DNA from: Bacillota bacterium | GTDB lineage: Bacteria; Bacillota_I; Bacilli_A; RFN20; CAG-288 | Assembly (NCBI GenBank): GCA_023459795.1 | Contig: JAEWSP010000018.1 | Location: 30,946 to 94,945, forward strand | DNA: 64,000 bases | Direction of reading: 5' to 3' | Part shown: positions 1 through 64,000 of the stretch, piece after piece | Layout of the letters: each line of letters starts with the position of its first letter | Numbering within the stretch: position 1 is the stretch's first letter | Program-made: the position numbers and the translations under genes | Notes under the pieces: generated by a model | Database searches by the model: none | Told to the model about the DNA's origin: nothing | What the model saw: only the letters and a program-made list of their open reading frames with translations

Positions 1-244
1 TATTTTTTCAAACAGTTAAAAGCCAAAACTATTTTTAATATTTATTTCTATATATATATACTTTGAAAACTAAATACGTCAATGGCTAAATTAAAATTAT
101 ACAGTATTTAAAAAAGCTACTCTGACATGCCTTTTTCTCTTCCCCTTTTTGCCACTTGTTTTCTTCCTATATCCAAGCAGTGTATAAGAAAGCAACACGT
201 TAGCCGTTCTTTGACGTTTTCTAACTAAAATGGCGGTTATTTTC

Positions 245-272
245 TTGATTCTTTTCCCCTTTGTTGTAGAAT
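245..272 (+). promoter_or_regulatory. Putative sigma70-type promoter (-35 TTGATT at 245-250, 16 nt spacer, -10 TAGAAT at 267-272) for the lipoprotein gene
   Basis: Hexamers read directly in the sequence. RBS AAAGGAGGAA at 316-325 precedes the ATG at 335. Confidence 0.35.
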
Positions 273-334
273 AACCACAATGAGAGAAACTTTTCGTTCT
301 CCTCATCAATTCCAAAAGGAGGAATTCGATTTCT

Positions 335-850
335 ATGAAAAAGTCTATCAAGATTGTATCTTTATTTGCAGCTTCTACTCTTCTTCTTGCAGGATGCAAG
401 AAGGCTATGACCCCGGAGCAGGCCAAAGACTATGCCAACAAGAACTACAGCCAGGACACCGTTGATGAGAAGTACAGCGGCTGCTCCTTCACCATGACCA
501 CCAAGGTCAACAAGGCTACCGGTCTATTCGAAGGTCTTGTAAAGGATGACACGGGTTCTGCTCAGACTGGAAACCTTCTTGTCTTAAGTGCCTCTATCAT
601 CACCGACTATACCGATGAAACCGGCATCCAGTTTGCTATCAAGGGAAGCAACATGCTCGTCGATTATACCTACACTGCTACCCTTGGTTCCGCTACTGTC
701 AACTACACCATGGAAGTCACCTACAGCAAGGAAGGTCTTCTTTCCAAGACCGTTTCCAACGGCAAGGCCGAAATCAAGGACAACAAGGTCCTGAAGGATG
801 GAGTCCTCGACATCACCTATACGACCGATTACACCTACACCACCAAGTAG
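335..850 (+). CDS. Hypothetical lipoprotein (171 aa)
   Basis: N-terminus MKKSIKIVSLFAASTLLLAGC has n-region, h-region and lipobox LAGC. Strong SD. T/Y-rich mature part. Confidence 0.7.
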   Translation: MKKSIKIVSLFAASTLLLAGCKKAMTPEQAKDYANKNYSQDTVDEKYSGCSFTMTTKVNKATGLFEGLVKDDTGSAQTGNLLVLSASIITDYTDETGIQFAIKGSNMLVDYTYTATLGSATVNYTMEVTYSKEGLLSKTVSNGKAEIKDNKVLKDGVLDITYTTDYTYTTK

Positions 851-868
851 CTGTTTCTTAGAACACTG

Positions 869-895
869 GCCGCTGAGAAATCAGCGGCTTTTTTG
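869..895 (+). terminator. Rho-independent terminator
   Basis: Hairpin GCCGCTGA-gaaa-TCAGCGGC followed by TTTTTTG. Confidence 0.6.
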
Positions 896-952
896 TTTCG
901 GAGATAGGTTTTCGGTTAGAATAAAGAGAACGAGAAAAGGAGAAGACGGAAA

Positions 953-2593
953 ATGGAAACAGATATTCTTAGAAGCCATGCTGTCTATCAGATCTACCCG
1001 ATTTCCTTCTGCGATTCGAACAAAGACGGAAAAGGAGACTTGAAAGGCATCATCAGCAAGCTGGACTATCTTCAGAAGATAGGCATCCATCTTCTGTGGC
1101 TTTCTCCTATCTACGAATCCCCGATGGCCGATATGGGATACGACATCAGCGACTACAGGAAGATCAACCCGATGTTCGGAACCATGGAGGATTTCGATAC
1201 CCTTCTAGCCGAAGCAAAGAAGCGAGATATCCGGATCATCATGGATCTGGTCGTAAACCATACCTCGAACCAGCACCGCTGGTTCAAGGAGGCTTTAGCA
1301 GATCCGAATTCCAAATACCGGGATTACTACTATTTCCGGAAAGGCAAGGAAGGAAAGCTTCCGAACAACTGGATGTCGACCTTCCAAGGCCCGGCATGGG
1401 AAAAGGTCAACGGAGAAGACGACACCTACTATCTCCATATCTTCACGAAGGAACAGCCGGATCTGAACTGGCATAGCGAAGACCTCATCAAGGATGTGGA
1501 GAGCATCCTCTCCTTCTGGCTGGACAAAGGCGTATTCGGTTTCCGCTGCGATGTCATCTCCGGAATCTACAAGGAGAGCCTGGAAGACGGAAAGAAGACC
1601 AAGCACGGACAGAACCAGGGAAGCGAACACTATATCGCCACCCCGGGATGCCATAAGATCCTGCAGAGGCTGAGAAAGGAAGTCATCGATCCCCATCACG
1701 GAATCCTCATCGGAGAATGCATGGGAGCGACCTTGGAGAACATCCCTCCGTTTATCGCTACCCAGGAACTGGATACCTTCTTCTCCTTCGACCATGTTAA
1801 TCTAGGCTCCTCCTCTCTCAAGGAGCTATGCGACGTCAAGAAGTTCAAGAAGATCGTAATGGATTGGCAGACGAAGGTCGAGAACAACGGCGTCTACCTG
1901 GAGAACCATGACCAGCACCGTTCCGTCAACAAGCTTATAGAACCCGGATACGAGAAGGCCGGAAGCAAGATGCTTCTGACGATGATCTATACCCTGAAAG
2001 GCATGCCTTTCATCTACCAGGGGCAGGAACTCGGGGCGATGAACTACCCTGCCGGCTACTTTACGATGGAGGAAACAAACGACGTCGTCGTCCGCAACGT
2101 CTACAAGATGATGATGGGGCTTCACGTTCCGGAAGGATATGCGAAGAAATTCGCCCTCAAGTGCGGAAGAGACGATGCCCGTGCTCCGATGGCCTTCAAC
2201 GGAAGCAAGGGATACGGATTCTCGGATCCCTCTGTCACCCCGTGGCAGAAGTACAACCCGCTTTGCTCCTCCCTCAATGTCGAGGACGAGGAAAAGGATC
2301 CGGATTCCACCCTCTCCTACTTCGAGAAGATCAATCCTCTGAGAGAGAACAATCCGGTCCTCTGCTTCGGGGATATCCAGTTCCTGAAGACCAAGGGAAA
2401 GCTGATGGCTTATACCAGGACCTACAACGGGAAATCCATCCTCGTTCTTCTGAACCTTTCCAAGAAGCAGATGAAGCTGAAGAGAAGCATCAAGGAGTAC
2501 GGACGCCTTACTCCTCTTATCGACAACTACTCCAGTCTTCCTACCGCTGATATCCTTCGTCCGTATGAAGCCAGAGTCCTGGAAATCAATTAG
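953..2593 (+). CDS. GH13 alpha-glucosidase / oligo-1,6-glucosidase family (546 aa)
   Basis: GH13 conserved regions are present: DLVVNHTS, GFRCDV, GECM and YLENHDQ. The N-terminus IYPISFCDSNKDGKGDLKGI is typical of oligo-1,6-glucosidase/trehalose-6-P hydrolase. Confidence 0.85.
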   Translation: METDILRSHAVYQIYPISFCDSNKDGKGDLKGIISKLDYLQKIGIHLLWLSPIYESPMADMGYDISDYRKINPMFGTMEDFDTLLAEAKKRDIRIIMDLVVNHTSNQHRWFKEALADPNSKYRDYYYFRKGKEGKLPNNWMSTFQGPAWEKVNGEDDTYYLHIFTKEQPDLNWHSEDLIKDVESILSFWLDKGVFGFRCDVISGIYKESLEDGKKTKHGQNQGSEHYIATPGCHKILQRLRKEVIDPHHGILIGECMGATLENIPPFIATQELDTFFSFDHVNLGSSSLKELCDVKKFKKIVMDWQTKVENNGVYLENHDQHRSVNKLIEPGYEKAGSKMLLTMIYTLKGMPFIYQGQELGAMNYPAGYFTMEETNDVVVRNVYKMMMGLHVPEGYAKKFALKCGRDDARAPMAFNGSKGYGFSDPSVTPWQKYNPLCSSLNVEDEEKDPDSTLSYFEKINPLRENNPVLCFGDIQFLKTKGKLMAYTRTYNGKSILVLLNLSKKQMKLKRSIKEYGRLTPLIDNYSSLPTADILRPYEARVLEIN

Positions 2594-2626
2594 CCAACCC
2601 GTTGCATAAATAAGAAATTGTTATTG

Positions 2627-2662
2627 AAAAAGAACCAAAGCATAAGGCTTTGGTTCTTTTAT
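2627..2662. terminator. Bidirectional rho-independent terminator between convergent genes
   Basis: Hairpin AGAACCAAAGC-ataag-GCTTTGGTTCT with an A-run on the left and a T-run on the right. Confidence 0.55.
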
Positions 2663-2663
2663 T

Positions 2664-4568
2664 CTACTTCTTGTTTTTATTCAGCTTTCCAAGCATGAAC
2701 AGGGCCATGGAACGGAGGACGAGAAGGAAGGTAAGGCCGGTGTCTCCAAGGACCGAGATCCAGAGAGGAAGAGACGGGATGACCAGGTTCAGGATCATGA
2801 TCGTCACCTTCACTAGGATTGCAACAACGACGTTGGAGATTGCCATATTCTTCGTCTTCCCGGAAATCCGGATAAGCTTCTCCAGCTTGCCGGGGTTGTC
2901 ATCCAGGATGACAACATCGGCATTCTCGACAGCCAGGTCGCTTCCAAGCCCTCCCATAGCAATGCCGACATCGGCAAGGGACAAAGAGGCTGCATCGTTT
3001 ACCCCGTCTCCGAGATATGCCATCGTTCCTCCCTTCTTCTCCTTCTCGATCACGTCCGTCTTCTCCTTCGGGAGAAGACCGGAGTAGACAGCATCAATAG
3101 ACAGAGCAGAAGCCAAGGCCTCGGCATTCTGTTTCCTGTCTCCGGAGATAAGGACAGTCCGGATACCTTCCTTCCGTAAAGAAGAGATCAAAGCAGGGAC
3201 TTCTTCCCGCATCGTATCCGAAAGGAGCGCATATCCGGAGTACTCCCCGTCTACGGAAAGATAGAGAGCCGTCCCCTCTCCTTCGCTTTCTTCGATGCTC
3301 TCATCCTCGAGGAAGGATTTCTTTCCTACCTTGAGCTTGTGTCCTTTGTAGGTGCACTTGACTCCCTTCCCTTCGACTTCTTCGTAGTCCGATACAAGGG
3401 AAGGGTTCCCTTGCCTTGCCTTTTCTACCGCAATAGCAATCGGATGGCTGCTTTCCGACTCGGCAGCGGAGAGGTAATCCATAAACGTATCTTCATCAAT
3501 ACCGCGCGGCTTGACCAGGGCTAAAGACATCTTCCCTGTCGTCAAAGTACCGGTCTTGTCGAATCCGACTGTCTTAAGGGAGGCAAGCCTATCGAAGTAG
3601 GTGGCACCCTTAACCAGGATTCCGTACTTCGAAGCCAGGCCTATCCCGGATACATAGCTTAAAGGCACAGAGATAACAACGGCGCAGGGGCAGGAGACGA
3701 CTAGGAAGGATAGGGAGGTATAGATCCATCTCGACCAGATATCCTTGTTTCCGGCACCCTGGATAAGAGGAGGAAGAACCATGACAACGAGGGCAAGAAG
3801 CATAACGATAGGGGTATAGATCTTCGAGAACCTGGTGATGAACCTGTCCGCCTTGGACTTCTTCCCCTTGGCTTCTTCGACTAGCCGGCTCATCTTAAAG
3901 ACGGCAGAATCGGCATATGCTTTTTCTACCCTTGCCTTTGCCTCTCCGTGGGTAAGGATGGTTCCGGATACGATCGGATCCCCTTCCTTCTTTTCCACCG
4001 GGATCGGTTCGCCGGTAAGGGAGCTTTCATCGAACAGACCGTTTCCGGATAGTATCGTAGAATCGCAGAGAACCTTGTTTCCGGCACAGAGAGCAAACAC
4101 ATCTCCGACCTTCATCTCTTCCGGACCGACTTCTGTATAGGTTCCGTCCTTGCCAAGGACCTTTGCCTTCTCCTTCTTTAGATCAAGGGCAGAGGTTACG
4201 GCGTTCCTGGATTTCTCTTCCGCCATCTCGCTGAAGAACTCTCCGACCTGGTAAAGGATCATGACGAGTACCGCTTCGAGGTACTCGTTATGATCCTTTC
4301 CGAAAGCACGAAGAAGGAATGCACCAATGGAGGCAATAGTCATCAAGGAATACTCGTTGAAAGGCTTTCTTTCGGCAAAGGTTTCTTTTAAGGCATTCCA
4401 TACTACATCGTAGGAGATGATAACCCAGGAGGAGAGCATTACAATCAGGTTCACATAGAACGGGAAGTTCTCTTCGTTAAGAAGAAGACTCCCCAAAAGA
4501 GCAAGAGCTAAGGAAGCTGCAATCCTAAGGCAGAGAAGGAAGAGTTCCCTCTTGGTTTCCCCGGCCAT
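2664..4568 (-). CDS. cadA: P1B-type heavy-metal (Cd/Zn/Pb-type) translocating ATPase, CadA/ZntA-like (634 aa, no N-terminal HMA domain)
   Basis: CPC metal-binding motif in TM6 (SCPCAVVISVP). DKTGTLT phosphorylation site. HP motif (SESSHPIAIA). GDGVNDA hinge. Downstream of an ArsR-family regulator. Confidence 0.75.
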   Translation of the reverse strand: MAGETKRELFLLCLRIAASLALALLGSLLLNEENFPFYVNLIVMLSSWVIISYDVVWNALKETFAERKPFNEYSLMTIASIGAFLLRAFGKDHNEYLEAVLVMILYQVGEFFSEMAEEKSRNAVTSALDLKKEKAKVLGKDGTYTEVGPEEMKVGDVFALCAGNKVLCDSTILSGNGLFDESSLTGEPIPVEKKEGDPIVSGTILTHGEAKARVEKAYADSAVFKMSRLVEEAKGKKSKADRFITRFSKIYTPIVMLLALVVMVLPPLIQGAGNKDIWSRWIYTSLSFLVVSCPCAVVISVPLSYVSGIGLASKYGILVKGATYFDRLASLKTVGFDKTGTLTTGKMSLALVKPRGIDEDTFMDYLSAAESESSHPIAIAVEKARQGNPSLVSDYEEVEGKGVKCTYKGHKLKVGKKSFLEDESIEESEGEGTALYLSVDGEYSGYALLSDTMREEVPALISSLRKEGIRTVLISGDRKQNAEALASALSIDAVYSGLLPKEKTDVIEKEKKGGTMAYLGDGVNDAASLSLADVGIAMGGLGSDLAVENADVVILDDNPGKLEKLIRISGKTKNMAISNVVVAILVKVTIMILNLVIPSLPLWISVLGDTGLTFLLVLRSMALFMLGKLNKNKK

Positions 4569-4571
4569 AAC

Positions 4572-4868
4572 CTACTTCGCCTCCGTGGCGTGGGCATAGA
4601 CGACAGAGAGCAGGGAGCTGACATGGTCATCGGCAAGAAGGTAGAACACCTTTGTTCCGTCCTTCCTGGTAGAGACAAGGTGTGCTTTCCTAAGCACCTG
4701 GAGCTGATGGGAGATCAGGGACTGGCTGGCTCCTACTTCTTCTACCAGCTGGGAGACGTTCTTCTCCTGGCCGATCAGGCAATAAAGGATCTTGAATCTT
4801 GTGGAATCGCTGGCGACGCTTAGAAGCGTCTCCATCCGATCCAATGTTTCTTCATCCGGTAGATTCAT
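4572..4868 (-). CDS. cadC: ArsR/SmtB-family metalloregulatory repressor, CadC-like (98 aa)
   Basis: Winged-helix ArsR signature (HQLQVLRKAHLVSTRKDGTKVFY). A 3-nt gap separates it from the P1B ATPase. RBS GGAGG at 4875-4880. Confidence 0.65.
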   Translation of the reverse strand: MNLPDEETLDRMETLLSVASDSTRFKILYCLIGQEKNVSQLVEEVGASQSLISHQLQVLRKAHLVSTRKDGTKVFYLLADDHVSSLLSVVYAHATEAK

Positions 4869-4882
4869 ATATCTGCCTCCTT

Positions 4883-4936
4883 TATGAATGGTGATTCATA
4901 TTTACGCTATTAGTATATATGAATCGTCTTTCATAT
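4883..4936. promoter_or_regulatory. Two palindromic operator-like sites (TATGAAT-N4-ATTCATA at 4883-4900; ATATGAA-N7-TTCATAT at 4917-4936) upstream of cadC
   Basis: Inverted repeats read directly. Half-site ATGAA(T/C) resembles known ArsR/SmtB (CadC/CzrA) 12-2-12 operators. Confidence 0.45.
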
Positions 4937-4950
4937 TTCAAGATATTTCT

Positions 4951-4986
4951 TTCTTTTTTTGAAAAACCCGAGGTATTGCCCTCGGG
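4951..4986 (-). terminator. Rho-independent terminator for the 5013-5510 gene
   Basis: Hairpin CCCGAGG-tattg-CCCTCGGG. On the minus strand it is followed by TTTTTCAAAAAAA. Confidence 0.5.
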
Positions 4987-5012
4987 CCTTTTCTCCTATG
5001 TCTTTTCTGCTT

Positions 5013-5510
5013 CTACTTTCTAAACAATGTCTTCTCGGTGTCCCCGTCCGTCTTGATCCTAGCAAAAGCGAATAGAACCAGGAAGAGAAGAGACAGACCG
5101 ATATAGACATAGCTTCCCCAGGAAGCTTCGATGTTCGTATTGGCCTGGCTTAGGAAGATCGGGAAGGCGACAAGGCATCCTAGATGGGCCACGTAGAAGA
5201 TATAGAGAATGACAGCCATCCTCTTTTCATACTTCAGCTCCCTCTGGAAAAGGAAGGAGAGCGGGAACAGAAGGAGAAGAAGGGCAAGACCGAAGGCAGT
5301 ATAAAGAAGATTCGTGGCAATCGTCAGATTGCCTCCCGCTTCCGAAAAGCGGTAGACAGTAAATCCGGCAAGGAAAGTCTTGCCTTCTTTCGTGAAGGTA
5401 TCCATAAGGGGAGCAAACATCCAAAGCATCAGAAGAACAGAGAACAGAAGGGAGAGGTAAAAAGGCAGTCTTCTTCTTTCCCTGAGATAGCTGAAATCTT
5501 TCTTTTCCAT
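5013..5510 (-). CDS. Hypothetical polytopic membrane protein (165 aa)
   Basis: Four predicted hydrophobic helices and no recognisable domain. Codon usage is consistent with its neighbours. Confidence 0.5.
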   Translation of the reverse strand: MEKKDFSYLRERRRLPFYLSLLFSVLLMLWMFAPLMDTFTKEGKTFLAGFTVYRFSEAGGNLTIATNLLYTAFGLALLLLLFPLSFLFQRELKYEKRMAVILYIFYVAHLGCLVAFPIFLSQANTNIEASWGSYVYIGLSLLFLVLFAFARIKTDGDTEKTLFRK

Positions 5511-5574
5511 ACGGTCTCCTCCTTAGGGTGGTATCTACGATATAATAGTATATCGTAAGAAAGGCCACTATCTT

Positions 5575-6591
5575 ATGGAAGAAAAGCAGAAGAATGACTC
5601 GGTGTTCATTAACCTTTTCAAGGGAGCTCTCTCCGGGCTTCTTTCGATGGTTCCCTTCCTGGACAGCAAAAGAGCAAGAGAAGACGTCTTAGTCACCTAC
5701 AGTTCCCGTACCTGGTCCTATATCCTCGGGTTTGCCATTGCTTTCTTTGTCTTCTCCCTCCTTCCCATCTCCGTCATGGAGAAGAACTTCTCCTATACGG
5801 TAAGGCTATTGGAAGCCGGATTCCTGTTTGGATCTCTGGTCGTGCTTCTTCTTCTGGTCTTTTTGGACAAGAAGGAGAAGATCGATCTTCTCCCATTTCT
5901 TCTCTCCCTCATAGGCGGAATAGGGATTGCTCTTATTTTCTATTTTGCCTTTACTCCGGCAAAGCTCTTAAGAGATGAAGAGCCGATTGCAGGAGCAGGA
6001 TTCTACAGCGTAATTATTGCCGTTGGTGGATTTTTATGCGGATACGCCGGGATCTCCATCGGATCCCTTCTAGCCGTCTCCGGTTCCTATGTAGGGCTTA
6101 TCGGAGTGATGTATCCGGCCGTCAGCTTTACGAACACGGATAAGAAGTCCGGAATCCTGATTATGGGAATCCTGTTCCTGGCTCTGTTCTCGGGACTGTT
6201 CCTCGGCCTTTATGCCGAAGGCAAAGACAGCAGAAAGAAGAACAAGGAAGCGATGCAGATCGGTTTCCTTCTTCCGATGCTTGTTATCCTGATAGTCTAC
6301 TTCGCCAAGAACAAGCCCCAAGCTATGGCTGACTCCGTCATGGTCCGGAAGCTGGTGAATTCCTGCTCCCTTATCTTCTTCTTCCTGATTGCCTTGATCC
6401 TTGGCTTATCTTCCCTTCTTCCATTATGGAAGGAACATCCTGCCTTCAAGATTTGGAAAAGGAAGAAGGATCTGGTAGACGGGCTTCTTGTGAAGAATGT
6501 AAAAGAAGAGAAGAAAGAAGATGAAAAAGAAAATGCCAAGGCCTTGGATGTCGATAAGCTGAAGAAGGCTTTGGAAGAAGAGGATAAATAG
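5575..6591 (+). CDS. Hypothetical membrane protein with Lys/Glu-rich C-terminal tail (338 aa)
   Basis: Multiple TM helices. The C-terminus KNVKEEKKEDEKENAKALDVDKLKKALEEEDK is highly charged. Confidence 0.5.
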   Translation: MEEKQKNDSVFINLFKGALSGLLSMVPFLDSKRAREDVLVTYSSRTWSYILGFAIAFFVFSLLPISVMEKNFSYTVRLLEAGFLFGSLVVLLLLVFLDKKEKIDLLPFLLSLIGGIGIALIFYFAFTPAKLLRDEEPIAGAGFYSVIIAVGGFLCGYAGISIGSLLAVSGSYVGLIGVMYPAVSFTNTDKKSGILIMGILFLALFSGLFLGLYAEGKDSRKKNKEAMQIGFLLPMLVILIVYFAKNKPQAMADSVMVRKLVNSCSLIFFFLIALILGLSSLLPLWKEHPAFKIWKRKKDLVDGLLVKNVKEEKKEDEKENAKALDVDKLKKALEEEDK

Positions 6592-7314
6592 ATGAGGTTA
6601 GATCGGTTTCTGGCAATCCACGGCTTCGGTTCCAGGAAGTCGGCAAAGAAGATGGTCCATAACGGGCATGTCATGGTAAACGGAGAGAAGACGCTCCTTA
6701 ACGACATGCAGATTTCCGGTACCGATAAGATCACGGTCGACGGAAAGGACGTCGAGAACGTTCCTTTCGTCTGCCTGGTCCTGAACAAGCCCCAGAACTA
6801 TGTCTGTTCCATGCTGGACGACCACTACCCGTCCTGCATGAAGCTGATTCCGGACGAATACCAGAAAAGGGTCCGGATGGTGGGAAGGCTTGATGCCGAC
6901 ACGACAGGACTCTTGATCTTCACGGACAACGGAGTCCTCAACTCCCGGCTTGCCAACCCGAAGTTCAAGGTCACCAAGACGTATGCCGTCGAAGTGAACC
7001 ATATCCTGAAGCCGGAGATGGTGGAAGAATTCCAGAAAGGAAATCTCGATATCGGCCAGGGAGACATCGCCGATTCTGCCGTTCTTGTGATCCAGGACGA
7101 ATACCATGCCGAAGTAACCGTCCACGAAGGCAAGTACCACGAGATAAAAAGACTGTTCGGCAAGTTCGGATACGATGTCATCAAACTGAAACGTCTCTCT
7201 CTAGGGCCGGTGAAGCTCGGGGATGTCGAAGAAGGGAAGTTTAGAAAGGTGAGCGAAGAGGAATACGAATCCCTGTTAGAAGCTACCCACCTTATCAAGG
7301 AGGATCAATTATGA
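6592..7314 (+). CDS. rsuA: 16S rRNA pseudouridine synthase, RsuA family (S4 domain + catalytic Asp)
   Basis: N-terminal S4 RNA-binding motif (RLDRFLA...GSRK) and catalytic GRLDADTTGLLIFTDNG motif. Confidence 0.8.
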   Translation: MRLDRFLAIHGFGSRKSAKKMVHNGHVMVNGEKTLLNDMQISGTDKITVDGKDVENVPFVCLVLNKPQNYVCSMLDDHYPSCMKLIPDEYQKRVRMVGRLDADTTGLLIFTDNGVLNSRLANPKFKVTKTYAVEVNHILKPEMVEEFQKGNLDIGQGDIADSAVLVIQDEYHAEVTVHEGKYHEIKRLFGKFGYDVIKLKRLSLGPVKLGDVEEGKFRKVSEEEYESLLEATHLIKEDQL

Positions 7315-7829
7315 ATACTCTCTGCCCGAAATGCGGAAAGGACAATACTTCCACCTTTGTGGATACGAAGCTGAAGACACATGGTTTCTTCTGCGAAGAC
7401 TGCAAGAAGGATTTCGGTGTCGATGACGGCACTGCTTTGAAGAAGAAGGAAGAAGACCTTCTTTCTTTCACATATGACCGGTCCCATGACGGAGAGAAGA
7501 AGACTTTCCGCCTAGTAAGGGATGCAGGCAAGGCAACCCTAACTATCGAAACGGAGAAGGACAAGAAGCGGGACGTATATGAACCTATCGACTTCACTCC
7601 TTATGTCGATTCCTTCCTCTCCCTGCTCTTCGAGAAGCTCTTTGTTTTGGACTGGCCTGAGACAACCAACGGTTTCCTTGTCGGGAAGGATCCCGATACC
7701 TGCACTCTTACCCTCCTATTCAAGGATAAAAGCAGCGTCAGGAAGTCCGGTTTCGTCCGCCTTCCTGTCTACAGCAAGGCACTGGACGAGATCCTCGATT
7801 CCCTTCTCTCCAGCACGAAGGAGGAGTAG
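7311..7829 (+). CDS. Hypothetical protein with N-terminal C4 zinc ribbon (172 aa)
   Basis: CPKCG...CEDCKK motif. Its start overlaps the rsuA stop (ATGA), which suggests translational coupling. Confidence 0.5.
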   Translation: MNTLCPKCGKDNTSTFVDTKLKTHGFFCEDCKKDFGVDDGTALKKKEEDLLSFTYDRSHDGEKKTFRLVRDAGKATLTIETEKDKKRDVYEPIDFTPYVDSFLSLLFEKLFVLDWPETTNGFLVGKDPDTCTLTLLFKDKSSVRKSGFVRLPVYSKALDEILDSLLSSTKEE

Positions 7830-8207
7830 ATGAGAACCGACTTCACGAAGATCTCCTTCTGGAAAAGGAATCCGGACAATGTTGCGGATATCCTGAGGCT
7901 GGAGATCGAATGCCTCGTCGACAAGACTTACCTTCTGAACGTAAACGGAAAAGACCGTTCCCTTCCCAAAGAGGAAGGAGACAAGCTTATAGAAGGTCTT
8001 ATTGCTCTGAAGCTGGGCGAGACGAAGAAGGAAGAGAAAGCCTACCTATACGAAGACAGGCCTCAGGACTACCGGATCAAGTTCTTCCTGGTCTTCTCCT
8101 ATCCGGAAGCCACTTATCTAGCCGTAAAGGGAATCGATCCCTTCGGCCAGAAGAACTACAAGGAGATCCAGGCTCTCTTTGCTCCGCTGTTCAAGAAACA
8201 AGACTGA
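7830..8207 (+). CDS. Hypothetical protein (125 aa)
   Basis: Its ATG abuts the TAG of the previous gene. No recognisable domain. Confidence 0.45.
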   Translation: MRTDFTKISFWKRNPDNVADILRLEIECLVDKTYLLNVNGKDRSLPKEEGDKLIEGLIALKLGETKKEEKAYLYEDRPQDYRIKFFLVFSYPEATYLAVKGIDPFGQKNYKEIQALFAPLFKKQD

Positions 8208-8209
8208 AA

Positions 8210-8240
8210 GAGGAAGCCCCCAGAAGGCTTCCTCTTTTTC
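8210..8240 (+). terminator. Rho-independent terminator
   Basis: Hairpin GAGGAAGCC-cccaga-a-GGCTTCCTC followed by TTTTTC. A second hairpin CCCGG...CTTGATT-caac-AATCAAG...CCGGG lies at 8243-8285. Confidence 0.55.
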
Positions 8241-8344
8241 AAGGCATTAAAAAGAGCCCGGTTACTTGATTCAACAATCAAGGCCGGGCCCTAACGTATC
8301 TGACCCATGGGTTGTTCCATATCTTGCCGCCCCTTCACCGCGGT

Positions 8345-8565
8345 TTCCGAATCATCCCGGATCGTATCGCGGTCCCTTCTCGTATCGCCATATTTGCTCA
8401 TATCTCAGTCCCGAACCGTATCGCCGTATCTTAACGAATCGCCTTACCTGATCGTACCTCCGTATCGAATCATATCGCCGTACCTTATCGAATCGCCTCG
8501 TAGAATCTAACCGTATCGCCATCCCTTAACGTATCGCCGTATCGAATCGTACCTCCGTCTCTGCT
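8345..8565. repeat. Irregular array of short CG-containing motifs (CGTATCG(CC), CGAATCG(CC), CGTACCT; at least 14 copies) inside an 820-bp non-coding CpG-rich stretch
   Basis: Motifs were counted directly in the sequence. No long ORF with protein-like translation spans this region (track ORFs read SPYL-type repeats). Further partial repeats CTCGTCTTGCCTC (x2) and CTCGAAGCGAC (x2) occur at 8676-8950. Confidence 0.5.
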
Positions 8566-9059
8566 CATATCGTTGACTCGGCTAGTAACGGAACGTTGTC
8601 TCAAACCGTTTCGTACCGCCGTACCTTCTTGGCGAAACACCTTGCGTCCCGGACTTCGAGAAACTAAGACTCACTCATTGACTCGTCTTGCCTCGAAGCG
8701 ACGTAGCTCGTTCCGTCTTTCCGGTTCCACTCATCCGGAACCTTTCCGTATCTAAACAGTGCACTGGCTACTCGAAGACTGACCGGCTCGTCTTGCCTCC
8801 CGGATTTGTATCTCTGACCTTCTTCCCGTATTGCAGAGAAGACCTAAACCAGAGTGGGGATAACGCCTTTAGTCCCAGGAGAGCCGAAACAGCTAGCCTT
8901 CCCTTACCTGCTCGGATGGGTACCCGACGAAATAACATAGTCTCGAAGCGACTATATCATGGCCAATGATATACATATTGAGAGTATCCGACAAAAGGAG
9001 GAGATTATTGCATCCCTTCTAGAAATTTATAGATATTTGACTTCTAATAGGTTAACGAA

Positions 9060-9326
9060 TTAGAAGCTGTACTCAGAAGCTAACTTCTTGAAGCCGGCAA
9101 CTGCCAGATCTTCATCTGCTCCGTCGCAAACAATCTTGAGGGATTCCCCCTGGCTGATCGTCGAGATGGCGAAGACATTCATGATAGACTTGAGATCGCA
9201 CTCGTCACCATTCTCAAGAACCATCTTGATGTTGCACTTATGATGATTTGCTTCCTCTACCAGCTCTGCACTAGAGCGAGAAGAGAGACCATTCATGGCA
9301 TTCACTTTGATTTCGAATGTTTTCAT
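9060..9326 (-). CDS. HPr-family phosphocarrier paralog lacking the active-site His15 (Crh-like), 88 aa
   Basis: It aligns to HPr/Crh. GLSSRSSA occupies the place of GIHARPA, so His15 is replaced by Ser while Arg17 is kept. The KSIMNV segment retains the regulatory Ser46 context. No SD precedes the ATG. Confidence 0.75.
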   Translation of the reverse strand: MKTFEIKVNAMNGLSSRSSAELVEEANHHKCNIKMVLENGDECDLKSIMNVFAISTISQGESLKIVCDGADEDLAVAGFKKLASEYSF

Positions 9327-9350
9327 AGGTTTATATCTTTCTGCACCTTT

Positions 9351-9379
9351 ATTATAGAGAATTTGGTAAGCGTTTACAA
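9351..9379 (-). promoter_or_regulatory. Sigma70-type promoter for the HPr-like gene (-35 TTGTAA, 17 nt, -10 TATAAT on minus strand)
   Basis: Hexamers with ideal spacing. The predicted leader of about 18 nt has no SD. Confidence 0.4.
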
Positions 9380-9763
9380 GTGAGGCGGGAAATTTAAGGT
9401 TTTTCTGTGCGTCTTAGCGTAACTGAAGGGTGGCTAACTTCAGGAAGCGCCCATCCAGTCTTTTGGCTTAGAGAGCTCTTCTTAGCTATTATAAGCTATT
9501 AATTACTTTTTGCGGTCATTTCTTTTTCTTTTTTTGCGTATTCTGACATTTTCTTTTTCTTATCGGTTCGTTCCTCATCTTTCCCCTTTCATTCTTAGGT
9601 CGTTTCTGCATGCCTTTTATATCCCCTTTCTTCTTCTTTTTGGTTGCAAATCCAATCAAAAGCCGTCATTTTCGCTGCTTCTATTTTCGTAGCGGATTAA
9701 TGCCTGTCGAAACAAAGCCTAAAGAGTTATCATATAAAGGCAAACGAAGGAGCTATTCCCCCA

Positions 9764-10948
9764 ATGGATGAAACAGCGAATAAGCCGGAAGAGAAGAAAC
9801 AGATAGTAATGAACGCAATGCGTCCGACAGGAAAGCTCCATATCGGGCACTATGTCAGTGCATTAAGACTTACCCTGGAACTCCAGAATTCCGGAAAATA
9901 CGACGAAATCTATGAGATGATTGCCGATACCCAGGCCTTGACAGATAACTTCGGCGTTCCCCAGAAAGTCCGGGACAACGTAATCGAAGTCGCCCTCGAC
10001 TATCTTTCCGCCGGTCTTGATCCGAACAAGACCACCATCTTCATCCAGTCCCAGGTCCCGGAACTTACGGAACTTACCTGCTACTATCTCGATCTGGTCA
10101 CTCTTTCCCGTCTGGAGAGGAATCCGACCGTCAAGTCGGAACTTGCCCAGAAGGATTTCGGTGATACCATCCCGGCCGGATTCCTCTGCTACCCGGTCAG
10201 CCAGGCTGCAGATATCACGGCATTCGATACGGATCTGGTTCCGGTCGGAGAAGACCAGGCTCCGATGATCGAACAGGCGAATGAAATCGTCCATAAGTTC
10301 AATTCCCTTTACGGAAAAGGAAAAGAAATCCTTCATCCCTGCAAGATCCTTCTACCGGAGAACAAGGCTTCCTTACGCCTTCCCGGCACGGACGGAAAGG
10401 CTAAGATGAGCAAATCCATCGGGAACTGCATCTATCTTAGCGATGACAAAAGAACCGTTGACAAGAAGGTCTCCACCATGTTCACGGATCCTACCCATCT
10501 CAACATCACCGACCCCGGCCATACGGAGAACAACCCGGTCTTCATTTATCTCTCCGCTTTTGCTACCGATGAATCCTTTAAGAAATACTGGCCGGAATAT
10601 AAGAACCTGGACGAACTCAAGAAAGCCTATGAGAAGGGCGGACTCGGAGATGTACCGGTCAAGAAGTTCCTGGCCTCGGTACTTAACGAAGTCCTGGATC
10701 CGATCCGGGAGAAGAGAAAGTACTACGAAGCCCACATCGAGGATGTCTACAAGATCCTGGAAGTCGGTTCCAAGAAAGCAGAGGAGAAGGCTCTTGCTAC
10801 GGTCTACCGCGTCCGGAGAGCACTCGGCGTCAACTTCTTCCATGATCCGAAGCTGATCGAAAAGCAGTCGAAAGCCTATCGCAAGAAGCTTGCCGACGAT
10901 GCGGCAAGAGAAGAATACCTTGCCAAGCAGAAAGCCGGCCAGAAGTAG
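9764..10948 (+). CDS. trpS: Tryptophan--tRNA ligase (class I aaRS), 394 aa with KE-rich C-terminal extension
   Basis: HIGH-type motif (GKLHIGHY) and KMSKS motif are present. The ADTQALT segment resembles TrpRS. RBS GAAGGAG. The C-terminal 50 aa or so are Lys/Glu/Ala-rich. Confidence 0.7.
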   Translation: MDETANKPEEKKQIVMNAMRPTGKLHIGHYVSALRLTLELQNSGKYDEIYEMIADTQALTDNFGVPQKVRDNVIEVALDYLSAGLDPNKTTIFIQSQVPELTELTCYYLDLVTLSRLERNPTVKSELAQKDFGDTIPAGFLCYPVSQAADITAFDTDLVPVGEDQAPMIEQANEIVHKFNSLYGKGKEILHPCKILLPENKASLRLPGTDGKAKMSKSIGNCIYLSDDKRTVDKKVSTMFTDPTHLNITDPGHTENNPVFIYLSAFATDESFKKYWPEYKNLDELKKAYEKGGLGDVPVKKFLASVLNEVLDPIREKRKYYEAHIEDVYKILEVGSKKAEEKALATVYRVRRALGVNFFHDPKLIEKQSKAYRKKLADDAAREEYLAKQKAGQK

Positions 10949-11119
10949 AGAGAAGATCAGGGAAGAACAGCACCGGCCTTTTCCTATCCTGGGAAAAGGC
11001 CTTTTTCGTGTGTTCCGCTTTACTATCTTCCTCTCTTCCGTTATCCTTGAAGCAAAGCGGGCAAGGCTATTTTCTTCTTAATCCAGAAATAGGTTTTCTG
11101 CCGGAAGAAGGACCAAGCT

Positions 11120-12830
11120 ATGAACAAGAACAACGGGCGCCGTCTAATGGCCTTCCTCAACGACCATCTTGCCAAAGTAGGGAAAAAGTATCTCTCCGTC
11201 TTCGATGCCTTCGGAAAAGAGCCGGAGAGAATCAGCGAGAAGACGCTTCTTTCCATCGTGAAGAAGAACAGGAATACGGAATTCGGAAGGAAGCACCATC
11301 TCGACCAGATCCATTCCCTTTCCGACTACCGGAAGGAAGTCCCTGTTTCGGACTACGAAGACTATAGGGAAGCAATCCTTAGGATGCAGGACGGGGGAAA
11401 GGATGTCCTCTTCCAGGGAAAACCGGTCTACTATACGGATACTTCCGGATCGACGGGGAAGAGCAAACGGATTCCTATCTCTGCTACCCAGCAGAAGGCA
11501 ATGAAGAAGAAGAAAGGAAATCCTCAGATCATCCCCTATCTGGAGAAGAAGAACGGATGCTATGACAGGAACCACCGGAAGATCCTCGCCCTGATGGCGA
11601 ATGCCGACATCACCTATACGAAGGACCAAACCCCGATCGGGGATGTCGTCTCCCTGATGCTTTCCAAGGTCAGCGGATTGATGGGGCTCTTCTTTACCAC
11701 CCTTTGGCAAGCCTCACCTCGAACGAGATCCATGACCGCCTCTATGTCCACCTTCTCTTCGCGCTTCCGGAAACGGACATCTATCTCATCATGAGTGCCT
11801 ATCTCAGCGAAACCTGCGGAATGGTGAACTATCTCTTCCAGAACCAGGAACTCTGCTCCATGATCTTGCAGAAGGGAAAATATCGGACTGCGTAAAGCTT
11901 TCCCCCGCCCTAAAGAAGGAACTTGAAAAGAAGCTTGTCCCGCACCCGGAAAGGGCTGAGGAACTAAAAGAAATCCTGGCTTCCGGAAGAGACGGGATCC
12001 TGACCAGGATCTGGCCTAGCCTCACCGTCGTAAGCGGGGTCGGCAGTACAGAGAACAGGCTGCGCCCGTATACGCTTCTTGTAAAAAGGTATCTAGGAAG
12101 CAAAGGACATATTTATTATGCCGCCTATAATTCCTCGGAATCCTTGATGGGGCTGGCAACGGACTACGACACCTTCCTCTATGCACCGGTCCTGGATATG
12201 GCTTATCTGGAATTCCTTCCCCTCGATGAGAAGGAACAGCCGATCCCGGGGAAGATCCTTTCCGTATCCGAGCTTACGGACGGGGCAAAGTACGAGACTG
12301 TCCTGACCAGCCTCTCCGGTCTCTATCGTTATAGGATGGCAGACATCGTCAAGGTCAGCGGACGGAAAGGAAGGCTTCCTCTATTCGAAATCCTAGGACG
12401 GAACAAGGTCCTCCTCGATGTCATGGGAGAGAAATGCACCTTCCATCAGGCAGATGACGCGATTGCCCTCCTAGGAGAAAAGATCGGGGAGAAGGAACAT
12501 CCCATCTATGCCTACTGTGCCACGGAAGGGAATAAGGAAAACCGGTATACCTTCTTCCTGGAAATCAAGGATTCCTCTTCCCTGGATCCGAAGAAGACTT
12601 CTCTCCTTCTGAAGGATTCCCTAGCCCTTGCTTCCCCGGATATCCGGTATGCTTTCGAGGAGGAAGGGCTCCTTCCTCCCGAAGTCTTCTTCGTGAAGGA
12701 AGGGACTTTCCAAAAATACCTCCACAATGAGAACCGGGAAGGAGAAGAAACAAAGCACTCCATCAAGGAGATCAAAGTCCTGAGGACCGAAGAGCAGAAG
12801 AAGTTCTTCAGGGATCATATCGAAGGATAG
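11120..12830 (+). pseudogene. GH3-family (acyl-acid amido synthetase / auxin-responsive GH3-like) gene disrupted by two frameshifts
   Basis: The N-terminal part in frame 2 carries YYTDTSGSTGKSKRIP. The middle part is in frame 1 (SNEIHDRLYVHLLFAL). The C-terminal part in frame 0 carries IWPSL..VVSGV, YYAAYNSSES and GLYRYRMADIV. Shifts map to a G4 run (11683-11686) and an A4 run (11877-11880). Confidence 0.6.
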
Positions 12831-12891
12831 GAAAAGAGGCGTCCCCTAGAGGATGCCTTTTTCTTGCCAATAAACAGTCTTCTCTTTTTTG

Positions 12892-13929
12892 TCAGTCTCT
12901 ATCCGGCAGTTTTCCCGGCGCTTTGGATATGCCTTCCAGATACGAGTCGAAGGACTCCTTCCTGAAAGCATCGATTGCAGCTTCCACTTCCGGGTCCAGA
13001 TCCTTTATCCGGCCTCTGCCGATTACAAGAGGATCGATATACCTCCTCTTGGAATAGACCTTGATCGTATGCTCCTTCTCCGTCTTTTGTTCTTTGACTT
13101 CGGTTAGGTTTGTGAACCATTCCCAGTTATTCTTTGTCTCTTGGTTACCTAGAATTTTCTTGATAACAACCTCTTCCGTAGAATAAAGGTCGTTTTCCGA
13201 AAGAACGGACAAGGAGAAAGCTCTCCTAATTCCTCTGGCCAGGGCCTCCATCCCGTACCTGTCTTCTGGAGTCACATATACTTTGGAGTTCTGTATGGTT
13301 GCAAGAGCAAACTTCCTGGCAAGCTCCTTAGAAGAAAAAGCAAGCTCTTCGACTCCGTCTTCGTTTACCGTAACGGAAAGATCCCGGTACATTGCTTCTA
13401 CTTCTTCTCTAGAGGCATGGGAATAGTTCAGGAAATTGGAGAGGGTGTATTCCAGCCTGTCGGCAGAAAGCCTGGGAGAATCGTTGTCTGCAATCGGATA
13501 GAGATGGTAGTTATCGACATCCTTGGTAGATAGTCCAAGCTTCATAAGCTCTTTCTGGATTACGGGATCTTCTTCGATGATGCAGGTTGTCCTCTCCTCC
13601 GTTGCTTCCTGGGTAAGGTAATCCCCTTTTACGAAGTCGACGACGTGGGCAAAGGCCGGGGTTGCTATATCATGGAACAGACCGGAAAGGCTCTCCTTCT
13701 GATTCTTCCGGAAGTGATAGACGATTAGAGCAACTCCTAGAGAGTGGACGAACCTGGAATAAGGTTCGAAATCCTTATAGAACGGGAAGGAGGTATATTC
13801 CATTCCGCAGTGCATCCCGACATGCTTTATCCGTTCCAGGGAAGGAGCAGGAAGGAAGCCTTCCAGAAAGGAAGGGATATCCTTGCTGTAAAGAGAAAAC
13901 AGGAACTGCTCTTTTTCTATGTGGGACAT
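12892..13929 (-). CDS. HD-domain metal-dependent phosphohydrolase (345 aa)
   Basis: HD motif: HSLGVA...LFHDIATPAFAH. Confidence 0.7.
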   Translation of the reverse strand: MSHIEKEQFLFSLYSKDIPSFLEGFLPAPSLERIKHVGMHCGMEYTSFPFYKDFEPYSRFVHSLGVALIVYHFRKNQKESLSGLFHDIATPAFAHVVDFVKGDYLTQEATEERTTCIIEEDPVIQKELMKLGLSTKDVDNYHLYPIADNDSPRLSADRLEYTLSNFLNYSHASREEVEAMYRDLSVTVNEDGVEELAFSSKELARKFALATIQNSKVYVTPEDRYGMEALARGIRRAFSLSVLSENDLYSTEEVVIKKILGNQETKNNWEWFTNLTEVKEQKTEKEHTIKVYSKRRYIDPLVIGRGRIKDLDPEVEAAIDAFRKESFDSYLEGISKAPGKLPDRD

Positions 13930-14111
13930 GTTTTTTCCTCTGTTAAAAGACCATTATAGCAAAGAAGAGCAACGGAAATGAGGTTGCCCTTGCCCCTCCC
14001 TTTTTGTATAATAGATTCACCATCGCGGTGTATACCGTCGAACTTGGTCAGGACCGGAAGGTAGCAGCCATAAGATCGGTGTCCACGTGCGGTGGCTTTT
14101 TTATTAAAAGA

Positions 14112-14558
14112 ATGAATAAAGAAGACCTAGCTATAGCTTTATCGGAACTAGAGAAGGAGTCCTCTCTCCTGTTGCAGAAAGGAGAGGTTCCTGTTTCCGC
14201 AGTCCTTGTTCTTGAAGACGGGACAAGGATCGTTACCGGAAACAAAGTCGAAGAAAAGAACAACCCTTTTCTGCATGCCGAAATAGTTGCGCTCGAAGAA
14301 GGAATGAAGAAAACCGGGTCGAGGTATCTGAAGGGTGCCACCCTTCTTGTCTCTCTGGAACCCTGTCTTCTCTGCATGGGAGCAATCCTGAAAGCAGGGA
14401 TAGAGGATCTTTATTACTGCCAGGACGACAAGAAGAAAGGCGCTCTTTCCTACTACCATGTCTTTGTCGATGACGTACTCCGTGTCCACACCATAAAAGA
14501 CAGGGTCCTGGAAGACAACCTTAAAGCTGCTTTTGCATCGCTACGTAAGGACCAATAG
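14112..14558 (+). CDS. tadA: tRNA-specific adenosine deaminase (CDA-fold)
   Basis: HAE...SLEPCLLC zinc-binding deaminase motifs. I chose the start at the ATG of MNKEDL (14112); the track ORF begins at 14004. Confidence 0.8.
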   Translation: MNKEDLAIALSELEKESSLLLQKGEVPVSAVLVLEDGTRIVTGNKVEEKNNPFLHAEIVALEEGMKKTGSRYLKGATLLVSLEPCLLCMGAILKAGIEDLYYCQDDKKKGALSYYHVFVDDVLRVHTIKDRVLEDNLKAAFASLRKDQ

Positions 14559-14575
14559 TCTTTTTCTATAAGTTT

Positions 14576-15262
14576 CTATTTCGTCTCGTCTTTCTTCTCT
14601 TCTTTTGTTTCTTTGATCTTTTTCAATGAATCTTCTGCTTTTCCTTCCGGGAAGATTGCCTTGAAGGCGAAGAAGAAGACAATAGTCGTGATTCCGGAGG
14701 TAGCAAAGGTCTGGCAGACCTGATAGAGAGTTCTGGACATGACTTCCGATGCCGGTTTCAGCCAGAGGGAGTTCAAGGCATTGGAAAGCAGCGTTACCAG
14801 GATATTGGCAAGCGTATAAAGCAGAACCTGGGGAAGAACCTTGCGGCGGGATTTATAGGTGATATTTCTTTGCAGAGGGAAATTGATTGCCTGGGTCGTG
14901 AAGTAGGTGATAAGCCAGCTGAAGAAATACCCTAAGCCTCCTCCGTAGATTACGTTTCCGGACTGATCCCTAAGGACATCATATCCGAGGATTGCCCAGA
15001 CAAAGCGTCCGTTTCCGTAGGGAAGCGTAATTCCGGGCCAAAGCCATTCCGTTCCGGCAAGCCGCATACCGAAAGCAAGCGGCAGGAAAGTATAGCCAAG
15101 ATACTGGAAAACAGTCAGGACCCATCCGATAAGGCCGAACTTGATGAACTGCCAGATTGTCTTGTTTAGATTCGGGTGGTGGAACGAGAAATGCTTCCAC
15201 CATTTTGGCGGAAGAAGCTTCTTTCGTTTTTCCGTCGGGTTGCTGTTCTCTTCCATAAGCAA
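14576..15262 (-). CDS. Hypothetical membrane protein with KE-rich C-terminus (228 aa)
   Basis: Four or five TM helices (FIKFGLIGWVLTVFQY...) and a GtrA-like flavour. No firm family call. Confidence 0.45.
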   Translation of the reverse strand: MLMEENSNPTEKRKKLLPPKWWKHFSFHHPNLNKTIWQFIKFGLIGWVLTVFQYLGYTFLPLAFGMRLAGTEWLWPGITLPYGNGRFVWAILGYDVLRDQSGNVIYGGGLGYFFSWLITYFTTQAINFPLQRNITYKSRRKVLPQVLLYTLANILVTLLSNALNSLWLKPASEVMSRTLYQVCQTFATSGITTIVFFFAFKAIFPEGKAEDSLKKIKETKEEKKDETK

Positions 15263-15448
15263 GAAACATTATATAGTTTTTCCCTAGGTTTTGTAGGGAA
15301 AAGAAGATCCTTTGTGATAAACTTAATCCCGATATGAGAAAAATTTTTATTTCCTTCCTGTCATCGCATTCCTTTTCCGGCCTCTAGCGGGCTTTTTTGC
15401 TATAGACGGAAGATACGATCCATAAAACAGTAAAGGATAAACATTAAA

Positions 15449-16558
15449 ATGCCAGAAGATTATATGATGGCCCGTTTGAAGGCCATGAAGAAGAGACTAA
15501 CCGATATCGACGACCTCTTAAGCGGTGGTTCGATGGATGTTCCTACGATGACGAAGCTTAGCAAGGAACGTTCCGGCCTGGAAAAGCCGGTCGAGCTTTA
15601 TGACGAAGTAATGAAGATGGAGTCCGACAAAGCGGATGCCGAGGAGATGATGAAGGATCCGGATCCGGAGATCAAGGATCTGGGCAAATCCACTTTCGAT
15701 GAGATGGCCAAGAAGATCGATGCCATGGGAGAAGAGATCAAGCTCTCCCTGATTCCTAAGGATGCCAATGACGACAAGAACATCATCATGGAAATCCGCG
15801 GTGCAGCCGGAGGAGATGAAGCGAATATCTTCGCCGGAGATCTTTTCCGTATGTATTCCCATTATGCAGACAGGGAAGGCTGGAAGATCCAGCTTCTCGA
15901 CAGCGAGCCTACTCCGCTTGGCGGATTCTCCCTCGTTTCCTTCCGTATCAAGGGAAAGGGCGTCTACTCGAAGCTGAAGTTTGAAAGCGGCGCACACCGT
16001 GTCCAGCGTGTTCCGGTCACGGAAGCAAACGGCAGGATCCAGACATCGACGGCTACCGTCCTTGTCATGCCGGAAATCGAGCATGTCGACATCAAGATTA
16101 ACCCTGCCGATCTCCGTATCGATACCTACCATTCCTCGGGCGCCGGAGGACAGAACGTCAACAAGACGGAGTCTGCCGTCCGTATCACCCATATCCCGAC
16201 GAACATCGTTGTCTCCTGCCAGATCGAGCGGGATCAGCTTGCCAACAAGGAAACATGCATGCTGATGCTGAAGGCTAAACTCCAGGCTCAGCATGATGCC
16301 GAGATTGAAGAGAAGGTCGGAGGCGAAAGAAGACTGAAGATGGGAACCGGCGAGAGGAACGAAAGAATCCGCACCTACAACTATCCGCAGAACCGTGTAA
16401 CGGATCACCGGATCGGCTGGAGCACCCTGAATCTTCCCAAGTTCATGAACGGGGAACTGGATGACTGCATCTTTGCTTTAAACGAAGCCAACCAGAAGGA
16501 TCTTCTGGAAGAAGAGACGAAGAAGCTGAAGGCAGAGATGGAGCAGCAGGAAAAGTAG
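15449..16558 (+). CDS. prfA: Peptide chain release factor 1
   Basis: GGQ motif (SGAGGQNVNKTESAVRITHIPT). PAD tripeptide region typical of RF1. Typical length. Confidence 0.9.
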   Translation: MPEDYMMARLKAMKKRLTDIDDLLSGGSMDVPTMTKLSKERSGLEKPVELYDEVMKMESDKADAEEMMKDPDPEIKDLGKSTFDEMAKKIDAMGEEIKLSLIPKDANDDKNIIMEIRGAAGGDEANIFAGDLFRMYSHYADREGWKIQLLDSEPTPLGGFSLVSFRIKGKGVYSKLKFESGAHRVQRVPVTEANGRIQTSTATVLVMPEIEHVDIKINPADLRIDTYHSSGAGGQNVNKTESAVRITHIPTNIVVSCQIERDQLANKETCMLMLKAKLQAQHDAEIEEKVGGERRLKMGTGERNERIRTYNYPQNRVTDHRIGWSTLNLPKFMNGELDDCIFALNEANQKDLLEEETKKLKAEMEQQEK

Positions 16559-16602
16559 GAATCAGGCGGAATGGAAAACCATTCCGCCTTTTATCCAAAC
16601 AA

Positions 16603-17409
16603 ATGACAGCCGCCGAGGTCGCAGAACAATTATCGGAAGAGAACATTCCGCTTGCCGATATCCGGACTATCCTTTCCGGTGTCTTCTCTTTTCCTTTCGA
16701 CAGGCTCGGAATAGACGGGGACAAGGACATTGCCACCAAAGAGGAATACAAGCTTGTCCTTGCTAAGCTTAAGGGCGGCGTACCTCCCGTCTATCTTGCC
16801 GGATACGACATCATCCGGGGACTGAAGATCTACCTATCGGAAGATGTCCTTATCCCGAGGACGGAGACGATTTCTTTTCTATACGGAGATATCCAAGGGA
16901 ATTACGATTTTTCCAACAAGAAAGTCCTGGATCTATGCACAGGGAGCGGCATTATCGCCTTGTCGGTAAAAAAGCTTTTCCCTGCCAGTATTGTCACTGC
17001 AAGCGATATTTCTGATAAAGCATTAGCTCTTGCAAAGAAATCCGCAGAAGAGAACTCTCTTTTTATAGTTTTTAAGAAAAGCAACTTCTTAGAAGATATC
17101 CAGGATAGGTTTGATGTAATCCTCTCCAATCCTCCTTATATCGAAGAAAGAAGCAAGGATGTTATAGCCCCTTATGAGCCTCCTCTTGCTCTCTATAGCG
17201 GCAAGGACGGAATGGATAGCTACAGAGCTATCTTCTCCCTTCTGGACTCTAGGCTTCTTAAAAAAGGCATTGCTTTCTTCGAACTGGAAGCAAGCAATGC
17301 CGACAAGGTAAAAGACCTGTTCCTCTCCTTCTATCCGGAAGGATATGACTGTTCCTTTATCCTCGATATGGAGAACAAGAAAAGGTATCTTGTAGCCAAG
17401 AAGAGATAG
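16603..17409 (+). CDS. prmC: Release factor glutamine N5-methyltransferase (HemK/PrmC)
   Basis: NPPY motif (ILSNPPYI) and SAM-binding DLCTGSG. Lies immediately downstream of prfA. Confidence 0.85.
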   Translation: MTAAEVAEQLSEENIPLADIRTILSGVFSFPFDRLGIDGDKDIATKEEYKLVLAKLKGGVPPVYLAGYDIIRGLKIYLSEDVLIPRTETISFLYGDIQGNYDFSNKKVLDLCTGSGIIALSVKKLFPASIVTASDISDKALALAKKSAEENSLFIVFKKSNFLEDIQDRFDVILSNPPYIEERSKDVIAPYEPPLALYSGKDGMDSYRAIFSLLDSRLLKKGIAFFELEASNADKVKDLFLSFYPEGYDCSFILDMENKKRYLVAKKR

Positions 17410-17410
17410 C

Positions 17411-18346
17411 TTATTTGCTGTCCGGCTTTGCTCCCATCCAGGTTCTCCCTTCCGTGATGAGCGTCGTCATCAAGGCGACGACATCAAAGAAGAGAAGCAG
17501 GATCAGGGCAACCGGTGTGATTTTCAGTTCCGAAGTGCAGAGCAAAGAGGTGAAGGTGAAGAAGATCAGATTGAAGTAATACAGGTATTTGTAGTCCCCC
17601 GGATAGAAGATGCTGAGGATTCCGCTGATGGTAATGAAGATCATTCCCATTAGCAGCGGGAAGTACATGGCCGTCGAGGAGACCGGATTGTATTTGGCTC
17701 CCAGATTCAGAAGATAGATGGCGGCGGTAACGAGATAGAAGACGAAGGAAAGAATACGGCAGATCCGGGAAAGCTTGATCCCGGATATGATCTTCATCCT
17801 CTTGTCTCCGCTTTCCTCGCTGATCTTCTCTACCCTCTTTTCGACGTCCTCGTTGATCTCCATGCCGTTCGTGACATTGAAGACCGTGTTTCCGTTTCCC
17901 TGCTCATCGAAGGCCGTCCTTCCCTTCTGGAACCTCTGGTAGTAGAGAAGAAAGAAAACCAGGTTCAGGGCAAAGCCGAAAAGGCAGAGGGAGAACTCCG
18001 TCCAGTAGATAGCCCCTAGATCCAAGGTACTGTCCAACGAGGAGATAGGTGTAACCAGGAAGTCTTCCCTGTAGAAGAGAAGGGCAAGAAGAGTTTCCAG
18101 GAAATAGAAGACGGCTGTCTTTATCGGTTTGTAGAGGGTAAAGAGCCCTGTCCCGATGACGATACCCAGGATCATCAGGCTAGGCATGACATTCTTCATC
18201 GTCGAATAGTCGTGGGTGTTATAGAGGATCAAAGACGGAACCACGACAAAGAAGACCTGGGAGAGGAAGACCATAATCCGGTTGTAGATATCGACCCTGG
18301 AAAGAAAGGATGCCAGAGTCTTGAAACGGGCTCGGATTTGTTTCAT
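17411..18346 (-). CDS. Hypothetical polytopic membrane protein (311 aa)
   Basis: Multiple hydrophobic helices and no recognisable domain. Confidence 0.5.
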   Translation of the reverse strand: MKQIRARFKTLASFLSRVDIYNRIMVFLSQVFFVVVPSLILYNTHDYSTMKNVMPSLMILGIVIGTGLFTLYKPIKTAVFYFLETLLALLFYREDFLVTPISSLDSTLDLGAIYWTEFSLCLFGFALNLVFFLLYYQRFQKGRTAFDEQGNGNTVFNVTNGMEINEDVEKRVEKISEESGDKRMKIISGIKLSRICRILSFVFYLVTAAIYLLNLGAKYNPVSSTAMYFPLLMGMIFITISGILSIFYPGDYKYLYYFNLIFFTFTSLLCTSELKITPVALILLLFFDVVALMTTLITEGRTWMGAKPDSK

Positions 18347-18437
18347 GCTTCAATTATACCAATACCGGAGAAGAGAATCCCCATAAGCCGAAAAAAGAGA
18401 AACCCCGGAAAGAGAAAGCAAGGCTCCCTGTGGTAGA

Positions 18438-20132
18438 ATGATAAGGAGGAATAAAGAATTGGCTTATCAAGCTTATTACAACAAATACCGCCCTCAGACC
18501 TTCGATGAAGTCGTAGGCCAGAAGGCTATCGTCTCCACCCTTAAGAATGCCCTCCGCGAAGGAAAGATTGCCCACGCGTACCTTTTCTGTGGTCCGAGAG
18601 GAACAGGAAAGACGACCATGGCAAGACTCCTTGCCAAAGCCCTCAACTGCAAAGAAGGAATCGGAAGGCAGTGCAACAAATGCGACGACTGCACGAAGAT
18701 CAGCAAGGGCGAGCATCCGGATGTCATCGAGATCGATGCCGCTTCAAATTCCACCGTCGACTCCGTCAGGGCACTGATCGACAACGTCTCCTACCAGCCG
18801 ATCATGGGCCGCTACAAGGTCTATATCATCGACGAAGTCCACAACATGTCCAACTCCGCATTCAACGCCCTTCTGAAGACTTTGGAGGAGCCGCCGTCGT
18901 TTGTCGTCTTCATTTTGGCAACAACCGAACCCCAGAAGATTATTCCGACCATTCTCTCCCGTGTCCAGCGCTTTGATTTCTCCAAGGTCACGGACACGGA
19001 TCTGATCGAGAACATGGAGCATATCCTGAAGAGCGAGAATATCTCCTACGAAGAGGAAGCCCTGAAGCTGGTCGCATCCCTTAGCGACGGCGGAGTAAGA
19101 GACTCTCTTTCTCTGCTCGATCAGCTCGTCTCCTATTCCGGAGACAAGGTTACCGCGGAAGATGCCAACAATCTTTTCGGACTCTTATCTACCGGCGAGG
19201 AACTGAAGCTAGTCGAAGCAATCGAGAAGAAGGATTCCGATACTCTGATCAAATCCGTTCGGGAACGTTACCAGAAGGGAGCCGATATCCCCCGTCTCCA
19301 TAACGACCTGATCGCTATCTACAAGGACCTTCTGATCTACACCGCTACCAAAGACAAGACCCTTCTAGAAAAGCTTAGCGAAGAAGAAGCAAAAAGCTTC
19401 TCCATCCCCGCTTCCAACTTGGAAGTTTCTTTGCGCTGTTTAATCGATGCTGCAAGGGATTACCGGACTTCGGACAATGTCCTTTCCCACTTCGAGCTTT
19501 CCCTTATGAAGCTCCTATATGCCCCTGTAGATACCCATATCGTCGTCTCTTCCAGAAAACCGGCTGCTAGTTCTTCCCCGGTTTCTGTTGCTCCTTCCGA
19601 AAAGGTCCTAGCAACCAAACCTATTGCCGTAGCCTCCAAGAAGAGCGGAGAAGTCTTCAAGCCCAAGGATGATCCCAAGGCATCCGGGAAGATCGGATAT
19701 ACGATCAACGATCTGGCCAACCTCATGAACCTTGCCGTCACCAAGGAGAATGTGGTCTTCCGGAAGAACATCGATACCGCCTGGGAACAGATCAAGCTCT
19801 TCTTCCAGGGCGATGACGACTTCTTTGCTGTTCCTCTCTACGGAAGCAAGGCAAGGTTATATGCCAACAATATCCTTGTCTGCACGAATCCGGTTCCGAT
19901 AGAGCTCGACAAGCTGAACGACAAGAAAGCAGAAGCCTCTCTGATGAAGATCGCCTTAGGCGCCTTCAAAGAAAACATCCATGTCCTTGTCGTCTCCGTA
20001 CCGGACTTCAAGGAAGCCTATGACTGCTTCCGGAACAAGAAGTTTGTGGAAGGGCCTGTCAACATCGACTTCGGCGAATCCAAGGCAAAAGAAAACTCTA
20101 CGGATTTCTTCAACGATCTGATGAAGAAATAG
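18438..20132 (+). CDS. dnaX: DNA polymerase III subunit gamma/tau
   Basis: Walker A GPRGTGKTT, DEVH box, zinc module CNKCDDC. Confidence 0.9.
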   Translation: MIRRNKELAYQAYYNKYRPQTFDEVVGQKAIVSTLKNALREGKIAHAYLFCGPRGTGKTTMARLLAKALNCKEGIGRQCNKCDDCTKISKGEHPDVIEIDAASNSTVDSVRALIDNVSYQPIMGRYKVYIIDEVHNMSNSAFNALLKTLEEPPSFVVFILATTEPQKIIPTILSRVQRFDFSKVTDTDLIENMEHILKSENISYEEEALKLVASLSDGGVRDSLSLLDQLVSYSGDKVTAEDANNLFGLLSTGEELKLVEAIEKKDSDTLIKSVRERYQKGADIPRLHNDLIAIYKDLLIYTATKDKTLLEKLSEEEAKSFSIPASNLEVSLRCLIDAARDYRTSDNVLSHFELSLMKLLYAPVDTHIVVSSRKPAASSSPVSVAPSEKVLATKPIAVASKKSGEVFKPKDDPKASGKIGYTINDLANLMNLAVTKENVVFRKNIDTAWEQIKLFFQGDDDFFAVPLYGSKARLYANNILVCTNPVPIELDKLNDKKAEASLMKIALGAFKENIHVLVVSVPDFKEAYDCFRNKKFVEGPVNIDFGESKAKENSTDFFNDLMKK

Positions 20133-20146
20133 AAAGGACCAGAAGC

Positions 20147-20494
20147 ATGGACAACAACAGCGACGATCCCAATCTCAACAAGGCCAAGACAGCAGCCGAT
20201 ATGGCAGTCCTTCAGAGCCAGATCGGGGAATACAAGAAGAAACTTGCCGACCTGCAGTCCAAGGTCTACACGGGAAGATACAAGGGAGTGACGATCCAGA
20301 TGCGGGGAGACTATACCGTTGTGGATGTGTCTCTTGACCAGGCTGTATATGAGACAGCCTCCAAATCCATGATGGAGCAGAGCATCCTCATCTGCCTTTC
20401 CAATCTCCATCTGGCGGCCGTCAACGAATCCAAGACCCTTACGGACGAACTCCAGAAGATGCTTCAGAACTACCAGATCCCCGGGCTTTCCTAA
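20147..20494 (+). CDS. ybaB: Nucleoid-associated protein YbaB/EbfC
   Basis: Length of about 110 aa and a conserved position between dnaX and recR. Confidence 0.85.
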   Translation: MDNNSDDPNLNKAKTAADMAVLQSQIGEYKKKLADLQSKVYTGRYKGVTIQMRGDYTVVDVSLDQAVYETASKSMMEQSILICLSNLHLAAVNESKTLTDELQKMLQNYQIPGLS

Positions 20495-21115
20495 ATGGAA
20501 GAACTCAAGACCATCTCGGCTTTGATCCTCTGCTACAAGAAGCTCCCCGGAATCGGAGAGAAGACAGCAGAGAGGCTTGCCTACGGCACGCTATCCCTTA
20601 CTCCGGAAGACAGGGAGGAATTCATCCAGGCCTTAAGCGACAGCTCCCTGAAGGTCCGGCCCTGCCCGGACTGCGGGCTTTTCTGTGAAGACGGGAACTG
20701 CCCGATCTGCAAAGACCCTGCAAGGAACCATAAGGAGATGATGATCGTCAGCAACCCGAAAGACATCTACACAATCGAGAAGACGAAAGGGTATGACGGC
20801 ATCTACTTCACGCTTTCGGGAACTCTCTCCCCGCTTAGGAACAGAACCCCGGAAAGGATCGGTATTCCGAAACTCAGGGAGAAGGTCGAGAAAGAAGGGA
20901 TCGAAGAACTGATCCTCGCTCTTCCGACAGACCTCGACGGGGAAACGACATCCCTGTACCTAGCCAACCTGTTCAAAGGAACGAAGACGAAGGTTACAAG
21001 GCTTGCATACGGAATCCCGATCGGAACAAACCTGGAATACCTCGACAATATGACCATCTCCCAGTCCATCCGCGGAAGAGTCGATATGGAGAGCAGTGAA
21101 AAGAAGGAGAAATAA
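20495..21115 (+). CDS. recR: Recombination protein RecR
   Basis: HhH N-terminus, C4 zinc finger (CPDCG...CPIC) and Toprim domain. Confidence 0.9.
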   Translation: MEELKTISALILCYKKLPGIGEKTAERLAYGTLSLTPEDREEFIQALSDSSLKVRPCPDCGLFCEDGNCPICKDPARNHKEMMIVSNPKDIYTIEKTKGYDGIYFTLSGTLSPLRNRTPERIGIPKLREKVEKEGIEELILALPTDLDGETTSLYLANLFKGTKTKVTRLAYGIPIGTNLEYLDNMTISQSIRGRVDMESSEKKEK

Positions 21116-21117
21116 TC

Positions 21118-21768
21118 ATGAATCCAGAATATCCCGGACTGTTCGTCTCTGTCGAAGGCTGCGACGGATGCGGAAAGACGACCGTCATCGCCTTATTGAA
21201 GAAAGCCCTCGAAGAGAAGGGAGTCACTCCTCTTGTCACCCGGGAGCCGGGAGGAGGAAGGATTGCGGAAAGCATCCGTGCCATCATCCTCGACAAGGAG
21301 AATACGAACGAAGACAAGAGGACGGAAGCCCTCCTTTATGCTGCCAGCAGAAGGCAGCATCTGGTCGATGTCGTGATTCCTGCCCTCCAGAAGGGGACAT
21401 TGGTTATCTCCGACCGGTATCTGGACTCCTCTCTGGCTTATCAGGGATATGCCAGAGGCATCGGCATCGAGGAAGTTTATTCGATCAACGCTTTTGCTAT
21501 CGACGGCTATATGCCGGAGATTACTTTCTACCTGGATCTTCCTCCTAAGGAAGGTCTTGCCAGAATCGCTGCCCATCGTTCCGATAAGGTGGACCGCCTG
21601 GATGTAGAGAAGCTCAGCTTCCATGAGAAGGTCTACGAAGGATACAAGATTGTCAACGAGAAGTACAAGGACAGGATCGTCAGGATCGACGCCCATAAGA
21701 CTCCGGAAGAGGAAGTACAGGAGATCCTTCCGATCCTCCTTCTGAAATACCAGGAGAAGAAGCAGTAG
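21118..21768 (+). CDS. tmk: Thymidylate kinase
   Basis: P-loop VSVEGCDGCGKTT, DRY motif. Confidence 0.9.
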   Translation: MNPEYPGLFVSVEGCDGCGKTTVIALLKKALEEKGVTPLVTREPGGGRIAESIRAIILDKENTNEDKRTEALLYAASRRQHLVDVVIPALQKGTLVISDRYLDSSLAYQGYARGIGIEEVYSINAFAIDGYMPEITFYLDLPPKEGLARIAAHRSDKVDRLDVEKLSFHEKVYEGYKIVNEKYKDRIVRIDAHKTPEEEVQEILPILLLKYQEKKQ

Positions 21769-21771
21769 TCC

Positions 21772-22758
21772 ATGGATGAGAAGACCCTTGAAGAGAAGGA
21801 GGGAAGAGCTTATAAGCTCTTCCTCAATTCCAGGAAGAAGAACCGCCTAGCAAACAGCTATCTCCTTGCCGGGGAAGAGAATTCCCCGCTTAAGGAGGTA
21901 GCCTTGTATCTTGCCATGTCCCTCAACTGCGAGACTTCTCTTTTCGGTTGCGGGCATTGCCCTAGCTGCCTTAGGTTTCAAGCCGGGGTAAGACCGGACT
22001 TCGTGCTTATTGACGGAAGCACGGAGCCTATCAAGAAGGAACAGATCCAGGATCTGGAGAAGAAGTTCTCCCTCTCCGCTCTGGAGAAGAACCACCGCCT
22101 TTCGTATGTCATCCACCATGTCGAGAACATCACCGAGGAAGCTGCAAACTCCCTCCTGAAGTTCCTGGAGGAACCGAAGGCAGGGCAGATTGCTTTCCTG
22201 ACGACGACTTCCCCGGCCCGTGTCCTCAATACGATCAAGAGCCGCTCCATCCAGGTTCCGATCGATCCTTACGGGACCAAGGAACTGGAAGAGGAACTAA
22301 GCAAGACGGAATTTCCTGTCGGGAAGAAGAAAACCCTTCTTCCGGCCGGGGAATGCTATATCCTCTCCCACCTTACTCCGTCCAAGGAAGAGGCGTTCTC
22401 CCTTTTCGGAGAAGACAGTTTCTTCCACCAGGGATACCAGATGGCGGAAGCCGTCCTATCCGATTACCTGGTCTCCGACCTATGTATGTCGAACAGCCTT
22501 CTTCTGCAAACCAGCCGGTCCAAATCGAGTCTATGCTATAATTGGATGATTCAAATTCTCCTCTTCGTTCTGGAAGAAAGCCTGAAGAAAGAAGAAACAG
22601 ATTCTTCTTTTGCCGATATCGAGAAGAAGCTAAGCCAGGATCCGGAAAGGACTCTTAGGGGCGTGGAACTCTTAAGGGACATCCTTTCGAACAGGAACCT
22701 AAACTACAATCCCGCCCTCTCCTCTGCCCGGCTTCTTCGTGCCTTGAGGAAGGAGTAA
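21772..22758 (+). CDS. holB: DNA polymerase III delta-prime subunit
   Basis: AAA+-like N-terminus with the CxxC-type zinc module of delta-prime (CETSLFGCGHCPSC). Position after tmk. Confidence 0.75.
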   Translation: MDEKTLEEKEGRAYKLFLNSRKKNRLANSYLLAGEENSPLKEVALYLAMSLNCETSLFGCGHCPSCLRFQAGVRPDFVLIDGSTEPIKKEQIQDLEKKFSLSALEKNHRLSYVIHHVENITEEAANSLLKFLEEPKAGQIAFLTTTSPARVLNTIKSRSIQVPIDPYGTKELEEELSKTEFPVGKKKTLLPAGECYILSHLTPSKEEAFSLFGEDSFFHQGYQMAEAVLSDYLVSDLCMSNSLLLQTSRSKSSLCYNWMIQILLFVLEESLKKEETDSSFADIEKKLSQDPERTLRGVELLRDILSNRNLNYNPALSSARLLRALRKE

Positions 22759-22764
22759 ACAAAG

Positions 22765-24162
22765 ATGGCAACTACTTTATTAGGAATCCCTTTTGATTTC
22801 AGCGGAATGAACTACTATCAGACCAACAGGGATGTTTCTCTCGGTTCCGAGGTTGTAGTCACAACCCCTCACGGGACCTTTTTAGGGACGGTCAAGAAGA
22901 TCCGTCTGGCAACGGAAGAAGAACTGAAGAAGCCGGATTTCAGCCGTCTTTTCCCTCGGATCGATAGGATTGCTACTTTCCAGGATGTCCAGTTTGCTAC
23001 AGACAACCAGGCAAAAGCCAAGGACATCGTCCATAAGTCCCAGGCCCAGGCCAACTCCCTGAAGCTGGATATGAAGATCCTGAATGCCTACTTCGACCTC
23101 GACGAATCGAAGGTGCTGATCACCTTCGCTGCCGATGCAAGAGTCGACTTCCGGGAACTGGTCCATATCCTCAACGGAATGTTCCATTCCAAGGTCGAGT
23201 TCCGTCAGATCGGAACCCGCGACCAGGCAAGAGTCATCGGCGGTATCGGCCCCTGCGGATTACCCCTCTGCTGTGCTTCTTTCCTGACCAAGTTTGATGT
23301 CATCAGCATCTCCATGGCGAAGAACCAGCTTCTCTCCCTCAATATCCCGAAGATCTCCGGACAGTGCGGAAAGCTTATGTGCTGCCTGAAGTATGAAGAC
23401 AAGGCCTATAGCGAGATACGTCCCCTCTATCCTAAGATGGGAACCAAGTTCGCTTACCAGGGAAGCACGTATTCCGTCTCCGGATTGAATCTGCTTACGG
23501 ATACGATCACGGCCTATAACGGGGACAACTACGAATCCTTCTCCAGGGAAGAGTTCAACAGAGTAAAGCAAGGCTTAACTAAGTGTGACCCGACTGCTGT
23601 ACCTGTCCTTAAGGATATCAACTCCGGTGTCGATCTTTCCGGAAAAGGCATCTCCGAAACCAACAGAAGAATTGCAGCTATCAAGGAGAGCGAAGAAACC
23701 CACAAGGAAGAGATCCGGAGAACCAGCGACCACTACGGAAGGAACAGGAACGGACAGCATCAGAACAGTTTCCACAGCCAGCATCAAAGCCACGGAAACC
23801 CGAATCCGTATTCTCCTTCTGCTGCTGCGCCTTCTACCGCAAAGCCGTCTACTCCGGAAATGGATATGCCGACTACTGCCTGTTCCTTCTCCCAGTCGAA
23901 TCCGAATAACCAGAATCATTCCTACCACGGACAGAACAACAACCATGGAGGAAGTTTCCACGGCTCCAACAACAGCTACCATTCCCATAACGGCAACAAC
24001 CATCAGAGAAGCTACGGAAATCCTTTCCATGCCTCTCCGAAGCCTTCTACCTCCGCCCCTGCTACCAAGAAGGAGTCCGGATATATCTCCGTCAGTTCGA
24101 TTGCCGACCGTTCGGTCCTCGATGTAAAGCCAGGCAGCAAGAAGAGCAATGATAAGAAATAG
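22765..24162 (+). CDS. ricT: PSP1-domain protein RicT/YaaT with ~190-aa His/Asn/Ser-rich C-terminal extension (465 aa)
   Basis: PSP1 C-terminal domain with Cys cluster GPCGLPLCC...CGKLMCCLKYE. The tail is rich in H, N, S and Q (HSQHQSHGNPNPYS...HSYHGQNNNHGG). Confidence 0.75.
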   Translation: MATTLLGIPFDFSGMNYYQTNRDVSLGSEVVVTTPHGTFLGTVKKIRLATEEELKKPDFSRLFPRIDRIATFQDVQFATDNQAKAKDIVHKSQAQANSLKLDMKILNAYFDLDESKVLITFAADARVDFRELVHILNGMFHSKVEFRQIGTRDQARVIGGIGPCGLPLCCASFLTKFDVISISMAKNQLLSLNIPKISGQCGKLMCCLKYEDKAYSEIRPLYPKMGTKFAYQGSTYSVSGLNLLTDTITAYNGDNYESFSREEFNRVKQGLTKCDPTAVPVLKDINSGVDLSGKGISETNRRIAAIKESEETHKEEIRRTSDHYGRNRNGQHQNSFHSQHQSHGNPNPYSPSAAAPSTAKPSTPEMDMPTTACSFSQSNPNNQNHSYHGQNNNHGGSFHGSNNSYHSHNGNNHQRSYGNPFHASPKPSTSAPATKKESGYISVSSIADRSVLDVKPGSKKSNDKK

Positions 24163-25015
24163 TCCCTACGATCATCCGGAAGGTCCGCTTGTCTCCTTGG
24201 TGGCAACACCGATCGGGAACATCAAGGACATCACTCTCCGGGCATTGGATGCCTTCAAGGAAGCCGATGTCATCGCCTGCGAGGATACCAGGAATACTGG
24301 TCTCCTTCTTTCCCGTCTCGGGATAAAGCCTAAGAAGCTTGTCTCCCTCTATGCCCAGACGGAAGCCAAGAACGCAAAGCTTCTTGTCGAGGAAGCCAAG
24401 AAGAAGAACTGGAAGGTCTGCTACTGCAGCGATGCCGGAATGCCCGGAATCAGCGATCCCGGTGCTCTCCTGGTCCAGGCCTGCCAGGAACAGGGCGTAC
24501 CCTCTACCATCCTTCCCGGGCCAAGCGCATCCCTTTCCGCTTTGGTTTTAAGCGGAATCGACAGTGCCGACTTCTCCTTCTACGGTTTCCTTCCGACCAA
24601 GGCCGGACAGGAGAAGACGATGCTAAGTAAGCTAGTAGACCGGGAAGAAACCCTGATCTTCTATGAATCCCCGAAGAGAGTCTACAAGACTCTTGCCGTC
24701 ATGGAGGAAGTCTTCGGACCGAAGAGGGAAGTTGCCCTTGTAAGAGAGCTTTCCAAGATCCATGAGGAAGTCGTCCATGGGACTATGGAAGAGCTTGTGA
24801 AGAACATCACGGAAGAAGTGAAAGGGGAATGCGTCATCCTCGTGAAAGGTTCCTCTTTGAAAGAGGAGCAGGCCCCTGAAGAAGACGTTCTCTCCCTTCT
24901 GAAGAAGGGAATGAAGGAGAAGATTCCTCTTACCCAGCTAGCCAAGGACGTCAGCAAGAAGACCGGCAGAAAGAAAAGCGACGTTTATTCGCTTGCACTA
25001 ACGCTGAAGAAGTAA
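24149..25015 (+). CDS. rsmI: 16S rRNA (cytidine1402-2'-O)-methyltransferase RsmI (tetrapyrrole-methylase fold)
   Basis: LVATPIGN...DIT.RA and CEDTR motifs. Confidence 0.85.
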   Translation: MIRNSPYDHPEGPLVSLVATPIGNIKDITLRALDAFKEADVIACEDTRNTGLLLSRLGIKPKKLVSLYAQTEAKNAKLLVEEAKKKNWKVCYCSDAGMPGISDPGALLVQACQEQGVPSTILPGPSASLSALVLSGIDSADFSFYGFLPTKAGQEKTMLSKLVDREETLIFYESPKRVYKTLAVMEEVFGPKREVALVRELSKIHEEVVHGTMEELVKNITEEVKGECVILVKGSSLKEEQAPEEDVLSLLKKGMKEKIPLTQLAKDVSKKTGRKKSDVYSLALTLKK

Positions 25016-25049
25016 AAAAGATGCCGGAGCCCTGTGCTCCGGCATTTTG
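25014..25049. terminator. Bidirectional terminator between rsmI and convergent HAD gene
   Basis: Hairpin GCCGGAGC-cctgt-GCTCCGGC flanked by an A-run and a T-run. Confidence 0.5.
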
Positions 25050-25050
25050 C

Positions 25051-25914
25051 TTACATCTCTTCTTCCTGAGTCTTGCGGATATCGGCAAGCGAATCGCAGA
25101 TCGCCATCTTCTTGATTTCGTTCTTGATGATCTTATCGAAGGAACCTTTCTCCCGGTAATCGGCAGGAGTCAGGAAGTCGACTCTTCCGTCCTGGAAGAG
25201 CTGTTTGGCAACCGGCTTCTTCCCCTTGCCGTAGACGGCGATAGAGACACCGCCCTTTTCCCGGACAAGCTTCATGCAGGGAACATCCGTAAGACCATCG
25301 GCGATATAGACCATATCCCGGAAAGGAATCGGCTTCTCGCTGTCCGGAACGGACTCGTTCAGTCTCCGGCTGTCCGAGATATCGAGCTCTCCCTTGCAGA
25401 CACGAAAGAGGAACTGGGTCTTGGTCGTATAGTTGACAGCAGACTTCGGCCAGACGGCTTCTCCGTTCTGGTCATAGAGGAATTCGCAGGCAAAGATCGC
25501 CTTGAAATACTTGGCAATCGAAGAACCTTCGATGATCTCCTTGTTTCCGGAACTGATGACGTAATGCTGGATCTCGACTCCGTTCTGAAGTCCGAACGCA
25601 TTGATCCTAGGGAACCACTCTTCGACGCCGGGGAAGAAACGGATTCCTTTCCCCATGGCAACGAAGGCATCCCTGGTAATAGGAAGATTCTTCCTCCTCG
25701 ACATCTGCAGCATCAGATACATATAGGCAAGCTGCCCGTCCATCCCGTTGTCATGGGCCAGTTTGTTCGTTTCATTCCAGAATTCATCCGGTTTGATCTT
25801 CAGGGAAGGGATGAAGCTGTAGTTCTGCATATCCGTAGTGCAGAGAGTTCGGTCGAAGTCGTATAGGAGAGCGATGATCGGTTTTCTTTCTATGGCATTC
25901 ATCCTTGCCTCCAA
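25051..25914 (-). CDS. HAD-superfamily hydrolase (287 aa)
   Basis: DxD motif LYDFDRTL, SSG, and motif IV ADGLTD. Confidence 0.6.
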   Translation of the reverse strand: MEARMNAIERKPIIALLYDFDRTLCTTDMQNYSFIPSLKIKPDEFWNETNKLAHDNGMDGQLAYMYLMLQMSRRKNLPITRDAFVAMGKGIRFFPGVEEWFPRINAFGLQNGVEIQHYVISSGNKEIIEGSSIAKYFKAIFACEFLYDQNGEAVWPKSAVNYTTKTQFLFRVCKGELDISDSRRLNESVPDSEKPIPFRDMVYIADGLTDVPCMKLVREKGGVSIAVYGKGKKPVAKQLFQDGRVDFLTPADYREKGSFDKIIKNEIKKMAICDSLADIRKTQEEEM

Positions 25915-26052
25915 TCCAGAAACCTATGTTTCCAATTATTTCTTGCCTTTATTCTAATGTTTCCCAATAGGCAATGCTAGATTGGGAGGCCTAAAGAAGA
26001 GAAGAAATGCCCTTCCTCTCCACCGGAAAAGAAAAAGCACTATAATAGCGGT

Positions 26053-26334
26053 ATGAAAAAATGTCCACATTGCGGGAAAGAAATCCCGGAAGAAGACTGG
26101 CTCTGTCCGTTCTGCCATTCCCCGGTTCCGGTCACCGGAAAAGGAACCGGCCATAGCCGGAGCGACAATTATAAAGAAGAATACGAGAAGGAGCCTATAA
26201 GCGGAGAAGACAAGGAGATGCTACTGGACAGCAACACAGCTTCTTCTTCCGATGATGACGGGGTTGCACCGGCAAGTCCGTATCCGGACAGCGATACTGC
26301 CTACAGCGATCTGACAAAGCATTTTGACCAATAG
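26053..26334 (+). CDS. Small zinc-ribbon protein with acidic tail (93 aa)
   Basis: CPHCG...CPFCH. Confidence 0.4.
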   Translation: MKKCPHCGKEIPEEDWLCPFCHSPVPVTGKGTGHSRSDNYKEEYEKEPISGEDKEMLLDSNTASSSDDDGVAPASPYPDSDTAYSDLTKHFDQ

Positions 26335-26442
26335 AGTGACCTCTGTTGGTCTTTTTTATAGAGCTTTGCTGCTTTTCCTGTGGAAAAGAAAAACGGCAGT
26401 CTTATAAGAAACTGCCGTATCCGAATCTATCCGTTTCAAGGA

Positions 26443-26847
26443 CTAGGCTTTTTGCTGGGATCTATTCTTTGCTTCCTTGGCTCTTTTCCAGAAGGGAACA
26501 GTCATTCCGATCAGAAGGAAGAGGAAAAGAAGAACGATCCAGAATCCGTAATACCGGATATCCCAACTCGAGGAATCAAAAAGAAAGCAAAACAAGCCTA
26601 GATAAATCGCCTGGCTCACGACAGCAAGACCAGGAAATAGTTTTGTAGGAGATCCTTTCTTCCACTCCAGAAGGAAGACCAGAACCAATAAGACAAGACC
26701 TAGAACCAGCGGCAGGACTCCGGCTATCAGAATGCCCGAAGCCGTGAGGGAATAGTCTTTCATGAAAACATCCGGGTAGGAGCCGATCAGAAGGAAGAAG
26801 GAAGCTACAGAAAACAAGACGAAATCAACCAAAGAAATTCTTTTCAT
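26443..26847 (-). CDS. Hypothetical small membrane protein (134 aa)
   Basis: Four hydrophobic helices. Confidence 0.4.
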   Translation of the reverse strand: MKRISLVDFVLFSVASFFLLIGSYPDVFMKDYSLTASGILIAGVLPLVLGLVLLVLVFLLEWKKGSPTKLFPGLAVVSQAIYLGLFCFLFDSSSWDIRYYGFWIVLLFLFLLIGMTVPFWKRAKEAKNRSQQKA

Positions 26848-27097
26848 GCTTTTACAGGTCTCCGGCCTTCGGTTTCTGCTTTTTCTAAATAGTCTAGCTC
26901 CATATAAGGATACATATCCGTTTGTCTAATTCTATAAGATTTTATACCCACCCCAATAAGAATGCAAACAATTGCAGCTTTTGGGCTTTCTGTTTATCGG
27001 CTGTTTGTTTTTTTGCAGGCATCATATTTTAACGTTTAGTATTATCTCCTTGTCCATAACCTACATAAGGCTCTTGGAGCAGAGGGCAAAAAGAAGC

Positions 27098-27140
27098 CAA
27101 CAAAAAGGCCTTCCCTGCAATCGCAGGGAAGGCTGTTTTC
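27098..27140 (-). terminator. Rho-independent terminator downstream of groEL
   Basis: Hairpin GCCTTCCCTGC-aatc-GCAGGGAAGGC with a U-run on the minus strand. Confidence 0.55.
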
Positions 27141-27161
27141 TTCTCTTCTAGGAAGGATGGA

Positions 27162-28799
<1,638 letters not shown>

Positions 28800-28812
28800 T
28801 TACCTCTTTCGT

Positions 28813-29094
28813 TTAGTCGACAACGGCCAGGATATCCTTATCCTGGATCAGCATGTACTTCTTGCCGTTCTGATCAACGTCCGTTGTCGAATACTTCTTA
28901 TAGATAACCTTCTCGCCGGCTGCAGCCTGAACAGTAATCTTATGGCCTTCCGAATCTGTATAGCCAGGTCCGACAGCGACGACGGTAGCGACAGCGGAAT
29001 CATTCTCGTGAGTGCTGGCAATGATGATGGAACCAACCTTCTTCTCTTCCGGAAGCTTCTCTAAAACGACATAATCGCGTAATGGCTTGATCAT
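28813..29094 (-). CDS. groS: Co-chaperonin GroES (10 kDa)
   Basis: MIKPLRDYVV...ILAVVD. I chose the start at 29094, which has a GGAGG SD; the track ORF extends to 29151. Confidence 0.9.
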   Translation of the reverse strand: MIKPLRDYVVLEKLPEEKKVGSIIIASTHENDSAVATVVAVGPGYTDSEGHKITVQAAAGEKVIYKKYSTTDVDQNGKKYMLIQDKDILAVVD

Positions 29095-29151
29095 AAATAA
29101 CCTCCATTTTTCTTTGTGAAGTCGAACAGCAATGTTATTATAACCCGACAA

Positions 29152-29178
29152 TTAGCAATTTCAAGGGCCAAGTGCTAA
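29152..29178. promoter_or_regulatory. CIRCE-like HrcA operator (TTAGCAATT-N9-AAGTGCTAA)
   Basis: Matches the CIRCE consensus TTAGCACTC-N9-GAGTGCTAA at 14 of 18 positions. Lies about 60 nt upstream of groES. Confidence 0.65.
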
Positions 29179-29280
29179 CTTTTCTTTTTAAGTGCCGAAA
29201 AGTGCCTTTGTTATCGCAATAAATAAAAACGCATCCAACCCAATTTGAGGCTGGCTGCGTTCTTTTTTGACTCTATTTGA

Positions 29281-30270
29281 CTACTTGTCGAGGGAGAACC
29301 TATAGGTTGCAAAATGTTTGTATTCCTGCCCTGCCTTCAAGAGCAGCCCCTCGAGCGGGAAATTGCACTTCTCCGGTTCGATGGCAAGAGCTCTTCTCTT
29401 CATAAGGCCAAGCCGGTTGTTGAACTCGATTCTCTTCATAGACTGGTCGCAGTAGCAGTTCACGCCTTCATAGTCGGTCAGGATATCCATCTTGAAGCCG
29501 TTGCCGGAGAAGGTAACCTGCGGAACACGGGGATCCATAATATCGAAGGCAAGGAAATGATCGAAGTTGTGGACAAGCGGAATTTCTTTTTCCGTGGCAT
29601 CCATTCTTTCTCCCATTCTCGGGTTGTCATGGAAATCCAGGGCTTTGCAGACCGGAACAATACCGTTTGGAAGTTCCGTTCCTTCCTTGAAGCTGGCCAT
29701 ATTGGAAGCATCGATATGGAGATGATAGTCATTGATATCCAAGGATCCGGCGAAGTTGAAATACATATGGTTGGAGAGATTGACGACGGTATCCTTGTCG
29801 GAAAGAGCACGGAAGGTGATTGTCATCTCTTCCCGGTCCACCGGGAAGAAATAGGAGATCTCTACTTTCAGGTTGCCCGGGAAGCCGTTTTCTCCGTCCT
29901 TCGACTCCTTCATGAAAAAGACAGTCGTACCCTTGCTGTTGGAAACAACCTCGGAATGGAATTTCTGGTAGGTAAGGGAAGTATCGCATCCGCCATGGAG
30001 GCAGATTCCGGGGGCTTCTTCCTTAAGATGGACATCTTCTTCCCCAAGACGGAAAGAGGAAGGGATTCTTCCGGCAACTCTTCCCATAGTCTTTCCGAAG
30101 CACATCGGGCAGGAGAGGTACTCCTCTCTGTCTGCAAGCTCCAGGATCATCGGAACTCCCTTGTAATGAAGGGAATAGACTCCGGCTCCAAGAGTAGAAA
30201 GAGTGGCTTCGACTCCGTCCTTACGGCCGATGGTCAAGAACTCCGACTCCAGCTTGTTTTCCTGTTTCAT
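29281..30270 (-). CDS. Aldose 1-epimerase (galactose mutarotase-like) family protein
   Basis: Mutarotase fold motifs (GICLHGG, catalytic His/Glu context). 329 aa. Confidence 0.8.
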   Translation of the reverse strand: MKQENKLESEFLTIGRKDGVEATLSTLGAGVYSLHYKGVPMILELADREEYLSCPMCFGKTMGRVAGRIPSSFRLGEEDVHLKEEAPGICLHGGCDTSLTYQKFHSEVVSNSKGTTVFFMKESKDGENGFPGNLKVEISYFFPVDREEMTITFRALSDKDTVVNLSNHMYFNFAGSLDINDYHLHIDASNMASFKEGTELPNGIVPVCKALDFHDNPRMGERMDATEKEIPLVHNFDHFLAFDIMDPRVPQVTFSGNGFKMDILTDYEGVNCYCDQSMKRIEFNNRLGLMKRRALAIEPEKCNFPLEGLLLKAGQEYKHFATYRFSLDK

Positions 30271-30287
30271 ATTGTTTTCCCTTTGAA

Positions 30288-30315
30288 AAACAAGCGACCC
30301 TTCGGCCGCTTGTTT
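30288..30315 (-). terminator. Rho-independent terminator after the 30331-31332 gene
   Basis: Minus strand CAAGCGGCC-gaag-GGTCGCTTG followed by UUUUUC. Confidence 0.45.
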
Positions 30316-30330
30316 TGCTGTCTTTCGTTT

Positions 30331-31332
30331 CTACTTGGCTTCCGGAGCAGCCGGTGCAGCAGCCGGAACGGCTGCCTTGAGTTTTCCAGACTTGTAAGCG
30401 GCATAACGGAAGTCCAGATCATCAGCAAAGAAGCTGACGACATGCTTCTGGAATTCTTCCGGCTTTTCACGCATCAGTTTCTGAACGTTTCCGACTTCCT
30501 TGGTCTGTTCAGGAGTCCAGGAAGGAGAAAGGAGAAGCTTGTTGTTGTCGAAGAGATCATCGACAAGGATAATTCCCTGCTTCGGATCCTTGGAGTTGGC
30601 AAAGAAGGCATAACGGGTCTGGTCGACCGGATCATCGTAGCAGAACGTGGAATCGAACTCATCCACCTGACCTTCCTTGTTCTTGAGCTGGATATGGGCC
30701 TTCACCTTGCCGCCAAGAAGCTGGCCGGCAGCGGAGATGGTCTGATAAGACGGAAGGAGACGGGCCTGGAGAAGCTCGTTGATCATATTGATACGGTTGT
30801 GGATTTCCTGGTTGTTTCCGAGGATAAGACGGATATGCTTGCTATCCGGAGTGACGGAGAAGAGATACTGTCCGCCAAAGGAAGTTCCGATGCAGGAAAC
30901 AAAGAAGATCTTGGTGACATAGTCGAAATAACGATAGATTTCGACCATTGTGACAGAACGTCCGATGGAAGAACGAAGCTTGACTTCGACACCGCCGTTC
31001 TCAAGATGGTTCTCGACGAGAACTTCGTACTCGGTTCCTTCTTCGATCGACGGAGGAACAAGCTTGAGGGAAGGCTTGATAGACTTGTTGAATTCAGCAG
31101 TCTTTTCAATAGCCTTGCGAACATCTCCGTCTTCCTTGAACTTTCCATCAAGTCCTAAGTTGAATATACGGAAAACAAGCAGCGGCATATCGGATCCGAG
31201 GACATAGTAGTCAGTAGTTCCATCCTCGAGGGCCTTCTGATAGATAATCTCCATCTTGGCCGGACGGATGAAATTCTTGGCATTGGCATCAGCAACAGCC
31301 TGAATTTGCACTAAGGCTTCTTTGTCTTCCAT
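30331..31332 (-). CDS. Hypothetical protein (333 aa) with Ala/Pro-rich C-terminal tail
   Basis: SD AGGAGAA precedes the ATG (MEDKEALVQ). No signal peptide and no recognisable domain. Ends AAVPAAAPAAPEAK. Confidence 0.5.
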   Translation of the reverse strand: MEDKEALVQIQAVADANAKNFIRPAKMEIIYQKALEDGTTDYYVLGSDMPLLVFRIFNLGLDGKFKEDGDVRKAIEKTAEFNKSIKPSLKLVPPSIEEGTEYEVLVENHLENGGVEVKLRSSIGRSVTMVEIYRYFDYVTKIFFVSCIGTSFGGQYLFSVTPDSKHIRLILGNNQEIHNRINMINELLQARLLPSYQTISAAGQLLGGKVKAHIQLKNKEGQVDEFDSTFCYDDPVDQTRYAFFANSKDPKQGIILVDDLFDNNKLLLSPSWTPEQTKEVGNVQKLMREKPEEFQKHVVSFFADDLDFRYAAYKSGKLKAAVPAAAPAAPEAK

Positions 31333-31422
31333 AAAATTGTTCTCCTTGATTTGAACGCTAGCACACATTAGCAAAGATTATTATACCGAATTTCGTTCCT
31401 TAAAGCGACAACGTTTTTGGTT

Positions 31423-32127
31423 TCAGCGACTATCTTTGATCTGCCACTGGATCGGATCGAGCTTATTATCGGAAAGGAATTGGTTTGCTCTTTTGAAGCA
31501 ATCGGAGCAGAAGAAGCCCCGATAAGCGCTTAACGGAGAGGGGTGAGCAGTCTTGATTATGCAGGCTTTCTTGCTATGGATCAGAGCTTCCTTCTTCTGA
31601 GCATAAGCACCCCAGAGGAGATAAACGACGGGCTGATCCAGCTTGTCGATAGCCTGAATCACATCATCCGTGAAGTTGGCCCAGCCAAGTTCCGCATGGG
31701 AATTAGGTTCCAATGCCTTTACCGTCAGGGAAGCATTGAGAAGCAGGACTCCCTGCTTTGCCCAAGGCTCCAGGTTGCCGGTCTTCGGAATCGGATATCC
31801 GTATTCATAGAAGAGTTCTTTGTAGATATTCTGCAAAGATTTCGGAAGAGCGACATTGTCGTTGACGGAGAAGGAAAGTCCGTTCGCCTGCCCTTCGTTG
31901 TAATAAGGATCCTGGCCGAGGATTACGGCACGGACATTCTTAGGGGAAGTCTCGCTAAGGGCGTGGAACACAAGATTGTAGGGAGGATAGACCGTCTCTT
32001 TGAGATAACGGTCAGAAACCATATCCACCAGTTTCTGGTAATAGTCCTTGTTCTTCTCGTCTTCAAGAAGCAATTCCCATTCGCCTGGGAAAGTGGTAAG
32101 CGCCTTAACAAGTTCTTCTTTAGTCAT
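31423..32127 (-). CDS. ung: Uracil-DNA glycosylase (family 1)
   Basis: GQDPY motif (VILGQDPYYNEGQANGLSFSV) and HPSPLS motif. Confidence 0.9.
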   Translation of the reverse strand: MTKEELVKALTTFPGEWELLLEDEKNKDYYQKLVDMVSDRYLKETVYPPYNLVFHALSETSPKNVRAVILGQDPYYNEGQANGLSFSVNDNVALPKSLQNIYKELFYEYGYPIPKTGNLEPWAKQGVLLLNASLTVKALEPNSHAELGWANFTDDVIQAIDKLDQPVVYLLWGAYAQKKEALIHSKKACIIKTAHPSPLSAYRGFFCSDCFKRANQFLSDNKLDPIQWQIKDSR

Positions 32128-32338
32128 GATTATTCTTCCCGGACTCTTTATCCTTCTTCTCCTGCTTCTTGGTCAGGAACATGGAAACACAAAAGAAAAC
32201 CAAGGCAGCGGCAGAAATGCCGATAGCCGCAAAGCAGGCCGGATGCCACTTCGTGATAGCGCCGATACCGATAGAGATGCCAAGCATTACAAGCGCCATT
32301 CCGATCATGATCTTCAAAGTTCTAACATTATTCGACAT
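32120..32338 (-). CDS. Small membrane protein (72 aa) overlapping ung start
   Basis: Strong SD AAGGAGGA. Two TM helices. Overlaps ung by 8 nt. Confidence 0.4.
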   Translation of the reverse strand: MSNNVRTLKIMIGMALVMLGISIGIGAITKWHPACFAAIGISAAALVFFCVSMFLTKKQEKKDKESGKNNHD

Positions 32339-32412
32339 AGGGATATCCTCCTTGGAAAAGAAAGGAGGCGGAGCCATCGCTCCGCCTCTTGGACTCAGGA
32401 CTAGAGAGAAGA

Positions 32413-32661
32413 CTACTTCTTATCGTCTTCTTTGTGACTGAACCACTTGGACTGGATGAAATCCAGAGTATCGTCAAGGTTCTCTTCTTCCATAGCCGCA
32501 ATAGCAAACATATAAGACGGCATCGGAAGAGAATCATCAGAATCAAACGTAACCGTATCTCCGTCTTCGGCATTGCCTTTGGTGATGTAATACTTGTTGT
32601 CCGATAAAAGAAGAAGTCTTCCTTCCTTTACCATCAGAACTGTTCCTTTAATCTGTGCCAT
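32413..32661 (-). CDS. Small acidic protein (82 aa, ~19 Asp/Glu)
   Basis: SD AAAGGAGA. Sits 74 nt upstream of the small membrane protein, on the same strand as ung. Confidence 0.4.
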   Translation of the reverse strand: MAQIKGTVLMVKEGRLLLLSDNKYYITKGNAEDGDTVTFDSDDSLPMPSYMFAIAAMEEENLDDTLDFIQSKWFSHKEDDKK

Positions 32662-32813
32662 AAAACGATCTCCTTTCTGGCTTCGATACCCATATTATAA
32701 TAAATTTAAAGCTAAATGAAAGAGGAACAACATTGGAATGAGTTGGAAATATATAAGGAATGACGTAAAATAAGAACGCATTCTTTAGTTCAGTTTTTTA
32801 ATGGAGATAATTA

Positions 32814-33395
32814 ATGAAATTACTTGCAATTGTTTTCCCAGGCCGACGCTACAGCAGTGATCGTTCGCTGCTCTATTTTCCTTCCAAGGTCATGGAAGCA
32901 AAAGGCTTTGAAATGAAGTATCTCCACTACAACTTCGAAAAAGAGGTGGAGGACAACAGGCCCATCGACCAGGCCATAGAAGAATCCGATGCCTATGCCC
33001 AGAAAGCATTGGCAGGAATCGACTTCAAAAGCTATGACCATATCGTGTTCCTCGGAAAATCCATCGGAACTGCCGTCAGCGGCAGAATTCGGAAAGAACT
33101 GGCCATCGACAACGTCATCGAAATCTACATCACTCCTCTTCCCCAGACCGTCCCGTATTTCCAGCGCCAGGATCTGATCATCGTCGGAGACCAGGATCCT
33201 TATTTCCCGGATCCGAACCCGATCCTCACGAACTATCCGAACAACTACGTCTTCCCGTCCAGCACCCATTCCCTGGAAAACAAGAAAAATTACCACCGTT
33301 CCATCCGCGTCATCGATGATGTCACTTCCATCGTCGACAGATACCTTACCGTCACCCTCAAGCTTCCGGAGGAAGCAGACATCCAAACAAAGTAA
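32814..33395 (+). CDS. Hypothetical protein, possible alpha/beta-hydrolase-like (193 aa)
   Basis: Only a GKSIG (GxSxG-like) motif supports the call. It is weak. Confidence 0.35.
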   Translation: MKLLAIVFPGRRYSSDRSLLYFPSKVMEAKGFEMKYLHYNFEKEVEDNRPIDQAIEESDAYAQKALAGIDFKSYDHIVFLGKSIGTAVSGRIRKELAIDNVIEIYITPLPQTVPYFQRQDLIIVGDQDPYFPDPNPILTNYPNNYVFPSSTHSLENKKNYHRSIRVIDDVTSIVDRYLTVTLKLPEEADIQTK

Positions 33396-33401
33396 ATCAA
33401 A

Positions 33402-34121
33402 ATGGCAGAAAAACAAAAGAAAAAGCCTGCAGTTCCGGTTGCGGAGACCCAGTCCACGCTGGAGATCCAGAAGATCCAGGCTACCGTCAATAGGGACTAC
33501 TATTTCCGCAAGAAGCCGGTTTTCGGCTTCTTCAAACGTTTTTTCGATATCCTGAATTCCTTTATCGCCATCGTGCTTCTTTCCCCGCTCCTCCTTGTTC
33601 TCTCCCTCCTGGTGAAGCTGACCTCCAAAGGCCCTGTCTTCTACAAGCACAGGCGTGTCGGAAAGAACGGAAAGATCTTCGGGATGCTGAAATTCCGTTC
33701 CATGAAGTGGGATCCCCGTCCGATCGAGCAGCAGCTCAATCCGGAACAGCTGAAGCAGTACTACACGGAATTCAAGGTCGACAACGATCCCCGTATCACC
33801 AAGATCGGAAAGTTCCTGAGGAAGACTTCCCTCGACGAGCTTCCGCAGCTCTTTGATATCTTCGCCGGGAAGATGTCCTTCGTCGGTCCCCGTCCGGTCA
33901 CGGAGATCGAGACGGAGAAGTACGGCCTTACCAGGGATATCCTTCTGTCCGTACGTCCCGGACTTACCTCCTACTGGGCAAGTCACGGAAGAAGCAATGT
34001 GGACTACCAGGAACGTGTCAACATGGAGCTTTACTACATCAAGCACCGCTCCCTCTGGATGGATTTCAAGATCATCTGCAAAACTGCCGTCGGCGTATTC
34101 AAAAGAGAAGGCGCCGAATAA
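33402..34121 (+). CDS. Bacterial sugar transferase (polyprenyl-phosphate hexose-1-phosphate transferase, WbaP/EpsL C-terminal type)
   Basis: N-terminal TM followed by a conserved catalytic domain (KRFFD...PVFYKHRRVGKNGKIFGMLKFRSM...DELPQLFDIFAGKMSFVGPRP). Confidence 0.8.
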   Translation: MAEKQKKKPAVPVAETQSTLEIQKIQATVNRDYYFRKKPVFGFFKRFFDILNSFIAIVLLSPLLLVLSLLVKLTSKGPVFYKHRRVGKNGKIFGMLKFRSMKWDPRPIEQQLNPEQLKQYYTEFKVDNDPRITKIGKFLRKTSLDELPQLFDIFAGKMSFVGPRPVTEIETEKYGLTRDILLSVRPGLTSYWASHGRSNVDYQERVNMELYYIKHRSLWMDFKIICKTAVGVFKREGAE

Positions 34122-34133
34122 AGGAGATTATTT

Positions 34134-35627
34134 ATGGAAGAAAACAAAAAAGACGGATCGAAGATCATCGTTATTCAGGACGGAAACGCCAAAGAACTGG
34201 GCCAGGGTCTTACTTTACCCCGTTACGGAAGAGGATTGAAGAAGTATTGGCCGTGGTGGGCAGGCGCCACCGTTCTTATGGGCCTTGTCGGATTCCTCGT
34301 CACGAAACTTGCCATCAATCCGAAAAAGGAGAAGCTTACCGCAACTTTTTCATACGATATTCCGACCATTGCCGAGAAGTCCGATAACGCCAAGGTCTTC
34401 TACTTTGACGGAACTCCTTTTGATTATAGGGATATCATCAGCGCTTCCTCTATCAACGGATTCCTTGCCAAAGATAAGGGGGGAGCGAAGAAGTACACAA
34501 ACCTTTCCACGGATATCATCCTCAAGGACAACACTTTTGCTATCTCCCAGAGTGTGGATGCAAACGGAGCTGCAGTCGTTCCGGCAACTTATACCATCAA
34601 TGCTGGTGTTGCTCCTTTCTCTTCCACGGAACAGGCTTCCTCTTTCACAAGAGATCTTATCGACTACACGGCAGAACTTGCCAAGGCCAAGGTAGAGTCT
34701 TATAAGATTTCGGATTCCACTGGTTCTATCGATTCCAGCACGTCTTTCAAGAAGTCCACTTCCATTCTTTCCACCCAGTACCAGAGAGTCTCCGATGCCT
34801 ATACCTTCCTTCTCTCCAATTTTTCCGAAAGCGCAGCTGTCTCCGACAGCGGGACTACCTTGCAGGAATACCACGATCTGTTCCTCTCGAATTTCAGCAA
34901 CGGATCCGAGAACGAATTTACGAAGCTGAGCCGTGAACTGCTTTCCAAGCATTATGTCAACTTCACGGATTCCACTCTGGATAGCAATCTGGAAGAACTG
35001 AAGAGCCAAGGCAAGACGGATCTTGTCGGCCTTACCCAGATCAACGGAACCATCACCAACCTGAAGACCGTCATCGGTACTTCCGATCGCCCGGACTCTG
35101 CTTCCTATGCAACTTATCTGGAGCAACTGAATACTGCTCTGGAAAGCCAGGAAACCCTGAAGACGGATCTTCTCCAGTTAGGATATGTCTACACCGGGGA
35201 TGCTTCCGACCCGAAGAACTACACGCTTCTGGAGACCACCCAGGAGAATTACGACAAGGGAGTCTTCGGACAGATCCAGCACCTGGAGTGGTACAAAGGC
35301 CACAAGGATACGGACAGCTGGGGCAAGGAAGTGGCAGGTTTCCGGGATGAGATCAGCTCGATGACTGCACAGCTTACCAGTTGGACTTCCTTTACCGCCG
35401 AAAAGACAAAGTATCTCTACCGCAATTCTACAAACGGCGTCCACTACTCCACCTCGAGCGGAATCCTCTCCTCCGGCCATGTCTCTTCCGTCTTGGTTCT
35501 TTTCCTTTCTGCTATCCTAGGTTTTGCCGTTTCTTCCCTCATCACGGGAGAAATCGTTGTTGTTGCTGACAGAAAAGCTAAAAACGAAGAAACGAAGAAA
35601 GAAGATAAACCGGTTTCAGTCCAATAA
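34134..35627 (+). CDS. Membrane protein with Wzz/PCP-like topology (N- and C-terminal TM helices flanking ~400-aa extracytoplasmic domain), 497 aa
   Basis: TM1 is WPWWAGATVLMGLVGFLV and TM2 is VLVLFLSAILGFAVSSLITG. The central domain is S/T-rich. Lies directly downstream of the sugar transferase. Confidence 0.4.
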   Translation: MEENKKDGSKIIVIQDGNAKELGQGLTLPRYGRGLKKYWPWWAGATVLMGLVGFLVTKLAINPKKEKLTATFSYDIPTIAEKSDNAKVFYFDGTPFDYRDIISASSINGFLAKDKGGAKKYTNLSTDIILKDNTFAISQSVDANGAAVVPATYTINAGVAPFSSTEQASSFTRDLIDYTAELAKAKVESYKISDSTGSIDSSTSFKKSTSILSTQYQRVSDAYTFLLSNFSESAAVSDSGTTLQEYHDLFLSNFSNGSENEFTKLSRELLSKHYVNFTDSTLDSNLEELKSQGKTDLVGLTQINGTITNLKTVIGTSDRPDSASYATYLEQLNTALESQETLKTDLLQLGYVYTGDASDPKNYTLLETTQENYDKGVFGQIQHLEWYKGHKDTDSWGKEVAGFRDEISSMTAQLTSWTSFTAEKTKYLYRNSTNGVHYSTSSGILSSGHVSSVLVLFLSAILGFAVSSLITGEIVVVADRKAKNEETKKEDKPVSVQ

Positions 35628-35667
35628 ACCGCTACTCTTACTAGCCGGGAAGAATGAAAACAATTTA

Positions 35668-35696
35668 CAAGGCCCAAACGGGCCTTGTTTCTTTTA
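35668..35696 (+). terminator. Rho-independent terminator
   Basis: Hairpin AAGGCCC-aaac-GGGCCTT followed by GTTTCTTTT. Confidence 0.5.
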
Positions 35697-35740
35697 TAAT
35701 GTTAGCCGTCAGTAAAAAGCGGATGGAAAGGACAGCATCT

Positions 35741-36340
35741 ATGTATCAAGAACTCCAGAAGGGTTGGATCGAAGTCATTACGGGACCGATGTTTGCAGGC
35801 AAGACGGAAGAACTGATCCGTCGCCTGAAGACTCTCTCCTATACGAAAGACAAGATCCAGGCTTTCAAGCCCGCCATCGACAACCGGTACGACAAGAGCG
35901 ATATTGCTTCCCACAACGGAAACAAGTTCACCTCTTATCCGGTGAAGGATGTCAAGGACCTGGCTTCCAAGATCCTACCGGATACGGAAGTCATCGCTAT
36001 CGACGAGGTACAGTTCTTCGACAACTCCATCGTCGGTCTCTGTGACGAACTTGCTGACAAGGGAATAAGAGTGATTGTCGCCGGACTCGACACGGATTTC
36101 CGTGACGAGCCTTTCGGCCCGATGCCGACGCTTCTGGCAAAGGCCGAGATGGTGACGAAGCTTACGGCTGTCTGCACGATCTGCGGATGCGCAGCAACTA
36201 AGACCCAGCGTATGATCAATGGGAAACCGGCGGATTATTCCGGCAAGGTCGTTCTTGTCGGCGCCAAGGAGTCTTATGAAGCCCGCTGCCGGAAGCACCA
36301 CATCGTTCCCGGAAAGCCTCAGAAAGAATATCTGAAGTAA
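35741..36340 (+). CDS. tdk: Thymidine kinase
   Basis: P-loop GPMFAGKTEELIRR and C-terminal zinc ribbon CTICGCAA. I chose the start at MYQEL by homology; the track ORF starts at 35654. Confidence 0.85.
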   Translation: MYQELQKGWIEVITGPMFAGKTEELIRRLKTLSYTKDKIQAFKPAIDNRYDKSDIASHNGNKFTSYPVKDVKDLASKILPDTEVIAIDEVQFFDNSIVGLCDELADKGIRVIVAGLDTDFRDEPFGPMPTLLAKAEMVTKLTAVCTICGCAATKTQRMINGKPADYSGKVVLVGAKESYEARCRKHHIVPGKPQKEYLK

Positions 36341-36352
36341 AGAACCGAATTC

Positions 36353-39307
36353 ATGTTCCGAAAGAAAAAGCAAAACAAAGCAGAAACCATTGAAAAGGCT
36401 CCTGCAGAAGAAGAAAAAAAGACGGAAAAGGTCCTGGCTGCAAAGCCGGAGACTACTGTTTTCCGCAAGAAGGATAAAGGCGAGGAAGTACCGGACTTCG
36501 ATGCCGAAGCCCAGGAACTCCCGCAGCGGAATACGACCGAAGAAAAGAAAATCTCCCTGGATGAAACCCAGGAGATCAAGATGACCTCCAAGGCCACTGA
36601 TTTCCTGAAGAGCGTCGATGAGAAGGAAATGAGGAAGAGGCAGAGAAAGGAATGGTGGCAGTCTGTTTTTGCTGTCTTTACCGGCAGGAAGAACAAGAAG
36701 CCGGCGGAGTCGAAAACCATTCCGGATGATACCATCCGTTTCAACCCCAGTGTCACGGAAGGTCTTTCGGATGACCAGGTCGCCCAGAACGTTGCCTTAG
36801 GCTTAGTCAACCATACGGAAGATACGACCGGAAGAACGTTCCGCCAGATCATCATGGAGAACATCTTCAGCTACTTCAACCTTGTCACAACGGCGATAGC
36901 CGTCATCCTTTTCATCTTCAAGCGTTATACCGAAGCTCTCTTTATGTGGGCGGTCATCGCCAACGTCATCATCGGTATCGTCCAAGGCGTCAAGGCCAAG
37001 AATACCATCGACAAGCTGAAGCTCGTCACTGCCCAGAACGTCAAAGTAGTAAGGTCCGGGAAAACCAAGATCATCCCTGCCGACAAACTGGTCCTGGATG
37101 ATATCTATGTCCTCAACAACGGAGACCAGATTCCGACCGACAGCTTGGTTGAGAACGGCAGCATGGAAGTCAATGAGTCTTTGCTAACAGGCGAATCCCG
37201 CCCGGTCAAGAAGGGCATCTGTGATACCCTCTATGCCGGAAGCTTCGTTGTCTCAGGGTCCGCAATCGTACGGGCATCCTTAGTCGGTCGGTACAACTAT
37301 GCCATGGGCATCCAGGCCCGTGCCAAGGAGTTCAAGAAGCCGCAGTCCGAAATCGTAACCTCCCTAAACAAGATCATCAAAGTCATCGGTATTGCCATTG
37401 TTCCGATAGGCCTTGCCCTTTTCCTGACTCAGTTCTACCTTTCCGGAAGCAACATCAACGGCCTTTCCACAATCGAAAGAGCCTCCAATGCTATCTCCTA
37501 TACGGCAGGATCCGTTGTCGGCATGATTCCGACTGGCATGTATCTTCTTACTTCCGTCGCTCTTTGCACCGGTGTCATTGCCCTCGGCAAGAAGAACACG
37601 CTCGTTCAAGACCTCTACTGCATCGAAATGCTGGCAAGAGTCAATACGCTGTGCCTGGATAAGACCGGCACATTGACGGACGGCACGATGAAGTGCACGG
37701 AAGTGCTCCGTATCGACAAGTCTGCCGACCTTAGCAAGATCGTCGGTTCCTATCTTTCTTCCTTCCGTGACACCAACCAGACCAGTATCGCTTTATCCAA
37801 AGCCTACCCGTTAAGAAGCGATTATCAGGCCCGGGATACGATTCCTTTCTCCTCCCAGAGAAAATACTCCGTGGTTACCTTCTATGATGTCGGCACCTAT
37901 CTCCTCGGCGCTCCGGAATATATCTACAAAGCAAAGGACAGAACCCTTGCGAAATACATCGCCGACAAGCAGACAAGCGGCATGCGTGTCGTCATGCTTG
38001 CCAGAAGCGATACACCGATCGCCAACAATGAAATCACCGGAAAGATTACTCCGGTCGCTATCTTCGTTCTGCAGGACCACGTAAGACCTCAGGCTCCTGA
38101 AACAATTCGCTGGTTTGTCAATAACGGCGTACAGATTAAGATTATTTCCGGAGACAATCCTCTTACTGCAAGCGAGATTGCAAAGAAATGCGGAGTTCCT
38201 CATGCCGAAAAGGCAATCTCCTTGGAAGGACTATCCATCCCGGAAGTCTCGGAACTCGTGAGTCAGTACAGCGTCTTCGGAAGAGTCTCTCCGGAGCAGA
38301 AGGCTGCTATCGTCAAAGAGCTGAAGAAGGAAGGAAGAACGGTCGGAATGACCGGAGACGGAGTTAACGACATCCTTGCCATGAAGAACGCCGATTGTTC
38401 CATTGCTATGGCAAACGGTGCCTCCTCTGCTAGAAACGTCGCCCACCTCGTGCTTCTGGATTCGAACTTCTCCCATATGCCGGATGTCGTCGGCGAAGGC
38501 AGAAGAGTCATCAACAACATCCAGCGAAGCTCGGCAATGTTCCTGATGAAGACTATCTTCACAATCGCCTTCACCATCATTGTTCTTCTTACCTACCTCG
38601 GTCCGGGACACCACGGAATGACTTATCCTTTCCGTACGAACAACATCGCAATCATGGAGATCTGCGGTATCGGAATTCCTTCGACGCTTCTAGCCTTGCA
38701 GAAAAACGATTCCGAGATCAAAGGCCACTTTACGGCAAATATGTTCTCCCGGGCAATCCCTGGTGCCATCTGCCTCCTTCTTGCCATCGGCATCGACTAT
38801 ATCCTCAAAGGCTTCAATGTCCTGGATCTGGATTCCATAGCGTCTCTTGGAGTCTTCAACGGAGCCTCCCTTTCCGGAGAAGCCCTCCTTGCCGCTCAGC
38901 AGGAAAGCTTCACGACTCTCTGTGCACTCAGCATGGCTGTCGTCTCCCTTACCATGGTCTTCAACTGCTGCGTACCGTTCAATTCCTACCGCCTATGCCT
39001 ATACGGAGCCTGCATCGTCCTGGCTTTGATTCTCATCTTTGCTCTTCCCTTCATCCCTGCCATGAGCGATAAGCCGACAAGCCTTTCAGACTCCATCGCC
39101 TGGAATATGTCCATCCAGTTTACAGGCATCGACTTCCGGTATCTGAACAAGACGGGGCTTCTGCTACTAACAATCTATATCGTCGGAGGAGCCGGGCTTC
39201 TCAACTTCCTTATCGATTCCTTCTCCTTCATGCGCGGCGAGAAGCCGAAGAATTCCCTCTATGCTTCTCTCCACGAACTTCCGCAGCATCATCTGAAAGC
39301 CAAGTAG
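36353..39307 (+). CDS. Cation-transporting P-type ATPase (P2-like, specificity unknown) with ~140-aa charged N-terminal extension (984 aa)
   Basis: DKTGTLT, TGES-type actuator region (LTGESRP) and GDGVNDILAMKNADCSIAM. TM4 has IPTGM in place of the PEGL motif. Confidence 0.8.
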   Translation: MFRKKKQNKAETIEKAPAEEEKKTEKVLAAKPETTVFRKKDKGEEVPDFDAEAQELPQRNTTEEKKISLDETQEIKMTSKATDFLKSVDEKEMRKRQRKEWWQSVFAVFTGRKNKKPAESKTIPDDTIRFNPSVTEGLSDDQVAQNVALGLVNHTEDTTGRTFRQIIMENIFSYFNLVTTAIAVILFIFKRYTEALFMWAVIANVIIGIVQGVKAKNTIDKLKLVTAQNVKVVRSGKTKIIPADKLVLDDIYVLNNGDQIPTDSLVENGSMEVNESLLTGESRPVKKGICDTLYAGSFVVSGSAIVRASLVGRYNYAMGIQARAKEFKKPQSEIVTSLNKIIKVIGIAIVPIGLALFLTQFYLSGSNINGLSTIERASNAISYTAGSVVGMIPTGMYLLTSVALCTGVIALGKKNTLVQDLYCIEMLARVNTLCLDKTGTLTDGTMKCTEVLRIDKSADLSKIVGSYLSSFRDTNQTSIALSKAYPLRSDYQARDTIPFSSQRKYSVVTFYDVGTYLLGAPEYIYKAKDRTLAKYIADKQTSGMRVVMLARSDTPIANNEITGKITPVAIFVLQDHVRPQAPETIRWFVNNGVQIKIISGDNPLTASEIAKKCGVPHAEKAISLEGLSIPEVSELVSQYSVFGRVSPEQKAAIVKELKKEGRTVGMTGDGVNDILAMKNADCSIAMANGASSARNVAHLVLLDSNFSHMPDVVGEGRRVINNIQRSSAMFLMKTIFTIAFTIIVLLTYLGPGHHGMTYPFRTNNIAIMEICGIGIPSTLLALQKNDSEIKGHFTANMFSRAIPGAICLLLAIGIDYILKGFNVLDLDSIASLGVFNGASLSGEALLAAQQESFTTLCALSMAVVSLTMVFNCCVPFNSYRLCLYGACIVLALILIFALPFIPAMSDKPTSLSDSIAWNMSIQFTGIDFRYLNKTGLLLLTIYIVGGAGLLNFLIDSFSFMRGEKPKNSLYASLHELPQHHLKAK

Positions 39308-39315
39308 AAAAAGAA

Positions 39316-39350
39316 TGGAAGCCCTCCGGAGGACTTCCATTTTTCTTTTG
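39316..39350 (+). terminator. Rho-independent terminator
   Basis: TGGAAGcCCTCC/GGAGGaCTTCCA hairpin followed by TTTTTCTTTTG. Confidence 0.5.
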
Positions 39351-39430
39351 CCTGTTTTCATAGAAGAAAAGAATCGGACAGGAATTCCGCATCAGGATGC
39401 TATATCTACTCTTTAATTTTTTTATTTCTA

Positions 39431-39459
39431 TTGCAAACAATTTTTTCAAGTAATATAAT
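39431..39459 (+). promoter_or_regulatory. Sigma70-type promoter for tRNA-Lys (-35 TTGCAA, 17 nt, -10 TATAAT)
   Basis: Near-consensus hexamers with ideal spacing about 25 nt upstream of the tRNA 5' end. Confidence 0.55.
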
Positions 39460-39483
39460 TAACAAGCTACAAGTTAGCGAGCT

Positions 39484-39559
39484 GGATCTTTAGCTCAGTT
39501 GGTAGAGCAACTGACCCTTAATCAGTGGGCCAAGGGTTCGAGTCCCTTAAGATCCACCA
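39484..39559 (+). tRNA. tRNA-Lys (anticodon CTT), 76 nt with encoded CCA
   Basis: Cloverleaf: acceptor GGATCTT/AAGATCC; D-arm GCTC-AGTTGGTA-GAGC; anticodon stem ACTGA/TCAGT with loop CCCTTAA; T-arm AAGGG-TTCGAGT-CCCTT; 3' ACCA. Position 33 is C, which is atypical. Confidence 0.8.
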
Positions 39560-39567
39560 GTGGAAAC

Positions 39568-39597
39568 AGAGAGCTCCCGGAAGGGAGCTCTTTTTGC
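39568..39597 (+). terminator. Rho-independent terminator after tRNA-Lys
   Basis: Hairpin AGAGCTCCC-ggaa-GGGAGCTCT followed by TTTTTG. Confidence 0.55.
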
Positions 39598-39676
39598 TGC
39601 TGTCTATAGAATGCTTAGACTCTTCCAAAAAACGATTTTGAAGGGTAAGGTCTTTGGAATAAGGTATAATTTCAGT

Positions 39677-41035
39677 ATGCTAGTTTTTGATACCATTGCA
39701 GCCCTTGCTACAGCAAATACCAAGGCTGCCTTAAGCATTGTCCGATTGTCCGGAGAGGAATCCCTCCGGATTCTTTCCCATCTGGTAACAAGAGATCCCA
39801 AGACCATCGAACCAAACCATATGTACTACGGCATCCTTTACAGGGATGCAGAAACGAAGGAAGAGATGATCGACGAGGCCGAATATGTTTATTACAAAGC
39901 GCCCCGGTCCTATACCGGTTTTGATGGCGTTGAATTCTTCCTGCACGGAAATCCCCTGATTTCGGAGTCCCTCCTTTCCGCTCTCGTCTTCTGGGGTGCC
40001 AGAAGAGCAGAGCGAGGAGAATTCTCGGCCCAGGCTTATTTCAACGGAAAGATGGATCTCCTCAAGGCGGAAGGAATCAACGACCTTATCAATGCCACCA
40101 GCAAGAGGGCAGTCGATATTGCAAGCAACACTCTTTCCGGCAAGAACTCGGAAGCGATGTCCGGTCTCAAGGCGAGGCTTCTGGAGTCTCTCTCCCAGCT
40201 CGAGTATTACGTCGAGAACCAGTACGAAGACGATGACAGCGATCATTTCCATACGGAGCTGGATAAGGTTGATCTGCAGCTTCAGAAAGAAACAAAGTCC
40301 CTTTTGGAGACTATCCGGAAGACGAAGCAGTCCAACCGGGAATACCAGGGCTTCAAGGTGGCAATCGTCGGAGAGCCCAACGTCGGTAAGTCTACGCTCC
40401 TGAACAAGATCGTCGGAGAAGACAGGGCTATCGTCTCGCCGATTCCGGGAACGACAAGGGATGTCGTAACGGGAGAGAGGGAGATCGACGGAATCCGTTT
40501 CTCTTTCGAAGATACAGCCGGAATAAGGAAAACCAAAGATGTCGTTGAGAACCTGGGGATCGAAAGATCCTACAATACGATCCGGAATGCAGACCTGGTG
40601 CTTCTTTTAAGCGAGTCCGGATTCAAAGAGTTCGAATCCCTTCCGGAAATCCAGGATGCCATCCAAGGCAAACCGGTATTAAGGATTGCCACCAAGAAGG
40701 ATCTCCATGGAGAAAACAAGGAAGCAGACCTGACGGTCTCCGACAAGGAAGACGACATGGCTTCCCTTATTTCCCTGTTCCAGAAGAAGCTAAGCCTGGA
40801 GAACAAGGAAGCTTCCTCCTTCCTCGGAGAAAGGGAAGAGGATCTCCTTATCGAGATCGAAGAACAGCTGGAGAAGACAAGGACTGCTATCCAGGAGACC
40901 CATTCCATCGATGTGGTATCGGATAGCCTGAGAGAAGCGGTCCATACGATCAACTCCCTGATGGGGAAGGACGAGAATGCGACTATGGAAGACATCTATC
41001 AGACTCTCTTCTCCCATTTCTGCCTAGGAAAATAA
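39677..41035 (+). CDS. mnmE: tRNA modification GTPase MnmE (TrmE)
   Basis: G1 motif GEPNVGKSTLLN and C-terminal CLGK. I chose the start at MLVFDT (39677); the track ORF start at 39560 overlaps the tRNA and terminator. Confidence 0.9.
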   Translation: MLVFDTIAALATANTKAALSIVRLSGEESLRILSHLVTRDPKTIEPNHMYYGILYRDAETKEEMIDEAEYVYYKAPRSYTGFDGVEFFLHGNPLISESLLSALVFWGARRAERGEFSAQAYFNGKMDLLKAEGINDLINATSKRAVDIASNTLSGKNSEAMSGLKARLLESLSQLEYYVENQYEDDDSDHFHTELDKVDLQLQKETKSLLETIRKTKQSNREYQGFKVAIVGEPNVGKSTLLNKIVGEDRAIVSPIPGTTRDVVTGEREIDGIRFSFEDTAGIRKTKDVVENLGIERSYNTIRNADLVLLLSESGFKEFESLPEIQDAIQGKPVLRIATKKDLHGENKEADLTVSDKEDDMASLISLFQKKLSLENKEASSFLGEREEDLLIEIEEQLEKTRTAIQETHSIDVVSDSLREAVHTINSLMGKDENATMEDIYQTLFSHFCLGK

Positions 41036-41036
41036 T

Positions 41037-41816
41037 ATGGAATACATCGATACCCACTGCCATCTGAACGACGACCAGCTCTATCCCGATAGAGAAGGAG
41101 CTGTAGAGCGGGCCAAGAAGAATGGCTGCCTGGCTTTTTTCAATGCCGCAGATTCCTTTTCCTCCTTCGGAAGGATCTTTTCCCTAGCCAAGGAATTCCC
41201 TGGCTTCTGCTATCCGGTTATCGGCATCCATCCGGAATATGCTTCCCTGCCAGAAGAAGAATTCGAAAAAGCTCTTCAGGCAATCGAAGAAAACAAGAAG
41301 AACATCAAGGCTATCGGAGAAATAGGACTGGATTACCATTATTCCAAGGACCCGGAAATAAAAGAGAAGCAGAAGGATAGGTTCATAAGGCAGATCCGGC
41401 TTGCCAAGAAGTTGTCCTTGCCGATAGTCATCCATTCCAGGGATGCCGATCAGGACTGCTATGACATCCTGAAGGAAGAACTACCGGACAAAGCCGATAT
41501 CCACTGCTACGGACAGAGCTATGAGATGCTTAAAAACTATCTCCGGCTTCCGATCCAGCTGAAGATCGGAATCGGAGGCGTTGTCACCTTCAAGAACAGC
41601 CGGGTGCTTAAGGAAGTCGTAGAGAAAGCACCTCTTTCTGTCCTGCTGACGGAAACAGACAGCCCGTATCTTTCTCCTGTTCCGAACAGAGGAAAAAGAA
41701 ACGAACCTTCCTATATTCCTTTTGTGCTTAAGGAGATTGCTCTCCTTCGCAAGGAAGAGGAAGAAGAGACTGCCAAAGCAATCCTGAAGAACGGAGAAGA
41801 TTTCTATGGATTATGA
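41037..41816 (+). CDS. tatD: TatD-family metal-dependent DNase/hydrolase
   Basis: N-terminal IDTHCHL and conserved His/Asp/Glu positions. Confidence 0.85.
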   Translation: MEYIDTHCHLNDDQLYPDREGAVERAKKNGCLAFFNAADSFSSFGRIFSLAKEFPGFCYPVIGIHPEYASLPEEEFEKALQAIEENKKNIKAIGEIGLDYHYSKDPEIKEKQKDRFIRQIRLAKKLSLPIVIHSRDADQDCYDILKEELPDKADIHCYGQSYEMLKNYLRLPIQLKIGIGGVVTFKNSRVLKEVVEKAPLSVLLTETDSPYLSPVPNRGKRNEPSYIPFVLKEIALLRKEEEEETAKAILKNGEDFYGL

Positions 41817-42348
41817 GAAGAAGTACTGCTATGTCTGCGAAGGCAAGACAGACGAAGACAGGCTGAAGAAAGCCGGTTGTCTGTTTGTCGTTGTCTCCGG
41901 CGGAAAATTCATCCGCCCGGAGATTTTGTCCTTCCTGTCTCTGGTCTCCAAGAAGCGGAATATAGTTCTTGTCACGGATCCGGATACACCCGGAGATATG
42001 ATCCGGAAGAAGATTGAATCCGTTGTCGGCCCATGCATTAATCTTCACGGGAAGAAGGAACAGGCAACTTATAACGGAAAGCTTGGGATTGCAGAGATGA
42101 GGCAGACCTCTGTAGATGCTCTCCTTGCTTCTTGCATAGAGCATGACAAAGCCATTGAGGAAGAGAGCGGATTCAGCCATGACGACTACCTGGATATGGG
42201 ACTAGAAGGTCTGGGAAGCAAGGAGAGAAGAGAAAGACTTATCAAGAAGTACAGCCTACCTCTTGCTTCCGGTAAGAGCGTCGAAGAAGAATGCCATATC
42301 CTTTCCTTGACCAAGGAAGAGATAAAGGAGGCAATTGCACATGAGTGA
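41806..42348 (+). CDS. rnmV: Ribonuclease M5 (Toprim domain, 5S rRNA maturase)
   Basis: Toprim signature (VVVSGG...VLVTDPDTPGDMIRKKI). Conserved tatD-rnmV-ksgA order. Confidence 0.8.
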   Translation: MDYEKKYCYVCEGKTDEDRLKKAGCLFVVVSGGKFIRPEILSFLSLVSKKRNIVLVTDPDTPGDMIRKKIESVVGPCINLHGKKEQATYNGKLGIAEMRQTSVDALLASCIEHDKAIEEESGFSHDDYLDMGLEGLGSKERRERLIKKYSLPLASGKSVEEECHILSLTKEEIKEAIAHE

Positions 42349-43159
42349 GCAGGATAGAATCCAAGGACTGTTGAAGGAATACGGCTATATCGCCAAGAAG
42401 TCCTTCGGACAGAATTTCCTTATCAACGAAGGAATCATAAGAAGAATCGTCGACCAGATGAAGCCGGAGACTTTCGAGACCGTAATCGAGATCGGTCCTG
42501 GCCTTGGAGCACTGACTCTTCCTCTTTCCCAGAAGAGCAAAAAGCTTTATGCCGTCGATGCAGACAGGGATATGATCACTATCCTCCATGAGATCTTCGA
42601 TTCCAAGAAGAATGTCACCTTGGTCCAGTCCGATTTCCTCCGCTTCGATCCGGACTCTGTCTCCCGGAAGGAAGATAGGCTGCTCATTGGGAACCTTCCT
42701 TACAACATCACTTCCGAGCTTTTTGAATATATGCTTGAAAAAGGGTTTGCTTCTGCCGGTGCCATGGTCCAGAAGGAAGTCTATGAGAAGCTAAGCTATA
42801 CCCCGGGGAAGTCAACCAACACTGCTCTAGGAGCTTTTATCGAAAGCATGGGAAAGCTCTCCCTGCTGACACTTGTCGACCACTCCTCCTTCGATCCTTC
42901 CCCGAAGGTGGAGTCCGCCTTCGTAAGGATTGATACGGATCCGAAGAAGTCGATTTCCTTCTCCCTCTATCCTGTCTATAAGGCACTCTTCCGGAATCCG
43001 AACAAGACCATCCACAACTGCCTCAAGGAGGTGCCGGAATATAGGGACTCCCTTCCTACGCTAAGCCAGGAAAAGCCGGAGCTTCTTTCTTCCAGGGCAC
43101 GGCAACTGGACGTGAAGACACTGCAAAAACTAGCCGAAGAAATCCAGAAGCTTTCCTAG
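42335..43159 (+). CDS. rsmA: 16S rRNA (adenine1518/1519-N6)-dimethyltransferase KsgA/RsmA
   Basis: FGQNFLIN motif and IGPGLGALT SAM-binding motif. Confidence 0.9.
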   Translation: MHMSEQDRIQGLLKEYGYIAKKSFGQNFLINEGIIRRIVDQMKPETFETVIEIGPGLGALTLPLSQKSKKLYAVDADRDMITILHEIFDSKKNVTLVQSDFLRFDPDSVSRKEDRLLIGNLPYNITSELFEYMLEKGFASAGAMVQKEVYEKLSYTPGKSTNTALGAFIESMGKLSLLTLVDHSSFDPSPKVESAFVRIDTDPKKSISFSLYPVYKALFRNPNKTIHNCLKEVPEYRDSLPTLSQEKPELLSSRARQLDVKTLQKLAEEIQKLS

Positions 43160-43364
43160 AACTGTTTTTAGGCGCCAAAGGGAATTAATTTTACCGAAAA
43201 AACCAGTTTCAAAACATTTCCTAACCCTTGGGGATGGTTACTACAGCAAAACAGGGTTGCCTTTGTCGGGAATGACTCTACCCAGTTCGCTTTAAATAAG
43301 CTTGAGTAGCCCATTCCATCTTCGGAAATATGTAGATGATTATACTACTCACCTACCAAGAAAA

Positions 43365-44255
43365 CTAATTAAGGAACTTTTCGCAGTTAAATATATTTTC
43401 TTCATAACTTTGTGTTAACCGGTCTTTCATCTCACCCTCTGTAACTTTTCCGTATTTTCTTTCATAAAGAGAAATTATAGAGGTCATTATTGGAGCGGAG
43501 AAACTTGTCCCACTCTTTTCATTAATAACGATTCCATTCTCACATTCGTCTAAACAGATTATATCTAAGCAGGGTAAAAGAAAACAAGAGGAGTTAAAGT
43601 TTGCTTTTTTCCAAACGTTACATTCCTTATCTATTCCTGAAACAGCAATGACATTTCCATACGCGGCCGGGTACAACAAACTATCTGTTCCGGAATTTCC
43701 GGAACTGGCAACAACAATAATTCCTTTGCTTATGCATCTATCGATGGCAGCCCTAATCAAGCCGGAATCGTTCTTTATTCCTAAAGAAATATTGACTATA
43801 TCAATGCCATATTCACAACAACAATACAATGCGGATTCAACTTCTTGAATAGAGGCAATATTATCTTTACCCTCAACATCAAAAATGTAGATATCAGAAC
43901 AACAAGCCAAACCCAAATTATTGTATTCGGAGCAACCAATTATTGAAAATGTACTTAATCCGTGACTGGAATGTTGCTTACGCTCAACAGTGTTGTTAAA
44001 AACAATGTTTTGATTATGATAAACCGAGTTTTGAATTCCGGAATCTAGGACAGCAATTTTCGGAAAATACACAGCTTTTTCGTTACCTTTGGATAAGTTT
44101 ATTTCTTGCAAATAGTAGGCATTGTAGGGGATACTATTACGGTTTTTTGTTAAGCAGAAAAAGAAAGTACAAAAAACAAGCAGACCGGTTACAAGCTTAT
44201 GCCTTCGCATCTTTTTGATTTTCCGGACCCTGCTTTGCCTTATACGCTTGGACAA
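43365..44255 (-). CDS. Compact membrane-anchored subtilisin-like serine protease (peptidase S8), 296 aa
   Basis: Catalytic triad contexts IAVLDSGIQ (Asp), SSHGLSTFSI (His), NISLG (oxyanion Asn) and GTSFSAPIMTS (Ser). N-terminal TM LVTGLLVFCTFFFCL. No clear SD; the start is uncertain (M1 or M16). Confidence 0.75.
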   Translation of the reverse strand: MSKRIRQSRVRKIKKMRRHKLVTGLLVFCTFFFCLTKNRNSIPYNAYYLQEINLSKGNEKAVYFPKIAVLDSGIQNSVYHNQNIVFNNTVERKQHSSHGLSTFSIIGCSEYNNLGLACCSDIYIFDVEGKDNIASIQEVESALYCCCEYGIDIVNISLGIKNDSGLIRAAIDRCISKGIIVVASSGNSGTDSLLYPAAYGNVIAVSGIDKECNVWKKANFNSSCFLLPCLDIICLDECENGIVINEKSGTSFSAPIMTSIISLYERKYGKVTEGEMKDRLTQSYEENIFNCEKFLN

Positions 44256-44697
44256 ACTTCTTCTTTTTCCGGTATTCGAAAAGAAGAATGATAAAGATAG
44301 CTAATACCGATACGATTTCGACGATATAGCCGGTAACGGAAGAAACGAAGAAGTAGACAAGAGTAAAACTAATCCCTGCCACTACAAAGAAAAAACTGAA
44401 AAGAACGAATCCGTTATTAAAAAGATTCGGATAAGAAAAACTCAGATGGGCATCCTTATTGGATATTTCTTTTGTCGGATACTTTTCTTCTTCTGGCTTC
44501 CCTTTGGAAAAGAAACCAAGTTCAAAGAAGAAGTCTTCATAGCCATAACCAAGAAAGGCAGGAAGGCATAGAATCAGGCTTTTTCCAAAGTACTCCAAAG
44601 ATAAGAACTTTGTGTTTTCCAAGGTAAAACCGTAAACGAGGATTGCCAGGACTACGAATATAGGAGTACAAATCAAACGAAGTTGCCATTTTTTCAT
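44197..44697 (-). CDS. Hypothetical small polytopic membrane protein (166 aa), possible immunity-type protein
   Basis: MKKWQLRL start. About four TM helices and a K-rich C-terminus. Lies between the secreted protein and the S8 protease. Confidence 0.45.
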   Translation of the reverse strand: MKKWQLRLICTPIFVVLAILVYGFTLENTKFLSLEYFGKSLILCLPAFLGYGYEDFFFELGFFSKGKPEEEKYPTKEISNKDAHLSFSYPNLFNNGFVLFSFFFVVAGISFTLVYFFVSSVTGYIVEIVSVLAIFIILLFEYRKKKKFVQAYKAKQGPENQKDAKA

Positions 44698-44699
44698 TT

Positions 44700-45530
44700 T
44701 TATTGAAGTCCAAACGCAAACTGACGTTCCCACGAAAATGAGATTGAAATACCATCTTTAATAAAATGAGAATAGATATAGTCGAAAAGCTCAGATAAAC
44801 AAACAGAGACAAAAAAATTCACAACAAACCTTACTAATGCATGTTCGGATAAAACAGAGATAGCAGAAACGACAGCCAAAATGACAGGATTACCAGTAAC
44901 AGCTCCAAAAAGAGCTAAACTAGCCGCCATAACAATAGGCGTTCTGGTTGCCATAAACAATGCCGTAATTCCTTCAACAATAAACCCTGTCCCATAAGAG
45001 AGAATTTTTCTACAGGTGGAGGCATCAATCTTGAAAACAAATTGATCCGGAACATAAATTCCCCACCAAAGTTTTTTCCAAGTTAAATTGAAGGAATTTT
45101 CCCCTTCGCTTTCTTCTTCAAAACCAGAATACTTAATTAGTGCCGATTCATAGGCATCGATGATTGTGTTTTCTCCAACAAGTTCTGCTTCTTCAGCAGA
45201 AAGCCGGTTTTCCAAAGAAGCAATAACGTTTCTAGAAACATCCAAGAAATAGTTGGATCCTTTTTCATCACATTCAGCAAAGACATTATCCAAACTATTC
45301 TTTGCCTTGGAAATGTTAGATAAGATTTCCTTTCTTGACGCAGGTACTTCAATATCACTAATAGAAAGGTTGGAATAGCAGTCTTCAATTTTATCAAGTT
45401 GGTCCTGAACCTCTTCTTCTTTGGCTGAATTTATTCCAACATTAGTTGGACCTTTGGAATTCTTTCCAAAACATAAAAAACTACTCAATACAGTTATGAT
45501 AGTCAATGCTTTTTTTAATGGCACTTGCAT
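44700..45530 (-). CDS. Hypothetical secreted protein with N-terminal signal peptide and glycine-zipper-like hydrophobic C-terminal region (276 aa)
   Basis: I chose the start at MQVPLKKALTIITVLSSFLCFG, which has a GAGG SD 8 nt upstream. The central domain is acidic and helical. The C-terminal 100 aa or so are rich in small residues with GxxxA patterns (GTGFIVEGITALFMATRTPIVMAASLALFGAVTGNPVILAVVSAISVL). Confidence 0.45.
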   Translation of the reverse strand: MQVPLKKALTIITVLSSFLCFGKNSKGPTNVGINSAKEEEVQDQLDKIEDCYSNLSISDIEVPASRKEILSNISKAKNSLDNVFAECDEKGSNYFLDVSRNVIASLENRLSAEEAELVGENTIIDAYESALIKYSGFEEESEGENSFNLTWKKLWWGIYVPDQFVFKIDASTCRKILSYGTGFIVEGITALFMATRTPIVMAASLALFGAVTGNPVILAVVSAISVLSEHALVRFVVNFFVSVCLSELFDYIYSHFIKDGISISFSWERQFAFGLQ

Positions 45531-45549
45531 ATTTTTTGCCTCGTTGATA

Positions 45550-45578
45550 ATCATAGTGTGTAGATAACTTAAAGTCAA
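45550..45578 (-). promoter_or_regulatory. Sigma70-type promoter for the islet operon (-35 TTGACT, 17 nt, -10 TATGAT on minus strand)
   Basis: Consensus-like hexamers. The predicted TSS is about 12 nt upstream of the ATG at 45530. Confidence 0.45.
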
Positions 45579-45979
45579 TATCGTGTTTTTTGATTACACC
45601 ACTTTTTTGTTCTTGTTATAAATTGTTTTCTAACACAACTGTTTTTTTATAAGAATCGTCTTTGCTTTGTGTTGCACCATGAGAGCAATTGTAAAGCTCC
45701 TCTTTTGGCTTCAAATGCTTTTCTGAGTTTTGCCCCCAAGAAATTTTGCGGTCTGAAAAGAAGCATATGCTGAACATTTTTCGTCAAAAGCTCTAGACAA
45801 AAACAGATTTGCTTTGGAAAGGGCATTCCGCGAACCATTTTCAAAAAGCAACGTCAATTCCAAAACTTAGATGCCAAAAACTTTCTAAGCTCGTCTTCTA
45901 ATTGCTTCTAATTCATTTGAACGCTTTTGCAACCGCCCCTTCATAAACAACCATTTCCGCTCTTTCCAGTAGCTGCGGC

Positions 45980-46885
45980 TTATTCTTCTTTCTTGTTGTT
46001 CTTCTCTGTTTCTTTTTCTTCTTTCTTCTCCTGCTTATGCTTCTGATGCTCTTTGTAGAAATCCTGATCGATCCAGAGGATCCGTTCCGAGAACTCCGGA
46101 TATTTCTTGAATACGAAATAGCTGGAGAGGATGCCGAGAAGCGCACCGCAGGCATCGGCAATGATGTCTCCGTCCGTATCCGTAACAGCATACCTATAGC
46201 CTGTAAATGTCTTGTAGTAATTCGTCATATCCGTCTCGCTGAGGTGGCAGTTCCCCGTATTCCACATCTCTCCGTTTGCTCCCCCGAGAATCCCCGTATC
46301 CTGATCGATGCAGGCATAAAGATCGTCCGGAATATATTTCTGCATGTTCGTATGGAAGATCAGGTCTGCTCCGCCTTCATACAGTTCCCACAAGGCTTCG
46401 ACGGCAACTCCGAAGAAGAAGCCGAAGAGAAGGCATAAGCCGGTCGCTTGTCTTCCTGTATATCCGTTCTTCTTCATGAGAAGCTTCATCAAGACAAAGC
46501 CTGCCAGGGCAAGCTGTGCCGTTCCTATCGTATGGAGGAATTTATCGAATCCGTAATCCCCGAGGTTGTAGTAGACCTGGCAGGCTTCTCCGAGGAAGAC
46601 GGAGACGAAGAGGTCAAAGGCGATGAACAGATCCACTGGCTTTCCGACACGGAAACCAGTCAGATGTTCGACAATCATCGGTCCCCAGATACCTAGGAAT
46701 GCGCAGGAAGACCCGACGATAACCGTCCTTGCCTGGACCGGATCCCACTGGAAAGGACGATGGGTAGCAATGCCGCCTTCCGGATAGAACGGCCTTACCT
46801 TGCAAAGGGATAGGATTGCAAAGACCATGAGCATGGAGAAAACAGAGGTTTCAATGATATACAGGGTCTTTCGGTAAGATGCCAT
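45980..46885 (-). CDS. Hypothetical polytopic membrane protein with KE-rich C-terminus (301 aa)
   Basis: Six or more TM helices. The tail is KEHQKHKQEKKEEKETEKNNKKEE. Normal GC content. Confidence 0.5.
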   Translation of the reverse strand: MASYRKTLYIIETSVFSMLMVFAILSLCKVRPFYPEGGIATHRPFQWDPVQARTVIVGSSCAFLGIWGPMIVEHLTGFRVGKPVDLFIAFDLFVSVFLGEACQVYYNLGDYGFDKFLHTIGTAQLALAGFVLMKLLMKKNGYTGRQATGLCLLFGFFFGVAVEALWELYEGGADLIFHTNMQKYIPDDLYACIDQDTGILGGANGEMWNTGNCHLSETDMTNYYKTFTGYRYAVTDTDGDIIADACGALLGILSSYFVFKKYPEFSERILWIDQDFYKEHQKHKQEKKEEKETEKNNKKEE

Positions 46886-47019
46886 ACGCCGCTCCTTTAA
46901 TACTTCTTATTTTAGCGAAAAAAACAGGAATTGGAACCACGATTAGCGGAAAGAGAGTAAGAAAGAAAAAGAGGAAATGAAAAAGGCCCGTTTCCGGGCC
47001 TTTGTGTTGGTTTCTAAAC

Positions 47020-47994
47020 CTACTTGACGTACTTGGAGATAATATCGGAGACAGACTTGTTGTTGCTGATGGCATCGATGCAGGCAGCAATGGTCGGAGC
47101 AAGGGAGACAACCGTGATGTTGAGATCCTTGTTCTTCTTGAACCGTTCATCCAGCGGGATGGAGTCCGTGACCCAGAGACGATCGAACGGGCAGGCGCTG
47201 AGACGGGTATAGGCAGGATCGGAAAGGACAGGGTGGACAACAGCCATCATGACCTTCTTGGCACCGAACTTCTTAAGAGCGGCACCGGCAGCAATCGCAG
47301 AACCGGCAGTATCGATCATATCGTCGACGATCAGGCAATCCTTATCCTTGACGTCTCCGACAATGTTCATGACTTCCGGCTGACGGGAGCTGTTACGTCT
47401 CTTATCGATGATGGCAATCGGAGCATCCAGGATCTCCGCAAAGTTGCGGGCGCGGACGACTCCGCCATGATCCGGCGAGACAACGACAAGGTTGGCCTTG
47501 TCGACGCTTTCGTCATGCTTGACGGTATAGCCGAGAAGCGGAACGGCAGTAATGTCATCTTCAAGGCAGGAGAAGAAAGCCTGCTCCTGGGCTGCATGAA
47601 GATTGAAGGTGAGGATACGATCGGCACCGGCAGTGACATAAAGATCAGCAACGAGCTTACTGGAAATCGGCTCACGCGGCTTGGACTTTCTATCCTGACG
47701 GGCATATCCGAAGTAAGGAATGATGACGTTGATTTCGCTGGCAGATGCTCTCTTGAGAGCATCAATGAAGACCAAAGTCTCCATAATATTTTCATTGACC
47801 GGCGGGCAGGTAGATTCGATGATAAATACCCTCTTGCCCCGGACACAGGTCTCTGGGCAGGCCATCACTTCTTTGGACGGAAATACTTCCAGATGTACCT
47901 TCCCTAATGTCGTCCCCAGCTCCTTCGCAACGGCTTCGGCCAGATCGACGTTGGCGCTTAACGCATAGAGAATGGCATCATTACCAAAATTCAT
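47020..47994 (-). CDS. prs: Ribose-phosphate pyrophosphokinase
   Basis: PRPP-binding motifs: VVSPDHGGVVRARNFA and DDMIDTAGS. Confidence 0.9.
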   Translation of the reverse strand: MNFGNDAILYALSANVDLAEAVAKELGTTLGKVHLEVFPSKEVMACPETCVRGKRVFIIESTCPPVNENIMETLVFIDALKRASASEINVIIPYFGYARQDRKSKPREPISSKLVADLYVTAGADRILTFNLHAAQEQAFFSCLEDDITAVPLLGYTVKHDESVDKANLVVVSPDHGGVVRARNFAEILDAPIAIIDKRRNSSRQPEVMNIVGDVKDKDCLIVDDMIDTAGSAIAAGAALKKFGAKKVMMAVVHPVLSDPAYTRLSACPFDRLWVTDSIPLDERFKKNKDLNITVVSLAPTIAACIDAISNNKSVSDIISKYVK

Positions 47995-48188
47995 ATCGAA
48001 AGGTTCCCCCTAACGGAATTATTCTAACACTCTTAGAGTTGGTTTCTAAGACTAATCCGCAAAAGGAGGGAAGCAATCGCTTTCTTTTCCCAAGGGACTT
48101 GAAAGGCAGCTTTTCAGGGAAATAGAATCCGGATCCAGGGGAAGAGAAAAAAGAGGCTTAACAGCAAGAAAATATCTGTTTTGATTTT

Positions 48189-48222
48189 TGAAAAACGAAA
48201 AACAGCCTCCCTTAGGAGGCTG
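48189..48222 (-). terminator. Rho-independent terminator after pgmB
   Basis: Hairpin CAGCCTCC-ctta-GGAGGCTG with a minus-strand U-run. Confidence 0.5.
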
Positions 48223-48225
48223 TGC

Positions 48226-48879
48226 TTAATTCAGCTTGTTTTCTTTTTGAAGGATAGGAAGGATATCGGAAATGCCGACAAGCGGGTAATCTGTCTGATA
48301 GTAGGATGCTGCTTCTTTTACTCCGGCAGTCTTATACCCGCCTTCCTTGGCGGCTTTGATAGCAGAGAACCCATCCTCGACGACCAGGATATCCTTCGGA
48401 GAGAGGACAAGAGCCTTGGCAATCTTGTCGAAGATAACGGAATCATGTCTTGCGACATCAACGTCGTTTCCGTCGACGACCACATCGAAGACATGTTCCA
48501 TCTTGATCTTGGAAAGAATGGTTTCGCAGTTCGTAGATGCTGTTCCGATAGCTACCTTGATTCCGTTCTTCTTCAAAAGCTCAATGGTGGAACGGACTTC
48601 TTCCGGACAGTCCATCTCGGTGAGCTGGGTAAGAAAATTCTGGTAGATAGCATTCTTTTTGTCGGAAATGGCAATTTTCTCTTCTTCCGTGTAGTTCTTG
48701 TTGGCACGCTTTGCCATCAAGGCGACACAGTCCATGCGGTTGGTTCCCCGCATCTGATTATAAACGGAACGGTCAAAAGGGATTCCTTCCTCCTCGGCTA
48801 CGGATTTCCAGGAACGATAATGGTATTCGTCAGTATCGGCAATTACACCATCGATATTAAAAATAACCGCTTGGATCAT
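48226..48879 (-). CDS. pgmB: HAD-family beta-phosphoglucomutase-like hydrolase
   Basis: IFNIDGVIADTDEYHYRSWK motif I, GTASTN, and EDGFSAIKAAKEGG motif IV. Strong resemblance to beta-PGM. Confidence 0.7.
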   Translation of the reverse strand: MIQAVIFNIDGVIADTDEYHYRSWKSVAEEEGIPFDRSVYNQMRGTNRMDCVALMAKRANKNYTEEEKIAISDKKNAIYQNFLTQLTEMDCPEEVRSTIELLKKNGIKVAIGTASTNCETILSKIKMEHVFDVVVDGNDVDVARHDSVIFDKIAKALVLSPKDILVVEDGFSAIKAAKEGGYKTAGVKEAASYYQTDYPLVGISDILPILQKENKLN

Positions 48880-48961
48880 ACCCGATTCCTCCTTCTGAGG
48901 ACCTCAAATTGAGCGACAAATAGATATTTTATCAAGCAAATTGTTGCAACTCAACTTATGT

Positions 48962-49846
48962 TTACTTAACCCAATCCGTAGCAAACTGGGTGAGATAAGC
49001 AAGATTTCCGTCTTTGGAGAAGTTATGCAAAGCATGCTCCAGAAGCTTTTTATCCGTGCTTAAGGCAAAGCAGGCACTTCCGGACCCGGACATTCCGCAA
49101 AGGGGAAGCCCCATCTCCTTCATCTGATCCAATATTTTCTGGATGAGAGGAAGTGCTTTAATTGCCGGGATGGCAAGAACATTGACAAGGTTCTTTTCGA
49201 TAAGGGACTCGTCTCCCTTCTTCAGTCCTTCGATAAGCTGCGCGATATCCGGATGCCGGACAGTGGCAGGATCAACAAGGTCGTATGCCTGATAGACGCT
49301 CTTGGTAGAGAGTCCGTACGGAGGTTTCACGATAAGGACATAATACAGGGTCTTCACGGAAATCGGAGAAAGCACTTCTCCGACTCCTCCAACCCGGGAA
49401 GGGAGATTGCGGAAGCAGTAAGGAACGTCCGCACCGACAGAAAGAGCAAGCTTGTTGATTTCCTCCTTGCTGCTAGCAGACTTCGGGAAGGCAGGCTCAA
49501 AAGCCCGGAAGATTGCAGCCGCGTCTGCACTTCCTCCGCCAAGTCCGGCTTCCACCGGAATCTTCTTATAAATAAAAATCTTGAACCTTCCGGTGTCGCT
49601 GCAATGTTTCTTCATGACATCGAGTGCCTTGTAGGCAAGGTTCGATTCATCGCAGACAATGCTAGGATCGTCACAGTAAAGATAAGTATCCTGGGTCTCT
49701 CCCGGGATCCTGGAAATTTCAATCGAATCATGGAGCTTGAGAGGAATCGTCACCATATCGATGTTGTGGTATCCATCTTCTCTCTTGCCTAGAACGTCCA
49801 GCGCTAAGTTAATCTTTGCTAAGGCACGAATCACTAGGGTATTCAT
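48962..49846 (-). CDS. ispE: 4-diphosphocytidyl-2-C-methyl-D-erythritol kinase (GHMP kinase)
   Basis: AKINLALDV N-terminus and GHMP motif PVEAGLGGGSADAAA. I chose the start at MNTLVIR (49846). Confidence 0.85.
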   Translation of the reverse strand: MNTLVIRALAKINLALDVLGKREDGYHNIDMVTIPLKLHDSIEISRIPGETQDTYLYCDDPSIVCDESNLAYKALDVMKKHCSDTGRFKIFIYKKIPVEAGLGGGSADAAAIFRAFEPAFPKSASSKEEINKLALSVGADVPYCFRNLPSRVGGVGEVLSPISVKTLYYVLIVKPPYGLSTKSVYQAYDLVDPATVRHPDIAQLIEGLKKGDESLIEKNLVNVLAIPAIKALPLIQKILDQMKEMGLPLCGMSGSGSACFALSTDKKLLEHALHNFSKDGNLAYLTQFATDWVK

Positions 49847-49953
49847 AGATTTATGTCCTTTTCGGGTTTTCAGCGTACCTATTATAACTTTTTTCTTTCT
49901 TGGTAAGTAGAGTACAAGAAACAAGAAAGAAAATAGTTATAATAAAAGGGACC

Positions 49954-50517
49954 ATGGAAAAGAAACTAAGCTCTTACCAGCTTCTAAGGAACCTCGTCCT
50001 TGCCGCTTCTGACCCGTTTGCAACGGATCAGAAGCTTTTCGATATCCAGCATATCCTGGAAGTCAGCGATTCTTTTCAGGGGGTAAACCATCTTCTCCTA
50101 GTCCAAGCCTATCTCAATGAAGATACCCTTCCTTTCTCCGTTACCAGAGAGAAAGCTTACGAACAGGCAAACAGAGCCCTAGAAGAAGGGAACCGGAAAG
50201 CTTGCTACTATCTCTATCTTCTTACCAAAGACGAGAACAAGCTCAAGGCAAGGCGCTACCTCAATGAAGGAGAGTTTTTTCAGGATCCTACGGCTCTTCT
50301 TGCCAAAGGGTTGGAACTCAAATACGGAGGCCTTTTTAGGAAGAACAGGAAGCAGGCAGAACAGATATTCCTGAAAATGATCTCCCTGAAATCCAGGGAA
50401 GGGTATTACCAGCTCCAGCTGATGAAGTCGGAAGACGGAGATTTCTCCTCGGCAAAGATCATCTATGAAGAAGCAAAGAAGAACGGATTCGAGCTTCCGG
50501 GGTATATCTCCGAATGA
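49954..50517 (+). CDS. Hypothetical protein with Sel1/TPR-like repeats (187 aa)
   Basis: Helical repeat character (KACYYLYLL..., GGLFRKNRKQAEQIF). I chose the start at MEKKLSS. Confidence 0.4.
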   Translation: MEKKLSSYQLLRNLVLAASDPFATDQKLFDIQHILEVSDSFQGVNHLLLVQAYLNEDTLPFSVTREKAYEQANRALEEGNRKACYYLYLLTKDENKLKARRYLNEGEFFQDPTALLAKGLELKYGGLFRKNRKQAEQIFLKMISLKSREGYYQLQLMKSEDGDFSSAKIIYEEAKKNGFELPGYISE

Positions 50518-51173
50518 AACGGGCATGGATCTTCGGTGCTGCTCCCTTCGATTATTCCTCTTTGAACCCGAGTCTCTTTAAAGGAGACACTTCGGTAGCC
50601 GCCGATGGCGGCTACCGTTATTTCCTTTCTGCCGGGTTAGAACCGGACCTCTTTGTCGGTGACTTCGATACGCTGAAGAAAGGCGAACTGCAGAAACCGA
50701 AAAGGATTCTGCCTCTGAATCCGGTCAAGGATGACACCGATACTTTGTTCGCTATCAAAGCTTTGCTTAAAGAAGGATACGACACCTTCGTTCTGGTAGG
50801 GTGCCTTGGCGGAAGAATCGATCAAAGCATCGCCAGCATCCAGTATCTCCTGTTTCTGAAAGAAAACAAAGGGAACGGAATCCTTTTATCTGCAGACGGA
50901 AAAGAGGAGCTTAGGATCCTGAAGGACAGCTCCATCCTTCTGTCCGGAAAAAAGAAGTACCGCTATTCCCTCTTCTCCCTTAGCAAAACTTCAATAGGAG
51001 TAACGGAAAGCAACTGCTTCTATCCGCTAAAAGATAAAACACTGACGGATTCCTATCCTTTAGGAGTCAGCAATGAATGCCTGGGAGAGGGCAAGGATAT
51101 CCCTATTTCAGTAAAGAAGGGAACCCTTCTTCTGGTTCTCCCTCTGATTGCCTTAGAAGACCCTTATAAATAG
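50514..51173 (+). CDS. thiN: Thiamine pyrophosphokinase
   Basis: N-terminal catalytic region FGAAPFD...AADGGY...FVGDFDT typical of TPK. Confidence 0.8.
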   Translation: MKRAWIFGAAPFDYSSLNPSLFKGDTSVAADGGYRYFLSAGLEPDLFVGDFDTLKKGELQKPKRILPLNPVKDDTDTLFAIKALLKEGYDTFVLVGCLGGRIDQSIASIQYLLFLKENKGNGILLSADGKEELRILKDSSILLSGKKKYRYSLFSLSKTSIGVTESNCFYPLKDKTLTDSYPLGVSNECLGEGKDIPISVKKGTLLLVLPLIALEDPYK

Positions 51174-51181
51174 AAAAGCAG

Positions 51182-51832
51182 TTATTTTTCTTTTGTTTTC
51201 AGTTCATCAGGAATCGGAACGGATGTCGTCCCCACTTCATCGATTGACCAGCGAGTTTCCCAATTAAAATAATCATTTTTGCTCGTCGAACTCCATAGGA
51301 TTTCTTTAATTTCCCCGTCCTCGGCATAATAAGAATACGTCTGCGAGTAATCCTTCCCTTCAAAATAGATTCCGGTATAACACTTGTTCTTGCTGTTGTA
51401 GGAAAGCTTGGAATAATCCAAGAACCAATCCATCTTTGCTCCATTGTAAGGCATACTCACAATACACCAGCCATATCCATTTTTTGAGCAGTAATACACA
51501 CGAGAACCTTGGACCTGAGAATTAGGTTCTTCATTCGGATTTGGCAGCCAAGATATGCAGGAACATGCCTCAGGATTATCCGGTTCTACATCATTCGTAT
51601 AGGAATAATACTGGTTTACGTAATCATATTGGTACAATTCCGGGAATTCAGGATTCGGAGTACGGACTCCATCTTCCACTCCGATATTGTCAGCAAACAC
51701 CCTGCTTAAGGTAAAAGAGGATTTGGTCAGCTCTCCAACAGAGGAATCATATTCCTCTTTGCTAAGCTTTGTAGAGTTCTTTGAACAGCCCGGAAGAAAG
51801 GAAGCACAAAAGGTAAGAAAGAGAATCTGCAT
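51182..51832 (-). CDS. Lipoprotein (216 aa as given) whose SD-linked start codon is out of frame because of an A8 tract
   Basis: As given the ORF starts MQILFLTFCASFLPGC, with lipobox LPGC but no charged n-region and no SD. ATGs at 51860, 51857 and 51848 with SD AGGGAGA read MMENMKKNSNADS... and stop after 32 codons. With A7 the frame gives MMENMKKTVMQILFLTFCASFLPGC. Confidence 0.55.
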   Translation of the reverse strand: MQILFLTFCASFLPGCSKNSTKLSKEEYDSSVGELTKSSFTLSRVFADNIGVEDGVRTPNPEFPELYQYDYVNQYYSYTNDVEPDNPEACSCISWLPNPNEEPNSQVQGSRVYYCSKNGYGWCIVSMPYNGAKMDWFLDYSKLSYNSKNKCYTGIYFEGKDYSQTYSYYAEDGEIKEILWSSTSKNDYFNWETRWSIDEVGTTSVPIPDELKTKEK

Positions 51833-51837
51833 TACTG

Positions 51838-51845
51838 TTTTTTTT
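51838..51845 (-). repeat. Homopolymeric A8 tract (T8 on plus strand) inside the lipoprotein signal-peptide coding region
   Basis: Counted directly: gtttttttttcatg. Confidence 0.7.
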
Positions 51846-52098
51846 CATGTTTTCCATCATTTTCTCCCTTTTGGTAATTCACCCATTGTAGGAGCGGGAC
51901 CGTAACTTTTAAATGCCGGCCTGCCCTCCCGATTAACTCTTCGTTAGCGTATTCTGCCTCATCAAAAACTGGCCGGGGTTCCTTATTTATTGGTCTTATC
52001 CCGGCATCAAAAAAACAAAACCTGGAAATTGTTCCTTCTTATCTAAAAACCAAGCCTTAATTCCTTTACCAGACACAAAAGATAAACGCTTAAAAAGC

Positions 52099-53799
52099 TT
52101 ATTTCTTTTCCGTAATCTTCCCGTTTTTAACCAGGAGAACCTTGTTGAAGCCAAGCTGATCGCTAAGCCTGTGGGAAATCGATAGAACGGTTCTGCTGCT
52201 GCTTGCAGCAGAAAGGGCCCGGATGACTTCCTGCTCCGTTTCGGAGTCGAGGTTAGCGGAAATCTCGTCCAGCAAAAGAATAGAAGGAGAATTCACAAGG
52301 GCACGGGCAAGGCCTAATAGCTGCAACTGTCCTCTTGAGAAATCGGTCTCCTTGAAGGGGGCATGATAACCACCTTTTATCCTGGTAGAGACATAATCAT
52401 CCAGGAAGGCTTCCTTCATCGCCTTATGGACTGCATCCAAAGAAATCGACTCATCCCCTAAGGTAACCTGATCCAGAACCGTACCGGGAACAGGGGAGAA
52501 CCCCTGTTCGACGTATCCGAAGATCTTCTTCTTTTCCTCGTCCGGAATCTGGATGGTACTGACTCCGTTCACAAGGATTGCTCCCTCGGTTGGAGGAAGA
52601 AGCCCGAGGATCAGCTTGAAGAGGGTGGTCTTTCCGATTCCGGTTCTCCCGGTCAGGGATGCCTGGTCCAAGGAAGAGAGGGAGAAAGAAGCATGGTCAA
52701 AGATATATTCCGTTCCGTCTTCGTAGCGGAAAGAGAGATTGTCAAATTGGAGAATTGGTTTATTTGGCCTAGATAATACATAGGAAGCAGTAAAGGTCTG
52801 GTCTTTTCCGTTTATTTCTTCTTCGTTGAGGAATTCCTCTACCCGGATGACACCAGAGAAGCCTTCCTGCAGGGACTGGAAGTCCTGCCCGAGTTCTTTC
52901 ACCGGAGAGAAAAGATCCTGGATCAGGTTCAGGGAAGCAGCAAAGGAGCCGACGGTAAGACCGACAATCTGGGAAGAGGAATCCAGATTCATCGTCTTGA
53001 CGACAGCAAAGGTAACCAAGGCGATGACGAGGGACTGAAGCAGATCAATAAGGGGCGGATAGAAGGAATCGAACAATGCCGTTCTGTTCTGTGCCTTGTC
53101 GCCATCGATCAGCTTCTCGTTGAATTTGCCTTCCCGATACCCTCTCTTCCCGAGGTTATGGACAGTAACCGCCGTATCGATGGATTCGGAGAGCATATTG
53201 CTTTCCTTGTTTAAGGCAGTCCTTACCTGAAGCTGCGCCTTCTTGCTCTTCCGGCGGAACAGTTCCGTAAGGAGAAAAATCAGCGGAACGGTAGCGAGAA
53301 GTATCAGTCCCAGCACCCAGCTGAAATAGAACACGGAGACCGTAATAGAGATAATCTTCAGGGAAGAAACAAGAATAGAAACCAGTCCGCTCTCAAACAA
53401 GGTTTCGATTGCTGTGACATCATCCATGATGTGGGATGTCATCTCGCCGGTTCCGTGCTTGGTGAAATACCCGGGTTTCATCTTATGTGTCTTCTGGATC
53501 ATCAGCCTCCTAAGGTCTGCAATCATCTCCTGGCCCATCCTATCGACAAGATAGGTCTCCAGGAAGGAGAACATTGCGGAGAGAAGATAGCTTCCGAAGT
53601 AGAGCAGGGTAATGCCTAGGAAGGAGACTCCGACTTCGGCTGCCGTATCAAAGTACTGATCGAAGATGATCTTCAGAAAGAAGGATGGGGCAAGGACAAG
53701 AGAGGATTCCATCAGTATCGAAACAGCAAGAAGGATTGTCTCCTTGATATGTTTCCGGATATATCCTTTCAGGAAGGACCGGACTGTGAATTTTTTCAT
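52099..53799 (-). CDS. ABC exporter, fused permease/ATP-binding subunit (heterodimer partner 1)
   Basis: Six-TM domain plus NBD. Walker A GRTGIGKTT, signature FSRGQLQLL and Walker B ILLLDE. The ATG overlaps the upstream gene's stop (ATGA). Confidence 0.85.
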   Translation of the reverse strand: MKKFTVRSFLKGYIRKHIKETILLAVSILMESSLVLAPSFFLKIIFDQYFDTAAEVGVSFLGITLLYFGSYLLSAMFSFLETYLVDRMGQEMIADLRRLMIQKTHKMKPGYFTKHGTGEMTSHIMDDVTAIETLFESGLVSILVSSLKIISITVSVFYFSWVLGLILLATVPLIFLLTELFRRKSKKAQLQVRTALNKESNMLSESIDTAVTVHNLGKRGYREGKFNEKLIDGDKAQNRTALFDSFYPPLIDLLQSLVIALVTFAVVKTMNLDSSSQIVGLTVGSFAASLNLIQDLFSPVKELGQDFQSLQEGFSGVIRVEEFLNEEEINGKDQTFTASYVLSRPNKPILQFDNLSFRYEDGTEYIFDHASFSLSSLDQASLTGRTGIGKTTLFKLILGLLPPTEGAILVNGVSTIQIPDEEKKKIFGYVEQGFSPVPGTVLDQVTLGDESISLDAVHKAMKEAFLDDYVSTRIKGGYHAPFKETDFSRGQLQLLGLARALVNSPSILLLDEISANLDSETEQEVIRALSAASSSRTVLSISHRLSDQLGFNKVLLVKNGKITEKK

Positions 53800-55580
53800 T
53801 TCCCTGCCTCCCCGCTTGTTGTCTGAAGCTCCCAAAGCCTCTTGTAGCAGGAAGACTTCTTCAGCAGTTCTTCATGGGTGCCGAAAGACCATCTGCCGTT
53901 TCCTTCCAGGACCAGGATTCCATCCAGGTCCGGGAACAGGGAAAGCCTATGGGAGACTAGAAGAATCAAGGACTCCTTCTTCCTCTCTTCCAGAACGGTC
54001 TTCCGGATTTCTCTTTCCGTTGTCACATCGATGCTGGCAAAAGGATCGTCTAAGAGGATCAGATCCTTCGGATGGGAAAGAGTTCTTGCCAAAGCAATTC
54101 TTTCCTGCTGACCTCCGGACAGCTTGACGCCTTCATTTCCAACTATTGTCTTCTCCCCTTCCGGCATACCGGAAAGATCCTTTGCAAAGGAAACAGAGGC
54201 AAGAGCTTTCCCGACATCCACATTATCTCCATATGCTACATTGTCTTTAAGAGTATCCGTCAAAAGGTCCGCCTTATGTCCCATATAGGAGATTGTTCCG
54301 ACAATCTCCGGGTCCGAATAGTCTTTAACTTCTTTTCCAAACAAGGCCATGCTTCCGGAATACGGAAGAACCTTTAGAAGCGTTTTAAGAAATACGCTTT
54401 TTCCAGAAGCAATCTCTCCTGTTATTCCGATAATCTGTCCCTTCTTTGCAGTGAAAGATAAATTTGTAATCCGGTCTTTGTTCGATAAAGTAAGGGTGTA
54501 GTCCTTCAAGACCAAGGAATCGTCCTTCTTCACTTCCTCCGGCGACTCATACGGAGCATAAGGCTTCATGAATGGCTGTATTCTCCTCCAGCTGGCAAGA
54601 CCTTTCTGGACCGTTGTGAAAAGCTTTGCCGTATGGCTCGACTTCTTGGCAAGAAGAATGAAGACCGTAAGGTAAGCTTCGAAAAGTCCGTCATCCCAGA
54701 CATCGGAAGGGAGAAGAGGATTAGGATAGAAAACAGGAGTACCATTCCGGACCATTCCGATTCCGAGGTAAAGGATAGGTATCAATCCGACAAGGGCAAG
54801 GATATCGACAACAGGCATCATGGTATCGGAAAGAACGTTGCTTTTAGTCGTATCCTTCTGATACTGGGAGAGTGCCTTGCTTGCTTTTTCTTCGATTGCC
54901 TTGTCTCTTCCGTATACCCGGTAAAGGAGAGCGTGGTCGAAGGTATCGAAGGCCAGAGAGGAGACTACGGAATAGCTCTTCCGGCTCTTTGCCTGAGAAG
55001 TATAGACCAGTTTTCTCAAGACAAAAGCAACCAGGATCGAGAAAGCAACCGGGATCAAGGCAAAGGCAGTGATCCTTGGATCAAAGAGGAAGAGATAAGC
55101 AATATAAGACAGGAACAGGATGACGGTATCGAAGATCTCGGTCGTAATCTTCCGCATGCCTTCTACGGCTGCTTTGACATCTCCCATTGCTCTGGAGAGA
55201 AGAGCACCGACATTCTCTTTCTGCAGGTCTTCCGGTTTTTCCTGGAGCAGGTTGTTGTAGACATTGAGCCGCATCGCATGGGTTGTCTGATAAGCAAACA
55301 CCCGGATTCCAAATCTCTTTCCGGAACGGAATCCTTGGACTATAAGCATTGCCAGAAGATAGTATACTAGCAATGCCAGGATAGAAGAGACATCGCTCTT
55401 TGCCGAAACAGCATTGATAAGCCTGCCCTGGAAATAAGGGTTGGCAATCATGCCGATGTTGTATCCGATTCCAGTGACCGTGATAAAAAGAAGGAGCCAG
55501 AAATGGTCCTTCCAGTAAGACGATAAATGATCTGGTTTGTCGGTCAGTTTATAACCGCCGGATTCGATAATGGCTTTCAT
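53796..55580 (-). CDS. ABC exporter, fused permease/ATP-binding subunit (heterodimer partner 2)
   Basis: Walker A GEIASGKSV, signature LSGGQQERIALAR and Walker B LILLDDPFASID. Confidence 0.85.
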   Translation of the reverse strand: MKAIIESGGYKLTDKPDHLSSYWKDHFWLLLFITVTGIGYNIGMIANPYFQGRLINAVSAKSDVSSILALLVYYLLAMLIVQGFRSGKRFGIRVFAYQTTHAMRLNVYNNLLQEKPEDLQKENVGALLSRAMGDVKAAVEGMRKITTEIFDTVILFLSYIAYLFLFDPRITAFALIPVAFSILVAFVLRKLVYTSQAKSRKSYSVVSSLAFDTFDHALLYRVYGRDKAIEEKASKALSQYQKDTTKSNVLSDTMMPVVDILALVGLIPILYLGIGMVRNGTPVFYPNPLLPSDVWDDGLFEAYLTVFILLAKKSSHTAKLFTTVQKGLASWRRIQPFMKPYAPYESPEEVKKDDSLVLKDYTLTLSNKDRITNLSFTAKKGQIIGITGEIASGKSVFLKTLLKVLPYSGSMALFGKEVKDYSDPEIVGTISYMGHKADLLTDTLKDNVAYGDNVDVGKALASVSFAKDLSGMPEGEKTIVGNEGVKLSGGQQERIALARTLSHPKDLILLDDPFASIDVTTEREIRKTVLEERKKESLILLVSHRLSLFPDLDGILVLEGNGRWSFGTHEELLKKSSCYKRLWELQTTSGEAGK

Positions 55581-55814
55581 CTAGGTTATTATAACGTAAA
55601 AAAGGATTCCTTTTCTCTTTTCCCAAGAAAAAGGAAAGCACTTCCTAATTGTTTCTTTTTTCTTCCTAAAAATAATCCTCTTCCTTTTCCCTTTGTTTTT
55701 TCCTGTTTTCTTCTTGAAAAGGGACTTATCATATTGGATCTATAAGTTAAATATTTGCTCTTTGCCTTAATAACCCATAAAATAGAACCGCCTTTTCCCA
55801 AATGGAGGCTTCAT

Positions 55815-58115
55815 ATGAGTAATAGAAAACGTACCGCCTTTGCCGGGCTTCTCTTTTCTGGTTTGCTTTTGATGACATCCTGCTCCTTAAACGCTTCCCG
55901 AGGCTCTACCTCTTCTTCTACCTCCTCTACTTCTGGCGCCCCTTCTACTTCCAGTAAAAAAGCTTCTGCAATCCAGATCGTTCCACCGGATAAGAAAGAA
56001 TACCGTAGAGGAGATGCCTTTGACATTTCCGGTCTTTCTGTTTCTTTGGTTTACGAAGATGGGACCAAAGAAGCAGCAAGCGACTATACCCTAACTTTTT
56101 CCGAAACGGGAGAAGAGATTGCTAACGGCGATATCCTGGATTACGAGGATGGAACCCATACGATCACAGTAGCCGTTACAGGAGTCGGATTTGCCAGCTT
56201 TGACATCTCGACCTGGACAGCAACTCCAAAGAGCAGATACCTGGATCTTACTTCTCTTCCGACAAAGACCATCTATATTGTCAAAAACCAGGAAGCTTTC
56301 TCTTCGGAAGGCCTGGGCGCTATTTATACCGTAATTTTCCAGGGATACCTGAACGGAGTCAAGAAAACGGAACAAAAGGATACGACTGTTACCGATCTTG
56401 TTACCTTCAGCATAGATGGAAAGACTCTTTCCGAAGGAGATGTTTTCACCGTAGATGATTACGGAACGAAAGCCGTAACCGTTACTTATTCAGAAGACGG
56501 AAAGACGGTCACAGCAGTTTTCTATATCACAATCGTAAGCGGAGACACGGCTCCGAAAAAATATACGGATACAACAAATCCCATCGTCACCGGTTCGAAT
56601 ACGATCAAGCTGACCATCACCAATCCCAACTCCGCTCATACGACCGGAACCAACAACTACATCGCTCCCGATGATGTAGATGCAACGAAGTACAGCATCC
56701 CTAACTACTATGCCAAGAAGAATTATGAAAACTGGCGTTACCTTCCGACAACCGGAAAGGTTCCGCTTTTGATTGTTCCGGTATTCTTCACGGATCAGAC
56801 TCAGTATGATACAACGGCAAACAGGGATCTGATGAAGAAGTGCTTCTTCGGAAAGAGCACGGACCTGAATTTCGAATCCCTGCATTCGTATTACTACAAA
56901 TCCAGTTACGGAAAACTGGATTTCACCGGCTCCATTGCTCCTTCTTTCTATCCTCAGGTCAGTATTCCTGCCCTGCAATCCACTTCTACGGAGTCTTTCA
57001 GCGAGGCATCCATGTTAACTATGCTGACCGCTCTTCCGGATTACCTGAAGACCCTTGGATATGATCTCACTCAATATGATTCCGATTCTGACGGATATTT
57101 GGATAGCGTCTGGATGATATACGGACACAGCACGGAAGCAAGCTCCACCTCCAACTGGTGGGCTTATTCCTCGACCCTTTCTGTGATCCCCGCAAGCGTA
57201 GCTTCTCCGACCGTCAACAACTTCGGATGGACTTCCTTTGATTTCCTCAATGATGACTTTAGCGGAGGTTCCTCTATTGCAAATGCCGGAGGAGATGCCC
57301 ACGTCCTGATCCATGAAACCGGACATCTTCTCGGCCTCTCGGATTATTATTCCTACTATTCCTCGACCTACGATCCTCTTGGCGGATACGATATGATGGC
57401 CTATAACGTCGGAGATCATAATCCTTATTCCAAACTCCTTTATGGTTGGGTGGATCCTTACCTCGTATACGGAAACAGCACCATCACCCTCAGCCTCAAT
57501 ACCAAAAACAATCACCAGGTCGTCCTGATTCCATATGATTCCAAAGACTACAGCGATACAAAGTATCAGGAAACCATCCAAAACGCAGACGGAACAACCT
57601 CAACGAAGACCTGGGTGAATCCCTATGATGAATATATGATTCTGGATTTCTACACGAACGCCAACATGGACAGCCAGTCCTATGACTGCTATGGGTCTGC
57701 TCCGATTAATGGAACCGGCGTTAGGATATACCACGCCGATCACCGCCTTTTCAAAGCCTCCGGTATTATCACCACCGTAACCGAATACTCAAATCCGGAT
57801 GCTCCTCTTTCCACAACGGATCTAGTAAATGCAGCAATCAATAATTCGGAAGGCGGCGATAGAGCCGAATCCGGTTTCGGGCTTCCTACCAGCTACGATG
57901 CCTTTGATGAACTCCGTTTGATAGCTAAGGACAAGTCTATCTTGGACCTGAATGCAACACAGAAAACCTATAAGGGTGATTCCACTGCTCCTTCCGTCCT
58001 CTTCAAAGCCGGCAGTTCCTTCTCTCTTTCTTCCTACTCTGCTTCCTTCCCGAAGACAACGACATTCAACAACGGCAAATCCTTCAGCTACAATATCTCC
58101 TTCTCCAACAACTAA
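55815..58115 (+). CDS. Large surface lipoprotein with zinc-metalloprotease motif HEXXHXXGXXD (M6 immune-inhibitor-A-like / M7-like), 766 aa
   Basis: Signal peptide plus lipobox (LLLMTSC). The N-terminal region is S/T-rich. HVLIHETGHLLGLSDYY motif. GGAGG SD. I chose the start at 55815. Confidence 0.65.
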   Translation: MSNRKRTAFAGLLFSGLLLMTSCSLNASRGSTSSSTSSTSGAPSTSSKKASAIQIVPPDKKEYRRGDAFDISGLSVSLVYEDGTKEAASDYTLTFSETGEEIANGDILDYEDGTHTITVAVTGVGFASFDISTWTATPKSRYLDLTSLPTKTIYIVKNQEAFSSEGLGAIYTVIFQGYLNGVKKTEQKDTTVTDLVTFSIDGKTLSEGDVFTVDDYGTKAVTVTYSEDGKTVTAVFYITIVSGDTAPKKYTDTTNPIVTGSNTIKLTITNPNSAHTTGTNNYIAPDDVDATKYSIPNYYAKKNYENWRYLPTTGKVPLLIVPVFFTDQTQYDTTANRDLMKKCFFGKSTDLNFESLHSYYYKSSYGKLDFTGSIAPSFYPQVSIPALQSTSTESFSEASMLTMLTALPDYLKTLGYDLTQYDSDSDGYLDSVWMIYGHSTEASSTSNWWAYSSTLSVIPASVASPTVNNFGWTSFDFLNDDFSGGSSIANAGGDAHVLIHETGHLLGLSDYYSYYSSTYDPLGGYDMMAYNVGDHNPYSKLLYGWVDPYLVYGNSTITLSLNTKNNHQVVLIPYDSKDYSDTKYQETIQNADGTTSTKTWVNPYDEYMILDFYTNANMDSQSYDCYGSAPINGTGVRIYHADHRLFKASGIITTVTEYSNPDAPLSTTDLVNAAINNSEGGDRAESGFGLPTSYDAFDELRLIAKDKSILDLNATQKTYKGDSTAPSVLFKAGSSFSLSSYSASFPKTTTFNNGKSFSYNISFSNN

Positions 58116-58118
58116 AAA

Positions 58119-58158
58119 GCAAATCATCCTGACCGGCTGGTCAGGATGATTTTTGTTT
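58119..58158. terminator. Bidirectional terminator between convergent metalloprotease and DUF368 genes
   Basis: 14-bp stem AAATCATCCTGACC-ggc-TGGTCAGGATGATTT followed by TTTGTTTG. It overlaps the DUF368 stop codon. Confidence 0.55.
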
Positions 58159-59214
58159 GTCTTTTTTGTCTCCTAGCTTCACCAGAAGCACAGAGATAAT
58201 TATTCCAAGAGCAAGGAACGGAATTCCAAGAGCGGCATCTACGATTTCTCCCCGGGTAAGTGCACCTGTATCCTGAATCTGGAAATACCATTTCATATAG
58301 GCATCGATGAAGACTTCCCTGGAACAGAACATCATCAGGATAGAACCTAAAGACAGACCGACGATGGCTTCATTGGTAAGCTGCCTGTGCTTGCTGAAGC
58401 AATGATCCACCAGAACATTCGTAAAGAAGAATCCAAGAGCAAAGCCGACACCTAGAAGAGCATATATTACAAAGATAAGAGGATGAATAACCCAGTACCC
58501 AATATGTACTGTGTCTAGAATTCCGGAATAGATTCCGATCATCATGCAGAAGGCACTTCCGCTAAGGCCAGGAACAACCTGGGTAAGACCGATTACCATA
58601 CCGATTGGAGCAATCAATAGATATAGGGAAACAGGATAGGTAGTTCCAAATGCCTGGTCCGCTTTTTCATAAAGGGTAGATGAGGAATCAATGACTGGAC
58701 GCTGGAAGATCTCGCTGCGAGTAAAATACAAAGTCAGGAAACAGATAAGAGCAGGAATCAGGAGTCCTAAAACCATCATCAACCAATCCTTGGATTGTTT
58801 CTTATAACCTTTAATATTCCTCTGCAAAACGGGGAAGGAACCAATCATCAATCCGGCAAAGAGAAGTATGGTCGAAAATGGCAGTACCTTAAGCAGGGCT
58901 TGCAACCCAAAAAGACCGGCCAGAAATCCAATCGCGTTTCCAATATAAGTGGGAAGAAGGAAAAGGAAGCAGCGTTTGAAATCTTTAAAAATATGAGCAT
59001 TGGCATAAACGATCTTGTCGTACAAGCCAAAGACCATCATCAAAGCAGGAGAACTGACTCCCGGAATAATTGCAAATAGCCCCATAGCGACTCCCAAAAG
59101 CATGGCGTGGAAGAAACCTTTCCGATCATATTTGACAAAGTCGAATGTGTTAGAGTTTTCTTGTGGTTTTTCCATTACTTTATCTTCCTTTTTTCGATAG
59201 AACTTATTATACAT
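58141..59214 (-). CDS. DUF368-family membrane protein (putative polyprenyl-phosphate transporter, UptA/PopT-like)
   Basis: Two internal repeats with the PG(V/L)S motif (IIPGVSSPALMMV and VVPGLSGSAFCMM). Ten or more TM helices. Confidence 0.7.
   Translation of the reverse strand: MYNKFYRKKEDKVMEKPQENSNTFDFVKYDRKGFFHAMLLGVAMGLFAIIPGVSSPALMMVFGLYDKIVYANAHIFKDFKRCFLFLLPTYIGNAIGFLAGLFGLQALLKVLPFSTILLFAGLMIGSFPVLQRNIKGYKKQSKDWLMMVLGLLIPALICFLTLYFTRSEIFQRPVIDSSSTLYEKADQAFGTTYPVSLYLLIAPIGMVIGLTQVVPGLSGSAFCMMIGIYSGILDTVHIGYWVIHPLIFVIYALLGVGFALGFFFTNVLVDHCFSKHRQLTNEAIVGLSLGSILMMFCSREVFIDAYMKWYFQIQDTGALTRGEIVDAALGIPFLALGIIISVLLVKLGDKKDKQKSS

Positions 59215-64000: not shown

Follow-up and report, generated by a model that had tools for sequence, protein, structure and literature searches.

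A putative long 3' RNA element carrying purine-rich motif arrays downstream of an HPr-like gene in uncultured Bacilli

What occupies the largest gap between genes in a compact genome of uncultured Bacilli? The gap spans 852 bp (8208-9059) of the 64-kb window, by which we mean the whole stretch of 64,000 nucleotides that was analysed, and the runner-up in the same window measures 437 bp. It separates a plus-strand gene (7830-8207) from a minus-strand gene (9060-9326), which are convergent, as stated in the initial annotation. The same annotation described the gap as free of protein-like open reading frames, and this holds: all six frames are interrupted by stop codons, only short and unconserved ORFs of 51-93 aa are left, and no gene was called inside the gap across ten strain-level contigs of the same organism. 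A pseudogenised or otherwise unrecognised coding sequence, for example a repeat protein, could be read into these short ORFs and into the 18- and 54-nt repeat periods of the region, both multiples of three. However, in addition to the broken frames and the lack of gene calls in any contig, the repeat periods in relatives are 5, 10 and 25 nt, a deletion in one strain removes 113 nt, which is not a multiple of three, and no ORF is kept between species. No sign of pseudogenised coding sequence was found, and we consider this reading hardly tenable. In the homologous loci L096 and L107, a short reading frame close to the 3' end (UUG plus 12 codons) was also rejected, as its changes are mostly non-synonymous.

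Viewed on the plus strand, the region is crowded with short repeats. CGTATCG occurs seven times (8363, 8381, 8417, 8461, 8512, 8530 and 8538) out of 13 copies in the whole window, CGTATCGCC four times, which accounts for every copy in the window, and GAATCG three times. The copies of CGTATCG and TATCG in the region all lie on the plus strand, with none on the other. At least 14 CG-centred motifs had originally been reported within 8345-8565; with the relaxed variants used for that count, 15 copies fall in this interval and 18 across the region. Two blocks reported as duplicated are each present twice and specific to the region, namely CTCGTCTTGCCTC (8682 and 8787) and CTCGAAGCGAC (8692 and 8942). 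Tandem-repeat analysis of the array by TRF, a check proposed at the outset, revealed an 18-nt period (7.8 copies, 63% match) and a 54-nt period (2.6 copies, 76%). As already recognised, the array is not a CRISPR, its units being 6-9 nt within 18-nt periods, compared to repeats of 23-50 nt with unique spacers of similar length. The CpG content is raised as well, with an observed/expected ratio of 1.47 in the region and 2.37 in the array, both of which are maxima of the window, compared to 0.92 for the window as a whole.

Further analysis of base composition and of the ends of the gap indicated which strand matters. The GC skew of the plus strand is strongly negative across the gap, so that the minus strand is G-rich and C-poor, and in the minus-strand sense the array motifs read GAUACG, GGUACG and GAUAUG. 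Two consecutive hairpins had been noticed at the start of the region. Both are present, but they form no special structure: each is an intrinsic terminator, one for either of the two transcription units that converge here. The first (8207-8237, plus strand), whose perfect 12-bp stem precedes a T-run, terminates the plus-strand gene 7830-8207, reaches into the stop codon of that gene, and lies outside the element described here. The second (8249..8292, minus strand) consists of a two-tier hairpin (8253-8292) followed by a U-run (8249-8253), in which the outer stem GGGCCCGG/CCGGGCUC is joined through a GUAAC bulge to an apical stem, CUUGA-UUGUUGAA-UCAAG (apical AAUUGUUGAAUU). As this U-run lies on the minus strand, a minus-strand transcript would end there. 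In an alignment of ten species and 15 pairs, 94.7% of the cells are paired and 8 of the 15 pairs show compensatory changes, values that were reached by none of 500 shuffles. The hairpin, the U-run on the transcribed strand and the covarying stem are those of a Rho-independent terminator at the 3' end of the element.

At the opposite end sits a conserved 5' hairpin (8953..8973, minus strand), UAUAUCAU-UGGCC-AUGAUAUA followed by GUCG, which is nearly invariant between species. Its alignment (16 sequences, seven pairs) contains compensatory changes in two pairs and U.G wobbles in three sequences. The G.U wobbles of both hairpins would turn into A.C mismatches if the opposite strand were read, and they thereby support the minus strand as the transcribed one. 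Altogether, the terminator covariation, the wobbles, the U-run and the one-stranded motifs indicate, at the level of sequence comparison, that the functional strand of the element is the minus strand. A kissing-loop dimerisation via the self-complementary GGCC loop of the 5' hairpin (GCGC in L122) was considered and dropped, as L125 has GGACC.

These features also bear on a DNA-level protein-binding array, such as a nucleoid-protein, partition or iteron site, which would agree with dense, short CG-centred motifs in a non-coding gap. However, the motifs are wholly strand-asymmetric, the 5- and 18-nt periods mismatch the DNA helical repeat of ~10.5 bp, the covariation with G.U wobbles and the U-run argue for RNA, and there is no similarity to plasmids or phages; we regard such an array as highly improbable. 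Collections of phage, plasmid and viral contigs yielded no match to the element, on which basis a mobile-element origin was rejected. The options of a protein-binding array and a non-coding RNA, both raised in the initial annotation, thus survive at the RNA level and on the minus strand, the strand antisense to the one then described.

The element comprises 726 nt of the minus strand, from 8974 to 8249, between the stop codon of the HPr-like gene 9060..9326 and the covarying terminator. It is preceded by an 85-nt spacer (8975..9059, minus strand) that runs from the stop codon to the 5' hairpin and holds a CUCCUCC pyrimidine block; neither a conserved promoter nor a conserved terminator was found in this spacer. 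The spacers of the homologues, of ~90 nt, have AGUCG/CCUCC motifs in common and no shared -35/-10 pair. Downstream of the 5' hairpin is a variable body (8572..8952, minus strand) with local hairpins and internal duplications (8682/8787 and 8692/8942); one such hairpin, GGUUCC-GGAUGAGU-GGAACC at 8723-8742, is also found in L103. The motif array proper (8347..8571, minus strand) contains ~20 hexamers of the form G-R-K-A-H-G, including GAUACG, GGUACG, GAUAUG and GGGAUG among others. Between the array and the terminator lies a small hairpin (8302..8313, minus strand), AACCCAUGGGUC, whose equivalent place in relatives is taken by GACCAUGGUC or GACCUAGGUC, with compensatory A-to-C and U-to-G changes as judged by eye.

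Most relatives also possess a conserved CGGGA...CCCUUUC block about 45-65 nt past the 5' hairpin, in place of which the window has a palindrome, CGGGUACCCA (8917-8926). This block presumably resembles the 3' end of 16S rRNA in Bacillus, which is rich in pyrimidines, and the block may be able to pair with the numerous AAGGG/GAAGGG motifs.

Is the element then a large structured RNA? The folding energy of the whole 726-nt RNA equals that of shuffled sequences (z = 0). The structured non-coding RNA suggested initially is therefore borne out for the ends and a few local hairpins, but not for a global structure. An independent ribonucleoprotein RNA or ribozyme of the OLE/ROOL kind, transcribed from its own promoter just before the 5' hairpin and functionally unconnected with the HPr-like gene, would suit the size of ~730 nt and the conservation of the 5' hairpin and the 3' domain. 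Stable RNAs of Firmicutes typically begin with a hairpin, and L096 has a plausible promoter, TTGACC-17-TAAATG, just upstream of the hairpin. Nevertheless, no promoter is common to the species, the interior is unconserved, the C-poor composition leaves few partners for G, and neither a global structure nor an Rfam match was obtained, so we judge an RNA of this kind to be quite unlikely. In the window itself, a candidate promoter in or just upstream of the 5' hairpin (TTGTCG-17-TATCAT) was rejected, because its -35 hexamer is not conserved in other species.

Rfam searches were run at three levels. Over the window at the gathering threshold, they returned just a tRNA and an SRP RNA, both elsewhere in the window; the latter (14017-14101) is of the small (4.5S) type. 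Over the region, Rfam 15 at E up to 10 gave spurious matches on the terminator hairpins only, and over ten homologous loci at E up to 0.5 there were weak ctRNA-like matches on the terminator and otherwise nothing on the element. The region is thus without a match to a known RNA family, in line with the earlier remark that it is not RNase P, tmRNA or SRP RNA. Literature word searches and two motif catalogues held no earlier description, although their coverage is incomplete and does not by itself prove novelty. Judged by its sequence, the element lies outside every catalogued RNA family.

A search in relatives, as had been suggested, revealed species-level homologues in 16 species of uncultured Bacilli; the element is complete in 15 of them (188-883 nt) and truncated by the end of the contig in the remaining one. 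All 16 are on the same strand, directly after the stop codon of an HPr-like gene. Two independent routes led to the members, one a metagenome scan and the other the loci of HPr homologues (59-80% identity). The scan with a 19-nt core gave 21 loci, comprising 11 true homologues, two of them from the window species or UBA7642, and 10 chance matches in coding DNA. Bacillales bacterium UBA7642 is the closest species in the genome collection (TyrRS 72% and HPr 70% identical), and the non-coding DNA downstream of its HPr gene holds a 28-mer, ATGTATATCATTGGCCATGATATAGTCG, identical to the window. The element was absent from 79 TyrRS-anchored loci of other lineages. It is also missing from L124, whose HPr is 59% identical and is followed by a 61-nt spacer with a terminator right after the stop codon; the short spacer with only a terminator places the element between the ORF and its terminator. 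An element with conserved ends present in 16 species does not fit the decayed repeat element that had been offered as a third option. The 125-aa and 172-aa neighbours were rejected as partners of the element: they are convergent, lack domain matches, and are present both in the element-less L124 and in L091, where HPr and element are not adjacent.

Elsewhere in the window, a 338-aa membrane protein (5575-6591) has a weak match to a Mycoplasma MSC_0624-family model. Together with the small SRP RNA and the "Bacilli/Tenericutes" neighbours among metagenome-assembled genomes (MAGs), this match hints at a mollicute-like lineage of Bacilli that is not among the GTDB representatives searched. In addition, a gene of the GH3 family (11120-11794 and 12144-12830) appears truncated, with a 224-aa ORF that has the N-terminal GH3 domain only. 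Its product is 560-570 aa long in strains L004, L005 and L010 and 127-417 aa in others, length differences that may reflect strain-variable frameshifts or assembly errors.

Comparison of strains showed how the element changes over short times. Strain L006 (3379-4117) has a clean 113-nt deletion in the array, corresponding to 8417-8529 of the window and bounded by two CGTATCGCCGTATC repeats. The loss is a recombination between repeats, and it shows that the copy number of the array is polymorphic in nature. When L003 and L007 are compared to 4830-9326 of the window, divergence amounts to 1.3% in the element and 1.1% in the HPr gene, compared to 5.3% in the upstream protein genes. The low divergence of the element and the HPr gene could reflect either constraint or a recombination boundary near 7830. 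These two strains also carry an extra gene of 326 aa (4858-5838) without a Pfam match, between the HPr-like gene and tyrS; the site corresponds to about 9330-9760 of the window, which lacks the gene.

The interior of the element is characterised by one class of hexamers. GRKAHG occurs 29 times in the window RNA, compared to 5.8 +/- 2.2 in dinucleotide shuffles, and in every member (15 species) it stands 3-6 times above such shuffles, with 20-40 hexamers per interior. GAUACG alone is found 10 times in the window RNA against 0.59 expected and 42 times family-wide against 3.9 expected; GGGAAG, CGGGAC and GGGAUG are likewise enriched family-wide. Across the members, purines make up 51-61% of the sense strand (58% in the window) and C makes up 12-23%, and this purine-rich, C-poor composition is kept throughout, whereas alignment of the interior fails even among the closest five species. 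In 9 of 9 RNAs, the motif bases are predicted to be less paired than the rest, by a small gap (0.50-0.61 versus 0.62-0.69). G-quadruplexes were rejected as the basis of the array: runs of three G are found in L103, and none in the window array.

Moreover, the motifs of the relatives keep a 5-nt register. Start-to-start spacing is most often 5 nt (104 times), followed by 10, 15, 20 and 25 nt, and in all long members the autocorrelation of G, A and C has maxima at each multiple of 5 between lags 5 and 30, a pattern that the coding control lacks. The tandem-repeat periods of relatives (5, 10, 15, 25 and 45) are multiples of 5 as well, and the register is held for up to 150 nt. There are 24 consecutive in-register pentamers in L096 and 30 in L107, and both have chains of 12-13 units of G[AG][GU] plus 2 nt. 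Of the 30 units in L107, 22 are distinct and 29 have G in register. The array of L107 is therefore not a young microsatellite, as its units are mostly distinct yet hold G in register, which suggests that the long arrays in relatives reflect selection on the register instead of recent slippage. In the window, the hexamers are alternately 8 and 10 nt apart, forming an 18-nt unit, AUUAGAUACGGCGAUACG, and a 54-nt higher-order repeat. The lag-5 autocorrelation is 1.42, the longest in-register chain has four units, as in shuffles, and the dominant period is 18; by these measures, the window array is a derived variant of the 5-nt-register family.

The element might be a functionless, fast-evolving repeat expansion in the 3' UTR of the HPr-like gene, in which only the ends matter, as an mRNA-stabilising hairpin and a terminator, and the interior is slippage filler. 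The unalignable interior, the range of lengths from 188 to 883 nt, the missing element in L124, the 113-nt deletion in one strain, the origin of the window array in recent 18/54-nt duplications and a whole RNA that folds no better than shuffles would all agree with it. Yet one class of hexamers is enriched 3-6 times in every one of the 15 species although the sequence turns over, arrays of 24-30 units hold G in register though the units differ (22 distinct of 30 in L107), and between strains the element has diverged as little as the HPr gene. On balance, we consider mere repeat filler unlikely.

The gene 9060..9326 (minus strand) encodes an 88-aa protein of the HPr family (Pfam PF00381 at 2.7e-15; NCBIfam HPr family) and lies directly upstream of the element in every element-bearing species. 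The protein is without the His15 phosphorylation site, having GLSSRSS for GIHARPA, and keeps the Ser46 motif DLKSIM. The HPr-like proteins of the family all lack His15 (GLT/SSRSS); 75 homologues have G-L/F-T/N-S/G-R-S with no His at the site, and DLKSIM is found in 76 of 79. Proteins lacking His15 and possessing Ser46 are, as we understand HPr and Crh, presumably Crh-like co-effectors of CcpA and not carriers of the phosphotransferase system. The HPr-like protein is thus probably a Crh-like paralogue that acts as a regulator only.

A promoter of the HPr-like gene (9351..9379, minus strand; TTGTAA, 17 nt, TATAAT) scored 10/12 in the promoter scan. Its -35 hexamer overlaps a cre-like box, TGTAAACGCTTACC (9365-9378, minus strand), which deviates by one mismatch from the consensus TGWAANCGNTNWCA. 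No mismatch is found at the same position in nine relatives (L113, L115, L117, L119-L123 and L125), and the form at HPr-like promoters is TGTAA[A/T]CGCTT[A/T]C[A/C]; in each of these species, too, the box overlaps the -35 hexamer of TTGTAA-17-TATAAT. The box therefore matches a CcpA operator at a promoter and represents a candidate cre site. The cre-plus-promoter arrangement upstream of the HPr-like gene is conserved in 10 of 11 species, and the cre is degenerate in L124, the sole species without the element. The conserved cre-promoter, together with the lack of a shared promoter in the spacer, leads us to infer that the element is co-transcribed with the HPr-like gene under catabolite control, and the promoter 9351..9379 is the probable promoter of the whole unit including the element. 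On this comparative evidence, the element is most likely transcribed as the minus-strand part of the HPr-like unit. In Firmicutes, tyrS is commonly T-box-controlled; the 437 nt upstream of tyrS in the window (9327-9763) showed neither a T-box nor any other Rfam match at the gathering threshold.

In 6 of the 16 species, an orphan gene of ~170 aa lies beyond the terminator, in the same orientation and 20-45 nt past the U-run. Such an arrangement would be expected if the element were a cis-acting attenuator or leader governing read-through into a downstream gene, either by TRAP-type attenuation or as a type III toxin-antitoxin locus. However, the element persists where the ~170-aa gene is absent, in contradiction to the joint loss to be expected, and the gene, being absent from the window, cannot explain the window element; we find this reading very unlikely. 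Only 14 members of the ~170-aa family were found among 1.84 billion proteins, and neither PADLOC nor Pfam gave a match. A first structure model of the protein was unusable (pLDDT 48), and a second one was good (pLDDT 90). The modelled fold would be MM3350-like, a fold without RNA-binding precedent, and the protein was rejected as a partner of the element.

The reading that we favour, with about even confidence, is that the ~730-nt minus-strand non-coding RNA (8974 to 8249) represents the 3' part of the HPr-like unit and a predicted multivalent protein-binding platform. We propose that transcription would start from the conserved promoter with the cre box that precedes the HPr-like gene, and that the level of the RNA would follow carbon-catabolite control by CcpA. 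The RNA might then serve as a long 3' UTR, or be cut at the 5' hairpin to yield a stable RNA. Its motif array, mostly single-stranded, would bind many copies of one protein, which it might titrate or assemble. A 5-nt register that is kept over 100-150 nt suits a binder that is oligomeric or filamentous and places one subunit on each pentamer; such a binder would have a footprint of ~5 nt per subunit, in a geometry like that of TRAP on GAGNN repeats. Genes for CsrA, TRAP, Hfq and HutP were searched for in the window and the fetched loci by tblastn with manually entered queries, and none was found; in the small ORFs of the window, no RNA-binding domain was found. Against such a platform count the lengths of 0 to 883 nt between species and the 113 nt lost in one strain, which imply that much of the array is dispensable. 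The weak 5-nt register of the window array and the small difference in pairing between motif bases and the rest speak against it as well.

More tentatively, the family may represent an undescribed class of ribonucleoprotein RNA, in which catabolite-controlled arrays of G-R-K-A-H pentamers template or sequester an oligomeric or filament-forming protein at one subunit per 5 nt. If so, HPr/Crh-CcpA carbon signalling would be tied to post-transcriptional control in a mollicute-like lineage of Bacilli. Few protein-titrating RNAs are known in Firmicutes, to our knowledge, and we know of none tied to the HPr/Crh-CcpA catabolite system. The register, kept over 100-150 nt despite sequence turnover, would point to a so far unrecognised protein that binds RNA with a footprint of fixed size, and the array RNA provides a concrete bait for finding it. 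Overall, the largest "empty" gap of a compact uncultured genome appears to hold a conserved functional element that was missed by gene callers and Rfam.

Comparison with known systems revealed partial similarities to several of them. The element resembles OLE, ROOL, GOLLD and raiA RNAs in its size range (500-900 nt), its occurrence in Firmicutes or uncultured lineages and its oversized intergenic gap. Those RNAs have an extensive conserved and covarying structure, whereas only the two ends covary here. Similar to 3'-UTR-derived regulatory RNAs, it lies between a stop codon and the terminator of the gene and has no evident promoter of its own; by contrast, the latter are typically 50-200 nt with a base-pairing seed, and the element is far longer and built of motif arrays.

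The antitoxin RNAs of type III systems (ToxI, CptI and TenpI) are repeat RNAs as well, and the order of repeat RNA, terminator and ~170-aa ORF is found in six species of the present family. They differ in having near-identical tandem repeats of ~34-45 nt followed by a toxin gene of the ToxN/AbiQ/CptN/TenpN type. In comparison, the repeats of the element are 5-18 nt and degenerate (18/54 nt at 63-76% in the window), and it sits in conserved chromosomal synteny and not on a mobile element. As the window has no downstream ORF on the same strand and the ORF of the relatives is MM3350-like and not ToxN-like, a type III antitoxin was rejected.

The protein sponges CsrB/CsrC and RsmX/Y/Z are non-coding RNAs that end in an intrinsic terminator and carry many short purine-rich motifs, as the element does; in both, copy number and interior vary by species and the output is plausibly tied to carbon status. 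However, the motifs of the element are not in hairpin loops, and the element is twice as large and tied to an ORF that precedes it. A CsrA sponge is expected to have about one GGA/A(N)GGA per 15-25 nt, above the composition expectation. The 726-nt RNA contains 18 GGA, compared to 23.6 +/- 3.5 in dinucleotide shuffles, and 8 ANGGA compared to 6.3. Neither motif is enriched in any of 15 members (z at most 0.9 and mostly negative), on which ground a CsrA sponge was rejected.

The TRAP (MtrB) binding site, as found in the Bacillus trp, trpG and trpP leaders, consists of (G/U)AG triplets with spacers of 2-3 nt, and is the sole RNA element with a strict 5-nt register known to us. The element differs in its conserved positions, which are G1 and A4 (G-R-K-A-H) instead of N-A-G, the window using GAU and GGU, and in its place in a 3' region instead of a leader; its arrays are two to three times longer than one ring requires. 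Runs that obey the TRAP rule reach three units in the window and at most five in the family, within the range of shuffles, compared to 9-11 in real sites. These chains are too short for a genuine TRAP site, and a tblastn search with a manually entered query found no mtrB gene in the window or the fetched loci. Like TRAP sites, the long members of the family present mostly single-stranded purine triplets every 5 nt, a register that is weak in the window, suited to an oligomer that binds one subunit per unit, and the GAGAUGAGAUGAGAC stretches in L096 follow what we take to be the pattern of GAG plus a 2-nt spacer in TRAP-RNA crystal structures.

Follow-up and report, generated by a model that had tools for sequence, protein, structure and literature searches.

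Among the known systems closest to the protein considered here is Crh of Bacillus subtilis and its relatives, which has the HPr fold, carries Gln in place of the phospho-accepting His15, and is encoded in the yvcI-yvcJ-yvcK-yvcL(whiA)-crh operon as a paralog beside a functional HPr, Enzyme I (EI) and PTS. Elsewhere among bacteria, both HPr and Crh are described as acting at transporters and enzymes too, for instance in inducer exclusion at ABC sugar transporters and in the control of GapA, MgsA and glycogen phosphorylase. HPr and HprK have also been kept for regulation without PTS sugar transport in alpha-proteobacteria such as Brucella and in Treponema denticola (PMC2937029).

The gene under study lies within a 64,000-nucleotide stretch of DNA, called the window throughout, and was described in an earlier note as an isolated, Crh-like HPr paralog. 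The features of the locus are as follows:

9060..9326, minus strand: HPr-family gene of 88 aa with an ATG start, assigned from profile, fold and residue evidence
9337..9342, minus strand: AGAAAG, a weak SD-like element read from the sequence 10 nt ahead of the start codon
9351..9379, minus strand: predicted sigma-A-type promoter of the HPr-like gene, matching at 10/12 positions
9365..9378, minus strand: putative cre-type (CcpA/LacI-family) operator TGTAAACGCTTACC, 13/14 against the consensus TGWAANCGNTNWCA
9764..10948, plus strand: trpS (PF00579), the divergent neighbour
9041..9066, minus strand: hairpin holding the stop codon (CUUCUAAU...AUUAGAAG), folding at -8.3 kcal/mol in the window
8949..8973, minus strand: conserved 25-nt box TATATCATTGGCCATGATATAGTCG, an inverted repeat whose right arm can be read as an extended -10 element, TGnTATAGT
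8292..8948, minus strand: purine-rich, repeat-laden body of a candidate non-coding RNA, with repeats and no conserved ORF
8249..8291, minus strand: 3' terminator hairpin GGGCCCGG..CUUGAUU-GUUG-AAUCAAG..CCGGGCUC followed by UUUUU, with covariation
8207..8237, plus strand: terminator hairpin belonging to a convergent gene of 125 aa (7830-8207), at the far edge of the RNA locus

The 88-aa product is a genuine HPr-family protein with a confident HPr fold, in keeping with the whole-length alignment to HPr previously claimed. It matches Pfam PTS-HPr (PF00381) with an E-value of 2.7e-15 and 56.6 bits (cutoff 23) and NCBIfam TIGR01003 with 51.9 bits (cutoff 47.9), and its AlphaFold2 model (pLDDT 95.3) has the topology beta-alpha-beta-beta-alpha-beta-alpha. 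Foldseek placed this model on solved HPr structures with TM scores of 0.85-0.88 and an rmsd of 1.1-1.7 Å, the complexes of HPr with glycogen phosphorylase and with Rsd being among the nearest structures. In a profile search of the PDB, the best solved sequence relative was the HPr of Mycoplasma capricolum (E=3.6e-13); Crh chains ranked under HPr chains, and the NPr structure 5T17 was the weakest match (E=6e-4). The protein is not closely similar to NPr (PtsO), and neither rpoN nor ptsN, sought as marks of an NPr neighbourhood, was found within the window.

Residue 15 of the window protein is Ser, encoded by TCT, a codon two changes away from a His codon, and the phospho-accepting His15 is likewise absent from the relatives, with Thr in its place in 39 of 40. 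Arg17 is kept, and the equivalent of Ser46 is Ser47, which lies within DLKSIMNVF and is displaced because the beta2-beta3 loop is one residue longer. The residue pattern reported from the first reading of the sequence, with Ser at the His15 position and a retained Arg17 and Ser46 context, is thus seen in the ORF, and the accompanying argument that the protein takes no part in PTS phosphotransfer holds as well, since residue 15 cannot take phosphate in the normal way. Several canonical residues of helix 1 are also changed (Ala16Ser, Pro18Ser and Thr20Ala), so the set of partners recognized by the HPr-like protein may differ.

Approximately 80 homologues in uncultured gut and rumen Bacilli (RFN20/CAG-288-like) have Thr15 and are under strong purifying selection, with dN/dS of ~0.06-0.15 in those comparisons where dS is unsaturated. 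Among relatives, 39 of 40 encode residue 15 with a Thr codon, which may be ACC, ACT or ACA, against TCT in the window; Arg17 is written with five codons and Ser47 with four. Among 35 HPr-like sequences, all of them 88 aa long, 30 columns are invariant, including R17, K46, S47, I48, M49, N50, V51 and F52; positions 13-29 and 43-53 are invariant or almost so and cluster on the canonical HPr interaction face. Position 15 is more variable in wider His15-less relatives, where Gly, Asn, Ile, Met or Gln also occur. The identical window protein is present in 40 blocks of a public assembly collection, from which 22 contigs were read. A sequencing error or pseudogene is ruled out by the identical protein on many contigs, the clade-wide Thr15 and the low dN/dS, and the prospect that a corrected sequence would restore His15 falls away with the histidine missing across the clade. 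On the sequences compared, the catalytic His is lost throughout a lineage of gut bacteria that are uncultured, and the pattern GL-T/S-S-R-S-S, together with the one-residue insertion and NVF, could be used to annotate such proteins as regulatory HPr rather than as 'phosphocarrier'.

The HPr-like gene has its own consensus promoter, as had been predicted, comprising a -35 box TTGTAA (9379-9374), a 17-nt spacer and a -10 box TATAAT (9356-9351), and this architecture is kept in an upstream alignment of 48 loci. The window cre differs from the consensus at one position and covers five of the six bases of the -35 box. Of 47 GTDB species loci, 30 have a perfect (14/14) orthologous site and 41 a site with no more than one mismatch, and its first base invariably lies 44-52 nt ahead of the ATG; on the plus strand, used as background, 0 perfect matches were found in 791,279 positions. 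Many proteins of the LacI family bind CG-centred palindromes like cre, and CcpA need not be the regulator at this cre-like site. The leader of the HPr-like gene is ~18-24 nt long and had been described as lacking an SD, a view that does not fully hold given the weak AGAAAG in the window and the purine-rich AAGGA or AGAGGA at the same position in relatives. The upstream gap measures 437 nt (9327-9763), close to the ~440 bp given before, and its remainder is filled by the promoter and leader of trpS. A Rfam search returned no match to a T-box upstream of trpS, and the pyrimidine-rich trpS leader containing CCCCUUUC, considered as a conserved partner of the downstream RNA, was rejected for lack of conservation in other species.

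Partners of the serine branch were sought in the window and in related DNA, and hprK (PF02603+PF07475) was found in a sister clade 7 kb from a Thr15 HPr-like gene. On contig CAYRUQ010000008.1, hprK lies at ~21.3-22.4 kb and a 65%-identical member of the HPr-like family at ~5.3-5.6 kb. Four datasets are shown for the exact window protein, and the HprK protein P0354 also occurs in three of them, namely the ENA set ERZ27249489, JGI 3300042975 (Ga0455831_104 vs _193) and JGI 3300014206; this link between the window genome and hprK is one of co-occurrence in the same datasets, the gene itself being absent from the window. The lineage kinase retains the Walker A motif GQSGIGKSE and the signature EVRGIGIID, and its gene is found elsewhere, in an hprK-lgt-trxB-whiA operon that in related genomes adjoins gapA-pgk-tpi. 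Neither hprK, ccpA nor ptsI was detected in the window or the first 54 loci by signature regular expressions and by tblastn, the latter with approximate B. subtilis queries, of which the HprK query detects the lineage kinase at 34-36% identity as a positive control. Across the window and ~1 Mb of related loci, neither ccpA nor any other LacI-family gene was seen; ptsI was likewise missing from the window and the related loci examined, and a second HPr gene from all related DNA examined. The search proposed in the earlier note for ptsH, ptsI, hprK and ccpA thus recovered the kinase, on a relative's contig and in the same datasets, but not ptsI, ccpA or a second HPr, and the absence of HprK that would have counted against a Crh-like protein was not borne out.

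Published gene tables record ptsI for 0 of 21, and PTS EII genes for ~0 of 21, genomes of 'gut lineage 2' (RFN20) (PMC7301438 supplement), genomes that have ~30% GC and may belong to families other than that of the window organism, at 47.6% GC. These figures come from the PTS-pathway rows of the published RFN20 tables, in which the ptsH row is on an uninformative KO. Candidatus Enterosoma corresponds to UBA7642 in the order RFN20, family CAG-288 (PMC8035907), and recoding of AGG to Met has been reported for part of the genus UBA7642. Such recoding was discounted here, the AGG and ATG frequencies of the window looking standard and the HPr gene having no AGG codon.

These data bear on whether the gene is a crh or the lineage's own HPr gene. 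As in Crh, Ser46 is kept and His15 is replaced, here by Thr or Ser rather than Gln. It scores 42.3 bits against the Crh equivalog model NF010354, for which the cutoff is 123, and the yvcI-yvcJ-yvcK-yvcL(whiA)-crh context is missing, its neighbours being the RNA element and trpS (or galU). Orthology to Crh is rejected on these scores and this gene neighbourhood. The earlier statement that the gene stands outside a yvcI-L-like operon is correct, with trpS or galU at its flank and whiA in the hprK operon elsewhere, and a Crh-like regulatory role gains independent support from the conserved cre and hprK, although the protein is not a member of the Crh family and CcpA was not located in the window or related loci. 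The label 'paralog', by contrast, lacks proof and is probably mistaken: the DNA examined holds no further HPr gene, and the 0/21 count for ptsI in RFN20 makes it more likely that this is the lineage's only HPr. What the gene encodes is probably the HPr of the lineage itself, cut back to a co-effector that is phosphorylated on Ser and represses the gene encoding it.

The flanks of the gene had been characterized as long and non-coding. No ORF conserved in relatives was found within either flank (8208-9059 and 9327-9763), in agreement with that description, but the downstream flank, which measures 852 nt (8208-9059) rather than the 820 bp first given, is far from featureless and holds the box, the repeats and the covarying terminator. 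Rather than spacer, this flank is a conserved candidate for an RNA gene or a long 3'UTR. The hairpin at the stop codon (9041..9066) has no U-run and is therefore not an intrinsic terminator, and similar hairpins lie over the last codons in several relatives, though not all. No intrinsic terminator was found between the HPr-like gene and the downstream RNA element, both of which lie on the same strand. The 25-nt box is located 20-117 nt past the stop codon in ~34 of 47 species, and in a DNA-only scan all nine metagenome contigs containing it (9/9) had an HPr-like gene directly upstream. This strict linkage between gene and RNA is left unexplained by a model in which HPr acts as a co-effector.

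The 25-nt box is probably a promoter or operator of the downstream RNA. Its right arm always keeps TGnTAT..., whereas changes in its arms are uncompensated and thus indicate a DNA-level signal; an RNA hairpin was rejected on account of these uncompensated substitutions and a variable loop length, and the favoured interpretation is an extended -10 promoter, which leaves the left arm unexplained. The body that follows contains an 18-nt-period tandem array at 8355-8562 (TRF: period 18, 7.8 copies) and, across 14 species, is enriched 14-fold in GAGACG and GAUACG and 23-fold in GAAGGGA; GGGAUG repeats are enriched along with GAAGGGA, while the commonest repeats, GAGACG and GAUACG, have no GGA. The candidate RNA ranges from ~140 to 750 nt among species, and in many of them a single CCCUUUCU box lies near its 5' end. 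An MFE z of +0.6 for the body implies no global structure, and the idea of a highly structured 'ornate' RNA was set aside, the MFE being no better than that of shuffles on either strand. The 3' terminator hairpin shows compensatory changes in 10 of 13 pairs among 18 aligned species, has an invariant apical AUU-GUUG-AAU, and, as the ATTGTTGAAT hairpin, occurs only at the downstream RNA element within ~0.97 Mb of examined DNA. Rfam searches of the window, L010 and L018 versions of the element and of seven whole loci, at the gathering cutoff and at E<=10, gave no match to the RNA, the sole extras being chance-level miRNA and snoRNA matches. A repeat protein gene (an RRYDxx hexapeptide ORF at 8352-8522) was dismissed, no ORF being conserved across species, and a TRAP-like or CsrA-like reading of the repeats was judged a poor fit to their periodicity and motif content. 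The element is a candidate for an undescribed ncRNA family with a clear genomic anchor.

With slightly better than even confidence, we favour a model in which the product of this gene is the HPr of the lineage, stripped down to regulation only. According to this model, RFN20/CAG-288-like Bacilli would have lost EI and the PTS permeases, as the literature indicates for the lineage and as may be extended to the window genome, and His15 would have become Thr, or Ser in the window species, a residue still able to cap helix 1. The surface facing HprK/P and CcpA would have been kept through Arg17, helix 1 and Ser47-Ile-Met-Asn-Val-Phe. HprK/P, encoded elsewhere, would phosphorylate Ser47 at high glycolytic flux, and a CcpA-type repressor of the LacI family would then use P-Ser-HPr as its co-effector at cre sites. 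The position of a cre over the -35 box of its own promoter suggests that the HPr-like protein would repress its own synthesis, a negative autoregulation. With no terminator between gene and RNA, read-through would place part of the RNA's expression under the same control. The data show directly the family, fold and residue pattern, the purifying selection, the conservation of the cre, and hprK within the same genomes or datasets; we infer that Ser47 is phosphorylated, that a CcpA exists and binds, which sign the regulation has, and that EI is lacking from the window genome.

Several observations could also be accommodated if the protein were a P-Ser-HPr-type regulator of non-CcpA targets, for example in inducer exclusion at ABC sugar transporters or in control of GapA, MgsA or glycogen phosphorylase, with the cre-like site bound by another LacI-family repressor: HprK is present and encoded beside gapA-pgk-tpi, the interaction face is conserved yet different from that of canonical HPr, complexes of HPr with glycogen phosphorylase and Rsd are among the closest structures, and ccpA was not located in the window or related loci. 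This is rather unlikely, as a perfect cre on the HPr-like gene in 30 species is what CcpA/HPr feedback predicts, and the CcpA and non-CcpA roles are not mutually exclusive. The hydroxyl always found at position 15 within the clade (Thr in 39 and Ser in one, through ACC, ACT, ACA and TCT) and the unusually Ser/Thr-rich loop (TSRSS) raise the thought that Thr/Ser15 now accepts phosphate from a Hanks-type Ser/Thr kinase, or from HprK itself, giving a stable phosphoester signal. Thr and Ser are, however, simply good helix N-cap residues, and N-capping is the structural role of His15 in HPr; with Gly, Asn, Ile, Met or Gln also at this position in the wider His15-less set, a new acceptor seems very improbable. 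That the gene is a relic decaying after the loss of the PTS, or arose through faulty assembly or sequencing, would suit the missing catalytic His and the absence of EI and permeases from the lineage in published tables, but it is scarcely credible and is refuted by the conservation data: the low dN/dS, the constant length and 30 invariant columns, the recurrence of the identical protein across assemblies, the conserved promoter, cre and SD-like element, and the confident structure model all stand against it.

The adjacent RNA invites a further reading, in which it forms one module with the HPr-like protein, either as a binding platform or sponge for that protein, or for a partner under its control, or as the long regulatory 3'UTR of the gene, and in which His15 was lost along with a shift to a new role tied to RNA instead of classical co-repression with CcpA. 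The position of the box shortly past the stop codon in most species and the HPr-like gene upstream of every box contig speak for it, as do the shared strand with no intrinsic terminator between the two and an RNA body of many short repeats with little global structure, as in protein-sequestering RNAs. We know of no HPr-family protein that binds RNA, and distant Thr15 HPr-like genes (L040, L042-L047, L055 and L057) have the same residue pattern without the RNA element, which indicates that the loss of His15 predates the RNA or is independent of it. Conserved synteny by itself could account for the linkage and the conserved cre and hprK already suffice classically, so a single module is distinctly unlikely. 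It is highly unlikely that the His15-less HPr and the 140-750-nt purine-repeat RNA are two halves of a catabolite-signalling module not seen before, in which the RNA, made from its own conserved box and by read-through from the cre-controlled HPr promoter, titrates or scaffolds Ser-phosphorylated HPr or a partner of it.

The purely regulatory HPr favoured here would appear to be a natural case of the HPr signalling hub cut down to its serine branch, in a lineage that seems to be without EI, permeases and His15 while keeping HprK/P, the conserved surface around Ser46 and, at the promoter of this very gene, a cre. Regulation and transport by HPr would be split more cleanly than in Crh, because Crh always coexists with HPr. 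The locus also offers an entry to how Bacilli of the gut and rumen that are abundant but uncultured (RFN20/CAG-288) exert carbon catabolite control, and, if the protein-RNA module were true, flux sensing by HprK would feed into post-transcriptional control in a PTS-less, genome-reduced gut lineage.

Compared with known systems, the candidate RNA is nearest to repeat-rich protein-sequestering RNAs (CsrB/RsmZ type), 3'UTR-derived sRNAs with an internal promoter and the C-rich-box sRNAs of Firmicutes (RsaE/RoxS): it has numerous short purine repeats and little global structure, it shares the terminator of the upstream mRNA and has a promoter-like box of its own, and in many species it carries a single CCCUUUCU box near the 5' end. 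Unlike these sponge and sRNA types, it has no Rfam match and no known partner protein, its main repeats have no GGA core of CsrA sites, and its length varies from ~140 to 750 nt. The HPr-like protein shares with the canonical HPr of Firmicutes and Mollicutes (PtsH; for example M. capricolum 1PCH) its length, fold, Arg17 and a near-identical LKSIMNV, but His15, Ala16, Pro18 and Thr20 are replaced (the latter three by Ser, Ser and Ala), a residue is inserted before Ser46, and its gene does not adjoin ptsI. Permease-less modules of HprK with HPr or NPr retain EI (or EI-Ntr) and His15 phosphotransfer, whereas here the histidine relay is apparently gone and the Ser branch alone is left. With Crh, the protein has in common the HPr fold, the absence of His15, Arg17, Ser46 in a KSIM context, an HprK/P in the genome and the expected work as a CcpA co-effector. 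It differs in having Thr (Ser in the window) where Crh has Gln15, in being probably the sole HPr where EI is apparently absent rather than a paralog beside a functional PTS, and in being encoded by a gene that is monocistronic or followed by the RNA element; with these differences in residue, context and model score, the loss of His15 in the two proteins is therefore convergent.

The HPr-like protein of the window belongs to the HPr family by profile, fold model and structural match. It matches the Pfam PTS-HPr profile (E=2.7e-15) and scores above the curated cutoff of NCBIfam TIGR01003, and its AlphaFold2 model, computed with 35 family sequences as input, has a mean pLDDT of 95.3, arranges its strands and helices in the sequence typical of HPr and superposes in Foldseek on solved HPr structures (TM 0.85-0.88). 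In alignment with B. subtilis HPr, E. coli HPr and Crh, residue 15 is Ser, Arg17 is retained, and the Ser46 site is Ser47 in DLKSIMNVF, with a one-residue insertion in the loop before it. The family membership and the Ser15/Arg17/Ser46-site pattern claimed in the earlier note are thus borne out, and since the flank lengths and the promoter agree as well, its sequence-level description holds with one qualification, concerning the SD. The features of the locus are as follows.

9060-9326, minus strand, HPr-like gene, 88-aa protein MKTFEIKVNAMNGLSSRSSAELVEEANHHKCNIKMVLENGDECDLKSIMNVFAISTISQGESLKIVCDGADEDLAVAGFKKLASEYSF
9379-9351, minus strand, promoter of the HPr-like gene, TTGTAA-17-TATAAT
9365-9378, cre of the window, TGTAAACGCTTACC, 13/14 match
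9041-9066, minus strand, stop-codon hairpin, last codons and stop paired with a downstream complement, no U-run
8973-8949, minus strand, 25-nt box, TATATCATTGGCCATGATATAGTCG
8355-8562, minus strand, 18-nt-period array of the RNA body in the window
8291-8254, minus strand, long terminator hairpin followed by U5, invariant AUU-GUUG-AAU tip

The protein represents a conserved family and not an accident. In the public assembly collection an identical protein appears in 40 blocks (22 contigs with it were read), and a word-indexed search returned 79 homologues of 50-80% identity, nearly all of 88 aa, in MAGs of uncultured 'Bacilli bacterium'. Among GTDB species representatives, a scan located 47 loci of the family, including Candidatus Enterosoma and UBA7642, which GTDB assigns to order RFN20, family CAG-288 (PMC8035907). 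The family alignment contains 30 invariant columns, clustered at residues 13-29 and 43-53. This region is the face of HPr that contacts its partners. Pairs with unsaturated dS give a dN/dS of 0.06-0.15; decay or artefact was rejected. Of 40 sequences, 39 have Thr at residue 15 (codons ACC, ACT and ACA), Ser15 (TCT) occurring only in the window's species; across the family, Arg17 has five different codons and Ser47 four. When 1.84 billion cluster representatives were scanned in full with HMMER, the closest further relatives also lacked His15 (GL-T/S/G/N/I-S-R), retained KSIMNV and carried only the automatic name 'HPr family phosphocarrier protein'. A broader group of HPr-like proteins from uncultured Bacilli (P0080-P0130) is without His15, having Thr, Ser, Gly, Asn, Ile, Met or Gln at residue 15, usually followed by Ser16-Arg17; all have KSIMNV, and all have automatic 'phosphocarrier' names only.

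The gene's own promoter was found as described, and the description of its leader as lacking an SD is to be qualified, as a weak SD-like AGAAAG lies 10 nt upstream of the ATG, a place taken by AAGGA or AGAGGA in relatives. In the aligned 90 nt upstream of the gene from 48 loci, the -35 box is covered by a conserved 14-mer whose typical form, TGTAATCGCTTACA, fits the consensus of the catabolite-responsive element (cre), TGWAANCGNTNWCA. A perfect cre precedes the gene in 30 of 47 species and one with at most one mismatch in 41, starting 44-52 nt before the ATG in every case; the 791,279 positions in the rest of the loci hold no perfect match on the strand of the gene's cre and three on the other. 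The window's site is the sole plausible cre in 64 kb. In B. subtilis, a cre overlapping the -35 box leads to repression by CcpA, and CcpA in Firmicutes is activated by P-Ser-HPr and P-Ser-Crh. Because the cre overlaps the -35 box and so predicts repression of this kind, the HPr-like gene is probably controlled by a CcpA-type regulator; exerted through the P-Ser protein, such control would by analogy mean negative autoregulation. In a related genome (L059, 2547-2560), another perfect cre, TGTAAGCGGTTTCA, separates tpi from a 1222-aa gene and hints at a cre regulon beyond the HPr-like gene.

No hprK, ccpA or ptsI was found in the 64-kb window, a housekeeping region near dnaA and dnaN. In a sister clade, hprK-lgt-uvrA is located 7 kb away from a Thr15 HPr-like gene, and that clade's kinase as query retrieved HprK homologues of 365-379 aa. 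One of these (P0359) is encoded at ~21.3-22.4 kb of the 49-kb NCBI contig CAYRUQ010000008.1, which at ~5.3-5.6 kb also bears L016, a member of the window's family at 65% identity. A second (P0354) occurs in three of four datasets among those listed for the window's exact protein (ERZ27249489, JGI 3300042975 and JGI 3300014206); in JGI 3300042975, contigs Ga0455831_104 and _193 carry the window's exact protein and P0354. The lineage's HprK retains the Walker A and signature motifs, and its gene is the first of an hprK-lgt-trxB-whiA operon adjoining gapA-pgk-tpi or uvrA. So far as is testable, the genome does not lack HprK, a lack that the earlier note had named as speaking against its reading: hprK lies on a family member's contig and in datasets of the window's protein. 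No ccpA turned up in the window or in ~1 Mb from related loci. The HprK/P proteins of L059, L061 and L063-L072 (365-379 aa) exceed the usual 310 residues by ~60 and have a low-complexity C-terminal tail.

The downstream flank of the HPr-like gene, 852 nt long (8208-9059), is without a conserved ORF, in keeping with the non-coding flanks first described, and the correction it needs is a conserved architecture at 8973-8249 on the gene's strand, comprising a box, a purine-rich body and a terminator hairpin. The 25-nt inverted-repeat box lies 20-117 nt past the stop codon in ~34 of 47 species, and an extended -10 (TGnTATAGT) forms its right arm; since substitutions in the arms are uncompensated, the box has the look of a signal in the DNA (promoter plus operator) and not of an RNA hairpin. 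The body, ~140-750 nt across species, is packed with short repeats (GAGACG and GAUACG enriched 14-fold, GAAGGGA 23-fold), and a CCCUUUCU box that many species carry close to the RNA's 5' end is absent in the window. Compensatory changes occur at 10 of 13 pairs of the terminator hairpin (18 species). The folding energy of the element is nothing unusual, and Rfam gave no match. A DNA-pattern scan found the HPr-like gene directly upstream in 9/9 metagenome contigs with the box, and no intrinsic terminator lies between gene and box, the only hairpin there containing the stop codon, in some species only. Given its architecture, the lack of a conserved ORF or Rfam match, the strict linkage and the missing intervening terminator, the element is best described as a candidate non-coding RNA and long 3'UTR of the gene. 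Its equivalents (L001, L005, L008-L032, L039, L041, L052, L073-L081) always lie directly 3' of the HPr-like gene. The stop-codon hairpin, present in many species but not all (also L001, L003, L010, L015, L026 and L030), may influence the 3' end of the mRNA or the extent of read-through into the element. The loss of His15 is independent of the element, which is absent next to more distant Thr15 HPr genes. This tightly linked candidate RNA, undescribed until now, holds the most novelty at the locus.

The 437-nt upstream flank (9327-9763), by comparison of species, is ordinary, variable intergenic DNA holding the promoter, the cre, and the trpS promoter and leader. No T-box match was found upstream of trpS. 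Many related species have galU between trpS and the HPr-like gene, where the window has none, and the conspecific contig L051 (trpS 99.7% identical to the window's) has there, at 8660-9730, a 356-aa IS-like gene with a CxxC...CxxC zinc-ribbon N-terminus and no Pfam match on record, presumably resembling an IS1595-like transposase. The galU-like gene (~295 aa, with a UTP-glucose-1-phosphate uridylyltransferase motif) is divergent from the HPr-like gene in L002, L004, L008, L015, L023, L030 and others. The trpS leader (9500-9763, plus strand) is ~260 nt long and strongly pyrimidine-rich with two CCCCUUUC boxes, a composition unconserved in other species.

Elsewhere in the window, a GH3-family gene (11120-12830, plus strand) is broken into ORFs of 224 and 228 aa, separated by a gap that is out of frame; it is intact in L050 (560 aa) and split also in L048 and L049, and the window's strain has a frameshift or a pseudogene here. 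The tadA ORF, a mechanical call, overlaps the small SRP RNA (14017-14101, plus strand) at its 5' end; the true start of tadA is thus probably further downstream. A tRNA-Lys(CTT) lies at 39484-39559 (plus strand), and the presence of dnaA-dnaN (59744-62677, plus strand) places the window beside the replication origin. AGG and CGG codons are reported to be reassigned in parts of RFN20 (PMC8629427); in 28 housekeeping genes of the window CGA is almost unused (0.5 per 1000), CGG (7.3 per 1000) and AGG (9.8 per 1000) are common, and judged by codon frequency AGG/CGG usage looks standard.

The reading we favor, with moderate confidence, is that the protein is the lineage's HPr, of which only the regulatory serine branch is left. 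Glycolytic intermediates would prompt HprK/P to phosphorylate Ser47, a CcpA-type repressor activated by the phosphorylated protein would act at cre sites, the one at the HPr-like gene's own promoter among them, and Thr/Ser15 would merely cap helix 1 at the former place of His15. Action on non-CcpA targets, to which the lack of ccpA in the window would lend itself and against which the promoter cre speaks, seems unlikely. Functional coupling to the neighboring RNA draws on their strict linkage, faces the Thr15 genes that stand without the element, and appears improbable. Thr15 as a new phospho-site would suit its prevalence in the family and sits poorly with the Gly, Asn or Ile of further relatives; we consider it very improbable. 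Nothing marks the protein as the paralog it had been called: neither the window nor related loci of ~1 Mb in total showed a second HPr gene. A published KEGG table of 'gut lineage 2' (RFN20) genomes records ptsI in 0/21 and PTS EII genes in essentially 0/21 (PMC7301438), from which we infer that EI is absent in the window's organism, whose family the table may not cover.

Among solved structures, a profile search ranks Mycoplasma capricolum HPr first (1PCH, E=3.6e-13) and places Crh chains lower, and the Crh equivalog model gives 42 bits against a cutoff of 123, which together rule out Crh orthology. The Crh-like interpretation stands in part: the cre and HprK evidence sharpens it, and the protein is Crh-like in its absences yet no Crh orthologue. 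What it shares with Crh is what both lack, His15, and not descent as an orthologue; the loss of His15 in this lineage is independent of that in Crh, and the protein is a Crh-like HPr by convergence, apparently without a PTS.

Follow-up and report, generated by a model that had tools for sequence, protein, structure and literature searches.

A low-GC accessory islet of an RF39-like Bacillota bacterium encodes a candidate membrane-acting toxin-immunity module accompanied by an S8 protease

The window analysed here, a stretch of 64,000 nucleotides from a Bacillota bacterium, contains at 43193..45925 a low-GC islet that consists of one minus-strand operon of three co-oriented ORFs and that our results support as a foreign, dispensable accessory operon. 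The islet is best read as a horizontally acquired competition module that is transcribed as one operon. Its first gene belongs to a family of exported proteins that has not been described before and that is paired with a small multi-TM gene at every locus where the neighbouring DNA is readable. More specifically, and with a likelihood that we put a little short of even, the three genes may form a protease-processed, membrane-acting toxin-immunity module, whose toxicity, immunity, cleavage and cleavage site we infer.

The foreign character of the islet is apparent from its composition. GC is 0.361 over 43193-45925 as compared to 0.482 +/- 0.025 in 558 other 2.7-kb windows, the lowest of which has 0.40, and GC3 is 0.28-0.41 for the islet genes versus 0.54-0.63 for ksgA, prs and other flanking genes. 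A first-pass annotation of this DNA had drawn a low-GC islet at about 43200-45950, flanked by ksgA on one side and by a membrane protein gene and prs on the other, and had placed in it three co-oriented and tightly packed genes; the windowed GC run and the gene calls agree with it on all of these points, the membrane protein being DUF2238-like. The extent of the islet is given by the segment that distinguishes intact from decayed alleles. Two contigs of the same species (L038 and L045) match the window as far as 43192, resume at 45958 and have kept of the intervening DNA only 44219-44706, and the left edge is exact while the right edge is placed within about 30 bp. The decayed allele retains a 15-nt remnant of the S8 gene (14/15 identical) and the last ~10 nt of gene 1, which shows that it arose by loss from a full module and not that the module was inserted into an empty site. 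Also missing from it are the 3' untranslated tail of the islet (43193..43364), which lies between the stop codon of the S8 gene and the convergent ksgA and in which a terminator scan found no intrinsic terminator, and the islet part (45579..45925) of the AT-rich non-coding spacer upstream of the operon. The latter spacer, of ~450 bp, differs between the window and a sister lineage at 44 of 457 positions, including 1-nt frame-breaking indels; the comparison of the two lineages revealed no conserved small ORF in it, nor was one found in the other spacer, and the upstream spacer contains neither an Rfam match nor a remnant of the TetR genes that adjoin the cassette at other loci. The module was not found at the ksgA neighbourhoods of five related genera.

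Genes 1 and 2 are separated by 2 nt and gene 2 runs 14 nt into gene 3, which implies translational coupling of the latter two, and the three genes are best read as one predicted transcription unit with a single strong promoter match. The predicted sigma-70-type promoter (TTGACT-17-TATGAT, 45550..45578, minus strand) agrees with the consensus at 10 of 12 positions and would leave a leader of about 13 nt. The near-consensus promoter and ~12-nt leader of the first-pass annotation are thereby recovered in essence, with the qualification that the call is a consensus match only, in a region that holds 9 promoter-like sites where 7.3 are expected by chance. At the same position the sister lineage has TTTACT-17-TATTAT, and it has GGAGG where the window has the Shine-Dalgarno sequence GAGG, read from the sequence at 45539..45542 on the minus strand, 8 nt before the ATG of gene 1.

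Gene 1 (44700..45530, minus strand) encodes from this ATG a 276-residue toxin-like protein with a predicted Sec-type signal peptide (residues 1 to about 22). In the family alignment a helical, acidic and poorly conserved N-domain (residues 26-136; 45123-45455) precedes a conserved C-domain (residues 138-276; 44703-45119), in which alignment and hydropathy place three hydrophobic helices (Kyte-Doolittle mean near 1.9). Mean pairwise identity within the family is 28% for the N-domain and 48% for the C-domain, and the net charges are -11 and, for the slightly acidic C-domain, -4. AlphaFold2 predicts helices, not sheet, for residues 35-132, at low confidence. Invariant residues of the C-domain are G143, L154, W155, P161, F164, A170, C173, R174, L207, T212 and G213, and an S-E-G motif at residues 139-141 is likewise conserved in the family. 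The protein had been put forward as a secreted protein with a glycine-zipper-type hydrophobic tail. The predicted export signal and the hydrophobic C-domain are in line with this, but the zipper is not conserved, as a single GxxxG occurs in the window protein and no [GAS]xxxGxxx[GAS] position is shared across the family. Hydrophobic helices of this kind in a Sec substrate normally become membrane anchors of the producer, and a slightly acidic C-domain is unlike cationic membrane-active toxins; both observations run counter to the toxin reading.

Searches with the protein against the Pfam, NCBIfam, PHROG and PADLOC models gave no match. An exhaustive HMMER search identified about ten relatives, all on metagenome contigs of 29-39% GC, four of them with E values of 1e-19 to 3e-15 and five more by profile search, and none was found in phage or plasmid collections. 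The members represent at least five distinct cassette types, three of which are adjoined by TetR regulators. Wherever the downstream DNA can be read, a small multi-TM gene (125-158 aa) directly follows or overlaps the gene-1 homologue, and these partners show homology among themselves (BLASTP without composition correction, E 1e-27 to 1e-4). That an exported protein goes together with a small membrane protein, as proposed, is thus a recurrent property of the family. In the window the partner is gene 2 (44197..44697, minus strand; ORF and hydropathy), whose 166-residue product is a membrane protein, though the four TM segments first assigned to it reduce to three clear ones (residues 8-26, 96-114 and 121-139) and a weak one near residues 40-58. 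Gene 2 matches the small multi-TM partners elsewhere by position and topology only, and hhalign detects no homology to them (probability 3.5%). We presume that it is the self-protection (immunity) partner of gene 1. Neither gene matches any Pfam bacteriocin or immunity family.

The behaviour of the cassette among strains is consistent with such a role. In another species, strains of about 97% identity are set apart by a deletion of 3.2 kb, which takes out a TetR gene, a gene for a 474-aa coiled-coil protein and the initial two thirds of the toxin-like gene; the deletion strains have the 151-aa membrane gene intact, and their toxin remnant has acquired a stop codon. This orphan-immunity-like variant supports the notion of a toxin-immunity pair, for which such behaviour is typical; the TetR regulators beside three cassette types and the family copy in a defence island point the same way. 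The intact orphan genes differ by only 5-6 codons, which are too few to demonstrate selection on them. In the species of the window, gene 2 is the sole part of the module that survives in the decayed allele, where it is frameshifted and has no start codon; the presumed immunity gene was lost too, and its retention is therefore not enforced in this species. Then again, the sister lineage (dS about 0.1) has the complete set of three genes at this site, and dN/dS is 0.34, 0.24 and 0.25 for genes 1, 2 and 3, respectively, as compared to 0.05-0.08 for ksgA, prs, tatD and ispE. All three genes are under purifying selection in this lineage, and the cassette is hence dispensable yet selected.

The same data bear on a reading without antagonism, in which gene 1 may be a resident membrane protein and not a released toxin. 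It would then sit in the membrane as an integral protein, its signal peptide cleaved off, with a helical ectodomain outside the cell and three TM helices at the C-terminus, and would form with gene 2 a surface, adhesion or envelope module, whose ectodomain is shed or trimmed by the S8 protease. We regard such a resident complex as unlikely, if a serious contender, since presence or absence among strains, foreign composition, adjacent TetR genes, the defence-island copy and raised dN/dS values are more characteristic of conflict genes than of envelope structures. Moreover, it is the membrane domain that is conserved and the exposed domain that varies, which fits a pro-region followed by an active domain better than an adhesin.

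Gene 3 (43365..44210, minus strand) encodes an S8 (subtilisin-family) serine protease (PF00082 at 1.3e-23) of 281 aa from its ATG, and it reaches the 296 aa of the first-pass annotation only if started at an upstream TTG (44255). The catalytic set reported there is complete by alignment with subtilisin BPN': D56 (codon at 44043-44045), H83 (43962-43964), N172 (43695-43697) and S236 (43503-43505), all on the minus strand, align with D32, H64, N155 and S221, respectively. The hydrophobic N-terminus, taken at first for a membrane anchor, is predicted to be either a signal peptide or an anchor; the PF00082 match starts from about residue 50, and no I9 prodomain was found. The nearest database relative is just 33% identical, and the best matches, at 30-34% identity, include canonical AbpP enzymes that adjoin annotated SAR2788-family (BetaH) toxins. 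A germination or sporulation subtilase of the CspBA/CspC type was considered and rejected, as there is no Csp-type NCBIfam match at E <= 1 and the genomic context is a foreign operon. Altogether, the findings that would have spoken for a mundane origin of the islet, namely conserved core genes of the same GC, a known surface protein in place of gene 1 or a protease of germination or sporulation, were all looked for and none was encountered. A T7SS mycosin/membrane-toxin locus was rejected likewise: the protease scores 70 bits on the mycosin model TIGR03921 (cut-off 279), there are no T7SS genes among the called neighbours, and gene 1 has a Sec signal peptide.

The first-pass annotation had further likened the protease to the leader peptidases of lanthipeptide loci. 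That gene 3 is a LanP-, ElxP- or PatA-type peptidase for a small lanthipeptide or RiPP precursor would agree with its compact size and with weak, sub-threshold matches to NCBIfam models (PatA/PatG, 57 bits where the cut-off is 421; QhpE, 79.5 bits where it is 165), but is effectively refuted by gene content: LanB, LanC, LanM, radical-SAM and ABC-peptidase genes are absent from the islet and its immediate surroundings, the spacers contain no conserved small ORF, and the searches gave no match to an Rfam or RiPP-type family. Quite improbable, too, is an anti-phage or superinfection-exclusion system, in which genes 1 and 2 would, upon infection, either disrupt or protect the membrane and the protease would be the sensor or activator. 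This idea draws on the strain variability of the cassette, on an N-terminally truncated family copy that lies with its small membrane partner in a defence island, directly beside DRT4, an EcoRII-type restriction-modification pair and Hachiman, and on the fact that S8 proteases are known in defence systems, the window enzyme itself having weak PADLOC matches (subtilase and IetS models, 7e-7 to 1e-3). However, these matches reflect generic S8 similarity and genes 1 and 2 fall into no PADLOC or PHROG family, the Sec export of gene 1 and the protease points outward and not to an intracellular trigger, and the defence-island copy is truncated, with relatives lacking from the phage and plasmid collections.

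But why would a toxin-like protein whose relatives have no S8 gene nearby be accompanied by an S8 protease here? At 15 related loci no S8 gene was found within 8 kb of the toxin-like gene (tblastn, E <= 0.01), which suggests that the protease is an add-on at this locus and not the core of the cassette, and that the toxin-like protein has no general need for a dedicated protease. This absence and the missing homology of gene 2 to its counterparts are observations that run counter to our preferred reading. Genes 1 and 2 could accordingly be a self-sufficient toxin-immunity (or membrane) pair, with the S8 gene as an unrelated, co-transferred and co-transcribed passenger that acts on other substrates. 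The passenger reading is also favoured by the lack of specific affinity of the enzyme to the toxin-activating AbpP clade: in a neighbour-joining tree, which is small and not decisive, four canonical AbpP and a Bacillus altitudinis enzyme cluster together and the window S8 has a long branch away from them (70% bootstrap with P0008, P0016 and P0018), and on a four-sequence AbpP profile its score of 126 bits is exceeded by subtilisin BPN' (212 bits) and by most of the other S8 proteins that were tested. Against it stand the overlap with gene 2 and the coupling implied by it, the same atypical GC and GC3 and a similar dN/dS as for the other genes, the removal of the S8 gene along with gene 1 in the decayed allele, and a predicted export signal that puts the protease in the compartment of the gene 1 product. 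On balance we consider a mere passenger improbable rather than far-fetched.

The most similar system described so far is ABP/S8-PTS of Gram-positive bacteria, which comprises the protease AbpP, the toxin AbpT and the immunity protein AbpI (Li, Tan and Zhang 2022, PMC9424270; Colautti et al. 2025, PMC12582261; Mwangi et al. 2026, PMC13556192); the predicted architecture of the islet matches it, with a toxin-like protein of a different family. Both are small, mobile and strain-variable three-gene operons in which a compact S8 protease that bears an export signal and lacks an I9 prodomain is encoded together with a Sec-exported toxin or toxin-like protein, whose acidic N-terminal part is followed by a hydrophobic or amphipathic helix, and in both a protective gene, presumed in the case of the islet, lies downstream of the toxin gene. 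Different from ABP toxins, however, the islet protein is missing the N-terminal BetaH domain, a seven-stranded sheet round a helix (NCBIfam NF038340, SAR2788 family): NF038340 matched neither the window protein nor three family members at E <= 1 (the B. benzoevorans toxin, as positive control, was matched at 1.3e-19), and the gene 1 family profile aligns with the AbpT profile at an hhalign probability of 0.1%. Furthermore, the C-terminal part is a hydrophobic membrane domain in the islet and a cationic nuclease-type enzyme in ABP, and the protein presumed to give immunity spans the membrane several times in the islet whereas that of ABP is cytoplasmic, the AbpI candidates at the canonical loci examined having no hydrophobic segments like those of gene 2. 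The gene order of the islet (toxin, immunity, protease) differs from that of ABP, AbpT always co-occurs with its protease while the toxin-like family usually has none, and ABP systems are reported in Bacillales and Actinobacteria and not in RF39-like lineages such as that of the islet. The earlier statement that the locus fits no described class calls for qualification, ABP/S8-PTS being a described class of like architecture. The proposed combination of a dedicated S8 protease with a secreted toxin has experimental precedent in ABP/S8-PTS (PMC12582261, PMC13556192) but is not a feature of the other loci of this family.

More distant parallels concern the hydrophobic C-domain. TspA/TsaI, TelE and EsxX are reported to be membrane-depolarising Gram-positive toxins with membrane-protein immunity (PMC7456083, PMC10434224, PMC12744356). 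They resemble the islet in their C-terminal hydrophobic domain, adjacent small polytopic membrane protein, polymorphic loci and possible orphan immunity genes; they differ in having LXG or WXG-type N-termini and T7SS export in place of the predicted Sec signal peptide, and several of them need the conserved glycine zipper that the islet protein does not have. Neither Pfam nor NCBIfam revealed similarity of gene 1 to toxins of this type. By BLAST the window S8 is matched best (111 bits, 32% identity) by a 277-aa prodomain-less S8 that is encoded by the uncharacterised pPOD2000 locus of a Bacillus altitudinis plasmid (NZ_CP101939.1), where it is flanked by two Sec-signal proteins with acidic N-terminal and hydrophobic, Ala/Gly-rich C-terminal parts, neither of which is BetaH. 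This single anecdotal locus differs from the islet in that its S8 groups with AbpP, its flanking proteins have no detectable homology to gene 1 (hhalign probability 1.3% and 0.1%) and no small multi-TM gene is annotated there. Finally, closticin 574, the protease-activated antimicrobial peptide of Propionibacterium jensenii and SdpC/SdpI of B. subtilis are bacteriocin systems based on large Sec-exported pro-proteins, which like the islet protein combine a signal peptide, a long and dispensable pro-region and a C-terminal hydrophobic active part and which are activated by proteolysis; the Sdp immunity protein is a membrane protein. Their active peptides measure 40-80 aa as compared to about 140 aa for the conserved domain of the islet protein, and we know of none with a dedicated S8 protease in the operon.

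Taken together, we favour the following scheme for the islet. Gene 1 would give rise to a Sec-exported pro-protein in which an acidic, fast-evolving N-domain precedes the conserved C-domain of ~140 aa, and the latter, with its three hydrophobic helices presumably bracketed by short beta-strands, would insert into membranes and damage them. Gene 2 would shield the membrane of the producer as immunity protein. The co-exported, prodomain-less S8 encoded by gene 3 would cut the pro-protein between the two domains, near S-E-G at residues 139-141, and so release or activate its membrane-active part. The model for this step is provided by ABP/S8-PTS, in which the cognate, co-exported and prodomain-less S8 activates the Sec-exported toxin by a single cleavage (PMC9424270, PMC12582261, PMC13556192, PMC13460014), the activation of AbpT by AbpP having been shown experimentally (PMC12582261, PMC13556192). 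A wider proposal, which we advance as doubtful, is that the 276-aa protein is the founding member of a hitherto undescribed family of protein antibiotics of uncultured low-GC gut Bacilli, which would be exported by Sec, attack membranes and each have a membrane immunity protein of their own, and that a dedicated S8 activating switch was independently recruited in this lineage, convergent with ABP/S8-PTS but without BetaH and with a non-enzymatic, membrane-targeting warhead.

Protease-activated secreted protein antibiotics of the ABP/S8-PTS kind were demonstrated experimentally in Gram-positives only in 2025-2026 (PMC12582261, PMC13556192) and have so far been defined by the BetaH domain, enzymatic (nuclease-type) warheads and cytoplasmic immunity proteins (PMC9424270, PMC12582261, PMC13556192). 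Should one of the rival explanations be right, the islet would be a strain-variable membrane-protein cassette without an assigned role and of modest importance. If our preferred reading is true, exported toxins and dedicated S8 proteases would have been combined more than once in evolution, and the search space for such systems would widen beyond BetaH-based genome mining. With three small genes and Sec export alone, the module is directly testable in a heterologous Gram-positive host. It would then provide a first handle on interbacterial antagonism in the RF39-like gut Bacilli, which to our knowledge have no cultured representatives.

We tentatively read the low-GC islet at 43193-45925 as an acquired antagonism module that combines an exported pro-protein, protection by a membrane protein and processing or activation by an S8 protease. 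The islet lies between ksgA (42341-43159, plus strand) and a gene for a DUF2238-like membrane protein (45980-46885, minus strand) and consists of three tightly packed minus-strand genes: gene 1 (44700-45530, 276 aa) for a toxin-like protein, gene 2 (44197-44697, 166 aa) for a small membrane protein and gene 3 (43365-44210) for the protease. A gap of 2 nt separates genes 1 and 2, and the start of gene 3 overlaps the end of gene 2 by 14 nt. The first-pass annotation had described this co-oriented arrangement correctly, but its length of 296 aa for gene 3 needs an upstream TTG start, whereas the ATG gives 281 aa. The low GC content that it had claimed is borne out: the GC content of the islet is 0.361 as compared to 0.482 +/- 0.025 (minimum 0.40) in 558 other segments of 2.7 kb, and the GC3 of its genes is 0.28-0.41 as opposed to 0.54-0.63 in the flanking genes, which marks the base composition as foreign. 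The proposed promoter, TTGACT-17-TATGAT (45578-45550, minus strand), is present, matches 10 of 12 consensus positions and is the top match of the region, with a GAGG following it 8 nt ahead of the gene 1 ATG and a predicted transcription start near 45543; it is, however, a consensus match only, as 9 such sites are seen against 7.3 expected by chance. A scan found no terminator 3' of the S8 gene, and the islet has no associated Rfam family, tRNA attachment site or mobility gene, no relevant flanking direct or inverted repeats, no TetR remnants and no conserved small ORFs in its spacers. The neighboring DUF2238-like protein has a C-terminal low-complexity tail rich in Lys and Glu (45980-46060), KEHQKHKQEKKEEKETEKNNKKEE, and its start call varies among contigs (284 or 301 aa).

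Gene 1, as judged from database and profile searches, represents an undescribed family of toxin-like proteins. Neither gene 1 nor gene 2 nor the family members have a meaningful match in Pfam, NCBIfam, PHROGs or PADLOC, and a word-indexed search of 5.8 billion proteins returned for gene 1 only itself. Its relatives were reachable only through exhaustive HMMER searching of 1.84 billion representatives, which gave four (E-values of 1e-19 to 3e-15), and then through a profile search, which added five; none were found among viral contigs, phage records or plasmid records. The sole match in a sequence-profile search of the PDB is a weak coiled-coil one between the N-domain and CHMP1a (E = 0.007). 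In the family alignment, the signal peptide is followed by an N-domain that is acidic (net charge of -11) and has a mean pairwise identity of 28%, and then by a C-domain of about 140 aa that is conserved (mean pairwise identity of 48%) and in which three hydrophobic helices are bracketed by predicted short strands. The glycine zipper proposed earlier for this part of the protein is not shared across the family. TM-like hydrophobicity in a Sec substrate speaks for the alternative that the gene products form a complex that resides in the membrane and plays no part in antagonism, which we consider rather unlikely.

The gene 1 family invariably comes with a small membrane gene as partner: at every locus with readable downstream DNA a multi-TM gene of 125-158 aa lies directly 3' of the gene 1 homologue or overlaps it. 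These partners are mutually homologous. Gene 2 shows no homology with its positional counterparts (hhalign probability of 3.5%), its likeness to them being limited to position, size and topology. The contigs that carry gene 1 relatives all have a GC content of 29-39%, matching that of the islet, which suggests a donor of this kind, and TetR regulators lie beside three of the cassette types. One of these contigs contains a defence island (L024 1-8863; also in L025) that encodes Hachiman (HamA and helicase), a DRT4 reverse transcriptase (PADLOC, 3e-215) and a DNA methylase paired with an EcoRII-type endonuclease. The defence genes are followed immediately downstream by an N-terminally truncated gene 1 homologue of 142 aa and by its membrane partner of 144 aa. 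That the islet itself is a defence or exclusion module seems to us improbable.

Gene 3 encodes a genuine and, judged by its sequence, competent S8 protease (PF00082, 1.3e-23), with D56, H83, N172 and S236 aligned to the catalytic D32, H64, N155 and S221 of subtilisin BPN'. Its catalytic domain begins right behind the hydrophobic N-terminus, and the enzyme, which lacks an I9 prodomain, is therefore predicted to be exported or membrane-tethered. It is highly divergent, its best non-identical match among 5.8 billion clustered proteins showing 33% identity. Of its 281 residues 15 are cysteines, some of them in CC and CCC runs, which is unusual for an exported enzyme. An S8 gene was found within 8 kb of none of the 15 related loci, and this absence from all other family loci would fit a protease that is merely a co-transcribed passenger, an explanation that we regard as unlikely.

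Protease-activated toxin systems with an S8 enzyme (S8-PTS) were described in Gram-positive bacteria by Li, Tan and Zhang 2022 (PMC9424270) and have been studied in experiments under the name of ABP systems (Colautti et al. 2025, PMC12582261; Mwangi et al. 2026, PMC13556192; reviewed in PMC13460014). They are tricistronic and encode AbpP, a Sec-exported S8 protease without prodomain, AbpT, a Sec-exported toxin in which an acidic BetaH domain is joined to a toxin domain that is cationic and enzymatic, and AbpI, a cytoplasmic immunity protein; a single AbpP cut of AbpT releases an amphipathic helix, which drives the entry into the target membrane (PMC9424270, PMC12582261, PMC13556192, PMC13460014). 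The module in the islet shares the three-gene architecture of this class. However, the BetaH model NF038340 matches neither gene 1 nor its relatives, and the gene 1 family profile aligns with the AbpT profile with a probability of 0.1%. In addition, the adjacent candidate for protection is a membrane protein whereas AbpI is cytoplasmic, the gene 1 family mostly comes without a protease, and the S8 enzyme of the islet falls outside the AbpP group. As these defining features fail, the module is ABP-like on paper but not a member of the family.

The top matches of gene 3 include canonical AbpP enzymes: the gene after the B. benzoevorans S8 gene matches NF038340 (1.3e-19), and plasmid-encoded S8 enzymes of Priestia megaterium, B. 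thuringiensis and B. cereus adjoin annotated SAR2788-family toxins. Other S8 relatives have contexts that are not toxin-like, such as a phage-tail-like block (P0016) or SLH-domain proteins (P0004). Gene 3 could not be placed in the AbpP clade; it stands apart from AbpP in a small neighbor-joining tree, which is not decisive, and its score against the AbpP profile is below that of subtilisin BPN'. Gene 1 has no homology with the neighbors of the nearest S8 relatives, those of B. benzoevorans and B. altitudinis. The 8.4-kb mobilisable plasmid pPOD2000 of Bacillus altitudinis (NZ_CP101939.1; L049 1799-4319) carries an AbpP-like S8 gene (277 aa) flanked by genes for two Sec-signal proteins with acidic N-terminal and hydrophobic, Ala/Gly-rich C-terminal parts, both without a match to the BetaH model. 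The plasmid may thereby carry a further non-canonical toxin locus associated with an S8 enzyme, albeit a single, anecdotal parallel.

The module is maintained by selection and yet dispensable. The identical S8 protein is encoded in constant context by at least 20 contigs that come from different samples. Two contigs of the same species with the same KsgA protein (L038 and L045) carry a decayed allele that is missing 43193-44218 (S8) and 44707 to about 45925 (gene 1 and promoter) and retains as its sole gene a frameshifted gene 2 without start codon (95% identity). Its junctions preserve 15 nt from within the S8 gene (14 of 15 positions identical) and the last ~10 nt of gene 1, and these remnants establish that the allele derives from a complete module, parts of which were lost. 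In a sister lineage the module is present in full at the same site, and since dS is 0.08-0.13 for the module and 0.10-0.18 for the flanks, its acquisition is older than the split of the lineages. Between the two lineages, dN/dS is 0.34 for gene 1, 0.24 for gene 2 and 0.25 for gene 3, as compared to 0.05-0.08 for ksgA, prs, tatD and ispE; purifying selection thus acts on all three genes, but in relaxed form. Evolution is neutral in the upstream spacer, which has frame-breaking indels and no conserved small ORF. Among five strains of ~99.4% identity (L009-L013) the islet shows 2 variable sites in 2.6 kb and ksgA, rnmV, tatD, mnmE, prs and the membrane-protein gene show 13-16 per kb, which could stem from a sweep specific to these genes or from recent spread by recombination; the sample is biased, as the contigs were picked via the identical S8 protein.

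In another low-GC species, strains of ~97% identity differ by presence or absence of 3.2 kb (L031 5270-8449 versus L035 and L034). The deletion takes the genes for a TetR regulator and a 474-aa coiled-coil protein as well as the toxin-like gene except for its 3' third, and leaves a toxin remnant with an acquired stop codon next to an intact 151-aa membrane gene. This variant resembles an orphan immunity gene, the differing codons being too few to prove selection.

KsgA shares at most 64% identity with its counterparts from uncultured gut Bacilli, Candidatus Enterosoma among them, which we take to belong to the RF39 group. Genes 1-3 are absent from the 10 kb adjoining ksgA in five related genera. 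The ispE-HAD-prs block (47020-49924) is on the strand opposite to ksgA, whereas in three more distant relatives (L006-L008) ksgA, ispE and prs are consecutive on one strand, and the islet therefore lies at an inversion or rearrangement junction. With their AT-rich spacers, dnaA (59744-61135) and dnaN (61523-62677) place the window at ~15 kb from the replication origin; this stretch (57300-62677) has the second-lowest GC content within the window (0.40-0.42). On the other side, in the region 39484-39677, tRNA-Lys(ctt) (39484-39559) adjoins the 491-aa GTG frame of mnmE. Most gene calls in identical contigs start later and give 452 aa, and the longer ORF is therefore probably an over-extension.

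Taken together, the initial observation is confirmed and its interpretation supported in part. A RiPP or lanthipeptide locus, one of the readings raised earlier, is ruled out, with next to no probability left to it, by the absence of precursor and modification genes. Under the antagonism reading that we favour, gene 1 would be a Sec-exported pro-protein whose conserved C-domain acts on membranes and confers toxicity, gene 2 would shield the producer and thus provide immunity, and the co-exported S8 protease, recruited in this lineage, would process or activate the pro-protein by cleavage at a presumed site near the S-E-G motif that the family conserves (around residues 130-145). The analysis establishes the gene layout, the foreign origin, the family with its pairing, dispensability together with selection, and the competence of the protease; toxicity, immunity and cleavage with its site are inferred. 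The module is moderately interesting and, with its three small genes, directly testable. Protease-associated secreted toxin-immunity systems have recently been established as a kind, and the toxin-like family to which gene 1 belongs had not been described before.

Follow-up and report, generated by a model that had tools for sequence, protein, structure and literature searches.

An A8 tract in the gene for a small orphan lipoprotein of an uncultured Bacilli bacterium: probably a fixed +1 frameshift and a young pseudogene

The A8 locus and its lipoprotein family

The window is the whole 64-kb stretch of DNA that was analyzed. It has a GC content of 47.6%. The locus lies on its minus strand (Table 1). 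It contains a Shine-Dalgarno (SD) core, GGGAG, then AAA, and then ATG ATG GAA AAC ATG. The last of these ATGs, at 51848, is followed by eight A residues, CAGTA, and another ATG at 51832. The SD-linked frame reads MMENMKKNSNADSLSYLLCFLSSGLFKELYKA and ends after 32 codons at a TAG (51764 to 51762). From the sequence, this remnant should be the product of SD-directed ribosomes.

The lipoprotein frame is blocked upstream by a TGA (51847 to 51845), and its first possible start is the ATG at 51832. The AAACATGAAAAAAAACAGTA ahead of this ATG contains no SD core. The frame then reads MQILFLTFCASFLPGC... (MQILFLTFCASFLPGCSKN...) for 216 codons and ends at a TAA (51184 to 51182). Its lipobox Cys codon is at 51787 to 51785. 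The product from ATG 51832 keeps the h-region and the lipobox but has no Lys or Arg n-region, so it lacks part of the lipoprotein signature. Deletion of one A from the A8 run fuses the two frames into MMENMKKTVMQILFLTFCASFLPGC. These points had been made in a preliminary description: that the SD-linked ATGs (51860, 51857, and 51848) stop after 32 codons, that the long ORF can start only at an ATG without an SD and encodes no charged n-region, and that removal of one A yields a lipoprotein signal peptide. All were confirmed on the sequence.

Table 1. Coordinates of the features of the A8 locus and of other genes in the window
Feature	Position	Strand	Remarks
Promoter-like site TTTAAA, 17-nt spacer, TACAAT	51885..51913	-	~25 nt upstream of first ATG; consensus scan
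Shine-Dalgarno core GGGAG	51864..51868	-	3, 6, and 15 nt ahead of ATGs 51860, 51857, and 51848; sequence
Out-of-frame remnant ORF	51762..51860	-	Ancestral start MMENMKK, 25 missense codons, TAG
A8 tract (T8 on plus strand)	51838..51845	-	+1 frameshift lesion; intact allele here is AAAAAAG
Lipoprotein body ORF	51182..51832	-	216 codons; no SD, no charged n-region; otherwise intact in window strain
Codon ACC (T41 of 216-aa ORF)	51710..51712	-	Intact in window; A 51712 deleted in 13 related loci
Codon CAG (Q106)	51515..51517	-	Intact in window; TAG in 15 related loci
GH3-family gene	11120..12830	+	Two one-base deletions divide it among three frames
(GAA)n repeat inside GH3	11494..11512	+	Lys run of protein
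DnaX	18438..20132	+	
GroEL	27162..28793	-	
dnaA	59744..61135	+	Near window end

The A8 tract is the only homopolymer of at least 8 nt in the window. A first-order Markov model predicts 6.7 ± 2.6 A/T runs of at least 8 nt, and one was observed. By number the tract is therefore no excess, and it is a lone exception in a run-avoiding sequence. A/T runs of at least 7 nt are also depleted (12 observed versus 21.3 expected). The depletion would fit selection against slippery runs. According to Baranov et al. 2005 (PMC1088944), such selection typically begins at 9 nt, but in some organisms a run of 8 A's is productive.

An SD core precedes 18 of the 45 longest-ORF starts in the window, compared with 15% of internal start-like codons. 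SD use in this genome is moderate. A start without an SD is thus not necessarily silent. The promoter-like site has 9 of 12 consensus matches; four such sites were found, compared with 2.1 expected in shuffled sequences. It is a weak candidate promoter. The site lies inside the stretch that is homologous to the strains with an intact gene, for two of which (L002 and L003) homology begins at ~51922 to 51945.

The product of the predicted lipoprotein gene has no Pfam match, and its distant homologues have none either. In a word-indexed search of 5.8 billion proteins, the sole match was the product's own 90% cluster. Three further homologues, with 30 to 37% identity, came from an exhaustive HMMER search of 1.84 billion representatives. 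The family is tiny, comprising the window ORF and these homologues (P0008 to P0010) in four clusters at 50% identity among the 1.84 billion representatives. Scans of species-representative genomes with the lipoprotein and with DnaA as the queries found no relative. The gene appears to encode a small orphan lipoprotein of an uncultured Bacilli bacterium from environmental metagenomes.

The three distant homologues are single-frame proteins that start with MKK or MRK, followed by a hydrophobic stretch and then GC. Their signal peptides are MRKTFLLVLSLLFILPGC, MKKSCLLIVSSLLLISGC, and MKKTKRLSTIALTLVFLFCGIALFGC, the third of which ends in LFGC. When the repaired protein is aligned with the three homologues, its residues M5, K7, G24, C25, and S26 do not vary. 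These invariant N-terminal residues place the family start at the MKK of ATG 51848, which precedes the A run. A charged n-region, an h-region, and a lipobox Cys are present in the repaired reading and in the intact orthologue, both with MMENMKKAVMQILFLTLCASFLPG directly before the Cys.

An AlphaFold model was built on the four-sequence alignment. It had moderate confidence (pLDDT 70.9, pTM 0.70) and consisted of one helix on a curved antiparallel sheet. Foldseek returned weak matches (TM 0.2 to 0.43) to VioE, LolA/LolA3, EPDR, and lipocalin-type open barrels. The model hints at a fold that may bind hydrophobic ligands.

Tract alleles and lesions in related strains

The 90% protein cluster has seven members. 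It includes the 216-aa product of the window, 225- and 224-aa proteins (MMENMKKAVMQILFLTLCASFLPGC, MENMKKAV...), and C-terminal fragments of 90 and 105 aa. The contigs of the members were retrieved and gave 20 loci.

The window shares exactly the same A8 tract with 12 independent contigs that derive from different samples and assemblers (L001, L004, L006, L007, L008 [= L015], L009, L010, L011, L012, L013, L014, and L020). Their sources are MEGAHIT-style k141, SPAdes NODE, JGI, and Logan contigs. An in-frame allele, ATG-AAAAAA-G-CAGTAATG (A6G), is found in four contigs of the same species (L002, L003, L016, and L017). It reads ATG-AAAAAA-GCA-GTA-ATG and encodes MMENMKKAVMQILFLTLCASFLPGC in an intact ORF of 225 or 224 aa. 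The window is +1 relative to this allele, and the contigs are otherwise 96 to 97% identical. The proposal that the true start is the SD-linked cluster, uncoupled from the gene by a one-base change, is borne out by these four contigs and by the MKK or MRK starts of the three homologues.

Comparison of tract length among related strains had been suggested as a check for switching. The assembled contigs showed no heterogeneity. All 13 uninterrupted runs were A8, the interrupted A6G was the sole other allele, and neither A7 nor A9 was found. A gapped-pattern census of the tract in JGI metagenomes returned one contig, which was already in the set. In an exact look-up, the full-length A7 product of the window haplotype was absent from ~15 billion proteins, which is a weak negative. 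Shorter A7 queries were absent too, as were short positive controls, and the full-length result alone counts. The preliminary description had also considered a uniform A8 in a family whose members start at MQILFL. The uniform A8 was indeed seen in the contigs, but the intact orthologues start with MMENMKK.

Two further lesions were found in the gene body of relatives. Loss of A 51712 turns CTTTTACC into CTTTTCC. It is a second frameshift, it lies outside any homopolymer, and it is carried by 13 related loci. The other lesion is the nonsense codon at Q106. It is carried by the same 13 loci and by L018 and L019, which do not have the second frameshift and whose 5' ends lie outside contig coverage. 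The lesions are nested. The window and L001 have A8 only, and the 13 loci have A8, the nonsense codon, and the loss of A 51712. Compensation of the +1 at A8 by the -1 at 51712 in relatives was considered and rejected, because the SD-linked frame meets the TAG at 51764 to 51762 before it reaches the second lesion.

One Logan contig, L005 (SRR27197521_57063; 17,370 bp), begins exactly at A7 plus CAGTAATG, inside the tract. This start is a weak hint of A7/A8 coexistence in SRR27197521, where a de Bruijn branch point would be expected at that position. It could equally be explained by read-error k-mers. Both other lesions, the loss of A 51712 and the Q106 nonsense codon, are present in the L005 strain as well, so that A7 there could not restore the gene. 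L010 likewise begins at a polymorphic site, just after a SNP at window position 51881.

The strains with the intact allele (L002, L003, L016, and L017; positions 1 to 2920) have different upstream neighbors. Upstream of the intact allele are genes for a 428- or 432-aa protein and a 445-aa radical-SAM protein, and a 57-aa ORF. In the window, two ABC exporter genes are found there. They encode exporter-type fused permease-ATPases (Pfam ABC_membrane and ABC_tran). Homology of the four contigs to the window (the ~51922 to 52100 region) starts only ~60 to 85 nt upstream of the first ATG.

The window and its relatives are strongly mosaic across 48000 to 54500. No differences were found over 48000 to 50000 and most of ~51800 to 52800. 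Divergence was 4 to 5% over 50200 to 51750 and 53000 to 54100. Near the tract, there were 0 to 7 differences in 51846 to 52600, compared with 24 to 28 in 51182 to 51837. The A8-bearing 5' end therefore lies in a block that strains have shared by recent recombination, and the breakpoint is near 51750 to 51820. The gene body outside this block is ~4% diverged, with a dN/dS of ~0.14, and A8, lying in a near-identical block, is young relative to that divergence.

Each pairwise comparison over the 216 codons, two A8 carriers included, gave a dN/dS ratio of 0.13 to 0.19. The gene was thus functional and under constraint in the species at one time. The mostly synonymous changes in the gene body presumably predate A8 and arose while the body was linked to intact starts. 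As a test for relaxed selection, the comparison gave extra lesions in the A8 relatives, yet a dN/dS of 0.13 to 0.19, a ratio that is confounded by recombination; the window copy has no second lesion.

Reading of the A8 tract

We consider it probable that A8 is a real, fixed +1 frameshift and that the lipoprotein gene is a young pseudogene. Compared with the intact orthologues within its species, the gene has a broken reading frame. Judged from the sequences, the in-frame state is ancestral, with the SD-linked ATG cluster and M(M)ENMKK-A-VMQILFLTLCASFLPG ahead of the lipobox Cys. A G-to-A change in AAAAAAGCA (KKA) may have produced an uninterrupted A7 (KKT), an intermediate that is absent from the assembled contigs. 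Replication slippage would then have added one A (A7 to A8). After this step, SD-directed ribosomes would make a 32-residue nonsense peptide and would cross ATG 51832 out of frame, leaving the lipoprotein body with an SD-less start and a signal peptide without the Lys-Lys n-region. With neither, the protein is predicted to be made poorly or not at all.

The A8 allele has spread among strains by homologous recombination. Selection would have lapsed after A8 arose, and most of the strains have since gained the nonsense codon and the second frameshift. The further knockout lesions in most A8 relatives argue for this lapse. The window strain carries the first lesion only and thus represents the earliest stage of decay. 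We infer loss of function in the window strain itself. As a counterpoint, its 216-codon ORF has no other lesion, and reversion of A8 to A7 would by itself restore the gene.

It is unlikely that A8 is tolerated and that the gene is leaky. Protein would then be made from the SD-less ATG 51832 or by slippage on the run, in which a minority of the mRNAs would lack one A or a minority of the ribosomes would slip by +1. The ORF in the window is intact, it still encodes the h-region and lipobox downstream of ATG 51832, and the moderate SD use of the genome agrees with such a start. However, SD-started ribosomes cross ATG 51832 in another frame, and most strains carry further inactivating lesions on the A8 background, which argues that little selectable function is left. 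The low dN/dS would fit a leaky gene, but it is accounted for by the recombination mosaic. Low dN/dS as proof of a harmless A8 was dropped, since the mosaic confounds the ratio.

The productive runs of 8 A's in some organisms (PMC1088944) would likewise favor slippage. Against it, no stimulatory structure or internal SD was found, a -1 ribosomal slip yields the wrong frame, and the tract is not conserved in the intact orthologues (A6G). The run has 8 nt (fewer than 9), the zero-frame codons after it are AAC AGT, and recoding would need a shift of +1 or -2. The RNA fold at the tract was not unusual (z = 0.22), and it had no Rfam match. Programmed frameshifting or slippage was rated unlikely, as recoding signals are absent and the slippery two-frame layout is not conserved. 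The identity of A8 among strains reflects the recently shared block and not a conserved slippery site.

Reversible phase variation had been raised in the preliminary description, and we consider it improbable. In this scheme, A7 and A8 would interconvert by slipped-strand mispairing, often enough to be useful, and would switch the lipoprotein ON and OFF. The tract occupies codons 6 to 8, in the Lys-Lys n-region of a surface lipoprotein of a Bacilli lineage, and the window ORF is otherwise intact. The start of L005 exactly at A7 may reflect an A7/A8 branch in that sample, but A7 in that strain could not restore the gene. All 13 uninterrupted runs are A8, with no A7 or A9 assembled. The absence of a full-length A7 product of the window haplotype among ~15 billion proteins adds a weak negative. 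The relatives carry a nonsense codon and a frameshift outside any homopolymer, and such additional irreversible lesions in 13 to 15 related loci are unexpected for a maintained switch. Of the marks of a contingency locus, a mutable tract at the 5' end of the gene for a surface product is present. Length polymorphism was not found. The ORF is otherwise intact in the window and L001, but 13 A8 loci have the second frameshift and 15 loci the nonsense codon.

The same three-allele layout is known from Listeria monocytogenes inlA, whose 5' poly(A) has the alleles A2GA4, A7, and A6 (Orsi et al. 2010, PMC2831843). Both cases are from the class Bacilli and have an A run in the first codons of a gene for a secreted surface protein. 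Both have an interrupted, stable in-frame allele (A2GA4 there and A6G here), an uninterrupted run, and a one-base length change that ends the product within a few codons. In both, alleles moved between lineages by homologous recombination. The inlA layout speaks for switching at A8, but the in-frame and out-of-frame lengths of inlA coexist within one clade and differ only by the indel, which is not so here. Only the out-of-frame length was seen, the in-frame uninterrupted A7 is hypothetical, and most carriers have extra lesions. Reversion of inlA was measured at ~5e-7, and A6/A7 switching at only ~1e-7 to 1e-8 (PMC2831843). At this low rate, short runs of A in repair-proficient organisms of the Bacillus type would act as mutational hotspots and not as fast switches.

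Poly(A) frameshift phase variation is also described for Mycoplasma fermentans p78 and M. hominis vaa (Theiss & Wise 1997; Zhang & Wise 1997; summarized in PMC2831843). Like this locus, they have a poly(A) of 7 to 8 nt in the part of a surface lipoprotein gene that encodes the N terminus, and a one-base change truncates the product. They differ in that no switching was seen here and the ORF decays in relatives. The p78 and vaa tracts reportedly switch at 1e-3 to 1e-4 in loci that are otherwise intact. The p78 protein of M. fermentans is the substrate-binding lipoprotein of its own ABC operon. The ABC genes upstream of A8, unlike those of p78, are of the exporter type, and they are absent beside the intact allele.

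Should the locus be a switch after all, which we doubt, window-type strains of an uncultured, sewage/landfill-type Bacilli bacterium would toggle A7/A8 and switch an orphan, possibly LolA/VioE-like surface lipoprotein. The multiply lesioned relatives would then be lineages with permanent OFF, and L005 would be the first trace of heterogeneity.

A homopolymer basecalling or assembly error with a true A7, which the preliminary description had left open, is highly improbable. In its favor, A8 is the longest homopolymer in the window, and the window matches one metagenome scaffold (L001/L023) without a difference. Against it, A8 is uniform in twelve independent contigs from several samples and pipelines, the relatives carry non-homopolymer lesions, and only 2 of ~45 window genes are disrupted, with one of the two GH3 deletions confirmed in independent samples.

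The fixed frameshift resembles pseudogenes of endosymbionts. There, homopolymer-initiated pseudogenes are reportedly rescued in part by transcriptional slippage (Tamas et al. 2008). In both cases a poly(A) frameshift is the first decay lesion, and slippage could in principle correct a few transcripts. Rescue in endosymbionts has been documented at runs of 9 to 10 or more in very AT-rich, reduced genomes, whereas the run here is 8, the GC content is 47.6%, and runs are depleted.

If A8 is the fixed frameshift that we favor, the locus should be annotated as a frameshifted pseudogene and not as a 216-aa protein. It may also serve as a calibration case, in which a textbook-looking phase-variation signature becomes an ordinary recent fixed frameshift once populations are compared. 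It would have no wider biological consequence unless reads reveal true switching of the tract.

The GH3 gene and other window features

The GH3-family gene was compared with an intact 569-aa orthologue (P0011; 94% identity) and with GH3 loci (L021 to L032) that were reached via the neighboring TrpRS gene. The preliminary description had reported two frameshifts in this gene. Two one-base deletions were found, but its coordinates (11683 to 11686 and 11877 to 11880) were slightly off. The first deletion is at ~11699/11700 (C4 to C3) and is present only in the window's own scaffold. The second is at ~11852 (CTCCTG to CTCTG) and also occurs in L024 and L029, whose samples are different ones. In L027 the gene carries other lesions of independent origin, and in six loci it is intact. 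This nested, strain-polymorphic decay supports the window frameshifts as biology and not error. The frameshifts in this metagenome-derived sequence would thus be biological and not assembly artifacts.

The (GAA)n repeat inside GH3 has an in-frame copy-number polymorphism. Some strains have one unit fewer than the window, and L027 has two more. Unlike A8, this repeat is truly length-variable. The window also encodes DnaX, GroEL, and, near its end, dnaA. An identical GroEL is recorded at NCBI from a Bacilli bacterium, and Candidatus Enterosoma, at 78%, is the closest genus with a name. From the position of dnaA, the window probably adjoins the replication origin.
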